Below, piece after piece: positions 1 to 64,000 of a stretch of DNA of 64,000 nt (within the stretch, counting starts at the first letter, position 1; each line of letters opens with the position of its first letter). The stretch is taken from assembly GCA_028534125.1 (NCBI GenBank), contig CM052816.1, positions 29,452,001-29,516,000 on the forward strand. Reading direction: 5' to 3'. The DNA comes from Lama glama. Lineage: Eukaryota. Made by a program: the position numbers and the translations under genes. The notes beneath the pieces are model-generated. The model saw only the letters and a program-made list of their open reading frames with translations. It was not told the DNA's origin and made no database searches.

Positions 1-846
1 TACGTATAATACATATGCTTGAATACGCATAGAAATTTTCTGGAAAGTTACTTCTAATTGTAACACAGGGGAAGGAAAAGATGCTTTAAAATGTTTTATT
101 TTACTTTATCCTATATTCTTTAAGGGTTGAGGTGTTTCCCTGAACACATATTACTTCCAAATAAAAACAAAACAAACCGCATGTAAGTCGTTCCAGGTTC
201 CTAAAATGTACTGGCTTGGACAAACAATAGGACAGACCACCCCTTTTGGGAAAACCACCCCCATGAGATTTTTTTATTTTACAGACAAAAAACAAGCAGG
301 GACGAAAGAAGCGGGAAGATTGCTGATGGATCTTGAGCACCTGGCAGTGTCTGCTTCCTTTCTGTTTCCTGATCATTCAGGAAAGTCTTGCCGAAAGCTG
401 TAGCTTGGTCTTCATGCTAGGGGTGGAGGGGGTGGGAATTCAGAGGAAGTTCTGTCCTCTGGGAAGACGGAGCAGCAAAGCAGAGCAAGTGTTCTTCTCT
501 GAGGGAGAAAGGGGGAGGTGAAAGACGATGTCTGGCCAAGGCCAACCACACCAGCAGAGGATGGCCGCCTCAAGGACAAGGGCCGGGTCCTTAGCACAAG
601 TAAGCTGGGGCCCAGAAGATGAAGCTTCAGGGCAGTGTTTCTCACCTGGTGGTCCTCCACCCTTGGAATTAGCGGGGTGGGGGTCTGGGTGGGGAAGGTG
701 TGTTGTTAAAATGCAGATCCCCTGGCCTACCCAGGTCTAAGGCAAAGGAATTTCCAGCAGCAGTGGCCTGAGCTATCATGATTTGACTATTTGCATCTGT
801 CACATAAGGTGGGTAACCGTTACAATATGTAAAAACAGAGGTAACA

Positions 847-930
847 AGGGGAAGGAGGGTGGGAAGGGACAGACTGGGAGTTCAAAATTTGTAGATGACT
901 ATAACTCAATAAAAAAAAGTTAAAAAAAAA
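847..930 (+). mobile_element. Very short L1 3'-end insertion with internal deletion and TSD
   Basis: Similar to the L1 3' UTR at 49170-49400. Has an A-tail and the flanking direct repeat aaaaacagaggtaaca (831-846 / 926-941). Confidence 0.7.
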
Positions 931-1471
931 CAGAGGTAACAGAGTTCAACAAATTTTTCCCAAATGACTTTCAAAATTAGAATTGTTACTACTCCTCAAA
1001 CAGGAAGGACCTAAATCTTCTGAGATTAAGACCTTTATATTTTAATAGTTGTAAACTGAAGCAAATGCTTGGAAATTTCATCTCCTTCTTGAGAGAAAGT
1101 ATACCCCTCCCTCAATGTATTTAATTAAGAAAATGGCCTCTGGAAAACTAAGTTTATTTTTGAGGGGAGGAACTCCTAAAATGACTAGCAAGAAAATGTT
1201 TTAAACACCCTATATTTTTCCAGCTCTTCCATTTTTTCTGCAAATCAGCTGATTTAAGTTCTGCTCATAGGGTGAGCCTGCACCTGGGAGCTCACAGCAC
1301 CAAAATTTACACTTCAAATGCCTCTTCCTCTGCTGTTTCAGTTTGGAGTTTAAAGATTTCAGTTTACCTCACTTCTCTCTCTAAGCAATGTGGCATTATT
1401 TTCCTCTTTATGTCATGATAGAAGGCACAGTAGATTGACTTACTTATAAATGATTTAATTATATGTCCTCT

Positions 1472-2080
1472 TTCTTTTTTTTAATTGAAGTATAGTTGGT
1501 TTACGATGTTGTGTTAATTTTTGGTGTACAGCATAGTGATTCAGTTTTATCTATCTATCTGTATTCCTTTTCATATTCTTTTTCATTATAGGTGATTACA
1601 ATGTATTGAATGCAGTTCCCTATGCTATACAGTAGGGCCTTGCTGTTTATCTATTTTATATGTAGTAGTGTGGATCTGCAAATCTCAAACTCCCAAGTTA
1701 ACCCTCTAACCCTCCCCTTTCCCCCCTGGTAACCACAATTTTGTTCTCTATGTCCATGAATCTGTTTCTGTTTTGTAAATAAGTTCATCTGTGTCTTCTT
1801 TTTTAGATTCCACATTTAAGTGATATCATATGTTAATTGTCTTTTTCTTTCTGGCTTAATTCACTTAGAATAACGATCTCTAGGTTCATACATGTTGCTG
1901 CAAACAGCATTATTTTATTATTTTTTATGGCTGAGTAGTATTCTATTATACATATATGTGTGTGTATATATATATATACCCCACAATATATTAGACCATT
2001 ATATACATTTTGTGTGTGTATATGTATGTGTGTGTATATATATATATACACATTTTCTTTATCCAGTCATCTGTAGATGG
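1472..2080 (-). mobile_element. L1 3' end with embedded (TA)/(TG) microsatellite
   Basis: Poly-T followed by typical L1 3' UTR and ORF2-end sequence. ORF 1833..2051(-) contains EYYSAIK...FAATCMNLEIVILSELSQ, which is the L1 ORF2 C-terminus. Confidence 0.9.
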
Positions 2081-2899
2081 TCTTTGTCTTCTTTCAAAGA
2101 TAATTTTCACTCACTGCTCCTTTGGGACTTTTCTTTTCTGGTGCAGTGCAGCTTCAAACACAGGGTTAGAACTTTGGAAAATGTATCACTTAAATCAATT
2201 TGTATTAAACAAAGATGTACTGATTTGCTTCCTCATGCATCCAAAAGGGAAACCTGTGCTATAAGATTTACACAGAAGATAATTGAAAATAATTTCTAAA
2301 AGGATACTACCAGTTTACTGAAAGGAAGTTATTCCCTGAAAAAAAAACAGGGGTAGTTATGCTACTATCATCTGACAGAAGTGAGTTCATGTAATCACGG
2401 TTTTTGATTTTACAACATCTCCAATAAGATCATAAGGGCGATGACTGCATCATATTCAGATAAGGGTTCTGAGGTGCAGGTCTGTGGGTGCACCATGAAT
2501 CATTACAGTAGGGAAAGGATTCAGGTCCCCTATGGGTCATGGAGGGCCTCAAGTTTCCAAAAAGCCATCACTGTCTTCGGCAGCAGTCACCACTCTGCCC
2601 TCTCCCCACAAGCTCTTTTCCCTAGGCAACTCCATCTGTGTTTAAATGAGAAGACAATGAGGATTCTCCTTCCTCATCAAGGTAAGATTAGTAGGAATCA
2701 CATTAACAACTGACAATCAACAGTGTGGAAGTAGTCAAGTTAAACAGAAGATGTTTAAATGCCAATCTGGTGTATTTCTTGTTTCAGATCAATCGGCCTC
2801 TGTAAGCTCCCGGGGCATTACTGCATTCACTATTCATCCATTCCCCTAAACACAGCATGCCCACTGTGTTCCCTAACTAGGGAGCCAGTCCCTATAGAC

Positions 2900-3140
2900 A
2901 GGCAGGGGTACAGTGGTTCAGCCTGTGGTGCCAGCGTACCTGGGATCAAATCCTAATTCTACCAACAGAAGCAGCAAGACCTTGGGTGAATGGTACAATG
3001 TCCTGTGACTCAGTTTACTCATCCTTAAAATAATAGCATCTACTGTAAAGTATTGCTATGAGGATTAAATGAGTCAATACAAATTAAACCCTCAGAAAAG
3101 TGCTGAGTATTTAGTAACTGCTCAATAAATGCTATTATAA
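2900..3140 (+). mobile_element. MIR SINE
   Basis: Core motifs: ctcagtttactcatc...atgaggattaaatgag...gctcaataaatgctatta. Confidence 0.7.
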
Positions 3141-3590
3141 TTATTGTTGTGGGGGATGCAGGCCAATAGACCCACGACTACGGTACAGTGCAGCCAATTC
3201 TGTGATGGAGGCCCTGGGGGAATCCGGAAGGGCAGCATCTAATTTATATGGGGGCAACAGGGGTGTAGAGGGGAGGAGGGCACACATGGGAACATCTCAA
3301 AGCAGGAGTCCAGAGCAATCAGGCAGTTAGGCAATCCAAGCAGAAGGAACAATATGCGTAGTAGTTTAGATCAACTCACTGTAAGAAACGGTTCAGAACG
3401 GCTGAAGTAGAGAGTGCCTTTGGAAAAGCAGAAGGAAATGAGGCTGGAAAGTTGGACTAGAACCAGATAATGAGGCCTTTAATATGTCAAGTGAAGGAGT
3501 TTGAACTCAGCCTGAAAGCAGGGGGAGCAATTTTGAGAATTTGAAGCTTGGGACCGACAGGGTGGGATTCTTGTCTTAGAAACAGCCTTT

Positions 3591-3690
3591 GGGGAGTGGT
3601 TGGGCATAGCTCAGTGGTAGAGCACGTGCTTAGCATGCATGAGGTCCTGGGTTCAATCCCCAGTACCTCTGTTTAAAAAAAAAAGAAAGA
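3591..3690 (+). mobile_element. tRNA-derived SINE (camelid Vic-1-like)
   Basis: A box tagctcagtgg, B box gggttcaatccc, A-tail, and an imperfect TSD (agaaacagccttt / agaaagagccctt). Confidence 0.85.
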
Positions 3691-6600
3691 AAGAGCCCTT
3701 ATGAGGAAGACCCATGGAACACAGTGTCTCCATTTATACTCAGAGGACAAAGGGCAGAAAGGGTGAGAAAATTTCCAATCAGACTGGTTGAAATGTTGAC
3801 AGCTGGAAACCACTTACCTGGTAAATTTACTTAAGTGAAATATTTCACCCCTGAACAATGGTGGGAAACTATTGCACAAGGTGATAGAAACTAACTGTTG
3901 TTTCATACTTACTTCTTACCACGGGGTTCACTTACACCATGGGACAGGTGAGAACTCAGGGGAAGGTGACCATCTCGTGAGTGCAGGTGCCACTGCTGGG
4001 GAGAGGCCTGCCTTTCCTCACATCGGTTCCTGTTCTGCCCTTGGTTACTCTTTGTCCTGCCAGGAACTTCTACTTCAATTCAACCTATTTTTCCTTTCTG
4101 TTTTATTTGCTGAAGCAAGCATTCACCGCTCCTGTTTTCTAGGCCACTATACATCTGCTTGGATTTACTTCTCCAACTCTCACCCACGGATGGAGGGAGA
4201 GAAAGCCCTGTGTTCCACCCTCTGAGATTCAAGTCAAGACGCATGGTTGTACTGACCTTCAAGAGGCATGGGTCCATCTACCTGGGCCCATCCCAGAACA
4301 CACAGTGTTGCTCACCCTGTACAGGGCAGCAGAGAGCAGAGGGAGAAGGAAGGAGAAGTATGTTCGGCGTAACACGTTGTCAGTAGCAAAACATTAACTG
4401 GAACCCAATCCTCTGGCTTTCGAACCCTGAGTATTTTCTACCAGGCAACACACACTTTAAACAAAACACAAGGCTCATTAAAGTGAGCATACTCTTTATG
4501 ACCTCACTGGCGTGGGTAATGGAAAACCAAGAAGTTATCTCTAAATGAATTGGAATGTTTATTCTGGCTGCAAAGCCATTCCCCTCAAGGAATCCACCCG
4601 GAAACCAGGCCCCAGTTCCCCAATTTCTCCAATTTTTGTGGTTTCTGCTCTGGAGGGCTGGAGGGCACAGGAGTCTTTCTAGAAGAGAAGCAGAATAGGA
4701 TACAGCAGGCATGACAGGTGGGTCTTCCCAAGCAAAGTTTTAAAACATAATACAACCAAATGAATGAAGGTAGAAATTATCATTTTAATGGCTCAAAGTA
4801 TAACAACTTACAGTATCAAATCTCTAACTAAAGTGGGAAATCCCAAGCAGGAAGTCTCTCTCCTTCCATGCTGATGCGAAATCAGGGCAGGGAGAAAGGC
4901 CAGGGGTATTTCACTTTTCTCCTTTTGTCCTCAGCACATGATGGGAAAGTTGCTTTGCTTTGCTGTTTTAAGTTTTCATTTGTTTTTGCAGGTGAACCCT
5001 CTTAGATCATACGCTTCAAGTGTTAATTAAGAATGGAAATTACTGCACTGATCCAGCCAGCCCTGATGAAAAGATGATGGTCAGGTGAGCAACACCCTCC
5101 ATATGAGCTCATAAAATGTCCACTAAAAGACGATGAGAAAAGGGAGGGGGGACACCACGGAAAACCAGATGCTCTCCCTCTCAATACAGGTGAATAGTTA
5201 GACAGTTCTGCAGAACCAATTCTCAAGAGAAATATAAGTTATTTTCAGCCCACCCTTCTGAAAGAAAGATGAATTTTTATTTTTAATACAGCAACTAGCA
5301 AGAAACATACTAGAAGCAGAGTAGAAACAAAACTATTCAAAGTTCTTTAGAAATTATTTTCTCTCATAAAATAATGCTCATATTTCTAGACTACCTCCCT
5401 TGGAATATAACCATTTTGAGGTTATCACTTGTGAAAGTTTAGGGATCTACCAGCCCATAAAATACCAGTAAACAGTTAGAGGAAAGTTATAGCTTAGAAC
5501 CAAGTGACCTGAACATACAACAGGTGGTTTGAAGGTGAAGCTCAATGTTCTGGCCAGTCTGACCCCAAAAAGGCCACCACATTTGGTCCTATCATTCAAA
5601 ATGTCTAGTGAGTGAAAAACCAACCCTTCCTTTCTCTTATTTGCTAAAAGATGGGGACTAAAAAGCAACTAAAAATACTTCAGAGCTTGATGGGACCGCA
5701 TAAATTATGTGATCTAAGTGGTCTTTTTTCCTGAAGATCAACTGAAAAATTCCTAGGAACATCCATCTCACTCCTCTCCAGTTCCTGGACTCTCATTTCC
5801 CCACACCTTCCCCAACCCAGAACAGTCGGATGAGACGTCAGAGTGGGGAAGAGGGCACAGTGGGAATATTCCTAGGATCCTAGCTGACACTTGGATTATT
5901 TTACCCTAAGGGATAGGGCTGTACTTCTGGTACATTATGAATATGTGTCTTGATACTTCCAGGCCAGTTCCCATATCTTTTCCCCATAAAGATGATTTGT
6001 TTAAAATCCTTAAAAAGTGTAAATCAGATTTCTGTGGAAAAGTTAGTTCTACCAACATTCCCTCAGTACCAGACACAGAAGTGGGTGATAAGACCCAAAG
6101 ATGGGACTACATGGTCTCCATCCTGAAGGAGCTGGGGCACACGAACAACTGACAAAAATCACATTCAATTGTGGAAACTGTCATGAAGAGCCAAAGGGAG
6201 CGGCTGCTGCTGCTGAGGGAGGATCAGAGAAGGCATCCCATAGGAGACGACGTTTCAGTGGGGCTCTGAAAGCTGAAAGCTCTCCCAGCAGAGAAGGGGG
6301 GCCTGGGAATGACAGACCAGTCCACTGAGGGGTACGAACTGTGACATATTCCAGCTGGCACGAGCATAGGGTGCCCCAATGGGGAATGGCGGGAGGGAGG
6401 AGAGAAAGACAGGATGACACAAGACACAGGATCTCTGAACACCAAAAGAAGGAGTCCAGACGCTAATCTGCAGGCAGTGTGGCACCACTGATGGTTTTTA
6501 TGCCTGGAAGGAACACAACTGGGTGACAAGGCCAAGAATGGACTGGAAGCTGGGAGACAGGTGAGAAGACATACTAATCACGCTAAGAAATGGGGATCTG

Positions 6601-7087
6601 AATTCTGAATTCTAGACGACTGTCTCCACCTTCAGATCAAAGCTTGGGGCCCATCTGTAATGCTTTTAGCATTAGCAGCCCAAAACCTGCCTTGCAGATG
6701 GTCACTGTCGTAAATGGCATCCACACCTAGGGTTCCTCTCCCTGGGAGAATGCCTGCCCCTTTCCCTCTACCTCATGTGGATTCCATAAAGGGAGTACAT
6801 CACATAAGTTAACCTGAGGTTTGTGGAAGAAAGGCCTCGGACAGAAAATATGTTCCAATACAACCAGCAGAGTGCAGTTGATAAGAACACGGCCCAGCAT
6901 GGTCCCAGCACTAACATTTACCAGCTGCTTGATCTCAGGCAAATTACTCAGCCTCTCTGGCCTCAACTTCCTTATGATAAAATAGGTAAAAAAAAAAAAA
7001 AAAGCCAAAAAAACTACCTTCTTTGGAATGGTGGTATGAGGTTTGAGTACAAGTATACAGTAAGCAAGGAAAATAATACTCGTTCTT

Positions 7088-7224
7088 TTTTTGTTTGTTT
7101 TGCGGGGAGGTAATCAGGTCTATTGATCGATTGTTTTTTAATTTAACTGGAGGTACTGGGGATGGAACCCATGACCTCGTGCATGCTAAGCGTACATTCT
7201 ACCACTGAGCTAAACCCTTCCCCC
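7088..7224 (-). mobile_element. tRNA-derived SINE (Vic-1-like)
   Basis: Reverse-strand A/B boxes. TSD aatactcgttctt (7075-7087) / aatactcattctt (7225-7237). Confidence 0.88.
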
Positions 7225-7689
7225 AATACTCATTCTTATACCCACTTTTGACAATAGACAGCATCTAAAATGGAATATTATTTCTAAGTTTCAAGCATAA
7301 AAAAAATCTAGCTATTCACAACTATTACAAATGACATGGTTTTAGATGGTCTACTTTCTAAGTCTGAGGGTTCCCGATAAAGCTGTAAAGCTTTCTCTAA
7401 CTCTCTCCTCTTTAAAATATATAACATTTGTTTGAATAGAATATGCTGATCAAAACTGAACCCTCTTTCTGATGCTATGATCACTGATTTTTCTCAAGTG
7501 CCTGATGAAGTAGAAGGAAGGGCTAACCACAATAAAGGTGACTCAATATACTGTGGATTTACTGTCAGTGGGGGTTAAATTATATCCCAAGAGTATCTAG
7601 AATGTTTCCCACTATAACACATAAAATATATGTTGCAAGTGTTATCTGACATCCACACAATAAAAGGTTTGTGATTGCGTTTTTTCTTC

Positions 7690-8365
7690 ATCCTTTTAAA
7701 CTTTTTTATGACGCAAAATTTCAAACACACAGAAGTAGAAAGAAGAATATAATGAGCCCTCACTGTCCATCACCCACCTTCAACAATAATCGACCTATTG
7801 TCAATCTTGTTTCACTTACACCTCTCCATCCCTTACTCCTTTGTGGTTACCTTTTGTTTTTTATAGCTTTATTGGGGGTACAATTTATAATTGCAATTAT
7901 ACAATGCAGTGATTTTGGGTAAATTTAGAGTTCTACAACCATTATTATAAGTCAATTTTAGAACATTTCACCCTCCCACAAAAAGTGTCTGTTTGCCTTT
8001 AATCCCCATTCTCACTTCAGCTTCAGGCAACCACTAATTTACTTTCTGTCTTTACACATGTGCCTTTCCTGGACACTGCATATAAAGGGAATTTTGCCTC
8101 TGGTTTCTTGCTCTTAGCAAAATGTTTTTAAGGTTCATCCATGTTATAGCAGATATAGTACCTTCTTTTTATTGCTGAATAGTATTCCATTGTATAAATA
8201 TATCACATTTTGTTATCCATTCTCCAACTAATGGATATTGAAGCTGTTTCCAGTTTGGGGCTCTTATGCATAGCGCTTTTATGGAGATTATAATAGAAAT
8301 ATTCATGTGAGCATGTATTCTCATGTCTCTTCAGCAGACACCTAGAGGTGGAGTTGCTGGGGTTT
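7690..8365 (-). mobile_element. Old L1 3' fragments
   Basis: Typical antisense L1M motifs (ggcaaccactaatttactttctgtct; aggttcatccatgtt; attgctgaatagtattccattgt). Confidence 0.75.
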
Positions 8366-10125
8366 TATTGCCTTCTACTGAACAGAATCACAAAATATTA
8401 GAGTCTGAATGGACCTTAAACCTCATATGTGCCACTGTTTTATTTAACAAAAGAGGAAATAACTGATTTGTTTATATTCACAGTTCACTGGTGACAGAGA
8501 CAGGATTTAAACTCAGAACTTCCCATCCTTTCTTTTTTTTTTCTTTTTTAGTGAGTTTCATTATTCCCGTGAGAAATACCCCTCCTGGAGCCCTCTTCCC
8601 TCTGCCCGCTTCTGGCCTGGTTTTTCTCTCTGTTCCAGAGCTGCAATTGAGGAATTTCTCTCCTGAATCAACGTAGGACACTCTTTCACCTCTTGTCGAC
8701 TTGCACATCCCCCTTCCCATCCCAAGGCCCTCAACCTCACCTCCGGGGAACCTGGGAACTCATTTCTGAGCCCTCCTGGGATTCTGTGAGCACATCAGTT
8801 GCTTCTGGTCCTCTCCCCTCACCCTCCTGCAGGCATTTTACTCTTGACCCTTTCTCTCTGCAAACTCATTTGCCATCACTTCATCTGCTTTTTCTCTTCA
8901 AGTCCTGTGTGGTTTAGGGTTAGAGACTTCTCCAAGGTCTCTGAGAATATAGTGTGCAAAGAATATGCCTGATCTTTTGCCTTTTGAGTTGTTTGGGGGA
9001 TTTTCAGGAGAAGAAAGCAAAATTGTCTTTGGTAGCTTGAAACCAGAAGTCTCCAGCTTTCACAAGATGATGGTGAAATACTTGATAAATGAAACAATGG
9101 GAACAAGGGAAATTTCCCTCAAACAAAGAAATGGAGAAGGAGATAAAACCTTGCCTGAAACTCCAAACAAGAGTTTCATTCCATCTATATCTTAGATGTG
9201 CATGAAAGAGGCTGCCCTTCACTATTAAAAGATGCAAGGAGCCCTGACTTCACTCTGTGGCCGGTCATTCCTTCATTTGCCTAATTTAGGCAAAATAAGA
9301 ACTCTGTTTGAAGCTGAAAATAATCCACGGGCTTTTAAAAATAAAATTATTACCCCAAGTTTCCTATAAATATGTTGGAATGCCAAATGCCAAGCACACA
9401 GAACTGACTTTGAACACTTTTTTTAACTGACATAAGTCAGATCAACTACAGTTGCTCTCTCTTTTATGCACATCAGGCCGGAAACAGTGGCTGTACTGTC
9501 ATGTTGTAATAATCGGCTGCTATTATCCAATCAGTCAGCAAATATTTATTAGGCACCCAGGGCAGTAGGCACAGCAGGGGAAATGGACATGGATAAAGAT
9601 ACAGCCATTATGATGCTTGCAATCTACTTGTGATAGGGCAAAAACATGCAAAGTTAAACAGTATAAAATACTATGTGATCAAGGGGCAAGGGCAGAAATA
9701 TTACAGAATTTTAGAAATGAGAGAGTTGAATAAGACTGAGGGAAAAAGAAAGGGAGGTAAGGACACCAAAACCCTAAAGCTCACATGCAGACTAAAGCTG
9801 AACTATGCCAATGATCATGTCACTCACCTGCTCAAAAACGTCCAGTGGGCTCATCAGTAAGAAACAAAGAACAACCAAACTTCCCAGTCTGGCCTTCAAG
9901 ACCTCATCGGCCCTGCCCCTTTCACCTTGCCGAGTTCTGCTCCAGCCAAATGTTCCTCAAACACAGCAGGACCTGTCGCTGTCCAACCCCAGCTCCTGAC
10001 GCCCCATCCTTCAACACCCACTCCCTCAATCTCAGCCCCTGAAAATCCATCAGTTGTACATTCCACCTCCTTCATGGAGGCACCCCAACACTGCTTTCTC
10101 GTTACTACACAAGATCTTTGCCTCT

Positions 10126-10786
10126 TGAGATAGCCAGTCTCCACAGTGTCCCCCTGTGATTCTCACTTTCTGGCATTCACAGTCTCTTCCCCACTGAATA
10201 TGACGACCTGTATAACCAATAGGATATTGTGGAAGTGATGCTGTGTGACTTCCAAGGCTTGATCATAATAGATGTTCGAGGCTTCCACTTTGTGCTTTCT
10301 TGGATCATTCACTCTAGGGCAAGTCATCCACCCTGGTCTCAAGGACACTTCTATAAATCTACAGGGTGGTGGGGTGGGGGTTATGACTCAGTGGTAGAGC
10401 ATGCACTTGGTATGCACCAGGTCCTGGGTTCAATCCCCAGTACTTCTGTTAAGGGGGAAAAAATAATATATATATTTTAAAAACCTACAGAGAGGACTAC
10501 ATAGTGAGGAACTGAAGCCTCCTGCTCAGAACCAGCATCCATTTGCCAGTTATGTAAGTGAACCATTTTGGAATAGGATCCTCAGAAAAAATCCAGAAGA
10601 AGCCCCAGAAAAACCTCCAGATATTTGCAACTTCCTGTCTTTAACTTCAGGAGAGAACTCAAGTCACCTAGCTAAGCTTCTCCCAAATTCCTGACACAGA
10701 AATTGTGTGTAATAATACATGCTTCTTATTGTTTTTAGCTGCTAAGTTTTAGGGCAATTGTTAAGCAGCAGTAGATAACTAATATA
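10126..10786 (+). mobile_element. MaLR (MLT1-type) LTR interrupted by a SINE
   Basis: MLT1-like end (ctaagttttagggcaattgttaagcagcagtagataactaata) and body motifs. Confidence 0.7.
10365..10480 (+). mobile_element. tRNA-derived SINE (Vic-1-like) nested in the MLT1 LTR
   Basis: A/B boxes and TSD aaatctacag / aaacctacag. Confidence 0.85.
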
Positions 10787-11771
10787 CCTCTCTGATGTAG
10801 TACGCATTGCATTCCAATTATTTGTAGCCTAACCTTATAAATTTTCCTTAGAATTAGACTAACATTTCCCAGAGGGAAAGGACCTTCTTTGTCATTTTTC
10901 AGTTATCTGTATGCTTTAGTAAGACACTTAGCAATCATTAGTTGATTGAATGATAAAAGAACAGAGAAATCAAACGAAGAAACTGTTGATGAAGTTGTGC
11001 CTTGGGCTGACTTCATACTGGTTTTGGATGATTCTGTCTTTTTTTTTTTTTTTTTTTTACTTTAAGGACTTGGTAGTGTGAAAGTAGTAACAGCTGGTGG
11101 TCTAGATTCTGAAGCAGCCCTGGATTTTAGGAAACACAGCCAGAAATACAGACAGACCTTGTCTCACCTCTACCTGAGGACTTGTCTTGCACCGTGACAT
11201 TCCTAACTTTTCCCAGAGCAAGGCCAGCTTCCCAGTGTCACAGAAGATACAAAGGCAGTGGGGTGTGGCAGGGCAGGAGTCAGGGATGAGGATGGGGGAG
11301 GAGACTGGCAATAATAAATAGTAACCACGTAACAGGTTTGCTGTTGGTCAGCCATGTCCAAACAGCCTAAACCTGGTAGAAGCCCCAGGGACTAGAGGTA
11401 TTTTATAGGTGTCTGATTGAGAAGATTTCTTCTGAATTCTCTAATTTTTAGAGAGTGTTTCAGTCCAGTGCAGGTCCTCTCCAGAGTTCGGACTAAGCTA
11501 TGGTCTAACAGAGTCCTCATAGGTCTTCTTAGGATTCACTGTAGCTGGTTTGGCGACTAGGAAGACTGAATACCTCTCTTTAAGCCATAAATGAAAGCAG
11601 AGGAAAAAAATACTAGAATTAATCTCTTGTGGGTTCTTTTACAGACCAAACCATAGATAGATACCAGATAAGGATGCAGTCACCCCTTTGGGAAACACAA
11701 AGAAATTCAAGCATCATCCCCTAGGCTAAATTACAGGATGTGATACACAATAAGTAGAGTGAAGCAAGATA

Positions 11772-12269
11772 CACATCTTCCTTGACTTACGATGAGGTTA
11801 CAGTCCTGATAAACCCATCATAAGTTGAAAATATCGTAAGTCAAAAATGTATTTAATAATCAACGTGTGGAACATCATAGCTTAGCCTAGCCTGCCTTAA
11901 ACGTGCTCAGAACTCTTATGTTAGCCTACAGTTGGACAAAATCATCTAACATAAAGCCTTCTGTATAACTAAGTATTGAATACCTCATGTAATTTATGGA
12001 GTACTGTACTGAAAGTGAAAAGCAGAATGGCTGTGTGGATACAGCATGGTTTTAAGTGCCTCGGTAGTTCCCTTTGTGACTGTGGCTGACTCGGAGCTGC
12101 AGCTCACTGCCCAGCATTACAAGAGAGTGTGCACCATTGGTCCCTAGCCCAGAAAAAAGAGCAAAATTCAAAATTCGAACTACAGTTTGTATAGAATGTA
12201 CTTTGTTTTCTCACCATTGGAGAGTCAAAAAACCATTAAGTCAAGCCATCGTAAATCAGGGACCATCTG
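11772..12269 (+). mobile_element. TcMar-Tigger MITE (MER47/Tigger5-like)
   Basis: Terminal inverted repeats (cacatcttccttgacttacgatg ... catcgtaaatcagggaccatctg) flanked by TA. The internal sequence resembles MER47. Confidence 0.85.
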
Positions 12270-15200
12270 TAATTATAAAATATACTAATTCCTACCAGGT
12301 GAGCTGGCCCAGAAGGTAAATTTACCTTAAATTGACATTTATATTAATGACTCTGACAGATGACAGAAACAGCAAAATAATTAAGAACCTCTATGTAGGA
12401 GAGCTACAAAATCACATTAGAAGACAGTTGGTTCCCATTGTGAAAAGGACTGAATGTGGCTTTAAATCAACAAAGGGAGTACAAATCTAGTCAATTTAGC
12501 CTAGGGCCAAAGCAAGATTAGTTCCAAGACTGAGTACACAGTGCTGGTTAGAATTCTGGGCAGTTTAATTTTAAATGCTTCTCTCTCTCTTTGGAGACTA
12601 TATCCACAGACCTCAAAGAGATTCTGGTATTTAGCCTAATGATTTCCATATGTTAAACACACCTCACTGCCTATAGGCACCAGTCAGATTACTTTCTTCT
12701 GAAAAAGGAGGCTAGACTTTGATTCTTCTCTGTCAAATTATTGCCTTCTATTAGTATGGGAGACATGAACTTCTTTAGCAAACAACTTGAGGCTAGTTGT
12801 ACAAACCCACTGATAAGGGAAGGCTGATTTCCAGCTGTTCCCAACACGCCTTTGTAAATAAAGAGCCAGCAAAACTCTGTCTAATCTTGTAAAGATGTAT
12901 ATTTAAGAAAACATTTTAAAGTGGCTCATGATCTTAATCTCATTTCCCATGCTGCAAACCTAAATCAAATCATTTGTTAAAATTTTTGCTCCATACATCT
13001 CAGCAATCTCAGGATAAGATCATGTCTTTTAAAAACAGACAATGCAGACATTCCCTCAGGCTACATCTTTGCTTTCTAGTCTCCATTTCTTGCTCAAGAA
13101 AGTCATCGTCTTAACTCTAATTGTTTCATTGAGAAATAAAATCAAAATGTCCATAAAAACATAGGAAAGTCTGTGGGAAATAATGTTAAGAGAAAAGCAG
13201 AATATTAAACTATGTATATGCTGTAGTCACAGCTACAATATATAACTATGGATAAGAAGGGAAAGAAATATGAAAAATGAAACAAGCTGTTTTCTCACGT
13301 ATCTAAAATATTACTATTTTTTTTCTTTCTAATTTCTTTTTCTTCTGCTGGGAGCTCTTAATAGTGGGCATAGTTTGTTTGCTTCTTTAAATTATCAGGG
13401 TAAGATCTCAGCTCGACAGACAAGATTTTAGGAGCCAGCTACTCACATCAAGGGTGGTGACTGCCTGGACCACCCTAGAGAGATGACTGCCTGACTCTTC
13501 CCGAACATTCTTTAGGGATAGCAATTCCACAGTTCCAAGTTTAATCCCTGAGAGGGGAGAGAAGCTCTGTCTAACCTGCTAATAGTAGTGGATTTCAAGA
13601 AATGTCCTCGTTTTTAGTTTCAAACTAAAATAATCCTTTAAATGTAAGTAAAAATAATAAAGGGTGAATCATAAAAATGAAGCCATTCTTTCCTACATAT
13701 TTGCTGAGAACACAGGCACACAGATGAGTTCTACAGATGCACAAAACTTGGGTACTGCTCTCAGAAAGGTTATCTAGTGGGGCACACGCAGCTGCAAACT
13801 CAGGGACAGTGGCGGAAGTGACAATGTAATCAATAGACAGGGAGACCAGAATGAGCTACTCAGATTCTTAAGAGGAAGAGATTACTTTAGGACTTTTTTT
13901 TTTCCCTGGTAAAGAACAGAACTCTAGGAAAACCTGCATGGATGAGGCACATTAGAGCTGGATCCTGAAGGGCAGTCTAATTCTGTCCAGGAAAGAGAAG
14001 CCACGGGCATGGAGGGAAGGGAGACATAGTGCTAAAGGCAAAAGCCCGTAAGAGTGGGGTGCGTTCTGGAACTACGCACAGTTTAGGAATGGGAACCAAA
14101 GGAAGTATGCAAAAGAGTACAGAATATCAGACCTGGCCCGGAACATGGAGAGGAGGGTGAGGCAAGTGAGCAAATATTGTCCTTTGGGGCCTGGGCAAGG
14201 GGCCTTGCACTTGCTGTTCTATTTAATCCCCACGGTTGTTTTATAAGTGAGAAGACTGACACTCCGAGAAGTCACACAGTTTCCAAAACACACGCCCTTT
14301 GCCGACACAACCCTGCACTAGCATGGCGCCCGGTGCCCAGCTGGTCCTCCACAAACGCTGCCAGATGAACGTGTAGCCCACCTGCAGGCCTCCCCGTGGC
14401 AGTGCCACCGTATGGCTCTTCTGCACTGGGTTTTGATAGCCATTGGGAGCAACTGAAAATTGGGAGTTAGAGGATGCAGTTACCTGAGAGCCATGTGTTA
14501 AGATGAGGACAGTAGAGGCTGGGGAGGTGACGGGGTTACTTAATGTTGGGAAACTACAGTGTTTACAGGCAGCATCTTGCTCTGGTCAGTGTGCGCTATA
14601 TATACAGATTTTTCTAAGGAAGTATTAGAATGCCTCAAAGGCTCAACTGAAATCTAAATTCTCTCCTTTATCAAACGTATTTTTATTATGAAATTTAAGC
14701 ACAATAGAAGATATAAAATGAAAAGTTAAACTCCTTTCCCTGCTTCAAACCGAGAGTTCCACTATTAATAGTATGTTGTTCATTCTTCTTAAAAAAAAAA
14801 AGCTTATGCACTCATAAACATATAATATGCCTTTTTTCTAAACATAATGAGATCGTTATTTTGCTTTTTGACTTAATCTGTCTTGGAGATCTTTCCCTAT
14901 CAGTGCACACAGACCAACCTTGTTCTAAAGATGCATAATGTTTCATGTCACGGAAGTATCGTAATATATATGTAAGCTGTGGATGCATAATCAGGTTGTT
15001 CAGAGTTTTCATCGTGTTTATTCTTAAAAACAACACTGTAATGAAGTCTTTTTGTCCCAAACTGAATTCACTTATGGTCACTCGTATCAGCTTCTTGGAT
15101 AGTCACAGATGCACTCTCTGGTGTAAGACATAATTTAGCAAATTTCCTTGTGTGTTAGTATAGTTAGCAGTCACTTATCTTAGCAATGAAGGGGAACACA

Positions 15201-15826
15201 AAGATAACCTAAAAATAAATTTACTCACAGGAATATCTCACTCTGTAGCCCTGGAGCCTCCTGGAAAGACTCAGGGTCAGTGTTCTGGCTTTCCCACCCT
15301 GGGCTCCTCGTATAGAATTCCTCATTCCACACTGGGGCAGGATGGCATTCCTTCCAGAGGAATCCAGGGGTTTGCCCTTCTTGCTCTACCACTGGCTTCA
15401 GCCTCCCTTGGTTTCCATGCTTAAAATGTCAATAAAAGTGCAGACTGTAACAATCAGAATCGTAGAATTTATGAGGTGAAAGGGATTAGAGATTATCTAG
15501 TCTACACTTTACATTTCTTAGAGGTAGCAGTTATGACCCAGAGGGCTGACTATCTCCACAAAGTCACCCAGCCTGTTGCTGTTCAGCACCCCCTCTGCAT
15601 ATCTATTCCAGAGCTTTTTCCATTACATGGTACCAAGCAACATCTGTATCCTTTGCTTAATTATTTCAGAAAGACCATGTAAGCAAAATCTGTCTATAAT
15701 ATCCCCTGGTCGGAAATCATGATGCAAAAAACAAAAAACAAAAAAAAGACCATTCTGAGAGGATATGTAGAGATAGCACAGGTAGTAAGAAATTTTTTAA
15801 AACCTTACTTTAGATCATTTTAACTT

Positions 15827-16128
15827 CTTTTTTTAATTGAAGTATAGTCAGTTTACAATGTTATGTCAATTTCTGGTATACAGCATAATGTTTCAGTCAT
15901 ACATGTGCATACATATATTCTTTTTCATTATAGGTTACTATAAGATATTGAATATAGTTCCCTGTGCTATACATAAGAAGCTTGTTGTTTATCTAGTTTA
16001 GATATAGTAGTTAGTATCTGCAAATCTCAAACTCCCAATTTATCCCTTCCCTCCCACTTCATCCCTAGTAACCAAAAGTTTGATTTCAATGTCTGTGAGT
16101 CTGTTTCTGTTTTGTAAGTTCATTTGTG
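15827..16128 (-). mobile_element. 5'-truncated L1 3' end with perfect 12-bp TSD
   Basis: Same family as 1472-2080. TSD tcattttaactt at 15815-15826 and 16129-16140. Confidence 0.9.
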
Positions 16129-17009
16129 TCATTTTAACTTATTTCTCCACCAAATTCACTACCAGAATGTCTAGCAAGTGTTAAAACTGACATATTTATG
16201 CTTCACCTCCCTTCTCCTGTCCCTTGTGGAGGTGTTAACAAGTGAGTGCTGGTAACACTGCTGACTTGTTATTAGCAAGACATGCAGCTTGCAAGTTGTC
16301 TGCAGTCCTGAGAATGGATTTCAAATCTGGGACTACTCCAGGCGGTGAGACTCCAGAGCCATATTTCTATTACTCCCCGCTCTTCCTCCTATTCATGCTG
16401 CTTAGTCTAAATCAGGAATCTTGAAGAGCTCTCAGAAAAGTCTGCTCAAGATCTAAACATAAACATCACAGGGTTGCCAGTTGCACCCCCTAGATCCTGG
16501 AGGCCAGCTCTATTACTGACCCTCAGGAAGACCTGCAAACTGCCTCTGAAGCCTGTGTTTCTGCAGGAGGAAGTACTGCAATATGTTTAAGAACCAAAGG
16601 ATGTGAATATCAGTTTTGCTTCTGACCAGGGGTAAGTACTTCAACTCTCATGGTCTCAGTCTCCTCATCTTTAAGATGGGAACAGTAATGAGAGAACCTA
16701 GGATCCAGCGATGTCTATGAAGAGCCAGTACAATGTCTGGAACATAGTAAGTGCTCAATAAATACTGAACTTCTACCACCACACCTGGCTCACACAGGAG
16801 CCAACCAGGGGCAAAAGGCAAAAACACAGACAGCTGGGAGTAAGAAAAGAAGAAAAAGTCTTCAGTATGATTTCTGCAGAGTTAACAAAAGCAGAATAGA
16901 AAATGGTTACATTTTCACACGAGTCCATATTTGTCTATGGAGAGTCCTAGGAGCAAATAAGTATTCCCAGGGCTGTTTCAATTGAAACTTGAGACATGAC
17001 ACCTAGGCT

Positions 17010-17870
17010 GGGACAGCCTCTATGGAAAACAGTATAGAAGCTCCTCAAATAATTAAATACAGAATTACCATGGGATCCAGCAATACCACTTCTGGGTATT
17101 TATCTGCAGAAAACGAAAACACTAATTAAAAAAGATATATGCACCTGTATGTTCAATGTGGCATTACTTACAATAGGCATAGAAACAACCACATCCATCG
17201 ATGGATGAATGGATAAAGAAGATGTAGGGGTGTGTGTGTGTATGTATATGTATATTATAATTAATGTTATGTATAATATTAATATATGTTACATATGTAA
17301 AATACATATGTAGTATTATACAAATATAATGGAATACTACTCAGTCATTAAAAGAATGCAGTCTTGACATTTGTGACAATATGAATGGACCTTGAGGGCA
17401 TTATGCCAAATGAAATAAGTCAGACAAAGAAAGACAAGTACTATATGATTTTACTCATATGTGGAATCTAGAAAACAAAACAAATGAACAAACAAAACTA
17501 AATTAAATTCATAGATACCAAGAACAGAATGGCCATTGCCAGAGGGGAGGAAGGTTGCGGGGTGCGTAAAACGGATAAAGAGGGGTAGAAGGTCAAGAGG
17601 TACAAACTTTCAGCTGTAAAATAAGTAAGTCACAGGGATGTAATGTACAGCATATAGTCAATAATATTATAGTATATATTTGAAAGTTGCCAAGAGGTAA
17701 ATCTTTACATTGCTCATCATAAGAAAAAAAAATTTTATAACTTTGTATGGTGACAGCTGGTAACTAGACCAATTGTAGGGATAATTTTGCAGTGTATACA
17801 AATATCAAATCATTATGTTGTACACCTGAAACTAATACACTGGTATGAGCCAAATGTACCTCCAAAAAAC
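17010..17870 (+). mobile_element. L1 3' portion (ORF2 end and 3' UTR)
   Basis: Motifs gatccagcaataccacttctgggtatt, atggaatactactcagtcattaaaag and gtacacctgaaactaata. Confidence 0.88.
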
Positions 17871-19399
17871 CCAACCCAAACCAAAACCAGAACACTAGAT
17901 CTTGGAAAAAACTCACTAGGGTGGATCAGGCTGAGGAGTTGCCTCTTAGGGGCCCAGGCCCAGGAGTAGAAAGCCAGGCTGCACAGTTCCTCACCTCAGG
18001 GGCCTGACCAAGAAAAGAAAACTCGGACAACCAGAGCAATTTCTCATGTCAAGGGTGGCTTTTCTATATCAATGAGTCTGTTACCAGCAACATTTGCCCG
18101 GCGAGGTCAAGGCTGTGGGGTTTCACTTTCCTTCATACCTGAAATAAGAGATTACCTCAGAATTCACATCCATTGGGGAAGAGCCACTATCCCATCACTT
18201 CTGTATTACTTTCATCATCGCTTTTGCGGGTGAACTTCTGTAAAAGCCAGGTATCACGATGGTTTTTCGTTTTTTAATTATATGGCAATGATATACTCAA
18301 GAAGAAGAAAGAAAAAAAAGATCTGCACGGCCCAGAGGCCAGGACCTAACAAGGACAGCCAGGGCAGGGACATCACAGGACTATAGTGAAGGCCAGGCCT
18401 AAAATCAGGCAGCCCAAGGTCATGTCCATATGACCATTACTCTAAGAAGTATGGTATTAGAGGTCAAAGGTCACAAACTCAATTGATAAATGAAATATGT
18501 GACTGACAGGATAACACAGCAGCAAGCAGCAGAGGCTTTGGCCAAACTGGCATGCGTAACCAACCAACTGGCATTTAAATTTTGAAAACTAAATACAGTG
18601 TGTATGTTGAGCAAATTACACGAGGGATCACACCTGGGTGAGGGCTCCCATTCTGATGTCCTGCTGTGGGTTCTGGTGGCCAAGAAGTGAACAGCGAAAA
18701 AGTCAGCCAAGAAAGGAAAGGGCAGGCGGCAGCACCAGCACCCTCAGAGAAAGGAGGGTCTGGGCCCACCATGCCAGGGGCCTGGGCCATTACACCCACA
18801 ATGAGAAGGCAAAGGACCCACCTCCGGGAGGGCAAGCAGGCACCGGGACCACGGGAGCATTCGCTGTGGAGCCGACACTCAGTGAGCCGGGGGTTCCTAG
18901 TGCAATCGTCTTGGAAAAGCAGCATCACGAGAACATGGTCTGACAACCGGACGCGGTGAGTACAGGGACAGGCCGGGACCCACGGGGGCCGCACACACAC
19001 CCCCTGCTCAGGGCAGAGCCTCCCCACCCAGCCGGCCAAGTCTGAGGCGAAGCCGCACCTGATAGGAGGAAAAGAGTCAAAGGGGAGGGGCAGCTTCTAA
19101 CAGGCTGAAGGAAAGGGAAAAACCACATCCTTCCACTGCATCTGTTGCATAAACAAGCATGTATTTAGTGCTAACTGTGCACCTTCCAAGGTACAGCTGA
19201 GGTTACAAAGATTTAAAAAACTATAGTTACTGAGAGTAGGTGGCTTCCTCTAGGTTAACAGGAGGGAGAGATTATTTGGCACCAGGGTTACCCAAGTTTC
19301 AAACTTGGATTTGGTAACATACCATCTCATTAACCACTTTACTGGAATGCTAGGTAGACAGTATATTGAAGGAAAAAGATGTAGAGTTGATGCTCTCAA

Positions 19400-21300
19400 A
19401 AGTGACCTAGAGAGGGAAAGAAAATGAGGTCATCGTCATCATCAGACTTTTGACAACACACTTTGTCAGAAGAAAATGAAGTAATATATTTAAAATTCTC
19501 GAGGAAAGAAAATTGAGCCAAGTGTGTTATATCCAGCAAAACTGACCTTTAATATAAAGGTCACAGAGTTTTATCAAGAAATTAGGGGGAAAAGAAAGAA
19601 ATTGGGAATACTATTCCCAAGAGCACTTCCTAAGGAATTCACGAGACAAATGGCTTCAGTCAAAATGTGTAGGGACAATAAGCATGACATATATAGTTGC
19701 CTGCAGAAATAAGACTAGATGAATATGAAAAGGGAGGTATTTCAGTATATAATGGCTACATGATCTGACAAATGCAGATACAGAACAACCAAAAAAAAAA
19801 AAGTGGGGAATAATGGGTATGGCATAAGCCAAAGAAAGTATTTTTACTTTTTTCATTAATCAGAGCTGATTACTGGGAGACTGCTTACATGTAACACAGG
19901 ACAATCAAATAGGTAACTAAAAGATATTCTATCTCCCTTGTGGCTAAAAAGCCAAGATCCTAAGCATGAAAGGAAGGAAATACAAATGTAATATAGAAGA
20001 GGCTAAACAAAAACCCCGTACCCTTGAATTTCACTTGGAAATATCAATATGATCTTACAAAGTGTTGTATCTTTGTATGTGTATATATGTTTGTATGTGT
20101 GTGTGCGTGTGTGTGTATTTTCTCAGCTTTGACCAATGAAAAGGCCTAGAAACAACGACCATTCCACTGAATGAGCATCCCTAGTGCTGGATTATGGTCC
20201 TGAAATATCATTCTTACTAAAAGAAACGAGGGATTCTTGAGGAATGGCTGATTCCAGGTCTAGGCAGAAAATGTACAAGACAAGCCTGGATCACCATAAC
20301 ACACCAGATAACATGGAAGCTAAGGTCACGGCAGAAGGACCCAGGAGCCAGCTTGAAGAAGCCCCCACTAGTCAAAGATAGGACAGTCTGAGTTTTATTA
20401 AATATACTGAATTTCATGATCATAACAATAAAGAAAATGTCCTAAGTGGTCCCCTTTTGAGAATGACAGGAAACCAATTCTCAAAAAGTGGGTAAATCAA
20501 AGGAAAGAACTGAGCATTCATCTTGTTTTTCCTATGTGACCTATACCACTGTGTAATCAAATAACAGATGGAAGGGAAGTCTATCTTTATAAAACTATTC
20601 CAGCTAATAAGTAAAAGCAAAATGGTAGAATTAGAATATCACTATTATGCAATCCCCAATGAATTAGGGTCAATCTAGACATTGAGGGTCAACATCTTCT
20701 AAAGGCAAAAAAAGAGCAGAAAAAACAGATGTTGTGTGCCTCTCAGTGAAAGAATATAACAGCACTGTAATCTTGCCAGAGGGATCAAACCTGAGTCTGA
20801 TCAAGGCTCTGGACCTAGACACAGGAAATAGAGTGCAAGGGAATAAGCTGAAGTGCACGATGAGGGTGCATCTCTCTTGTTACCAAGACTGTGGGAAACT
20901 CTGCAGATCAAACTGCCCAAATCCTCCAACAACAGAAACATTATTCTTTTAAATAAGGGAGGATGTTAAGGAAATATGTAGATTAGAAGAGACAAGTTGT
21001 TTTTTGTTTTGTTATGTTTTTTAATGGGCAACAGTAAACTACAGTGTGTCAGGCTGCTCAGCTGGGTGATAAAACCATAAAGAGATGTAGGAAGTTATTA
21101 CTATAAAAGGTAGGATGGCATTTACTTTTGGAAGGACAAAGGAGAACGTGAATAGGACAGGGAGGGTAGCTGGTAAAGTTCTATTTCTTGATGTGAGTGA
21201 TGGCTGTATGAGTGTTTGCCTTATAATAATTAACTAAGGTGTACCTCTGTTTTATGTGGGGGCATTTTTTGTTACTTGTATTTTATTTTGCAATAAAAAG
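19400..21300 (+). mobile_element. Degenerate old L1 (L1MC/L1ME-like) fragments
   Basis: Recognisable L1M motifs (tatatccagcaaaactgacc; gagggatcaaacctgagtctgatcaagg; gttctatttcttgatgtgag). Confidence 0.6.
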
Positions 21301-21309
21301 TGAAAAGAA

Positions 21310-22085
21310 AATCTAACATTTTCTCATACTGTATAAAAAAAAACTCAAAATGGATTTAAAGATCTAAATGTAAGACTAGAAACCATAAAACACCTAGAAG
21401 AAAACATAGGTATTCACTGATGTAAATCATAGCAATATCTTTTTGGATCTGTCTCTTAAGGCAAAGGAATCAATATACCCACTCCTGGTTGTATTTCCAA
21501 AGAACCTGAAAACATGAATTCAAAAAGACACATGCACCCTATTGTTCATTTCAGCATTATTTACAATAGCCATGATATGGAAGAAACCTAAGTGTCCATC
21601 GACAGACCAAATGGATAAAAAAGTGGATAATATAAGTGGAATGGATAATATGATGGAATATTACTCAGCCATAACAACATCTGAACAACATGGATGGAAC
21701 TGGAAGGTATTATGCTTAGTGAAATAAGGCAGACAGAGAAAGACAAATGCTATATGTTATCATTTATATGTGAAATCTAAAAAATAAACAAATGTATATA
21801 ACTAAATAGGCACAGACTCACAGATATAGAGAACAAACTAGTGGTTACCAGTGTGAAGAGGGAAGTAGGGAGGGGCAAGATAGGGGTAAGGGGTGAAGAG
21901 GTACAAACTACTATATGCAAAATTAATAAGATACAAAGATCTATTCACAGCACAGGAAATATAGCCAATATTTCATAATACCTTTAAATGGAATATAATC
22001 GATAAAAATATTGAATCACCATGTTGTACATCTGAAACTAATATATAAATCAACTATACTTCAATTAAAGAAAAAGCAATAAAGT
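21310..22085 (+). mobile_element. L1 3' portion with internal deletions
   Basis: ORF 21542..21727 (MFISALFTIAMIWKKPKCPST) is the L1 ORF2 C-terminus, followed by the 3' UTR and an A-rich tail. Confidence 0.9.
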
Positions 22086-24011
22086 AACATTTTCTTTTTT
22101 TTTTAAGATAAAAAAAAGAAAATCTAGTTGTGTCAGCACAAGAGTCAACTGATGGGAAAGCCAGCCAGTCAGAGAGAAGGGCAAGGGGCCAGCAGCCAGT
22201 CAGCTGGGAGCCATTGTTTGATGAAGGACTTCTGTGTCAGTGTTCTGCTCATGTTGATGATAAACAATTTCATCCACAGTGCTTTAATGAAAATTGGCCT
22301 TATAGCACTTCAAACTATTTGTTAATAATTTATTACTTTATTTATATGAGAAATCTAAAAAATAATAACAATAATCATAGGAACACAAATGAACTAATTA
22401 TTTATAAGCTGATTGACTTCTTCAATATGTGTAAGCACATTTGACTGTCCTTTATGATTGGATTACTGCATTCTGTTGATTCTTATTTTGTAGTTGGCTT
22501 TATTCCCTTGATAACTACATAAGTGTAAAAAGCTAAAGCTCTAATCTGTTCTTAGAAACAATAATCAGTACATATATGTAAACTAAAAAAAAGTGCAATA
22601 TACTGTATATATGTATTGACATGCAATATAACGTGTATGTGCAGTCGAACTGTAACAATTCTACCTAATAAAACTGAAAAAGGGAAAAAGAAAAAACCAA
22701 AACTTACAGCAATGACATACTCCAAAATATCTCAAAGGCACTCCCAACTCAAAATGACATCTTGGATGCCTAAGTGGGACTGCCAAGAGCTGCAGGGTGT
22801 TGAGTTCTCACAGACATAAGATGAATGAATCACTTGACTCAAAGTTGTACCATTCAGCATACGAACCTAGTGCAGCTTCAAGTTCCCAGAATCAGACAAG
22901 AAACCTAAACTCCTTACTCCCCTAGTCGGCTCCAGATCAAAGTTATTAGCAATAGTAGATTTAAAAAAACAAACAAAACAATTTTCCCCAAACATTAAGC
23001 ATCCTAAAGTCTACGTGAACTGTCACACCCAAGATGTCGTTACAGCTTTGGCAGCGTGGGTTCTGGACTAAGAGAAGAAACACAGGCTCCCAAGGTCTGT
23101 ACTGAGCTGTGTGGATAGGATCTCGGAGCAGTGGCTTCACTGCGTTCGTTCCCAGCATCACAGTCACAAGAAACACATAGCCCTGCATCTACCGTGGCCA
23201 GCTCCCAGTGCCTAAGCACTCTGCAGGGCACAATCTGCACAATGATCACCCAGAAGTTGTCTCAGCTGTTGTAAAATTGTCCTCACACGAAGAATCTACA
23301 ACCTGAGACAAATTTGCCATCACTCAGATTGGCACTCTGCTGTACAAACCAATAATGAAAGACCTATTCCTCTGGGTCATTAAAATTGCCCGACTTCTCC
23401 CCAGTATGAAATAGGAGATAAAGGTTATCTTCTCAGTTTGGGAAGTGCAGCTCCATTGATCTTGAACTTCCACAGCCTTACTTTGAAATGTGAATTACCT
23501 GAACTAAACATAGGATTTGGGGTACAATCTGCAGATGGCAGCAGTCCGAGAATGACAGACCCTAAGTGCCGGGATGTGGCACTGTAGAGGAGACTGTCCT
23601 GGCTTGTTGAAGGTCACCAAGTGAGTGAGTGTCAGCTAGGCACACGCTCATGGTTCATCTTTCAACTATTAAAAACAAAATTTTGAGTATATCTCCACTG
23701 TAAGATGTGAAGAATAAAATAGGACATAAACTATAAATGGGGCATACGCATACTACCATGGGACACACAACCACGAAGGAGACTCCGACTGGCTGGAGAG
23801 GTAACAGCCTTTGACAGCTCACAGACAATGAGGGAGTTGGTAGCAGTTTACTGAGGAGTAATACCCTGTGGCAGTTCAGAGCACAAGTATGAGAGGCAGC
23901 TGAGCTGCCGGGTGTGACTCCCAGCTTGGCCAGGCATCTGTGGTAGGTTATTTAACCTCCCCAAACCTTAATTTCTCATCTCCAAATGCAGTTTAACAAT
24001 AATACCTTTCT

Positions 24012-24255
24012 GGGTAGGGGAGGGATAAATTAAAAAATTATCAGATACACACTACTATATATAAAATAAATAACAAGGACCTACTGTATAGCACAGGGAG
24101 CCATATTCAGTTTCTTATAATAACCTATAACAGAAAAGAATCTGAAAAAAAAGTATGTATATACATGGCTGAATAGCTTTGTTGTACAGTTTAAACTAAC
24201 ACTGTAAATCAATTACACTTCAATAAACAATAAAATAAGATAAAATAAAAAAACC
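24012..24255 (+). mobile_element. L1 3' end inserted in a MIR
   Basis: L1 3' UTR motifs and A-rich tail. Approximate TSD taatacctttct / taatacatttct. Confidence 0.8.
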
Positions 24256-25266
24256 AGTAATACATTTCTCACAGATCTGTTACAAAGATGAAATGGGATA
24301 TGGTGTATTAAGCACTTCCCACAGTGCCCGGCCCATCACAAGTACCCAAAAATGTTTGCCATGATTACTGTTATTGGGGTGGTAAACATTTGCAGAAACA
24401 GAAAGAACTCTCTATCTGATGAGCATCTTCTGGATTTCAATGCAACATGCTGTCCCCCAAACTAAGAGAGGCAATTTTTATTATCCCACAACCCTTCACA
24501 TTAAAAAGTCACTGCTAGTAGTAATTATGTGCCTGTGTGTGATTTTCAACACCTTCCACATCTTGGCTTTGGTTTCTCCCAACCACTAATCTTGGGTGGT
24601 TTATTTTAACACCAATAAAACCTGGGATGATTATTATCAGTAAGAGTGTTGGCCTTATCTAGCCTAGACAGCTAGGGCATGGGAGCCTGGGGCTGGGGCA
24701 GATGCTATTTGTCTGCCCAGGAATCATGCCCCTCTCTGTCCTTTTTTTTTTTAATCTGTCCTTCCTATTGGTACAGACAGCCTCCCACAGTAGAAGCTGT
24801 CCCTCAAAGTCCATGACACTCTCACAGCTTCCCTGGCAGCTGTGACTCAGTTCTGGACAATGAGGCCTGAGGAGGCTTCAAGAAAGATTTGGTCGTCTGA
24901 TGAAAAGAGATGGACACCACAAGAGGACAGATTCATCACCACACGCTGTGCCTACCTCCCCCGACACCCACAGGCACTTTCTGCCTCTGAATGAATTTGG
25001 AGAAGCCTGTGATACCCATTCCCTGAAGAAGCTATTTTCTGTCTGTGAGGCAGGTGGCAAGTCTGCAGAAAAAAAGTAACGTGCTGAGGATGGAAGAGTA
25101 GAAGGATGGAAAGAACCTGGTCCCTGATGATACTGTTTGAGCCACTGACTCAACTCTGGACTGGACCAATCCCAGACTACCCTTCACCTAAGATAATGTA
25201 ATGTCTTTACTGTTTAAACCACTGTTAACTGGGCTTTCTCTTACCTGCAGCCTAAAGCATCCTAAC

Positions 25267-25480
25267 TGTTATAGTCCGAATCATGTCCATTCAGAATTCC
25301 TATGTTGATGCCCTTACCCCTAGTCCCTCAAAATGGGACTGTATTTTGATATATGGTCTTTAAAAAGGTGATTCAACAGCTATGAGGCTTTTAGGGTGGG
25401 TCCTAATGCAATCTGACTGGTGTCCTTATAAGAAGAGGAGATTTGGGTACACAGACACCAGGGGCATATGTACAAAAGAA
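25267..25480 (+). mobile_element. MLT1A/B-type LTR fragment
   Basis: Motif gggtgggtcctaatgcaatctgactggtgtccttataagaagagg. Confidence 0.75.
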
Positions 25481-25778
25481 ACTGAGAGAATTTGTTGCCA
25501 GCAGCTCTGAACTACAAGTAATAGTAAAGGAAGTTCTTCAGGGTGAAGGCCAAAAAAATACCTGATGGAAGCTTGGGTCTACACTAAAGAATGCAGACCT
25601 TCAAATAAGTGGATATATATGAAATATGAAAAAAACTTTTTGCCATGTTTCCATTTCTTTAAAAGATCATTTCAGTTAAAACTAATAACCATCATTTCTG
25701 AGGATACATATATGTGGAAGTAAATCATATGACAGTTACGTTAAGGGTATTACTTGTGATTCCCTTTACAAAAGTGAA

Positions 25779-26161
25779 TGTTATAGACAGAATTCTACCC
25801 CCTCCCCTCAAATTCATATGTTGAAGCCCTAACCCTCAATGTGACTGGAGACAGGGCCTTTGAAGAGGAAACCAAGGTTCAATAAGGTCATAAGGGTGGG
25901 GTCCTAATCCAGTAAGACTGCAGTCCTTCTGAAAAGAGAGGAGAGAGTCGGCAGATGCGAGTGCACAGAGAAAAGACCATGTGAGGACACCAGGAAAATG
26001 TGTTAATTTGCAAACTTCTGAGAGAGGCCTCAGGAGAAGCCACACCTGCTGACACCTTGACCTTGGCCTTCCAGCCTCCAGAGCTGTGAGAAACTAATTT
26101 CTACAGTTTAAGTCACCCAGTCTGTGGTATTTTGTTATGGCAGCCCCAGCAAATTGTTACA
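25779..26161 (+). mobile_element. Near-complete MLT1A/B-type solo LTR
   Basis: TG...CA ends with motifs ctgctgacaccttgaccttggccttccagcctccagagctgtgaga and gtattttgttatggcagc. Confidence 0.85.
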
Positions 26162-29100
26162 GTGAAGAAGTATTCCATTTGTTACCATGAATGTACAAAT
26201 ATTAGGGCAGCCATAAAAGGGAAGGGAACTTACAAAAGACTGACAGACGGGTAAAATGTGGGGTGGAGGTGCTTGTAGGGAACTCAGAGTTCAGGTATGC
26301 ACCAGGAAGACTGTGGTGATTAATCCTCTGCCCCGTGGTCTCTCTCCACGTCACTGCCCAACCTCCTCTATCAGCCCCTTTCCCCATCTGTGAGGCTGGA
26401 AGGTGCCTGGTGTGCTGGACTCTGGGGCAGCAAACCTGGAGGGTGGCTGGCTGGAGAGGAAGGCTGAGGCATGCCTCAAATCAGTCCATGTTCATACTTG
26501 TTGATCCCTGGTCAAATATTTAAACCTAGAGGGAAAATATAGTGGTTCAACTGCAGTCAGTGGCAAGCAGCAACAGTAGCGGACCGTTACTATTCATAGT
26601 TTTCCTGGCCCCTATTACAATGATAAACTGCAAACTGACCAGAATTCAGAAATAGGAAAGAAACTCTCAAGTTGTGGCACAACTCAAAATGCAAAAAAAG
26701 CCAAAGAAGGAAGAGGAGGAGGAGAAAGAAGAGGAAGTGGATGGGGGAGGGGGAGGAAGTGGATGGGGGGGAGGAAGTTACAGCCAGAAGGCGTCAAAGA
26801 AAAAAAAATCTGTTCTCCATTTTCCCACTGCCCACCATTACAAGGGGAGAGGGGCACTCAGAACAGGACAGATTCCTGGAGGTGCCAGGACTCAGGACAG
26901 GGGAGTAGACCCGGGCAAGGGAAAACGGACCACTTGGCAACCCAAGGGTCTTGGGCCTGGGGCTCTTCCCAGCATGTGCCATTCCTGGAAGAAGGACTCA
27001 CATCCCTTGTTAGTGATCTACAAAGTGACACGAGGTGTCATAAAGGCACACTCAAGGGTGAGGTCAGCACTGCCAGTGTCTGGAAATCCAGTCTGTCAAC
27101 GAATGAACACTGAGCTGACTCCCCAGCGTCTCTACTTCATGGCTTTCAATTCCTGGATTTATTTATGCAATGCGACTATTGGTTTTGGTCGTTTTTTGTT
27201 CTTAACCTGGCTGCAGGTTAACATTTTTTTAACCCAGTGAGGACTGGATCTACTTGAAAAACCACTTTGTTATTTCTTAGGATGGGTACACAGGTGTTCA
27301 TTTTTTGCCTGTTCATTTTTATCTTCTTTAACTTTAAAGCCACTCTATACTTCCAAGAGATTTGCACTTTCCACTACCAAAAACCAAAACCAAACCAACC
27401 AAACAAACAAACAAAGAAACCACTCAACAACAACAAAAAAAAACCCCTATAGATATCTGCTGCCTCAATAATCTTACAGAACAAGACCTTAAAACTGGTC
27501 TCGCAGGCTAGGGGTTTTCAGTTTGCCATGCATCAGTCACGGGGGTGGGGCTTTTAGAAATGCAGCTCCCAGACCCGGCCTTTGTGATGCTGGAGTAGGT
27601 GGAGCCCAGGATTCTGCACCGTTTGTGTGCGGATTCCCAGGTGATGCTAACTTGCAGTCACGTAGGGAGCTACGGCCCCAGATGAGCCCTAAAATACAGC
27701 AGCATGTTGGACACGTTCAAAGTTCCATTTAGCAGATTACCTCTGTGGCTGCCCAGATAATCATACTCTAAAACCAGCCCACCTGGGGACCCAGGGCTGG
27801 GACACCCTGCTTCCTCAAGAAGCTCCTTATCCATACAGAGTCTCTCACCTTAGCAGCCGTTCCTTCTGGAACTCTCAGTGGTTCCAGGCCACAGAGGCAA
27901 AGGAGCAAAACAGCTGAGTGTGTAGAACACAGAGGCCATCGCCAGGCGCTCGGGGACGGCTGAGCTCATCAGGTACACTCTGTGAGTCACTGGGGGCCTG
28001 CCTCTGCTCCAAGGCGGGAGGAATTCCATCATGAAGTCTAGACTGCTCTGCCCTTCGAGGGCGGTGATAGTATTGAATCAAACACCAGCCATTTCCTGGA
28101 AAACTACTTCATCTTTTTAAAGATAGAAGAAAGGGGGTGGGGAGGAGTTATTTCCTGATCACAGAGGGGTGGAATCAGGTATTGAATTTATTTCTAAAAG
28201 GTCTGAGTCATCAAAGATTGTTTTGAACTTTGCAATCTTTTGCCAACATGGTGCCTGCAGTTTTTCTTAGAAGCCAGTGGCATTTCTGCAGAATTCCCTC
28301 TTATTGCATCTACATGTGTGTGAGAGCCTGAACACAGCTCAGGAGCCCGATACGGGAAAGGTACTTAGGGCCCTGCAAGCACACACCACAACCTCCCTCA
28401 CTTTGGTGGACAGTCATAATATAAGGAACTCATTTTTTGAAATAAATAAAGTAATAGTCGGGAGTGGAGAAGGCTTGAACTGAACGCACTGGGTTTGAAG
28501 CAAGAAGATTCAGGCTTAGAGAAGGTACTGGCTGGGTGGGCTGTTTCTTCCTTTGGGTCCTTTCAAAGTGTCCTGTGTGGCCTGGAGAGGGCTGTGTCCC
28601 CAGAAGAGCTTGCCCCAGTGGACAACCCTAAAGATGGCGCCCCTGCCCTCTGCCTCCCGGAACTCTCACAACTTCCCCTGAGGACATGCCAGCCCCAGTC
28701 CCTTTGCAACACCAAGGGCAGCTGAGACATATGCTCCTGTCTGACTTGGACAACCTGATTTCATCCACGACCTGTTTTAAATAAGGGCCTCCCCAGATGA
28801 AAGGCCAACCTACAGCTCACAGTTGAACTGTAACAGGTCTTTACAAAGCTTCCCTTCTGCACAGGGAGACTGAACGCACTGGCTCTTTCTGTTCAGACAC
28901 ATAAAACCCAGGTGCCCTGCTCTGGTTCATTTCTCTCTGTGGCAGCAGCAAGATTTCCCTATTTAATCATGTGACCCTGCAGCTGCGAATCATTGAAATG
29001 GTGCTATATTCACCCCGTTCCTCTGGGTTTCTCTGGCATCATTAGAAGCAAAAAAGAAAGTTCATGCTAAAAGCACGTGTGGTACAAGTTACCTCTCTCC

Positions 29101-32100
29101 CTCTCTACTCCACAACGGCCCAGTACAAATGCCATCCTCCTGAAACGACATCGATTTGGCCAATCCAACAAAGTCTACTGCTCACTTCTGCACAGTGGAC
29201 AAGAGAAGAGGAACAGCCTGGTTTAATCCATATGATATAAATACTAGCCCCCCCTTTTAGGTAAAGAAATAGGCTCAGAGAGCTTAAGTAGATTGTCCAA
29301 AGTCACACAGCCCACGGTGGTTGAGACATGAACAGCTGATTTCAGCAGAGTCATGTGAACCAACGATTTCTTGAGTAAACTAAAACTCTTCTTTATTCCC
29401 AATGTTTAAGGAAACTACGACAAGTGGAATTTTGAACTTAATTCCACTCTCTGTTACTAAAGAAACATACCCCAATTTGTTTATAAGTCGGCTTGGGTTG
29501 CTCCAGTGAAGGTCCATTCCTGTGACCTCTCACCCTTTTTTTTTTTCTTTTTGGTAGGGAAGATTGCTGCATGCCTAGTTAGCTCCCAGTCACCTCAAGT
29601 GAAGTATCATCATGTTGATCTATAACCCCTCTCATTCTACGTAAAAAAGCACAACCCTAAGAAAACAAACATGTTGACACCCATTCAGCTTTGCAACTGG
29701 CTCTGAATCTTTGCTGCCTTGGTTGTGAACCATAAATATTTGCTTCTTGAGAAAAAGCAACTGGTCTCTAAAAAGGTGGGTGTATGTTATTTGAATATTC
29801 CAGAGCCTGTGACATTTTCAACAAGTTTCTCAGGTAACTTCTAGGCTCGATGTGAAAGGCCAGGAAAACAAAATCCTGTGGAATCGGGTGTATTGCAATT
29901 AGACCACGGGTTCTTAGAAACTGACATTAGAAGAAAGGTGTTTCTTACTATTGAAAAATAAAAATACTTTGAAAATAGTTCTTCCACCAACCTAAGAAAG
30001 TGTCTTTACTTTCCTTTGGAAAACTCAGAAGAACTATGAAGCCATCTTGGCCACTGTCAACTCACTTTCAGGGACCTGTTCTTACCAATAAACATGTTTG
30101 TGCAAGTCACCAGTCCTCTTGGATCCCAGGCCTTCATGTGAACATAAGAGGGTTGCACAGTGCCACACACACAGTAAGAGCTCAATAAATGCCTGCTTCA
30201 TGAATGAATGGTGCCCCTGCAAACTGGACTGAGGGGCTGTGCTCCAAACCTGTATACCTTATATAACAGCCAACGTTGCAGTCTAAGACTTATGGGTCAG
30301 ACGGTTTCTAAGGTGCTGCTTGCCCTCACATTCTAGAATTATCTAACCCCTACTTGTAGTTCATTTCCTTCTCTTTAGGTCAAAATGTAGAAGGCAAACT
30401 GATGTTCACTGGATCCTATCTGATCTCGTTTACATTGTGCAACAAGGTTCACTGATTTTTTTTTTTAACCCTCAACAAATCACCCATTTTTAGCTACTGG
30501 GAAACCCCACTGGTGGACAAAAGTGTAGAAACTGCAGTTGGCTTAGACCCCAGGGCCAAAGTCATCAAAACCAGAGAGGAGAGCAGGAAGTAAACTGTTA
30601 CAGGGAAACATGAAGGTTGGGGTGTTAAAAGCTCCTTTTTGGTGTTGGCTGAGTTCTTACTGTGTGCATTTGGTATTAAATGCAGGATGTGGGCAGTGTG
30701 AGGAGAGGAGAGGTGATAAAAGTTAATCTGGCACCACATGGTGCCTTCCCTTAACTTCTGTGTCAGAGCTGATTCTCTGTGAATGCCAAATTGAAGCAAA
30801 CTGTCCCCTTTTGATCCAGGTTGGCCCCTGTTCATGTCCCTGTTGCCCAAGTCATTGTCCAAGCAGATAAGGATTAATTGGATTAATTAACGCTGAGGCT
30901 TTTCTAGTGCCTGACACCATGGCGGCCTCAGCTTCAAGGATCAGCTATTTGAAGTTCCTCAAGCTACAGACCAGCCCGGCTACCCCTACCCCTACCTCAG
31001 CATTTCCTAATGAGTACTGTTTCTATGCAATCATTTCTCTTCACACACCCTTTCCTCGAATTTCAACAGAATGAAGAATTGCAGAGAACGGGCCTCATAA
31101 AACCCTCTATTACTGGCCCTGGCAGTGTGCACGTTCACCCTCTGTTTCTGTCATTCCTTTGGGATCCCAGAACAGCCTGTCCTCGCAATATTCACTACAC
31201 AGATGAAGACTATTTCTAGCAATACTGTCAGAAACAAAATTAAGAGACAACAAAGATAAGCAGATTTTCCAGCTCACACCACCCCTGTCTCATTAAACTT
31301 AAACACATTAGAACACAGGGCACAATAAAGTCACCCTTAAAGAAAAAAATTTAAAGGACCATCTGTGCAGGATCACTGCACTTTGTGGAGAAATTTCTTA
31401 TAGTCAATAATTTATTAATGATTCTTAAATTAGCAGATAATCTTGACAGACATAAGGGCCCATAAGGCCTCCGTTAAGGCAAATAGCTAAGACTGTGCAT
31501 TCAATAACTAAGGTATTCATATTTTACAGGGAGGCAGATGGTAGTCCACTTCCCTAAAACTTTATTTACTCAAATTACCCATAAAAACTCAAAAGGTGAG
31601 CAAGGGATGGGGAGGCAAGTAATGTGTATAGAGGGGAACAGGCATCCCCCCTTAGCCCCAAAACTACAAAAAAGCCAATTATGTTACCAGCTAGAATATT
31701 AATAATAATTTGCTGACTTAACTCTCCATGACAGATCTAATTAGAAGGTGGCAATCAATGTTTCCAGGTGTTTAATTAAATGTGATAATTATTTCATTCC
31801 TTAAAGAGAGATGTAGTCATATGTTTACATTTCAAAGCATAATGTTTCCTTAGTTAAAACACTGTGGAAACACTTTTGTGTAACACAGGATTCAAACCAG
31901 GATAAAAATATCTGCTGTGATAAGCAGCACTTAAAGTGAATTTATCAGCTCTAACTTTCATACGCCAGGGCACAAAGGCAACTTAAAGGCTCTGATTATT
32001 TCCTTTAGCCGCATAGTTCCATTTCCCTTACACTTCAATGAATCATTTCTACTCCACATGCCATTCCCCTACCAGCATCTCTAAAATGAATTCTTATCAA

Positions 32101-32658
32101 GAAAGTGTGGAGCATCTTATGGGTATCTCGACTTTCACAGCAAGAACACAGCAAGAATCAACTGAGATACAGAAGAATTCAGAGACTGTTATAATTGTGT
32201 GGGACTTCAGCAACCAGGGAATCATTTTATAGATGGATTAAAGTACGGCTATCAATTGAATCTGTTTTTAGCACAGAAATACACCCAACGTTAGATAGTA
32301 CTGGCTTCTCAATAAAAACAATTTATGGAAGGATGGAATTATCAGTCTTAACGCAAGCATTTTGTTGTTTACACACTGAGCTCTCAACTACTGTCTCCGT
32401 CCTCCCATGGTTCCCTTGGGGTACTGCTCTTCCTACCTAATACTGTGTTTTGGGAAACCAGGTGGCCTTATAAATATCGTGTCACTGAATCAATAAACAT
32501 CTTTTAGGCGCCCAAGCCCAGTTGGTCAGCCCGGTCTTGAACGTGCCTATCAGCCGCCCCGGGTCCGAGGGCGCTCATGAAATGTTTTTGCATCAGGTGC
32601 TGAGGGCTTGAGGGTCACACACACGCGCATAAGGACACGGCGGGGGGCGGGGGGGACG

Positions 32659-32661
<3 letters not shown>

Positions 32662-32722
<61 letters not shown>
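32662..32722 (+). repeat. (CA)n microsatellite, about 30 units
   Basis: Uninterrupted CA run. Confidence 0.97.
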
Positions 32723-32724
<2 letters not shown>

Positions 32725-33057
32725 TTTCTTCCTCAAAGGAAGTCTCCACAGAATGATCTCAAGGCAAAACTCTAGCCCCTGCCCGTTTTACAATGCAGGG
32801 TTGGATTACAATCTCAGGCCAGCATCTCGGTCTGCAATCTGGGGCATTCTGATAACCCGGGCAGTCCTTTCCACAGCAGGGGCTGGTACCAGGAGGGCGT
32901 GACACAAAGCGGGGGCCGCGACTGCAGAAGAAATGAAGGAATAGCGACGGGGCTTTGGGCAGGAGGTGGAAGTTAGGGGGTCAACCAGAGTCCGTAAGGG
33001 CTCCTAACTCGAGGTCTCAGATTGTCGCTGCGACGCAGGAACTGAGTAAAAACTCCG

Positions 33058-33067
33058 GGGAGTTTCC
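33058..33067 (+). promoter_or_regulatory. Candidate NF-kB site GGGAGTTTCC
   Basis: Exact GGGRNNYYCC match 150 bp into intron 1. Confidence 0.45.
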
Positions 33068-33216
33068 GGAGCTGTGCGCGCCTGCACACCCACTCACACT
33101 CACTCCAGAAACTCTCCGTGAGAGGAAAGCGCGCCCCCAGGAGCAGCCCACAGCCCAGCGGCCCGGGAAGCCCCGAGAGGGTGTGTGCGGGACCGGCTCG
33201 CCCGGGAGGCACTTAC

Positions 33217-33430
33217 TCTGAAGAGGGGGCGCGGCGGCGCCGGGACGCTGAGGCGAGCTGGGCGGTCTGACGGCGCGGAGCTCCCTAGCCGCTTGAACGC
33301 TCGCGGGCTCCCGCGGACTGATCAGCAGAGCGCGGGCCACCGACGGCGGGAGAAAAGAAGTCAGGGGCGGGGCAAAAGAAGATAGGGGCGGGGCTAGGGA
33401 CTGGAGGCGGGGCGTGAAGGGGAGGAGGAG
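33217..33430 (-). other. TNFAIP8: Probable TNFAIP8 distal first exon (TSS approximate), ending ...CCCCCTCTTCAGA|gtaagt
   Basis: Perfect gtaagt donor at 33216-33211 inside the CpG island. Identity is inferred from the conserved DMXL1-TNFAIP8 tandem order; the coding exon is not in the window. Confidence 0.7.
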
Positions 33431-33774
33431 CGGCGGGGCTAGGAGGAGGGTCTAGAGGGCCAGGGCGGAGCGAGGAGGAGAAGCCTGGCAGTCGGGACCG
33501 CCCGGGGCCCGGGAGTGACCAGTGCTCGCGAGAAAGCGGAGAGGGGCTGGGCGGCAGCCCGGGAGCTGGACTCAAGCTGCAAGGCAAGACCTTTGGGCGC
33601 CAAGAGCCTGGGAAGACGTTACCTTTGGGGTCTCTCAGTTTCTTCAGTTGTGAAAATGAGATACCAACCTCGTAGTGTGTTTAGACGGTTAAATGAGCTC
33701 ATGCACGTTTGCCCAGTGCCCGGTGCACGTAACAAGTACGCATGAATGTTATCATCTGTTGCCATTATTATGGT

Positions 33775-33812
33775 TATCATCATCACATCATCATCATCAT
33801 CATCACCATCAT
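33775..33812 (+). repeat. (CAT)n trinucleotide repeat at a MIR tail
   Basis: catcatcacatcatcatcatcatcatcaccatcat. Confidence 0.85.
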
Positions 33813-34908
33813 ATCCGTATAAGGCCCCTAAATGTTGCCTGCTCTTAACTTTTTTGTTTTGTTTTGTTTTGTTTTCAGCCTCTACTGGCCTCAAGTCTAC
33901 CCAGCGATGTCTGACGCGCTCCTGATTCCCAATTTTCATTCGCGGGGATGCAGGGCTTCCTCGCAGAGTTAAAGGCTCATTGGCTCCTGAGAAGCCAGGT
34001 CTGAGCCATCCCTTCAGATTTCAGGGACTGACCCTGCCCATACAGCGGAAGGCTGGCTTTTCATCAGAATGCGGCTGAATCTGGGCCTTCCTTCTGGTGG
34101 TGAGGAGCCCTGACCCGGGGTAGCCATTCTCAAGGGCGAAGGAGCTGGACCTTTGACAGAGTATGTTCATATAGTAGGTTCATCCTCCATTGTGAACCTA
34201 CTATATTGCTGGCTGTGTGCAGACGGCTGGGAATATTAATACACTAGCAAAGCTTAATGTGTCACGGTCACTGTATAATCCTCACAACAACCTATAAATG
34301 TAGATCTTATAGCTACCTTAGTTTTACAAAGGGAAAGAGAGGCATAGGGAAATAAAATAGCCTGCCCAAAGTTACAAACTTAGGAAATGGCAGAGTCTTG
34401 TTGGAAGACCGGGAAGTTAACACTTGATAGGTGAAATAGACAAATATCACAACACATTTGGGTTTAATGCTCCAAATAGGAATATACAGAAGGTTCAGAT
34501 GTTTGGGACACTGTCCTGTGGTTGTAGCTATAGAGAGGGGAGGGTTAGGAAGGTCTTTCTGAAGGATGTGATGTCTGAACACAATTTGGAAGAAAGAATG
34601 GGAGCTTCACAAGCAGCTACAGGTGGAGAAAGGACACAGAAAACATTTTTCAAGCATTAAGGTTTGGGGAGGAAGTGGAGATTGTGATAAAGCCAAAACA
34701 ATAGAAAAGAACCAAACCTAAGTGTTTTCTAACTATAGGAGCTAAAGAACATTAACTTGACCCTTGGTGAGTAGAAAGGCAGAAGGATTTGAACCGTGGA
34801 AGACATGTCAAATACTGCTGTAGAAAGATTAATCTGAACACAGCGTAGAGAATACCAGAGCCAGGAAATTTATTTATGGATTTAGTGAAATATGACAGGT
34901 TGGGATAC

Positions 34909-35419
34909 AGTGGTAGCCAGAATAGTAACTCCAGGAAAGATGTCCACTCTCACATCCCCAGAACCTGTGAATATGTTACCTGACATGGCAAAAAGGGACT
35001 TGGCAGATGTGATTAAGGTTAAAGACAATGAGATGGGGAGATTATCCTGGATTATTCGGGTGGAACTGATCTAATCATATGATTCCCATAATGTGGAAGA
35101 ACAGTGAGTCAGAGATTCATAGTATGAGAAGGACTTGACCTGGGTCAGGAGCCAAGGAATGTGGGTGGCCTTTAAAAGCTGGGAATAGACTTCAGCCAAC
35201 AAAAAAGTAATGTGAATCTCAGTTTTACAACCACAAGGAAATGGATCTTTCCTAAGAGCCTCCAGAAAGGATCTCAGCTCTACTGACATCTTGATTTTTT
35301 TCTTGGTGAGACTCATACTGGACTTCTGACACGTAGAACTGTGAAATGGTAAATGTGTGTTGTTTTAAACCCCTAAATTGTTGTTAATTTGTTGTGGCAA
35401 TAATAGGAAATAATTGCAG
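34909..35419 (+). mobile_element. MLT1C/D-type LTR within L2 remnants
   Basis: Motifs gaacctgtgaatatgttacc, gcagatgtgattaaggttaa and gagattatcctggattatt. Confidence 0.8.
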
Positions 35420-38400
35420 ATGCTGAATGCCTAAACTATTGAATGGAAAGAAGGAGGATTCAGGACTTACACAGACCCTGGAGATTGATCGAATGTGGGG
35501 GCTAAGGGAAGGAGAATCATACAGGTTGACTGGTTTGGCAGGCTAAGTCTTTGGTGGTGCCATCCAGTGGAGGGAGGGACAAAGGCAGGTCCTTTCTAAA
35601 TACTCTGAGTTTGCAGGGATGGAACTAAATTAGAATTAAAAAGGTTTGTACACTCCCAGGCTTCCTCTACCCCTCAAAATCATTAGAAATGATCCCTGAA
35701 TGCCCATGAGCAGTAGTATCTGTCATCAGCAACTGAGAGTCTTAGCTCTGTGTAAGCTGGATCACTTTGGACAAAGCACAAAGCCCTAATGAGACTTGGC
35801 TTCTTCTACTGTCTGAGATAGAAGGAGGAGCCCCATCTGTGTGACTGCTGGGAGAGTCAGCCAGGATGTCATGATGTCTGTAAACTTAACCCCAGTAACT
35901 TTTACCATTGCTTCATCAGCCTCCTTGTCTCAAGCTGCACCCTGGAGTACAATCCCCAGAGCTGCTTCTACCTTCAAAGATAAAGATTATAAAATCTTTA
36001 CGATGGAGATAAATCATTCCGTACTCCTACTACATCCTCTCATCCTTGGTCCTCACACTCTTCCTTTACCTCATGTAGACTTGCATTTCTCCTAGTTGGC
36101 TTTCTTTTCTATCCAGCCCAACCCCAAGAACCAACACTTTGGTCACTCACTGCTAGTGCCTCCTATTGCTTTACTCCATCATTCTTTTCCTTGTACTTAC
36201 CTGGCAAATCTTTCTAGCCATCCACATTATTATGGGCTACTTAAGAAGAACCAAAAAGTGTGAAACCCGATGCTCTGCATATTCATGATTTCTGATCTCA
36301 GCTAAATCCTCATGCAACCTGGATTTCCTCTTGCATCATGGATGGAAAGGAAAAGGGGGTTCAATCTTTATCCCTTTCCTCGAGACATCTTTTGCACCCC
36401 ATCCCTCCTGCTCTTGAAATACAATCTTACTTCCTATTTCAGAGAACATATATAGATCATCAGTAGAGAAATTCCTTGACTTCCTGCCCAAGCTGCCAAA
36501 AATGCCATTTGCATCCATACTCACCTTTACTTCCTTTGCTTTTATCCCAGTGGATCAGAACAAACCTATTCACCAGTTCTCTGAGTCCCCCAGGAGCCCT
36601 CCCATCTAACTACAGAGACTGCATCCCATTAAATAGTCCCTCTCTTTTATCCTCAACCTCTCAATTTCTATACTTTCCCCACAGAACATTAAAAAACGCT
36701 AAAATGTTAAAATAAAATAAAATCTAAAAATCTCCATGGGTCCTACCACTTTCTCTCACCACAACCCACTTTACTGGGCCATCTAGACCTGAGTGACCAC
36801 AGGAGCTGATAGTAGAAACAATGCAGAGTGACCAATGCCTCAGTGCTTACTCTAGGTGGCCTGGGAAGGGGTCTCTACAATCCCAGGCAACTTGCATCAC
36901 TGTCATCAAAGAACAACCAATTTTTCTTCTCTTTGATAAAGACATAGGACTCCACCTTATTTCATAGTGTGATAATATTTAGGAATTAACAGATAATTAA
37001 CTCTCCTATCTTACTTGGGCCAAAAGATACTTGGATCAGCTCATTTTCAAACTAGAACCTGCATATTTCCAATTTGGGTTTGTAAAAAACATATCAGAAT
37101 CTCAGAAGCTCCTAATAACTAGTCCATTATTCAGTGGCTAATTATATTTTTAAATGATTGCACCTATATCTGGATTAATGAAACTTCTCAGACAAACCTC
37201 CCACAAAGAAAATCCCAAGCCCAATAAATCACATGAAGTGAAGATAGCTGTAACTACAGCTGCATGTCAAAAATACCTCTGTGCATACCTTCTATTTTTA
37301 CTTCTGCCCAGCTGAAGGTATAGGGAGTAACTTTAGACAGTTGTAAAGTTGTTAAAAGGAAAAAAAAACCTTCTGACTCAGTTTTCTCTTGTACTCTTCT
37401 TTTGCTTCAAGCTTCTACTCTGTTTACTCAGGCCCAGCCTCCTCTTTTTGAAGTCTAAGGAGATAACTACGTGGCACTGTGAAACGTGCAATAAAAATGT
37501 ATGCACAAATACTCTGGGAGGAGAGTGGAAGTGGCTTGCATTCCCTGGGAGAATGGAGGTTTCACAGAGGAGGTTTCATCCAACCAAGTCAAAAAGGACG
37601 AACTCAAGTTTGCCAGGCAGAGAGAAGGACACTCCAGGCAGCGTGAAGAGAGAGAAGAAAGATATGGCCTAACATTTCCTAGCAGGCCAAAAGCACTGAA
37701 GTGAGGATGTGCTCCTTAAACACAGTCCACAGAAATATCTATGTGGCCTGTGCTTTAACTACATTTTCATGGGAGTATATCAATGAATAAGCCTGATTCA
37801 AAACATGGCTATAACTTCATCATCCTCCAAGATCACTAACTGTCTACTGCTTCAAATCTCTTTCCAGTCCTATTTCTTTTTCAGAGCATTATCATAATGT
37901 AATTGTGTGCTTAAAGGAAAAATATAAGAATGGTAAAGAGTATGTTTGCCCTAATAGAAGTCAAGGTGCAGATTGGGTAAGGTAGGAGAACTGTTTGATG
38001 TCATGCAAACTAGAAAGCTGGCGACAGAACAAAAATCAAGATTTTGGGATCAGTGATCTTTTTCTATTACTTCCACAGAAGTAATCACTAGTGATCATAA
38101 CTGCATCATACAGCATTTTTTACTCTTTATTCATAATTACTTACCTACTATGATAAATTACTAAAACACACCACTTCCTAAGAAAGCTTGCTAGAACTGT
38201 TGCCTGCATCAAAAGGTAACGTCATCCACAATCTTAGTTTGATCAGCCACCCTCTATATGAATACAAGTTCTCTGCGTATTTCCAGATTTTTATCCCTTA
38301 AGCCATCCCTGTATAGAAAATATGCTGCTGCCCCTAGCTAGGGCCCTTATTTTTCTGTGACTGCACCTCTGGATTCATCTATGTGGGTTCTTCCTCACCT

Positions 38401-38855
38401 GAACTATTTTCTCCTTTTTGACCATCTCCAATCTCACTTGAGCCTATCTCAAGTTCTACAAAGGCAATTTTTGTTTTGTCTTTGGCTGTGCAATTCTGCC
38501 CTTTCTCTATGCATATGGTCTAAATTCCTGGCTCTACTAACACAGTTCTCTTCTGTATTTACACCCGTGAAATGCTAGTCCTTATTGGCAATGCTTTACT
38601 TGATTTTAAACAAGACTCCCACCTTAATCCTGGAGTGTTTGAAGCACAACACCCTCACCTGGTGGGCTCTGACTCCTACACTGTCCTCCTTCAGTAACCT
38701 CATTTCTTTCCAATTATCAATCTTCAGTGTAAAGCATTGGTGTGCTATTTACTTCCATGTATGAATTCTTTCTCTGCATGTGTACATGCGTCTGGTCATC
38801 TATCTCCTTCTGTATAAACATGGTCACGTGCATTTTTTAAAAATTTATTCAACAT

Positions 38856-39690
38856 TGTGGTAGATTACAGAGTCTCAGAGTAAAGATACAGTCAAGGTTA
38901 TGGGTGTAAATCCTTTTGTTAAGATCTCAGATTTTAGGGTGTGACATGTCTTATTGTCTTTTCATGAAATACTAAGATTTCTAATAATCTTAAGGTGATA
39001 ATACTACAGCAGCCTCACAGGGGGCCCAAGGTAGAGAAGAGCCCTTCTGAGAAATAAAATATGGGTGTGACTTTTGTCTAATGAATGGATTACTACATAC
39101 AAGAAACCCACAATGTTTTAAAAAGCAATTTCACTAGACTGAACCATAAGGGACAGGACTTGTATAAAATGTAAAGAGGCCCTTGAACCCTCAAACTTCT
39201 CTGGCCAGCAATGAGCTGAGAACACTACAGTTAAAAACATGGTCCACTTTTATGGAAAAATAGTAACTGAGAGGTAGAAAAAAGCAGCCCAGAGGGTGGA
39301 GCCAAGAGTCCTGCAGAATTACTTGCAGGAAACAGGGTTACTCAAGGAACTGGAGACATGCGCCCAGCTAAATTCCAGAATCTCTACAGACCACGGACTG
39401 CCATGTGACTTATTTTCTCTTTTAGAATGGGAGATATCTATCCTACCTCTGTCCCACCACTGTATGTTTCATGGGTGGGAGGCACATAACTAGCCTCATT
39501 TGTTCATGGGTCTTTAGACTGAGGAGCGCTACACTTAAGAAAGCTCATTTGAGGAGCCACATATACACCTGAACCTGACTTAGATAATGGAATCCTGGGG
39601 TCAAGCCTAACCGTCATGCAGTAATAGGATGAAATCACTGGACTTCTTGGGAGGGAGGGAGGGAGGGAGGGAGGATTTTGCATGTGGGAG
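38856..39690. mobile_element. Probable ERVL/MaLR-related LTR fragments
   Basis: Degenerate LTR-like motifs; family uncertain. Confidence 0.4.
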
Positions 39691-41612
39691 GAATATAGAC
39701 TTTAGAATTTTTTAAACACATATCCTGGGCTGACACACTGTACTGCTTAGGTTCTGTGACGTAAGTCAGACCTATACATTGTATAGACAATCAAATGCCA
39801 AGAAGTAAGGCATTTCCACCGTGGAAAGAAATGGATTGTCATACTGGATCATTTCTATCACCCATCTATATTCGCAGTGTGAGAACATTAACAAAATTTT
39901 CTTGTGCCGGGGAGCCTTGTGAAATAGTGCCATTAGCTCCCTGAATTATAGGCCACATACAGGAGAAAACAAAGTAAGAAGAAAGGAAAAGAAAGTCATG
40001 AAAAACTTAAAACAGATATAGCTTCAAGAATAACTGAAGCAAAAGCAATACGCATTTCTGACTGACAGGTACATTTCAATAACCCATGTTTAACTTTTTC
40101 CAAATACTCTTAAGGGTAACATCTTAACCTTTCCACCTAAGTAACAGCAAGTATCAAAAATATCTCAATAATTCAAAGAAGACATAAGACCACTTCATGC
40201 AACAGAGCAGGTCTCAGTCATATGTCCTATTTGGTATAAAAATTCAGCTTTTCTTCTCCAATGCACACAACTATTTCTGGTATCACATTTAAAGGAGTTT
40301 AGAATGAAGTACCACCTCCTCCTTCCCTTCTCCCATGTTGAAGTTTTGTGTTTTCTTCCATTCGTATTTCTATGTCTCTACATATATACTAAAACTAAAG
40401 ATTAAAAAAACCTGCAACAATATGGGATATAATGCCTTTTACTTAGAAAATTTTTCTCACCAGCCTCTTTTCAGATCAACGGATACAAATCTAACATTCT
40501 TTTAGGGTTGACAGAACAGTCCACTGTATGGATGTACCACAATTTATTCCACCATCTACATACTAATTAACATTTAGATTTCTATTTTTCTTGCTCTACT
40601 AGATGTCTCAATAAACATCTGTAAACTTAGTATTTTTGTACATAGGTGTTTTTACCATAAAGGATACTCTCAAAAAATTATGTGAAAATTATGTTTTCAA
40701 TCTTAATATGTACCTAGGTAACTTTGTAGTTTTGTTCTGCCAGCAATGTTTCATAGTGCCTACTTCCTTGCATTGTCGCCAAACTGCTATCACTGTTTTG
40801 ACTTCATACTAATTTAATGAGCAGTAGTATTACATTGTTGCTTTAAAAAAAAAAAGCAGTTGTCTGATTTCTCCATTATTTATCACTTTAAAATTCTCTT
40901 TGTATTAGGGACAGTAATACTTTTCCTGTTTTTTTGGCTATGGCCCCCTGCATTATGACATTTAAATTTTTTGTTCAGTAAAATATGTCTCTCTGGGTTT
41001 CCAACACTGTTATAAAAAGATCATCACCACTCTAAGGTTGTATAAGGATTTTCTTTAAGTAGGTGTATCTCTGTATTGGGTTCCAATTGTTGAGACCAGT
41101 TTGAGAAATTCTGCAACGGTTTTTAAAACTTCTTTTTAAAAGAAATGAATTGGAGCAAGAAAAAGAGAGCATGAAAGGGGAATTGAATTGACTGTCCTAT
41201 GATTCTACATTAAGAAAAATTCTCCATTTTAGAAAATGAGACTTGCAATGTTGTGAATTCCTCCATCATTACAAAGCCTCATTCTCAGAAAGCACAACAT
41301 TTTAAAAATGTATTTTGATGTATTCCTTCCATTAGTGTGGATGAAATTTTACATATATGTACATCATTTTATACTTAAACATATATTCCAACTATTTTTA
41401 TTCTCACCTTTTTCGAATAATGCTTACCCATTAAATAAAAAATATTCTAGAAAAGGAAGAACAGGGTATCTGGGAAAGTTATGCAGTCCTTTCCACATTA
41501 ACCAAATACAAATACAGAAATTCTCCAATTTAAAATGTCACACAAACTTCAAGTCAACTGAAGTGGCAGAAATATTACTTAAAAATGCTAAAAAAAAGTC
41601 ACAGCATGATTG

Positions 41613-41618
41613 TTTATT
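41613..41618 (-). terminator. DMXL1: Probable DMXL1 polyadenylation signal AATAAA
   Basis: tttatt on the plus strand, followed in sense by GU/U-rich sequence (tgtgacttttttttag). A second AATAAA lies at 41664-41669. Confidence 0.6.
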
Positions 41619-42858
41619 TAAAATATTATGACTCTGGATGTAAATACATATGGGCTTACATAATTTATTATTCATATAAACCCTCAATTAAAATGCTTAA
41701 TTCTTCACCTATAATGCCGTTTTCCTAATAAGCATAATAGTAAATTTTCTATCTCACCGAAAGTGTTCAAAGCCTTCTGAATCTTGAATCTTGATTTGTG
41801 AAGAAATTAATGAAAAATAACTTAAGCTTAACTACATCAAACAATAGTACTGTTTGCAATGCTGTCACAGATTTCTCCATGGCAAAATAGTCACATATCG
41901 TTATTGCACAATTATAGGTACAGGTTATCATGTGCACATAAACTTTCTACATAATGACAGTGTCTTCACTGCAACTTGCTCAACACATTTAAAATTATGA
42001 ATACAATTTACAAAATCTTTTAACAATATACTTTTAAGATAAAAGTATCCTGAGGATATTACAAAATTCATTTTACCAGCCCTTCATTTCTCTGCTTCAT
42101 TTGACTCTTTAATTTCCAAAATAATAGCTGTCCATATTTTCTTACATAAAAATGTTCTATTAATGTTCCTATTAACAAAATATATTTAAGCTAATAGTAT
42201 ATAATTGTCCCTTAAACACTTAGTCCCATCTGCCTCCAGTCTCCTTGGTTAAAATCAAGTATTATCAAGTTTTCTGTAATTCTGAGTCAGAAAAGGTAGA
42301 GCACAAAACAGACAGAAATAGGGTTAGCACACTTAAGTTAAAAGCATTGTGCATTTTTAATATTTTGGTCATATTTTATAATAAAATATTTTGGCAAAAA
42401 TAATAAAATATAAGGTTTAGTTTATTTTCTATTAATGGTAGATCCGGCAGGTATTTTACATTTGTAAATACTATCTATTTAATTTGACTGTTTTCACATT
42501 TGTGTCTAAAAACACTGCTATAAGGTTTTCAGGACTTTGAGACTAAAAGCACCTAAAAGACAAGAAATAAAATAACATTTAAGTAAAATATCTGGTGCTC
42601 AAAAATCCTTTGACAAATTTATAAACTTACTTTTAAGTGCTGCATATATGCCAACAAAGAATCATTGTTGCCTGCTAAGACTTATTTGACTCAATGTAAT
42701 CTTTAAAATAATAATCTTGGAAGTGTTCCTGAAGTTTATTTGAAACTTAGAATGAGAATTCGAAAATTAAAAAAAAAACAGTTATGAAAAAAGTTGTTAT
42801 TCTGGTGGCAGTAGTTGTTATGGCACAAAAACAAACGGAAAAACAAGTAGTTTTCTCT

Positions 42859-42860
<2 letters not shown>

Positions 42861-42918
<58 letters not shown>
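42861..42918 (+). repeat. Compound (TA)n(CA)n microsatellite in the DMXL1 3' UTR
   Basis: Visible directly in the sequence. Confidence 0.95.
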
Positions 42919-42923
<5 letters not shown>

Positions 42924-43559
42924 AATTCAAATAAGATGTGTAAGATATATTACATATATACACAAAACCACACACACACAATTTGGGCTCCAGAGGAGAA
43001 ATGATGAAAACTTTACGTAACGAACTATTTGGCTCATTTCTCACAAAAGTCCCAATGACAGTCTTAATGGACATGTTCATTATTTTTTTGACTCTTACCC
43101 AAATATCAATCTATCATTAATTAAGACAGGAGTCTGAGATGTATAAGTTTGAAAAAGGAAGTGAGAGTGTGGTGACTTAAGTGATGACTAATGTGCAACT
43201 GCCTTTACATAGAGGGTATTTTTACTGTGAAACAAACTCATGCAGAGATATCTGCAGAAGAATTTATCAACAACAGAAAACAAAACTACTTTTACACTAT
43301 GATATACTCACTATAACATACTATAAATATGTATTATTATAGCATTACTTACACATTCTACTTTAGGCAATATAGTCTAATTCTGAATGACCTTGTTAAT
43401 TTTTAAGGCATCAGTGCATCAAGGGCAAAGCTCCATAAAATAAATATGAAAACAAGAAAGCATTAGCTTATTTGTGACAAGGAGAGTAATCACTGTACAT
43501 CGTATGTGTTGGCCACTTCATGGAATAGGGAATAAGTTACACATCTTATTGTCAAAATG

Positions 43560-43784
43560 CTACAGCATAAATTTCACATCATTTTTCAACACTTCATTTA
43601 ATGGGCTAAATTGATCCGGCAGTATTCTCATTTTCATTGTTCCATCAGCTCCACATGAAAAAATGTGATTTGCTGGCCCTGTCTCAATTTGCATCACTCC
43701 AGTTCCAATATTTCTGAAAATGGACTGCCGAGCATGTTCATTAATAAAGGTGTGGAGAAGACTAAAGGTAGAGAGACTCCAAAT
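43560..43784 (-). CDS. DMXL1: DMXL1 last coding segment, 225 nt (IWSLSTFSLLHTFINEHARQSIFRNIGTGVMQIETGPANHIFSCGADGTMKMRILPDQFSPLNEVLKNDVKFML*)
   Basis: tctttcag acceptor. The open frame runs to TAG at 43562-43560 and matches the DMXL1 C-terminus as I recall it. Confidence 0.96.
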   Translation of the reverse strand: MWSLSTFSLLHTFINEHARQSIFRNIGTGVMQIETGPANHIFSCGADGTMKMRILPDQFSPLNEVLKNDVKFML

Positions 43785-45498
43785 CTGAAAGATATCAAGA
43801 GCAAAATAAAAATTAGGGTTAAAAATCCTTAAAAATGTTCAAATTTTAAACCTTAAAAATCCAAACAAAAGATTTAGGCATGTCTTCCTGTACAAATAAG
43901 GAATTTCTATGGCAAAGATGGAGAAAAATCCATGTAGGCCTATAGTCATAACATTTTGATTCTGTAGAGGGTGTTATAATTTTCCAAATCTCTTTGATAT
44001 TATTACATTCTTCAAAATCAATCCAGCAAAAAAGGAAGGTATTTAAAACCCTTCGATGGAGATGAGAAAACTTTAGGAACAAGGAAGTAAAGTATACAAC
44101 CCTACAGAAACTTGTAATATTATAGGGACTATAATCAAGATTTCCTATCTCTCAGCAAAATTTTTGCTATGCAGTTGTACAGTGGGGTAATCCTTTCTCC
44201 ATAATATATAGTACCCACCAGGTGATCAGAACCATTGGAAAGAGGAAATACTAAACATCTAGAGGTCTTCAGACCAGGAAAAGCCATATTCCAGTGGCAA
44301 GATAAAGTTAATTATCATAACTTCCTGACGTTTTGAGATCACAGTTAAAAAAAATCTTTCTTTTCCCTAAGAAATTTATTAATTCATACTTCAATAGATA
44401 TGAATATTAAATTTTAAATTCTGAATACTACCTGGTATACTATCAAATCTTTTAACTTCATTAAATAATAAACCTCAGGATCAGGATACAAACTAATCTA
44501 AAGAACTAATCTAAAACATAGGATGACTTATTCTAAACTGCAGGCAGTTCAAATAAGAAACTATCTTCCAACTGAAAAAAAGAAAAGAATTCTGTATGGA
44601 AGTTGGTGCATATATTTGATTTTAAGAAAGGTCTTTTCAAAATTCTACAATTCTAGTTAATTTTTTTTCTGGCTGAGAATTATGAAAACAATATGCCAGT
44701 TCTAAAATAGTCCAACTTATTTGTACCAAGTAGTATCACTAGCACTTCATGGATTCTAAAAAAACTAGACTCCTCCAGTGGGTTGCTGGCCATTAGAATA
44801 ATTTAGGGACAAGTCTTACGACTGCAGATCTTCCCAAATGTGACCAGAGACCTCTCCGTCAAAGCCACTATGTCTGTGTTCTAAAAATGCACATTCCTGA
44901 GTCTAGGACTTACAATTGAGTATTTTGGGGATGAGACCTAGCAACAGTATTTCTGGGGTGGGATGCATTTTTCATAAGATGCTTAATATTTTCAACAAGC
45001 TGCTTAACATTCAAACTTCTAGATTTGAAACAGAGTAGAGTTTGAGAAGGAGCCTTATAGGCAAGGCTTATCCAGGTACACTCAGAATTCTTGAATCAGG
45101 CACTGAGTGGTTGGATGCTAATACAATGAACGACAAAATAGGGAGAAATTTGGGATAAGGGAAAATGACAGTATATTTCATAGCACTTGAAACTGAAGAG
45201 TTCATAACTATGAACATGGAGTCAAGACTAATTCTAATGTCTGAAATACGTTTATATCCATGGAAAATTCAATTCTTTTGTATGCATTAATTAACCATAT
45301 TTGAAAACAATAAAGAATACAATTTTCAAGTTAAGTATTATTTCATTCATTTTATTAAACAGCAATTAACATTGTTGACCACACAGGGGTTAATATTCCT
45401 ATTATTTAAATAAACTGGTGTCATCAAAATGATTAAAGACCTAAGATTTATAAAGATTTCTTTTTATTTTGTAGACATTGTGGCATTACTGTATTTAC

Positions 45499-45716
45499 CT
45501 TTATGTTGCCTTCGGCAGATCCTGTAACAAAATACTCTTCAGTTGGATCAATAGCAATGGCTTTAACAGGAGAATCATGGCTCTGGAAAAGCTGCCTCTG
45601 TTGTCGTTGCCGAAGGTCAAATACACATGTAAAGCCTTTTCTGCCACCTGATATTAGCACCTGATGTTTTGGAGCATATGCTACAACAGTGGCTCCACTA
45701 TCATGGCAAGTAAAAG
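45499..45716 (-). CDS. DMXL1: DMXL1 penultimate coding exon, 218 nt (A-FTCHDSGATVVAYAPKHQVLISGGRKG...FVTGSAEGNIK)
   Basis: tattcag acceptor and gtaaat donor. Encodes WD40 repeats and overlaps ORF 45448..45660(-). Confidence 0.96.
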
Positions 45717-45769
45717 CTGAATAATAGAGGGAAAAAAACGTAAAATTTATTTACGAGTATACAAAAGAG

Positions 45770-46600
45770 ACTTTTGGCATTTGGCCAAAGTGGAATGATG
45801 AACTAGATTTAGTCTCCTGCCTAAAATAGTTACAATATCAAATGATATACAGGAAACAATGGTTTGAGACACTGGATATTAGGCAATGAAGAGTCATCTC
45901 TGAGAAATGTGAAACAAAATGGGTGAGTTACATAACTGCCCCCAGCTCACTGTGTACAGAGTGTTTTCTACCCATAGCGTAATAAAGGGCAACCCAAATT
46001 GATCTGGTTTCTTGTTCCCACCAACCGTAGTGGAAAAAAAAAAACCCTATAATTCATAAGGCATTCTAGAGTATTCAGGAGGGTATTGCCTCAACAGTAG
46101 GGTAAAATTAGCCCTATACCAAAGGCAGCTTTGGTTATGTTTAACATAGGGCCCCCAAGTTGTTTCCACGTAACTTAGTCCCAGAGTAAAGCTCAAAAAT
46201 ATTTACACAATACAAAATAATCAGCCCCTAACACGGTAAAAAATTCACAATGCCTGGCATCTAATAAAACATTACTAGGCATGCAAAGAAGCAGGAAAGC
46301 ACAACCCAAAAGGAGAAGAAAATCCATCAATTGAAACTAACCCAGAAATGACAAAGATGACAGAAGTAGTAAATAAGGAAATTAAAAGTCATTATAAGTG
46401 TATTTCCAATATTCAAGATGCTGGATGAAAGACTGAGCATGTAAAGCAGAGATATGAAAAGTATTTTTTAAAAGGACCCAAATCTTTAAAAGTCTAGGGA
46501 TTCAAAACTATAATGTTCAAATGAAAAAATACTGGATGGGATTAAAAGTAGATTAACTATTGCAAAAAAAAAATCAGTGAAGCTGAACATAGCAATATAA
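45770..46600 (+). mobile_element. Old L1 5'/ORF1-region remnant
   Basis: Motifs such as aaaattcacaatgcctggcatctaataaaacattactaggcatgcaaagaagcagg. Confidence 0.6.
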
Positions 46601-46959
46601 ATATCAGAAATATAAGAATATAATTAATATTTTTCTTAAAGTTTAGCCTAACAAATTTTAGGGAAAAAATTGTTTTTAGGTCAAAGACAATACGGTATAA
46701 TGATAAAGAAGGAAGATGTGGGAGTCAGATCGCCAGAGTTTAAATTCTGGTTTCTGTGTGGGTTTAAATGTATACTTTAGGTGAATTATTATCATTTGTA
46801 AAAGAGGAAATAATACCACCTGCCTAACATGTATGTGTTAAGATGAAATTAATTAATACATTTAAGGTCTGTACAATACCTGGCATATACTAAAGTACAC
46901 AATAAAATTTAGTTATTATTTTAAGACTCTAAATAAAACTAATTATAGAGAAGAGTTTT

Positions 46960-48775
46960 TTCTTTTTTTATTTTCCAGCACTTGAGATATAATTTACATG
47001 GAGTAAAAGGCAGAAATTCTAATTGTACACCCTTGATGGGCTTTGACAAAGGAATACATCTGTGGCACCAACACTCGGATCAAGACACAGAATGTTTTCA
47101 TCATCCTTGAAAGTTTCCTCATGCCTCTCCCAACAAAGGCAATCACTATTCTGATTTCTATCCAATTAGTTTCACCTATCTTGAGCCTCACAAAAATGGA
47201 CTTTTATAGTATATACTTTTTTTGTGCCTGGCTTCTTTTTCTTTAACATAACGTTCATCCATGTTGTCCCATGTATCAGTAGGTCATGCTTTTTAATTTT
47301 GACTAGTATTCTATTATACACATATGCCACATTTTCCTGTTGGATGTTTGTGTTGTTTCCAGTTTTGGGCTATTATAAATAAAGGCTGCTAAGAATATTC
47401 CTATACCAGTCAACATGTGGACATGTGTTTCCATTTTTCTTGGGTATATATGTAAAAATACATACTACTGGGTTATGCTAGATGCATGTCTAACTTACTT
47501 AAAAATTGCCAGTTTTTCAAGGCAGTTGTACTATTTTATATTTCTGTCAGCAAATCGTGAGGATTCCAGTTTCTCCATAGCCTCACCAACACCTGGTATC
47601 CTAGAATCTTGAATTTTGACCATTTCAGTGTTCAGAGTAGTATGATGAATTGTGGTGAATTTAGTTTGCATCTCCCTGATGACTACTGATGATGAGCATC
47701 TTTTTATATGCTTATTTGCTATTCAGATATTGAGAAAAATGGTAATTTAAAAAAATCTTAAATATATTATTTCTTTCATGGATCATGCTTTTGGTATTGT
47801 CTCTAAATCTCATTGCCAAAGCCAAGGTCACCTACATTTTCTTCTATACTTCCTTCTAGAAGTTTAACAGTTTTGTTTTTATACAAAGGTCTATGATTCA
47901 TTTTGAGTAAACTTGTGAAAGGCGTGAGGTTGTACCTACATTCATTATTCCACATATCAGCACCCAACTGTTATACAGCACTTTTTGTTCAAAAGACTAT
48001 CTGTCTCCATTGAATTATCTTTGTATCATTATTAACGATCAGTCTACTATTTATGTGTGGGTCTACTTCTGGGTTCTGTATTCTGTCCCATGATCTGTGT
48101 CTATTCTTAAGCCAATACCACAATGGTCTGATTACTGTAGCCTTATTTTAAGTCCTGAAATCAGGTAGTGTGAGTACCAATTCTGTTCTTCTTCAGTATG
48201 TAGTGTTCTAGGTCTGTTGCCTCTCTACACAAACTTTAGAACCAGTTTGTTGATGAACACAAAACAGCTTGGAATTTTAATTAGCACTGCACTGAATCTA
48301 TAAAGTTGGTAAGAAATGACATCCTAACAGTATCAAGCCTTACCATCTGGGGACATGGAATATCTTCCCATTTGTTTAGATCTTTGATTTCTTTTACCTT
48401 TGTTTGTAGTTTTCACCAACAGATGCTATACATATTTAGATTTATGCCTCAATATTTCATTATTTTGGATGCTATTTTAAATGGTAATTTTTTAAAAATT
48501 CCAAATTCCAATGGTTCATTGTTGGTATAAATGAAAGCAACTAATTTTAATGTATCGATCTGGTATCCTGCAACTTTGCTATACCTGCATATTAGTCCCA
48601 GCAGTTTTTTTTTTTCTGCATTCTTCAGGAGATTCTACACAATCATGTCATCTGTGAATGAAGATAGTTTTATTTCTTCCCTTCCAGTCTATTTACTTTT
48701 TATTTCCTTTTCTTGTTTTACTGCATTAGTTAGAACTTCTAGAGTGCAAGGCTGAATAACAGTGGTAAGAGGGCA
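46960..48775 (-). mobile_element. Old L1 (3' UTR and ORF2 fragments)
   Basis: Antisense L1M motifs throughout (gttcatccatgttg; gatgatgagcatcttttt; ctgattactgtagc). Confidence 0.85.
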
Positions 48776-49049
48776 TATAATACAATGCATTAGCTGTTAT
48801 TTACAATGATGATCTGTGGCTATAAGATCCAAAGAAAAGACAAATGATTTTTGTATTATCTATGTTCTACTGTCCTTCATTAAAGTACAGTGAAGAGTTA
48901 ATTATGTATATTGCACTTTTCTACTTTCAAACTCTGCCAACTATGGCCAAAATAAACCTCACAGGCTAATGAATATGTGTCATTAAAAACAGATTTATTT
49001 TAAAATCATTTTTACTTTATAAATTTCTGATTTATAAAATCCTTTCAGA

Positions 49050-49422
49050 GAATGAAAAATACCACATGATATCACCTACATGTGGCATCTAAAAAAATGA
49101 CACAAATGAACTTGTTTACAAAACAGAAAGAGACTCACAGACATAGAAAACAAACTTATGGTTACCTGGGTGGGAAGGGATAAACTGAGAGTTCGGGATT
49201 TGCACTAACTACTATATATAAAACAGATAAACAATAAAGTTCTACTGTATATCACAGGGAATATTCAATACCTTGTAGTGGCCTATAATGAAAAATAATA
49301 TGAAAAGCAATATATATATGTATGTATATGTATAACTGAATCACAATGCTGTATACCAGAAATTAATAACACTGTAAACTGACTATACTTCAATAAAAAA
49401 TTAATTAAAAAAATAAATAAAA
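49050..49422 (+). mobile_element. L1 3' end ending about 16 nt from a DMXL1 donor
   Basis: L1 3' UTR and A-rich tail. Confidence 0.88.
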
Positions 49423-49438
49423 TGCATTCAAAACTTAC

Positions 49439-49491
49439 CATGTACTAAACTATTGGCAGGTGCTACAAGAGTGTCCCACAAACATATGTTT
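49439..49491 (-). CDS. DMXL1: DMXL1 coding exon, 53 nt (R-NICLWDTLVAPANSLVH+G)
   Basis: tttcccctcag acceptor and gtaagt donor. Contains the LWD of a WD repeat. Phase 2/1 fits the flanking exons. Confidence 0.95.
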
Positions 49492-49544
49492 CTGAGGGGA
49501 AAAAACAGATTACTTCTTAAGTGACACAACAGAATGAAAATCAG

Positions 49545-49930
49545 TATGTCTCACATTATATAATTATAAAGGGATCAATACAAGATGAAGATATTACACT
49601 CATTAACATATACACACCCAATATAGGAGCACCTAAGTATATAAAGCAAATACTAACAGACATAAAGGGAGAAGTTGATAATAGTATAATAAATAGTAGG
49701 GGACTTTAACACCCCACCGACATTAATGGACAGATCACCCAGAGAGAAAGTCAATACCCCAGAAATAAACCCAAGGACCTATGGTCTTTTAACGTATAGC
49801 AAAGGAGGCAAGAATACACAATGGAGAAAAGACAGTCTATTCAACAAGTGGTGGTGGGAAAACTGGACACATGTAAAATAATGAGATTAGAACACCACAT
49901 ACAAAATAAACTCAAAATGGTTTAAATATA
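49545..49930 (+). mobile_element. L1 ORF2 fragments (endonuclease part fused to a distal ORF2 part)
   Basis: ORF 49521..49709 (HYIIIKGSIQDEDITLINIYTPNIGAPKYIKQILTDIKGE) is the L1 EN domain. The sequence jumps to a later part of ORF2 (ccagaaataaaccca) near 49757. Confidence 0.88.
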
Positions 49931-50686
49931 TCTTTGCTGAGCTTTTACATTTCTCTTGAGGCCTCCCTTTGCACTCAAAATGGGAATTTAAGGAATATCG
50001 AGTTTTCAGCCCATTATTCCTAGAAATTCTTACATATATTTGTGCCCTCTTTGTAACTCACAGAAAGGAATAGAAGCTGCTTCTATTCATAGCAGAAAAA
50101 AGTTTTCTTTGTGCTCAAGAAAATCGTTGCTCAGCAACTTCAGAAGGCCTTGACCTCAGAACTTAGCTGTATGAGGGAAGTCAAAAGTGTGTGTGGACAT
50201 GGAGGCAAGAGAAGACATTTTCTTACGGATTTAAGCTTTTTTAGGAGACAGGGATGAGCTGCCACTTACTAGCTATTATATAACTAATACGTCTTCCTGA
50301 GTTTCTCGTTTTCTTACTGTGAAACAGTTATCGATATAATAAAGCTATGGTGAGGATTAACTAAATGGCATGGCTAATAAACAGTAATCTTTTTGGCCTC
50401 AAGCTAACACATAGGAAATAATATGGAGAAAATCTCTACCAACAATCAAATTCTCTTCTACTAAAGCAAAGTCTTAACATTAGAACATTAAAAATCCAGG
50501 AATGGATTTTGTTTTTAATCACCAAAATTTCCTTAGCTTTACAATGAGAACACTAAAAATGCTCTAAGAAACAAGTCTTTGTAATGAAAATATTTAAAGG
50601 CATAAGAGATGTAAGGACATCAAGCAATCAAAAGATAAAGCTTAGCTAAACATACACAGACTTCAATTTCAGCTATAGTCTCTTAC

Positions 50687-50778
50687 CTATTGTCAGTCGA
50701 AAGACCAGCTGTAGCTATCAGAGAGGAGGAACTAACGAAGACAAAATCATTGGCTGTTTTGTTGTGACACTGCCAAGT
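50687..50778 (-). CDS. DMXL1: DMXL1 coding exon, 92 nt (TWQCHNKTANDFVFVSSSSLIATAGLSTDN+AG)
   Basis: cattacag acceptor and gtaaga donor; WD40-like; phase 0/2. Confidence 0.95.
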
Positions 50779-51529
50779 CTGTAATGGTTATAAACAACAA
50801 ACGTTATTGTTGTCACTAACAATTTTATAAGCAGGTAGATGCATTAATCAAGAAGTGATTATGTAATCTGTCGCTTACTTAAATTTTTTAGGTTTGCTTC
50901 TGCACCCCCAAACTTTAGAAAAGTTGGAAGAGTAATAGAGAGAATTCTCACAAACTTTTATCCAGATTCACCAACTTTTATTATTTTGTCACATTTGTTT
51001 TGCCTCTCCTTCTCTTTCAGACACACACACACACACATTTTCCTAAATCATTTCAATAAGCTGCATATATCATGACTCTTTTGAGTCCCTCTGCTCCTGT
51101 TTAACCAGAAGTTCAAAGGGAAACAAAAGGAGGTTAATTTCAAATATTTTTCTTAAAATATTTGTGAAAATTTTTGTATTAGAAGACAAAAACTAGAATT
51201 TTAGGTTATCTCAGACTAAACTATTTACTTTCAGAAATATTTAAACTTTTAAATAATTTTTCAAATGTGAATAAAGACATATTACTAACAGTCAACAAAT
51301 TAGAAAAGTTACTAGTTAATTTTCCAGTTCCCAGAGACTAAGGATTTTTATACCTCATAGAGTAATTTTCACATAATACAAGAATAGGAGCTTACAGTAA
51401 AGTGATAGAATACATAGGACTACAGAGACTTTATATTTTGGCTTTGCTATTTCTTGTCTCAAGTACATATTCTTGGTTTCCTTAAAATAAAAATTCAAAA
51501 AATTTTAAAGGTAGGAATTCTTGGCTTAC

Positions 51530-51622
51530 CAGGTACGGCTTAGGCATACTTCCAGTAACTGGACAACATTTCCAGTTTGTTTGATACAAACTTAAATATC
51601 CATCAGCATCAACTATTCCAAA
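51530..51622 (-). CDS. DMXL1: DMXL1 coding exon, 93 nt (FGIVDADGYLSLYQTNWKCCPVTGSMPKPYL)
   Basis: tttctctaag acceptor and gtaagc donor; phase 0/0. Confidence 0.95.
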
Positions 51623-52072
51623 CTTAGAGAAAAAAAATATTTAAAAGCATTTTAATACAAATACAAAAGCACATATTTACCCTTATCCTTACTGTGAATC
51701 TCATATTTTAAACATTTGACTGATAAATTGTTTGACTTTTCACTTCACCTGTGCATGGATCTAGTCCATAAAAACACTAAGTTAGTGCTTCAAAGAATTC
51801 CAGGGTGAATATAAAGCAAACTAACATCAGATACCCATTTTATTATGCTAATCAACAACATAGTCTGTATATTCTCTATATGTAATTCCAAAAATAGGAA
51901 ACTGGATTTACACATTAAGCCATGTGACAAAGTCTTAGTACATATAAGATAAAAAGCTATTCATTCTGAAAAAGACAAATAAGGACTTCGAGAGATACAT
52001 AATAAGGAAAACAGGTAAACAACAGTAGAAAGCAAAATGAAACAAAGATTATCACAGTGAAAGAATCCCACT

Positions 52073-52162
52073 TATGGGAACTCTGTATTTTCTGTCAATT
52101 CTGCTGTAAACCTGAAACTGCTCTAAAAAAATAAAGTCTACTGAAAAAAAAAAAAAAAAAAA
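52073..52162 (+). mobile_element. Short LINE 3' end with pure A19 tail and TSD
   Basis: gtaaacctgaaactgctctaaaaaaataaagtcta followed by poly-A. TSD aaagaatcccact at 52060-52072 / 52160-52172. Confidence 0.85.
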
Positions 52163-54693
52163 GAATCCCACTATGTATGGGAACTCAGAGCAGTTTGATT
52201 GGGAAAATGGCAAAATAATGCAGTAAGGGAGTATATAATACATAAAATAAAACAAATGTCTAATTTGGATGCCTGCCTTTTCCCATCTATAGATATAATA
52301 AATATTAAGAGTTTGCTGTGTTTCCTTTCAGATTTGTTCTTTGAATATTCAAAATTCATACATGCAAGTTTTTTTTTTTAAAAATTAGGATAATAATATA
52401 CAGTTCTACAAATACATTTTTTACTTTTTTAGCCATTGTCCCACACTGGTACATAAAATCCACCTCATTCTTGTGCTATGTAGTACTACACTGTATTGTA
52501 TTGTAACTTTTTAAAGCTTTTCCCTATAGAATTTCCTATTTTCCCTACTATAAAAAGCCCTGCTTTGAACATTCTTACATATGTACCTCTGAGTATTTAT
52601 GCAGGACAGACATCTAGAAAAGGGAAAGCTTTGTCAAAGGGCGTAATTTAAAATTGGTAGATGAAGTCAAAATTAAACCCTAAGTGGTAATATTAACTTA
52701 CACACCCATTTTTCCTTATAGTCAACAATGTATACTACTAGAATTTTAAGTATTTATTAGCTTACAGAAAAAAAGGCTCATTTTAATGTGCATTTCGTCA
52801 GTTATTAGGGAGTTATTGGTCATGTATAGTGCTTTTTTTTTGGTAAACTGATTATTCATATTGTCTTATTCTCTATTAAGTCGTCTTTCAAAAAAATTGA
52901 ATGATAGAGCAAACAGTAGGAATACTGACCCTTTGTTTACTGTATTTATTATAAATATTTTTCCAGGATTTATCCTTTTTGTGGTTTCTCCTATGTTTTT
53001 TGGAGTAGGTCTAGGTACATTCCTTAGAAAGAGTGTTTGGAATGTGCTAGGTCTTTGCATACTTAAAAATGTGCTTTACTTTGCCACCAAATCTAAATGA
53101 CAGTTTGACCCCATTCCTTATTCAACAGAATTTCATGAATATTGTTCCACAGTCTCTGTGTAAACTCTATTTATGAGTAGGTCAGGGCCATTAATTTTAA
53201 ATGGGGGGCCTGGAGAGGTTGTAAGTAATCATTTTTAACCCTACTTCATCCTAGAAAGCTCTCTTTATCTTTCAATTAAAAAAATCAAATAATCAGGATG
53301 TGTCTAGGCATGTGTTGTTTCTCAATACTTTTGCCTAGTACCTGGTAGCCCCTTTCTTTCTTAAAATTCCATTTTCTGCTTTGGGGAAATTTTTATTTTT
53401 CCTTTTAATGTATGTTTCTCTTCCATCACTTTTTTCTTCCTCTGAAACATCTTTTAAATGCCTTTTATGAATTTTCCTGGATCTAGTCTCAATGTACTTT
53501 TGGGGTTAATTTCCTAATGTGTAGTTCCCAATCAAAAACTTGATTTTCAAATATTTGCATTTTGCTATTCAGCCCTTGTAATCAGTAGTTCCCCTCCTCA
53601 CACGATTTTTGGGAATCATGTGTTGTTAATTTCCAAAAATTCTTTACTGTTCTGCTGCCTTTGTTTCATAGCATCCTGATCTTGTTTTTACAAAGGAGGA
53701 TCTTCCTGAATTCAATGAATTATTCCTCACAGGTCTTTTTTTCTGCTAAATGCCCCCTTTAGGCTCTTAGTTTTTCTGATGTTCAATGACTTCTGACAAA
53801 ATGATCAGTATTACTGTGATAGAGTATGGGTTATCTGTTTCATTTATTCTAGTAGGCTTCCCTACTAAGGGAGATAGTTGTGCTATTTGGCTCCATAGTG
53901 GCTATGGTGAATTAACAGTAAGTTGACTGCCAGTCCAAAGATACTAGGGCAGGCAATAAAGAATAGTTTGTTGTGCCTTAAAATAGCCCTTATGGAAGGT
54001 TACAGTGAGTGTTAAATCTGTAAAATAATTCCAATTGCAGAAAGACTTCAATGTCACACTAAAGAATTTGGGCTTTTACATACAATAAGCAAGCTGAGGG
54101 TTCTTGAAAAGAACAATATTATCTCATCTATAGTATAGTTATATAATTATGCTATTTGTTATATAACTTTGTTGGCAACATGAAGGAAGCATTAGAGAGA
54201 GAAGCATTGAAGTACAGAGATTAGTTAGGAGCAATATAATACTGACAAAGTGGGAAAACATTAGCATGTAAATGATACTGATAGGTTATATATCTGAAAT
54301 CATAGTAGAATTCTAAAGGCTTCTAGATGAAATCCATTTAATTTCCCAATAAGAAGCAAAGAATGTTTCTAATTGGTATCAGGAAATTATTTGCTCTCGA
54401 TTTTGCTTCATAACTACAGGAAAAATTATCACTGACTTCTGTGAAACAGCAACAGTCATCTGATAAACGTGGTGGGCAAAAAGGTTGCAGCACACCATGA
54501 CACAAGTAACATGTGAGGAGGGTGGAATACCTGGAGGTTGAGGGTAAAGGAAAGGCAAGATGTACTATTAGCTAAGGCCTAAAGAGTAGGCTGATTTCCC
54601 CTTTAATAGTTGTTTTAAGTGCCAGTGAGATAGCAAGGGCAGAGACAGGCAGTTTGAGGAACAGAGGATTATGGGAAATGAAGACAATAAGAG

Positions 54694-55055
54694 CAGGGTT
54701 GGCAAACTTTCCTAAAAGGCCCATACAGTAAATATTTTAGGTTTGCCACTATAAAGTCTTTGTTCTCCTGAACTCTGTTATTGTACTGGGAAAATATCAT
54801 AGAAAGCAAATAATGAATGGGTTAGCTGTGTTTCAATAAAACTTTATTTACAAAACAGGTGGCAAGGCCATAGTTTGTAATGCCTAGTCCCAGTGCAGTG
54901 CTTCTCAAAACTTTAATGTGTACAGATCACAAGAGTAACTGAACAAAATACAGATGATGATTTGACAGATCTGGAGTAGAGTCAACAACCTACATTTCTA
55001 ATAAGCTCCCAGAGAGTACTTACTACTTGGTATTTGACCATACTTTGAGTATAGG
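54694..55055. mobile_element. hAT-Charlie MITEs (MER58A-like followed by MER5-like)
   Basis: cagggttggcaaacttt...tcaataaaactttatttacaaaaacagg, then cagtgcttctcaaaactttaatgtg...catactttgagt. Confidence 0.75.
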
Positions 55056-55361
55056 TTCTAAGATAAAGAAAGCAGAAGTATTTAATAAAAAATGTGTAAT
55101 ATAAGGTAATGCTATAACCATTTGGTCCTTAAGCATCATTTAGGAGAATTTTAATGGACATACATTCACTGACTTTCCAGGAAGAACCAAGTGAATTTAA
55201 GTTTCCTTTGAGATAAATTTTTTAAAAAGGAATTCATAAGGATGGATTAATACTTCACCATTAGCTCATTGAGCTGCTTTCTTTAGAAACCCAAATGAGT
55301 AACATTTATAAACCTCCAACAAAAGCAAACCATTTTCTCTATATACATTTTTATGTACTAC

Positions 55362-55489
55362 CTTATTTCCCTGATAGTTAAATCTCATTCTTGTAACTCT
55401 TGAATTGCCACCAGATCGGAAACAGGTTATTTGTTGAGAATGGCCCCATTCAAACATTCTGACACTTCCATCTTGAGCTCCTGTCAGAT
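55362..55489 (-). CDS. DMXL1: DMXL1 coding exon, 128 nt (Y-LTGAQDGSVRMFEWGHSQQITCFRSGGNSRVTRMRFNYQGNK), WD40
   Basis: aatgcag acceptor and gtagta donor. Contains the WD40 signature LTGAQDGSVRMFEW. Overlaps ORF 55266..55457(-). Confidence 0.96.
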
Positions 55490-55840
55490 CTGCATTATGA
55501 GGGAAAAAACTTCAAATTTATTTCAGGAGTCTTTGACAAATTTATTTTTTAATCCAATGAGAAAATCTTCATGGAAGAAATACCTAAGAAATGAATCATA
55601 GTCAATTTAAGTGAATTTACCTTCATAAGAAATTCCCCTTGAATACTCTTAATCCTAAAAACAGATAATTATATGATCTTTTTTTCATCTGACTGAGAAT
55701 ATATTCTTCCACAAAATAAAAGAAGCAATTAAATCAGACCTCTATAAACTTTATTTCCTATTGAAATTATCTCAATTATGCTCTAATAAGCCTTTAGTAA
55801 ATAAACTTTTATGATAAAGACTTAAATTCTTGGGATTACT

Positions 55841-55965
55841 TAAGTTTGTACAGTGACAGATGGTTAACTATACTTATCATGGTCATCATTTTGTAATGTA
55901 TAAAAATATTGAATCACTACAGCTGAGACTAACATAATATTTTAAGTCAATTGTATTTTTTTTTA
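55841..55965 (+). mobile_element. Short L1 3' fragment
   Basis: L1 3' UTR motifs. Approximate TSD ttgggattact / ttggcgattact. Confidence 0.6.
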
Positions 55966-58231
55966 AAAATTGGCGATTACTAACAGCCAATTCTTATCAA
56001 TCATATTATTAATGTTTAAAAATTTATGCATTCTTCTCTGAAAAAAAGATTTTGGAAGGTCTGGAAAGTCATGCTAAAAAAATCATTTCTAATGGTTACT
56101 ATGATTGACCTGATATCTCTAATATATGTTATCTGTTTGTTTTGAAATGTTTTAATGCTGGGCTGGGATGGAACCTTGGGTAGAATTTCTTGAGACTAGG
56201 GATGTTAATTCTATCCCCTCTCCCATATAATCTTCCTCAGCTTAATCAAAAAAAATTAATTAGATGAATTTTAAAACCACTCAAATTTTTCTATTATTTA
56301 TGATTTTATTTAATTTATTTGAAAAAAATCCCTACTAGAAGCTTACATGTAAAATAATAGGCTCTCTTAAGAGAATATTTAGTTTATAAACTAAAATTTT
56401 AAAAAACAAAGGTTTCTGTAATCAGGCTGTCTGAGCAAATATCCCTCATTAGTATCTGAAAAGAGTTACATCATATAAGTAAAGAGTTAAATGCAATCTT
56501 AAAAATCTTAATATGTTCATTATTTTTTGTAAAGTGGGGCTTTCGTTTTAAGACTTACATTTCTATTTTAATACAAACCAGTAGATTAACTTCTAAAAAA
56601 TTTCTCTGGAGTAGAAATCCAAAAGTATTTGTTTATAATGACTGAGATTTAAAAAAAAAAGAAAGAAAGAAAAAAAATCTACTCCAAAGGAAAAAAGCAA
56701 CTGTTTTGAGCTATCTGTAATTCAGAATAAAATTTTTAAAATTTGTTTCAAAACACTTCTAGTACATAAAAAAAGCCTACTATTGAACTAAATTAGTATC
56801 TGTGGGACTTGTTCATGACATGAAAAAAATACTGTAAAAAAATTTCCGTGATTAATTTAATATGCATTTAATTTTTCAAGCTCTTTATCTTCCAGTTATG
56901 GTAGTTCTCTGATTGCAGAAAGTACTTACCCCAAGACAGAAGTGACCTGATGTTACCCAATAATTTTGAAAATAAGTCCTTAATTGTCTTTGAGGCCAGG
57001 GATCATTTAAACTAGTCACCTGTCATGACACATGATTTGGGGCTGAGAAAAATAAAGTCCCTTCAATATTTCAGGAAACTTCTAAACCCTACTGCATAAA
57101 GTATAGATTTTAAGTAATGCCAAATTTTCTTGCAGTGGGTGTAATAATATTTAAGCTTTGTATATAAAACACCTTTGACTCCTTACTGTATACGCTTCAT
57201 GACTGTTTCTGGTTCTCACTTTACGTTAGACTTGCAGACAGAAAACATATACTTGTAGTGTTGAATAAATTCAGTGTAGTGAAAAGAAACTATAAGGTTC
57301 TCCTGAGCCCTTTAACTGGACATTGGTATACAACTTTGATAATATATGCTTACAGCACCTATGATAATTAGGTAGAAAGGATCATTAGTTTTGTCATTTG
57401 TATTTTATCAGAATATCTCTCATAAAAAATGTGGTACCTATAGGTTATTAAATTGGAGGGACATAAATATCTTTTTAATCCACATGCATTGTTTTCACTA
57501 TTTTTGTTACTGTATTATGTTATTATAAGATAAAGGGCACAAATTAAAAATTGTATTAAAAAAACTTGAAATACTCACATGCCAATATGAATACTGATTC
57601 CAACCCACCAGTTAATTTTAAAGTTGTGTTTATTATTTTGTCTCTGCTTCAACACTTCCAATAAATTCCCCATTAATTAAGCTCTTTGTTAAAGGAAGAA
57701 AAACTTTTGAGATTCCTAGGAAGATTAACTGAAAATAAATATATCCTGCCTTAGAATCTAGGAACTTACTAGAAACCATTTCCTATACTTACTATTAGTG
57801 TATCTGATAAAAGAGAAATTGACAAAATATCAATAAAATAAAATAAAATACAAACTGATTATGATGAGGCTATAAATGACCAAGATATGGTTCTGGTCTA
57901 TTTTAAAAAGAGATAAGAGTGATCCTATTATTAAAGCGATAATTATCAACTATAATTTAACATTGTGTAAAAAGTCTAGAAATGTTCAAAAATAAAATGT
58001 GCCAACTTAGAAACATGCAGTCAAAATGTTATAAATTTACACATTAAGTTAGCCTTCTCTATTAATTCAGGAAAATTACTTTTTCTATTTTTACCCAATT
58101 TTGAAATAATTTTATTTGCTAGAAAACATTCTCCACAAAACATAAATAAAGTAAGTGCTGACTATCTTTCAATTGAAACTAAAAGTTCTCTTTAAATTCC
58201 TTAAAATAATGGCTAATTATTATCAACTTAC

Positions 58232-58292
58232 AGTAAGGAAGAGTTGGATGAGAAGTCATTCTTCTGACATTATTAATGGCTTTTTTAATCAT
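58232..58292 (-). CDS. DMXL1: DMXL1 coding exon, 61 nt (MIKKAINNVRRMTSHPTLPY+T)
   Basis: ttaacag acceptor and gtaagt donor; phase 0 in, phase 1 out. Confidence 0.95.
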
Positions 58293-61200
58293 CTGTTAAC
58301 ACATAAAAATCATTCTTTTATAGTTACAATAAAAAGTAGTATTAAAAATTTAAACTGTGACAGGAAATTCAAGTAACATTTATTTATATGTGATTACATA
58401 ACATAACTAACATAATGGGTGCTAAAAATACTAAACGTAGTAACAAATAAAATTAAATAACTCAGCTCTCTTACATATTAGTGTACATAAATTTTCTGGG
58501 TCACTGACTTGGATCTAAGAACAAATTCACCTCAAGAATTTAGTCTTACCTCCTTTCTTGCCAATTCCTTTCTGATCCCATTAAATTTATTGGAATAATC
58601 CTGAATAGTATAAGGTTAAAAAGACAGGCAGAGCATGTGAAAAAAAAGAGGTAAACAGAAGATTGTATAAATTTTTAATTGATAGTTTGGAACTATTTAT
58701 TTACCCATTTTTAAATCATGCTTAAATCATTTAAGTAGCCTGTCAAGTAAGGGTAAAGAAATATGTGAAATTAAAGGGATAATTTTAATTTATAGACCAT
58801 TTCCTATTTATACACTGTAACTACAGGTATAGGTTATCCTAAGATTGTAGCACCAGTCTCATGTACTTTTTTTGTTGTTATTATTCTTTTGCATTTTAAA
58901 TTGTTTGATTAGCCCAAGGTTGTAGGTAAAGTGGAGATTTCATAGGGAAGGATAGGACTAGGCCAGCAGAACTGCTGAGAGACAGAAACAATTAAATAAA
59001 CATATGGAAGCAGGTATACTCCAAAACAGCAGAAACTGGTCATAACCTGTATTCCTTTTCATTAGTATTCACAATTTAATAACATAATAGGATTAAGAAA
59101 ATATTTGATCAAATTCTCCACACAAAAAAACAAAAATCTGCTGAATGTTACTTTTGTTTAGTAAACTCCATGTTTAAATCTCATGCTCCTTTTAATTAAA
59201 AAAAAAAGCCTAACGATTCCTGTTCTTTCTTTTATCACTTTTTTCTGATTAAAGTATCAAAGGAAAATAATGAGTAAAAAAATAAACAGAGGGTAAATAC
59301 GTTTCTGAAAGCATATGTAGAATATTATAAGCGAAAGAAATCATTAATGATTTTATTAGATCCATATAAAAAGGAATCACTTTATTATGTTGGTGTCTTT
59401 TTCCTGAGGATGGAGTAGGGTAATCTGAATGTTTGTGTTTACAAATCACAATGACCCCAACTAAAAAGATGTCCTTCTAAGATTTATGTATGAAGAAATT
59501 GCAATCCTAAGAGGAATGACAAAAGTGAATTTCCATATTGTAATACTCTGGAGAATAAACAAATATTTTCTGAGCACCTACTAAATATTAAACACCATTG
59601 TAGTTAGAGATCATCAGTGTATAAGGCAGGCATAATGTAATCTCTCAAAAAGCTTACATTGCAGAGGGTATAAAAAAGACAACCAAATAATGAAGAGATA
59701 ATTTCAAAACTGGTAAAAGCTGTAAGGATGATAAAAATGGGATAATAAGATGATAAAATGTGACTAGGGGTAGAGTATGAAGGAGCAGATACTTTTCCTA
59801 GGTAAGCAAGGGAACTCTCTGGGAATTTGAATTGAGGTCTGAATGGTAAACACAGAGCATTTTAACATGCTGATCACCCACCGTAGATCGGGTGTGTTTC
59901 TTGTGGGGCCCAAATTCACACTTCACTGCAGTATGATGCACTAACAATATATGTGCTTACAAATGATTTGTTTGTTTTTCCAGTATAATTGGAATTGTTT
60001 TATAAAACAATTTATTTTCAATTTTCAGCCTCTTTACACTGCTATTTCTTCTTGGAATGTTATTATTCTGCATGGAATAAATTCTGCATAACTGGGATGA
60101 AGGAAAGCATCACCCATATCTGGATGATGAGGCCCCTGAGGAAACTCAACTGTCACCCAGATTTGGATGACAAGGCGATCAATGTGTTAAGCAGAAAACA
60201 AGGCTAAGGCTCTGACATGGCAATAAACTTGATGTACTCAAGTAACAGAAAGAAGACAACTGTGACGAGAGCAAAGAGAATCAGGTGTGAAAAAAGGGAG
60301 ACACTGCAGCAGGAGCTAGCAGTGGTAAATCACACAGGACCTTGGAGGCCATGTTAAAGACTTGTTTTAAAGTTATACTGTGAAATCTGAAAGTTTTAAG
60401 CTGGGGAGTAATAACCTGAATGGTGCCTTAGAAAAGAGAAACTAGCTGATGTGTACAAAACAGAAGGAACAGTGTAGAAGCAGAGAGACCAGAAAGAAAG
60501 TTGCTATAGGAAGTACTGTACTGTATTTTCTGAAAATGGAGTTTGAAAAAGTCATTATTATTATTTTTCATATATTTTGTTATATTCTCTTTAAGTTCTC
60601 CTTTAAAGGATAATAATATCAGTAGGTTTTACAAGTGAATTTTAATGTATCTGTGCACTGGGAAAAAAATTAAATATTAATGACCAACTCTTTTCATTTG
60701 AATAATTACTAGATGGCTTTTCAATTTCTTCAATTTAATACTTAGAATATTCCTACCCGAAATCGCTGAGTGAAGGGGAATGGAGGGCTTTAACATAAGC
60801 ACTACCACAAATTTGAGACAGTGACCTGAGTTAAATTCCTTGACCTTTCTGGATCTGAAGCTTCAACTAAAGAATGGTAAGTAGCAGTAATTATAACAGC
60901 TACAACAGATATCTCAAACAATAATATGGTTATATGAGTGATAAAGGAACTGCATTAAATATAAAATATACCAGGTATTATTAAAGATGACTGAGCCTTT
61001 ATTTAATTAATTACCCCTATTAACTGGTAAAAAAAAATTTTTTTTGTTTTTTTGGCCAAGGAAGGAATTCTACAGGACCTAGGAAACTGGAAAGGAAAAA
61101 AAAAAATAAAAAAAAACAAAAGACCATACAGCTAGAAAGCCACTGAAAGAATTGCTGAGGCTGGGTTTCTTTGATTCTGTGTATCAACTCCTATACCCTA

Positions 61201-61453
61201 CGTGTCAACAAAGGAATCTCAAGATATAAACATGGATCAAATCGTAGGTAATCAGGGCTCAAGAGGATCCTCCATTACTATGGAAAAATTCTGTTTCAGT
61301 TCATCTGCATATTATATTTTGCTTAAACTTAACAAATTTGTATCGTTTTTATTTGTTCAAAAAAAAGAACAGTATATTTGTCTCAGCATTAAAAAGCCAT
61401 ATTCAATATAGGCACAGATGTTAGGTGATAACCATTTAAAAATATTATCTAGA

Positions 61454-61785
61454 CTAGGGGTAGACAAACCTTTTTTGAAAGGACCAGATAATAAATGTTC
61501 TGGACTTAATGGGTATATGGTCTGATACTCAATCCTACCAGTGTAGTGTGAAAGCATTCATAAATAAAATACTAAAAAATGACTGTGGCTATGTACCAAT
61601 AAAATTTTATTTACAGACAGTGAAATTTGAATTTCATATAATTTTCATATGTCACAAAATATTACTGTTCTTTTGATTTTTTTTTCAATGGCTGAAAAAT
61701 ATAAACAGCATTCTTAGCGTGTTGTCCACATAAAAACAGGTGGCAGGCAGGATCTGACCCAGACTAGTGTGCTGAGGCCTGATTT
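61454..61785 (+). mobile_element. MER58B-like hAT MITE
   Basis: ggggtagacaaacctttttt...gtaccaataaaattttatttacagac...aaaacaggtggcaggcaggat. Confidence 0.78.
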
Positions 61786-62034
61786 GGACCAGTAAGTTCC
61801 AAATTATTATTTGATACAGCTCTTTGTATTTTAAATTTTATTTTATTTTATTTAAAATAATTTTGTTATCCTTTTCAAATGAAAACATACTGTTCTTCAT
61901 AATCAAAATTTACAATTTCCAGCAAGTATGATTTACTAAAAAAGTTAGGAATTAAAAAAAAGTTTATATCATCCTTTATCAAGTTAGAGGGAAACAGAGG
62001 ACATTTATACACATATATTTTAATTTTTACATAC

Positions 62035-62176
62035 CACAGATGCTCCTCTGCCAGTCTGTGTGCTACCAAGCCATGGCATGTTTATTGGAGTACCAGGATT
62101 GCTATGTGTATATGGGGTTGTACCTTGCACAGCTGTTAAATCATCACGAGCATGTATAACCAAGAAATCTTCTGAC
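62035..62176 (-). CDS. DMXL1: DMXL1 coding exon, 142 nt (G-SEDFLVIHARDDLTAVQGTTPYTHSNPGTPINMPWLGSTQTGRGASV)
   Basis: tttgtag acceptor and gtatgt donor. Overlaps ORF 62020..62208(-). In frame with its neighbours. Confidence 0.96.
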
Positions 62177-62543
62177 CTACAAAGGAATGCCAACCAGAAT
62201 GAAAGCAACTCATCAGTTGTTTATTTCTTCTCTTATACCTGGAAGCTCTAACACATGACTGTATTTCCCTATAAAATTAATTTTCTTCAGCTCTTCACTC
62301 CTAATTTGTAAACAATTGTTTCATACATGAACCATTTCAGATCCTTTCACTTATTTTCTTCTAAACCTCAACTCCTTTCTTTAAAACTCCTGCCATCCCT
62401 TCTTTACTCTTTAGCATTATCAGCTTCTACTTTGCTTACAATCTAGAAATATTCCTTTAAAAAAATCATTTGAAAATTATAGTTCTGTGGGTATCATCAT
62501 TCATACTGCAATGTCATTGAATAAAAACCAAGTATAACAGTAC

Positions 62544-62665
62544 CCTTTGGTTTCCATTTCTATATCATCATCTACCCAAGTATAGATCTGTGTGGCCAGA
62601 ATTCCAGAAACATCCAGTTCTTGAACATCATGGCTCGAAGCAATTGCTATGCAGTTTCTATTTGC
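62544..62665 (-). CDS. DMXL1: DMXL1 coding exon, 122 nt (ANRNCIAIASSHDVQELDVSGILATQIYTWVDDDIEMETK+GG)
   Basis: ttttcag acceptor and gtactg donor on the minus strand. Translation matches the DMXL1 C-terminal region as I recall it. Its phase-2 end joins the next exon. Confidence 0.95.
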
Positions 62666-63622
62666 CTGAAAAATAAATCATACAGTAATCTTTAAATAAA
62701 AAAGCATAATATGTATATGGGCTACTTTTGAAAATGGAGACTACAATAGTGTCTCCATAAATGATAACTTTTAAGGTACAAAATACATACTAGTCTCACA
62801 AATCAGCATTTTAAATTAATTTTAATAATTAAACTTTGAGTGAAATAATCATCAGCTTGAGCTTAGAGATATGTTTATGTTCTAAGAACTCAAGAGTATC
62901 CAAAAGAAAGCCAGTTATAAGTGAAATGCATGTGCAGCTTTATTTCTTCTTCCAGCATTGTCTCTCTAGTGTACTAAAATGGTACAATCTCCCTAAAGTT
63001 TGCACAGCTCAGACATGTAGAAGGAGATGTTGAGGAAGACAGGAGCCCTGGAAGGCACAGAAAAGTGAGGGAGATAAGGAACACCAAACTAAAGAAATAA
63101 TTTTTTAGCAAAAATGTGAAAAAATTAAATGACACACTCTTATACAGTCAATAGCAATCTTTGTATATATGGGCCACTGTTCATTACTAGTTACTTATAC
63201 ACACCCAAATAAAAGAAAAAACCCAGTTTGTTTTATTGCAGAGAATGTTTAAAATAATATTTTCTTCAGGGGAAGGAAGGTACTTATTGGGTGTAGATAA
63301 TAATTTTGTATTTCACATGTATATATCATATTTATATCTATTACATCATGAGAACTGCCTGGCTAAGGGCTAATTTCAGCCTCGACTGTCTTGTATCTAT
63401 AGTATTCAAGAGTGTCTATAAGGAAAATGAGACAAAGAACACAGGGAAAGATGAGGCCAGAATGACAAAGGAACTATCTAGGAGAAATGAAAGAAAAGAT
63501 AGACACAGCAAAGGAAGATAAAGAACCAACTGGTGAAATGATTATTAAATGGGTAATGCCATAGGATATGTATATAAATTTTATTTTTAAATTATTTTAA
63601 GAATAGGAATAAGTGAAAAAAA

Positions 63623-63660
63623 TGTGTGTGTGTACACACACACACACACACACATACATA
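63623..63660 (+). repeat. (TG)n-TA-(CA)n microsatellite
   Basis: Visible directly in the sequence. Confidence 0.9.
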
Positions 63661-64000
63661 TCCTTTAAGTTAATGGAAATAAAAGGAAACAAGTAACTAG
63701 AAGTCACCGTACATTTTACACTAAGGCAACAAGGGGAAAATGAGTATGACAAATTTTAACCTTGGACCACTGTACCTAAGGCTATCTCTTCTGCGAGTAG
63801 CTTAGAGATTCTTCTAAGAAGAATGCTGATTAGAAAGCTAAAGAATACTAGCTGGGCAGGTATTGTAGCTGAAAGTCAAAGAGGGAGAATGTCTGTGAGT
63901 CATATATAAGCTTAATTTTGACCTATATTAAGAATCAGATTCAACATATTCATATAAGGAAAATAGAAAACATTTTCTTTGGATTACTGTTACAATCTGT

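Follow-up and report, generated by a model that had tools for sequence, protein, structure and literature searches.

A conserved 51-nt cassette exon of DMXL1 encodes 17 residues between a candidate LIR motif and the C-terminal WD40 repeats

DMXL1 helps to assemble the acid pump of the cell (V-ATPase). We searched the 64,000-nt window (the whole stretch of Lama glama DNA that was analysed) with fetched DMXL1 proteins using tblastn, and ten coding exons at the 3' end of the gene were located from 62689 to 43563. A 51-nt exon, DYSNKFNGIRKELARKE, falls in a phase-0 intron of 3742 nt between two of them and is bounded by AG and GT, with the flanks ...tattcag and gtaaga (Table 1). Its 17 codons contain no stop, and it keeps the frame, being a multiple of three and open in the phase of the flanking exons. 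Insert-bearing isoforms matched the window exactly at this exon. The initial annotation had proposed, from the sequence, an in-frame DMXL1 cassette encoding a charged insert just ahead of the terminal WD40 repeats. This proposal is supported: its sequence, coordinates, frame and peptide all match the window, and its position in a phase-0 intron between ...GRGASV and MIKK... was confirmed. It had described a non-repeat setting; the exon and its flanking sequence occur only once in the genome (G000, 2.35 Gb), and tandem repeats are absent from positions 55000-64000.

Table 1. Positions in the window of the 51-nt exon, its candidate splicing signals and the flanking exons.
Feature	Position	Strand	Basis
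51-nt frame-preserving DMXL1 cassette exon, 17 residues	58550..58600	-	sequence, tblastn, conservation
Strong donor gtaaga	58544..58549	-	top-ranked among 181 intronic GT sites
Acceptor region: 90-nt AG-free zone, U tract, candidate branch points, UGC/YGCY	58601..58692	-	putative motif functions
ACUAAU, QKI-type core (candidate site)	58477..58482	-	motif definition in the accessible part of PMC12064062
Upstream constitutive exon, ending ...GRGASV, with candidate LIR FLVI	62035..62176	-	tblastn
Downstream constitutive exon, starting MIKK..., start of the confidently modelled WD40 repeats	58232..58292	-	tblastn, AlphaFold2

Predicted isoforms from mammals, birds, lizards, lungfish, gar and bichir have the insert at this junction. 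Identity of the insert to the window peptide was 17/17 in goat and rabbit, 16/17 in duck and python, 15/17 in opossum and 13/17 in echidna, and in the deeper lineages 11/17 in lungfish, 10/17 in gar and 9/17 in bichir. Comparison with the neighbouring exon (insert versus exon, 16/17 versus 35/47 in python and 16/17 versus 43/47 in duck) indicated that in amniotes the insert is conserved, at the peptide level, as well as that exon. The comparison returned an orthologous peptide at one junction in distant vertebrates with the frame conserved. Since the insert extends from mammals through lungfish, gar and bichir, these sequences place the origin of the exon in the bony-vertebrate ancestor, some 430 million years ago. 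We regard it as almost certainly real and conserved.

A search for relatives with residues 2775-2835 of a duck isoform gave 620 proteins among 898 candidates. The best 120 of these were ordered by similarity to a query that itself has the insert, and their counts are therefore not frequencies: 51 had the 17-residue insert at the junction, 65 had no insert, three had longer inserts sharing the same end (20, 22 and 30 residues) and one had an unrelated 13-mer. Both flanking exons were covered by 208 of 300 fetched proteins, with the insert absent from 127, present in 79 and replaced by unrelated inserts in two. The 79 proteins exhibited 21 sequence variants, and G8, I9, R10, L13, K16 and E17 were invariant in all of the 20 that were counted, a count that excluded one 30-residue gene model. 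The insert was not found in teleost, amphibian or shark proteins, as sampled by cluster representatives and some cluster members, and it may thus be dispensable in teleosts and amphibians. A phmmer search of 50% representatives with the gar stretch gave three matches, none with the insert, and is uninformative for sharks or teleosts; a search for insert-bearing relatives of 216-690 residues gave two proteins, both without it. Bichirs have an insert lengthened to 22 residues by SFIVQ, and in one lizard an added NIQ brings it to 20 (P0181, P0176). In the window, the end of the intron (58601-58615, minus strand) reads ...TIQ in frame, and the longer forms therefore look like the choice of an upstream acceptor. 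A change of F6 to I is common to mustelids, otter and seal, and is not seen in the dog family (P0071, P0170, P0173, P0251, P0253).

At one other locus in the genome, which we take to be DMXL2, the next exon is matched at 74%. An intron of 655 nt interrupts this locus at the corresponding position and phase, and no similar peptide was found in this intron: the best score was 15, compared to a mean of 11 and a maximum of 30 for 300 shuffles and 88 for the insert against itself. A homologous exon in the paralogue was accordingly rejected, the similarity being only at chance level, and the cassette is specific to DMXL1. The matching exon of the paralogue (L004:5540-5672) has no FLVI LIR, so that membrane recruitment may differ between the two proteins. 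The C-terminal part of DMXL1 itself holds three frame-preserving cassettes, of 38, 21 and 17 residues (P0084, P0085). The 38-residue insert is present in duck DMXL1 isoforms, and the 21- and 17-residue cassettes flank the LIR-bearing segment. The exons of the 38- and 21-residue cassettes lie outside the window or have no match there.

Forms with and without the insert coexisted in 11 of 11 species sets of predicted isoforms, in agreement with the cassette reading, and the exon is very probably alternatively spliced. None of the 20 junction-spanning proteins among 87 Logan proteins had the insert. Because contigs drop rare forms, this suggests that skipping is the common form of DMXL1, not that inclusion is absent. 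Six RNA runs hold 13-51% of the words of the window and give no evidence on splicing. All insert-bearing isoforms are automatic gene models, and RefSeq X-isoforms rest on RNA-seq junctions; the fetched protein set included no human, mouse or cattle isoform with the insert. The novelty claimed for the exon did not survive, as predicted RefSeq/UniRef isoforms of many vertebrates already hold the insert, which is the outcome that the initial annotation had itself named as removing it. Already in automatic annotation, the exon is an ordinary one as exons go, and thousands of conserved short cassettes exist; it is apparently uncharacterised. Regulation by tissue is probable.

Full-text searches gave no paper on the 51-nt exon, and VastDB, subscription papers and some supplements may hold it; a full-text search for a DMXL1 microexon likewise gave no match. 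The accessible parts of the papers on mRAVE, the V-ATPase assembly complex, do not mention such a DMXL1 splice form, and that of PMC11237898 does not mention the 51-nt exon. A DMXL1 splicing event under ZMYND11 is described in PMC12974184, where the accessible part does not identify the exon, and a DMXL1 NMD isoform in the available part of PMC13622813. DMXL1 was absent from the supplementary files searched for PMC5630039 (23 of 27), PMC4317164 (four of five), PMC12064062 (one of one) and PMC13759335 (12 of 21). Only a 63-nt DMXL1 exon was present in those searched for PMC7935315 (12 of 19) and PMC9303857 (12 of 18, with three of four DMXL1 rows).

We scored the splice sites with rough self-made frequency matrices, not with MaxEntScan. 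The donor ranked first among the GT sites of the intron, in line with the near-consensus donor noted initially, and the acceptor was middling, outside the top 12 of 194 intronic AG sites. The acceptor-donor pair was sixth by summed score and second among the stop-free in-frame pairs. These splice signals are suggestive only: the scores do not single out the exon, whereas conservation of the peptide at the junction does. The pair with the top score in the intron, a 72-nt open frame at 61086-61015 (minus strand) with a poly-T acceptor, had no match to the fetched proteins by tblastn, was rejected and is likely a chance occurrence. The AG-free zone of the 51-nt exon is the longest among ten DMXL1 acceptors (18-57 nt in the others), and candidate branch points lie at -71, -55, -41, -19 and -14. 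UGC motifs are located at -35 and -30 (58635-58633 and 58630-58628, minus strand), and both are also YGCY (MBNL-type) sites. Downstream, no GCAUG was found within 250 nt. The ACUAAU that had been reported about 60 nt downstream is present, at a distance of +68. Its nearest UAAY half-site lies 21 nt beyond, and the exon's own donor is the only one of nine DMXL1 donors that is followed by ACUAAY.

This layout fits a regulated exon but does not pick the regulator. The exon would usually be skipped and its inclusion regulated through a distant branch point, the long AG-free zone and the strong donor. The downstream ACUAAU would be the best single candidate enhancer, which makes QKI our best single guess for the regulator. 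According to the accessible part of PMC12064062, QKI sites consist of an ACUAAY core with a UAAY half-site 1-20 nt apart, and the spacing here is one base past that range. The rival is a conserved exon whose inclusion SRRM3/4 would switch on, in neurons or endocrine cells, by way of the upstream UGC. A strong donor, a long AG-free zone and the position of UGC, between the AG and candidate branch points, would suit this rival, as would the deep conservation, which is typical of neural short exons. A layout of this kind is described for SRRM3/4 control in the available part of bioRxiv 10.1101/2024.09.17.613571, and the exon is therefore compatible with such control. However, UGC also occurs within 50 nt of five of the nine other DMXL1 acceptors, 51 nt exceeds the 3-27 nt class as defined in the accessible part of PMC7935315, and a 51-nt DMXL1 row was absent from the 12 of its 19 supplementary files that were searched, which, judging from the file order, should include the list of 314 SRRM4-induced exons, although the library used there may lack this event. 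The initial annotation had read an SRRM4-type arrangement; the upstream UGC stands, whereas the common occurrence of UGC at other acceptors and the missing row make the SRRM4 reading doubtful, and we consider SRRM3/4 control unlikely.

In the protein, the upstream exon starts with SEDFLVI, with FLVI at 62166-62155 (minus strand), and the insert lies 40 residues past this motif, just ahead of the C-terminal WD40 repeats. The accessible part of PMC12246789 presents FLVI (human 2695-2698) as a candidate LIR of DMXL1, and states that FLVI mutation or WD40_3 deletion blocks lysosomal recruitment after TRPML1 activation and that direct ATG8 binding was not detected; how mRAVE reaches particular membranes is described there as unclear. 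A PDB sequence search gave no DMXL1 chain, a Foldseek search with the insert-free model found nothing beyond generic WD40 proteins, and the ESM Atlas gave no usable match for the insert region. Two AlphaFold2 models (33 sequences each) had pLDDT below 50 over the region and showed the insert as coil. The insert's C-terminal half exhibited the best helix propensity, at 0.26, whereas 18 windows from the loop ahead of it gave 0.38-1.44. The hydrophobic moment was not above that of shuffles, being reached by 8.4% and 39% of 5000 on two scales, and the net charge of the insert is only +2.

We propose that the exon is an old optional one whose 17 conserved residues come after the LIR motif and before the last WD40 repeats, with inclusion likely in some tissues only. 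The insert would likely form a short, basic helix for binding: IRKELARKE would follow an Asn-Gly cap, and F/I/L6, I9 and L13 would lie on one face (shared also by Y2). Such a helix would tune how lysosomal membranes recruit the DMXL1-WDR7-ROGDI complex. Its partner, a protein or an acidic lipid, may lie near the membrane, since the AlphaFold3 models in the available part of PMC12246789 put WD40_3 and the LIR there. V1 binding has been assigned to a helical bundle (PMC12527914, accessible part) that is far from the insert in sequence, so that an effect on recruitment seems more likely than one on V1 binding. The chain as a whole, from tissue-limited inclusion to recruitment, is in our judgement evenly poised between right and wrong.

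The insert may instead act by its length or local structure, loosening the propeller or moving the LIR loop without itself binding a partner. It splits ...GASV|MIKK..., which is probably an outer strand entering the WD40 propeller: the insertion point is nine residues ahead of the first clearly modelled strand, and in the insert-free AlphaFold2 model the loop comes after a strand-helix unit, and one MIKK residue is in a bridge, all at low confidence. A microexon that acts by insertion and not by its side chains is described in the available part of PMC13759335. However, six invariant residues across bony vertebrates exceed the needs of a spacer, and the insert varies in length (17, 20 and 22 residues) while its C-terminal core does not, which makes this role improbable. 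A second LIR (F-N-G-I) beside FLVI, raising avidity for lipidated ATG8, would profit from the short distance to the published motif, and the core [W/F/Y]xx[L/I/V] is matched, by FNGI or FTGI, in 15 of 21 variants. In the other six the core is absent, gar and bichir having L, and some carnivores I, in place of the aromatic residue, and as a main function the second LIR was rejected on this lack of a conserved core. In addition, Lys-Asn before the motif and Asn-Gly inside it are unlike LIR contexts, which are acidic, and the invariant residues come after the motif; we hold this role to be very improbable. Annotation noise, or a chance in-frame stretch with no function, would accommodate the rank of the splice-site pair, the predicted status of all supporting isoforms and the Logan result, but is scarcely credible and is refuted by the conservation of frame, position and peptide across species ranging from mammals to gar, bichir and lungfish, against chance-level similarity in the paralogue intron.

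Returning to the binding helix, the LIR-WD40_3 region in which the exon sits is the one found necessary in the accessible part of PMC12246789. A conserved 17-residue switch would offer a small, direct test of splicing tuning V-ATPase assembly by tissue. On a broader scheme, which we think decidedly unlikely and offer as speculation, a DMXL1-only splice switch of bony-vertebrate age would provide a second docking element by the LIR, creating a tissue-specific mRAVE with its own membrane partner and, together with the 63-nt retinal exon, tuning the whole membrane-recruitment arm.

Comparison with known systems begins with the predicted isoforms of duck (XP_035165196.1, X1), rabbit (XP_051700073.1, X5), goat (A0A8C2P311), lungfish (XP_043915100.1), gar (XP_069043344.1, X6) and bichir (XP_051785928.1, X2). 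They have the same exon, junction and peptide with no sequence-level difference, and are automatic models to which neither a function nor a tissue has been assigned. The SRRM3/4-dependent neural microexons of 3-27 nt share the long AG-free zone, strong donor and upstream UGC, whereas the present exon is longer than that class and has its UGC at -35 and -30. Under the definition of a micro-exon as up to 51 nt in the accessible parts of PMC4317164 and PMC12064062, it qualifies at the limit. The Snap23 microexon regulated by QKI, RBFOX2 and MBNL is likewise frame-preserving and conserved, belongs to a trafficking gene and has an ACUAA core downstream; in contrast to exons of that type, the 51-nt exon has one QKI core, lacks a nearby downstream GCAUG and has a strong rather than a weak donor. 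The last comparison is with the 63-nt DMXL1 exon (HsaEX0020033 / MmuEX0014914), likewise a frame-preserving cassette, which borders the LIR-bearing segment at its opposite end. It is a distinct exon of 21 residues that is less conserved than the 51-nt exon, and it is retina-enriched according to the available part of the PMC9303857 supplement, with PSI of 72 versus 13 in human and 90 versus 6 in mouse.
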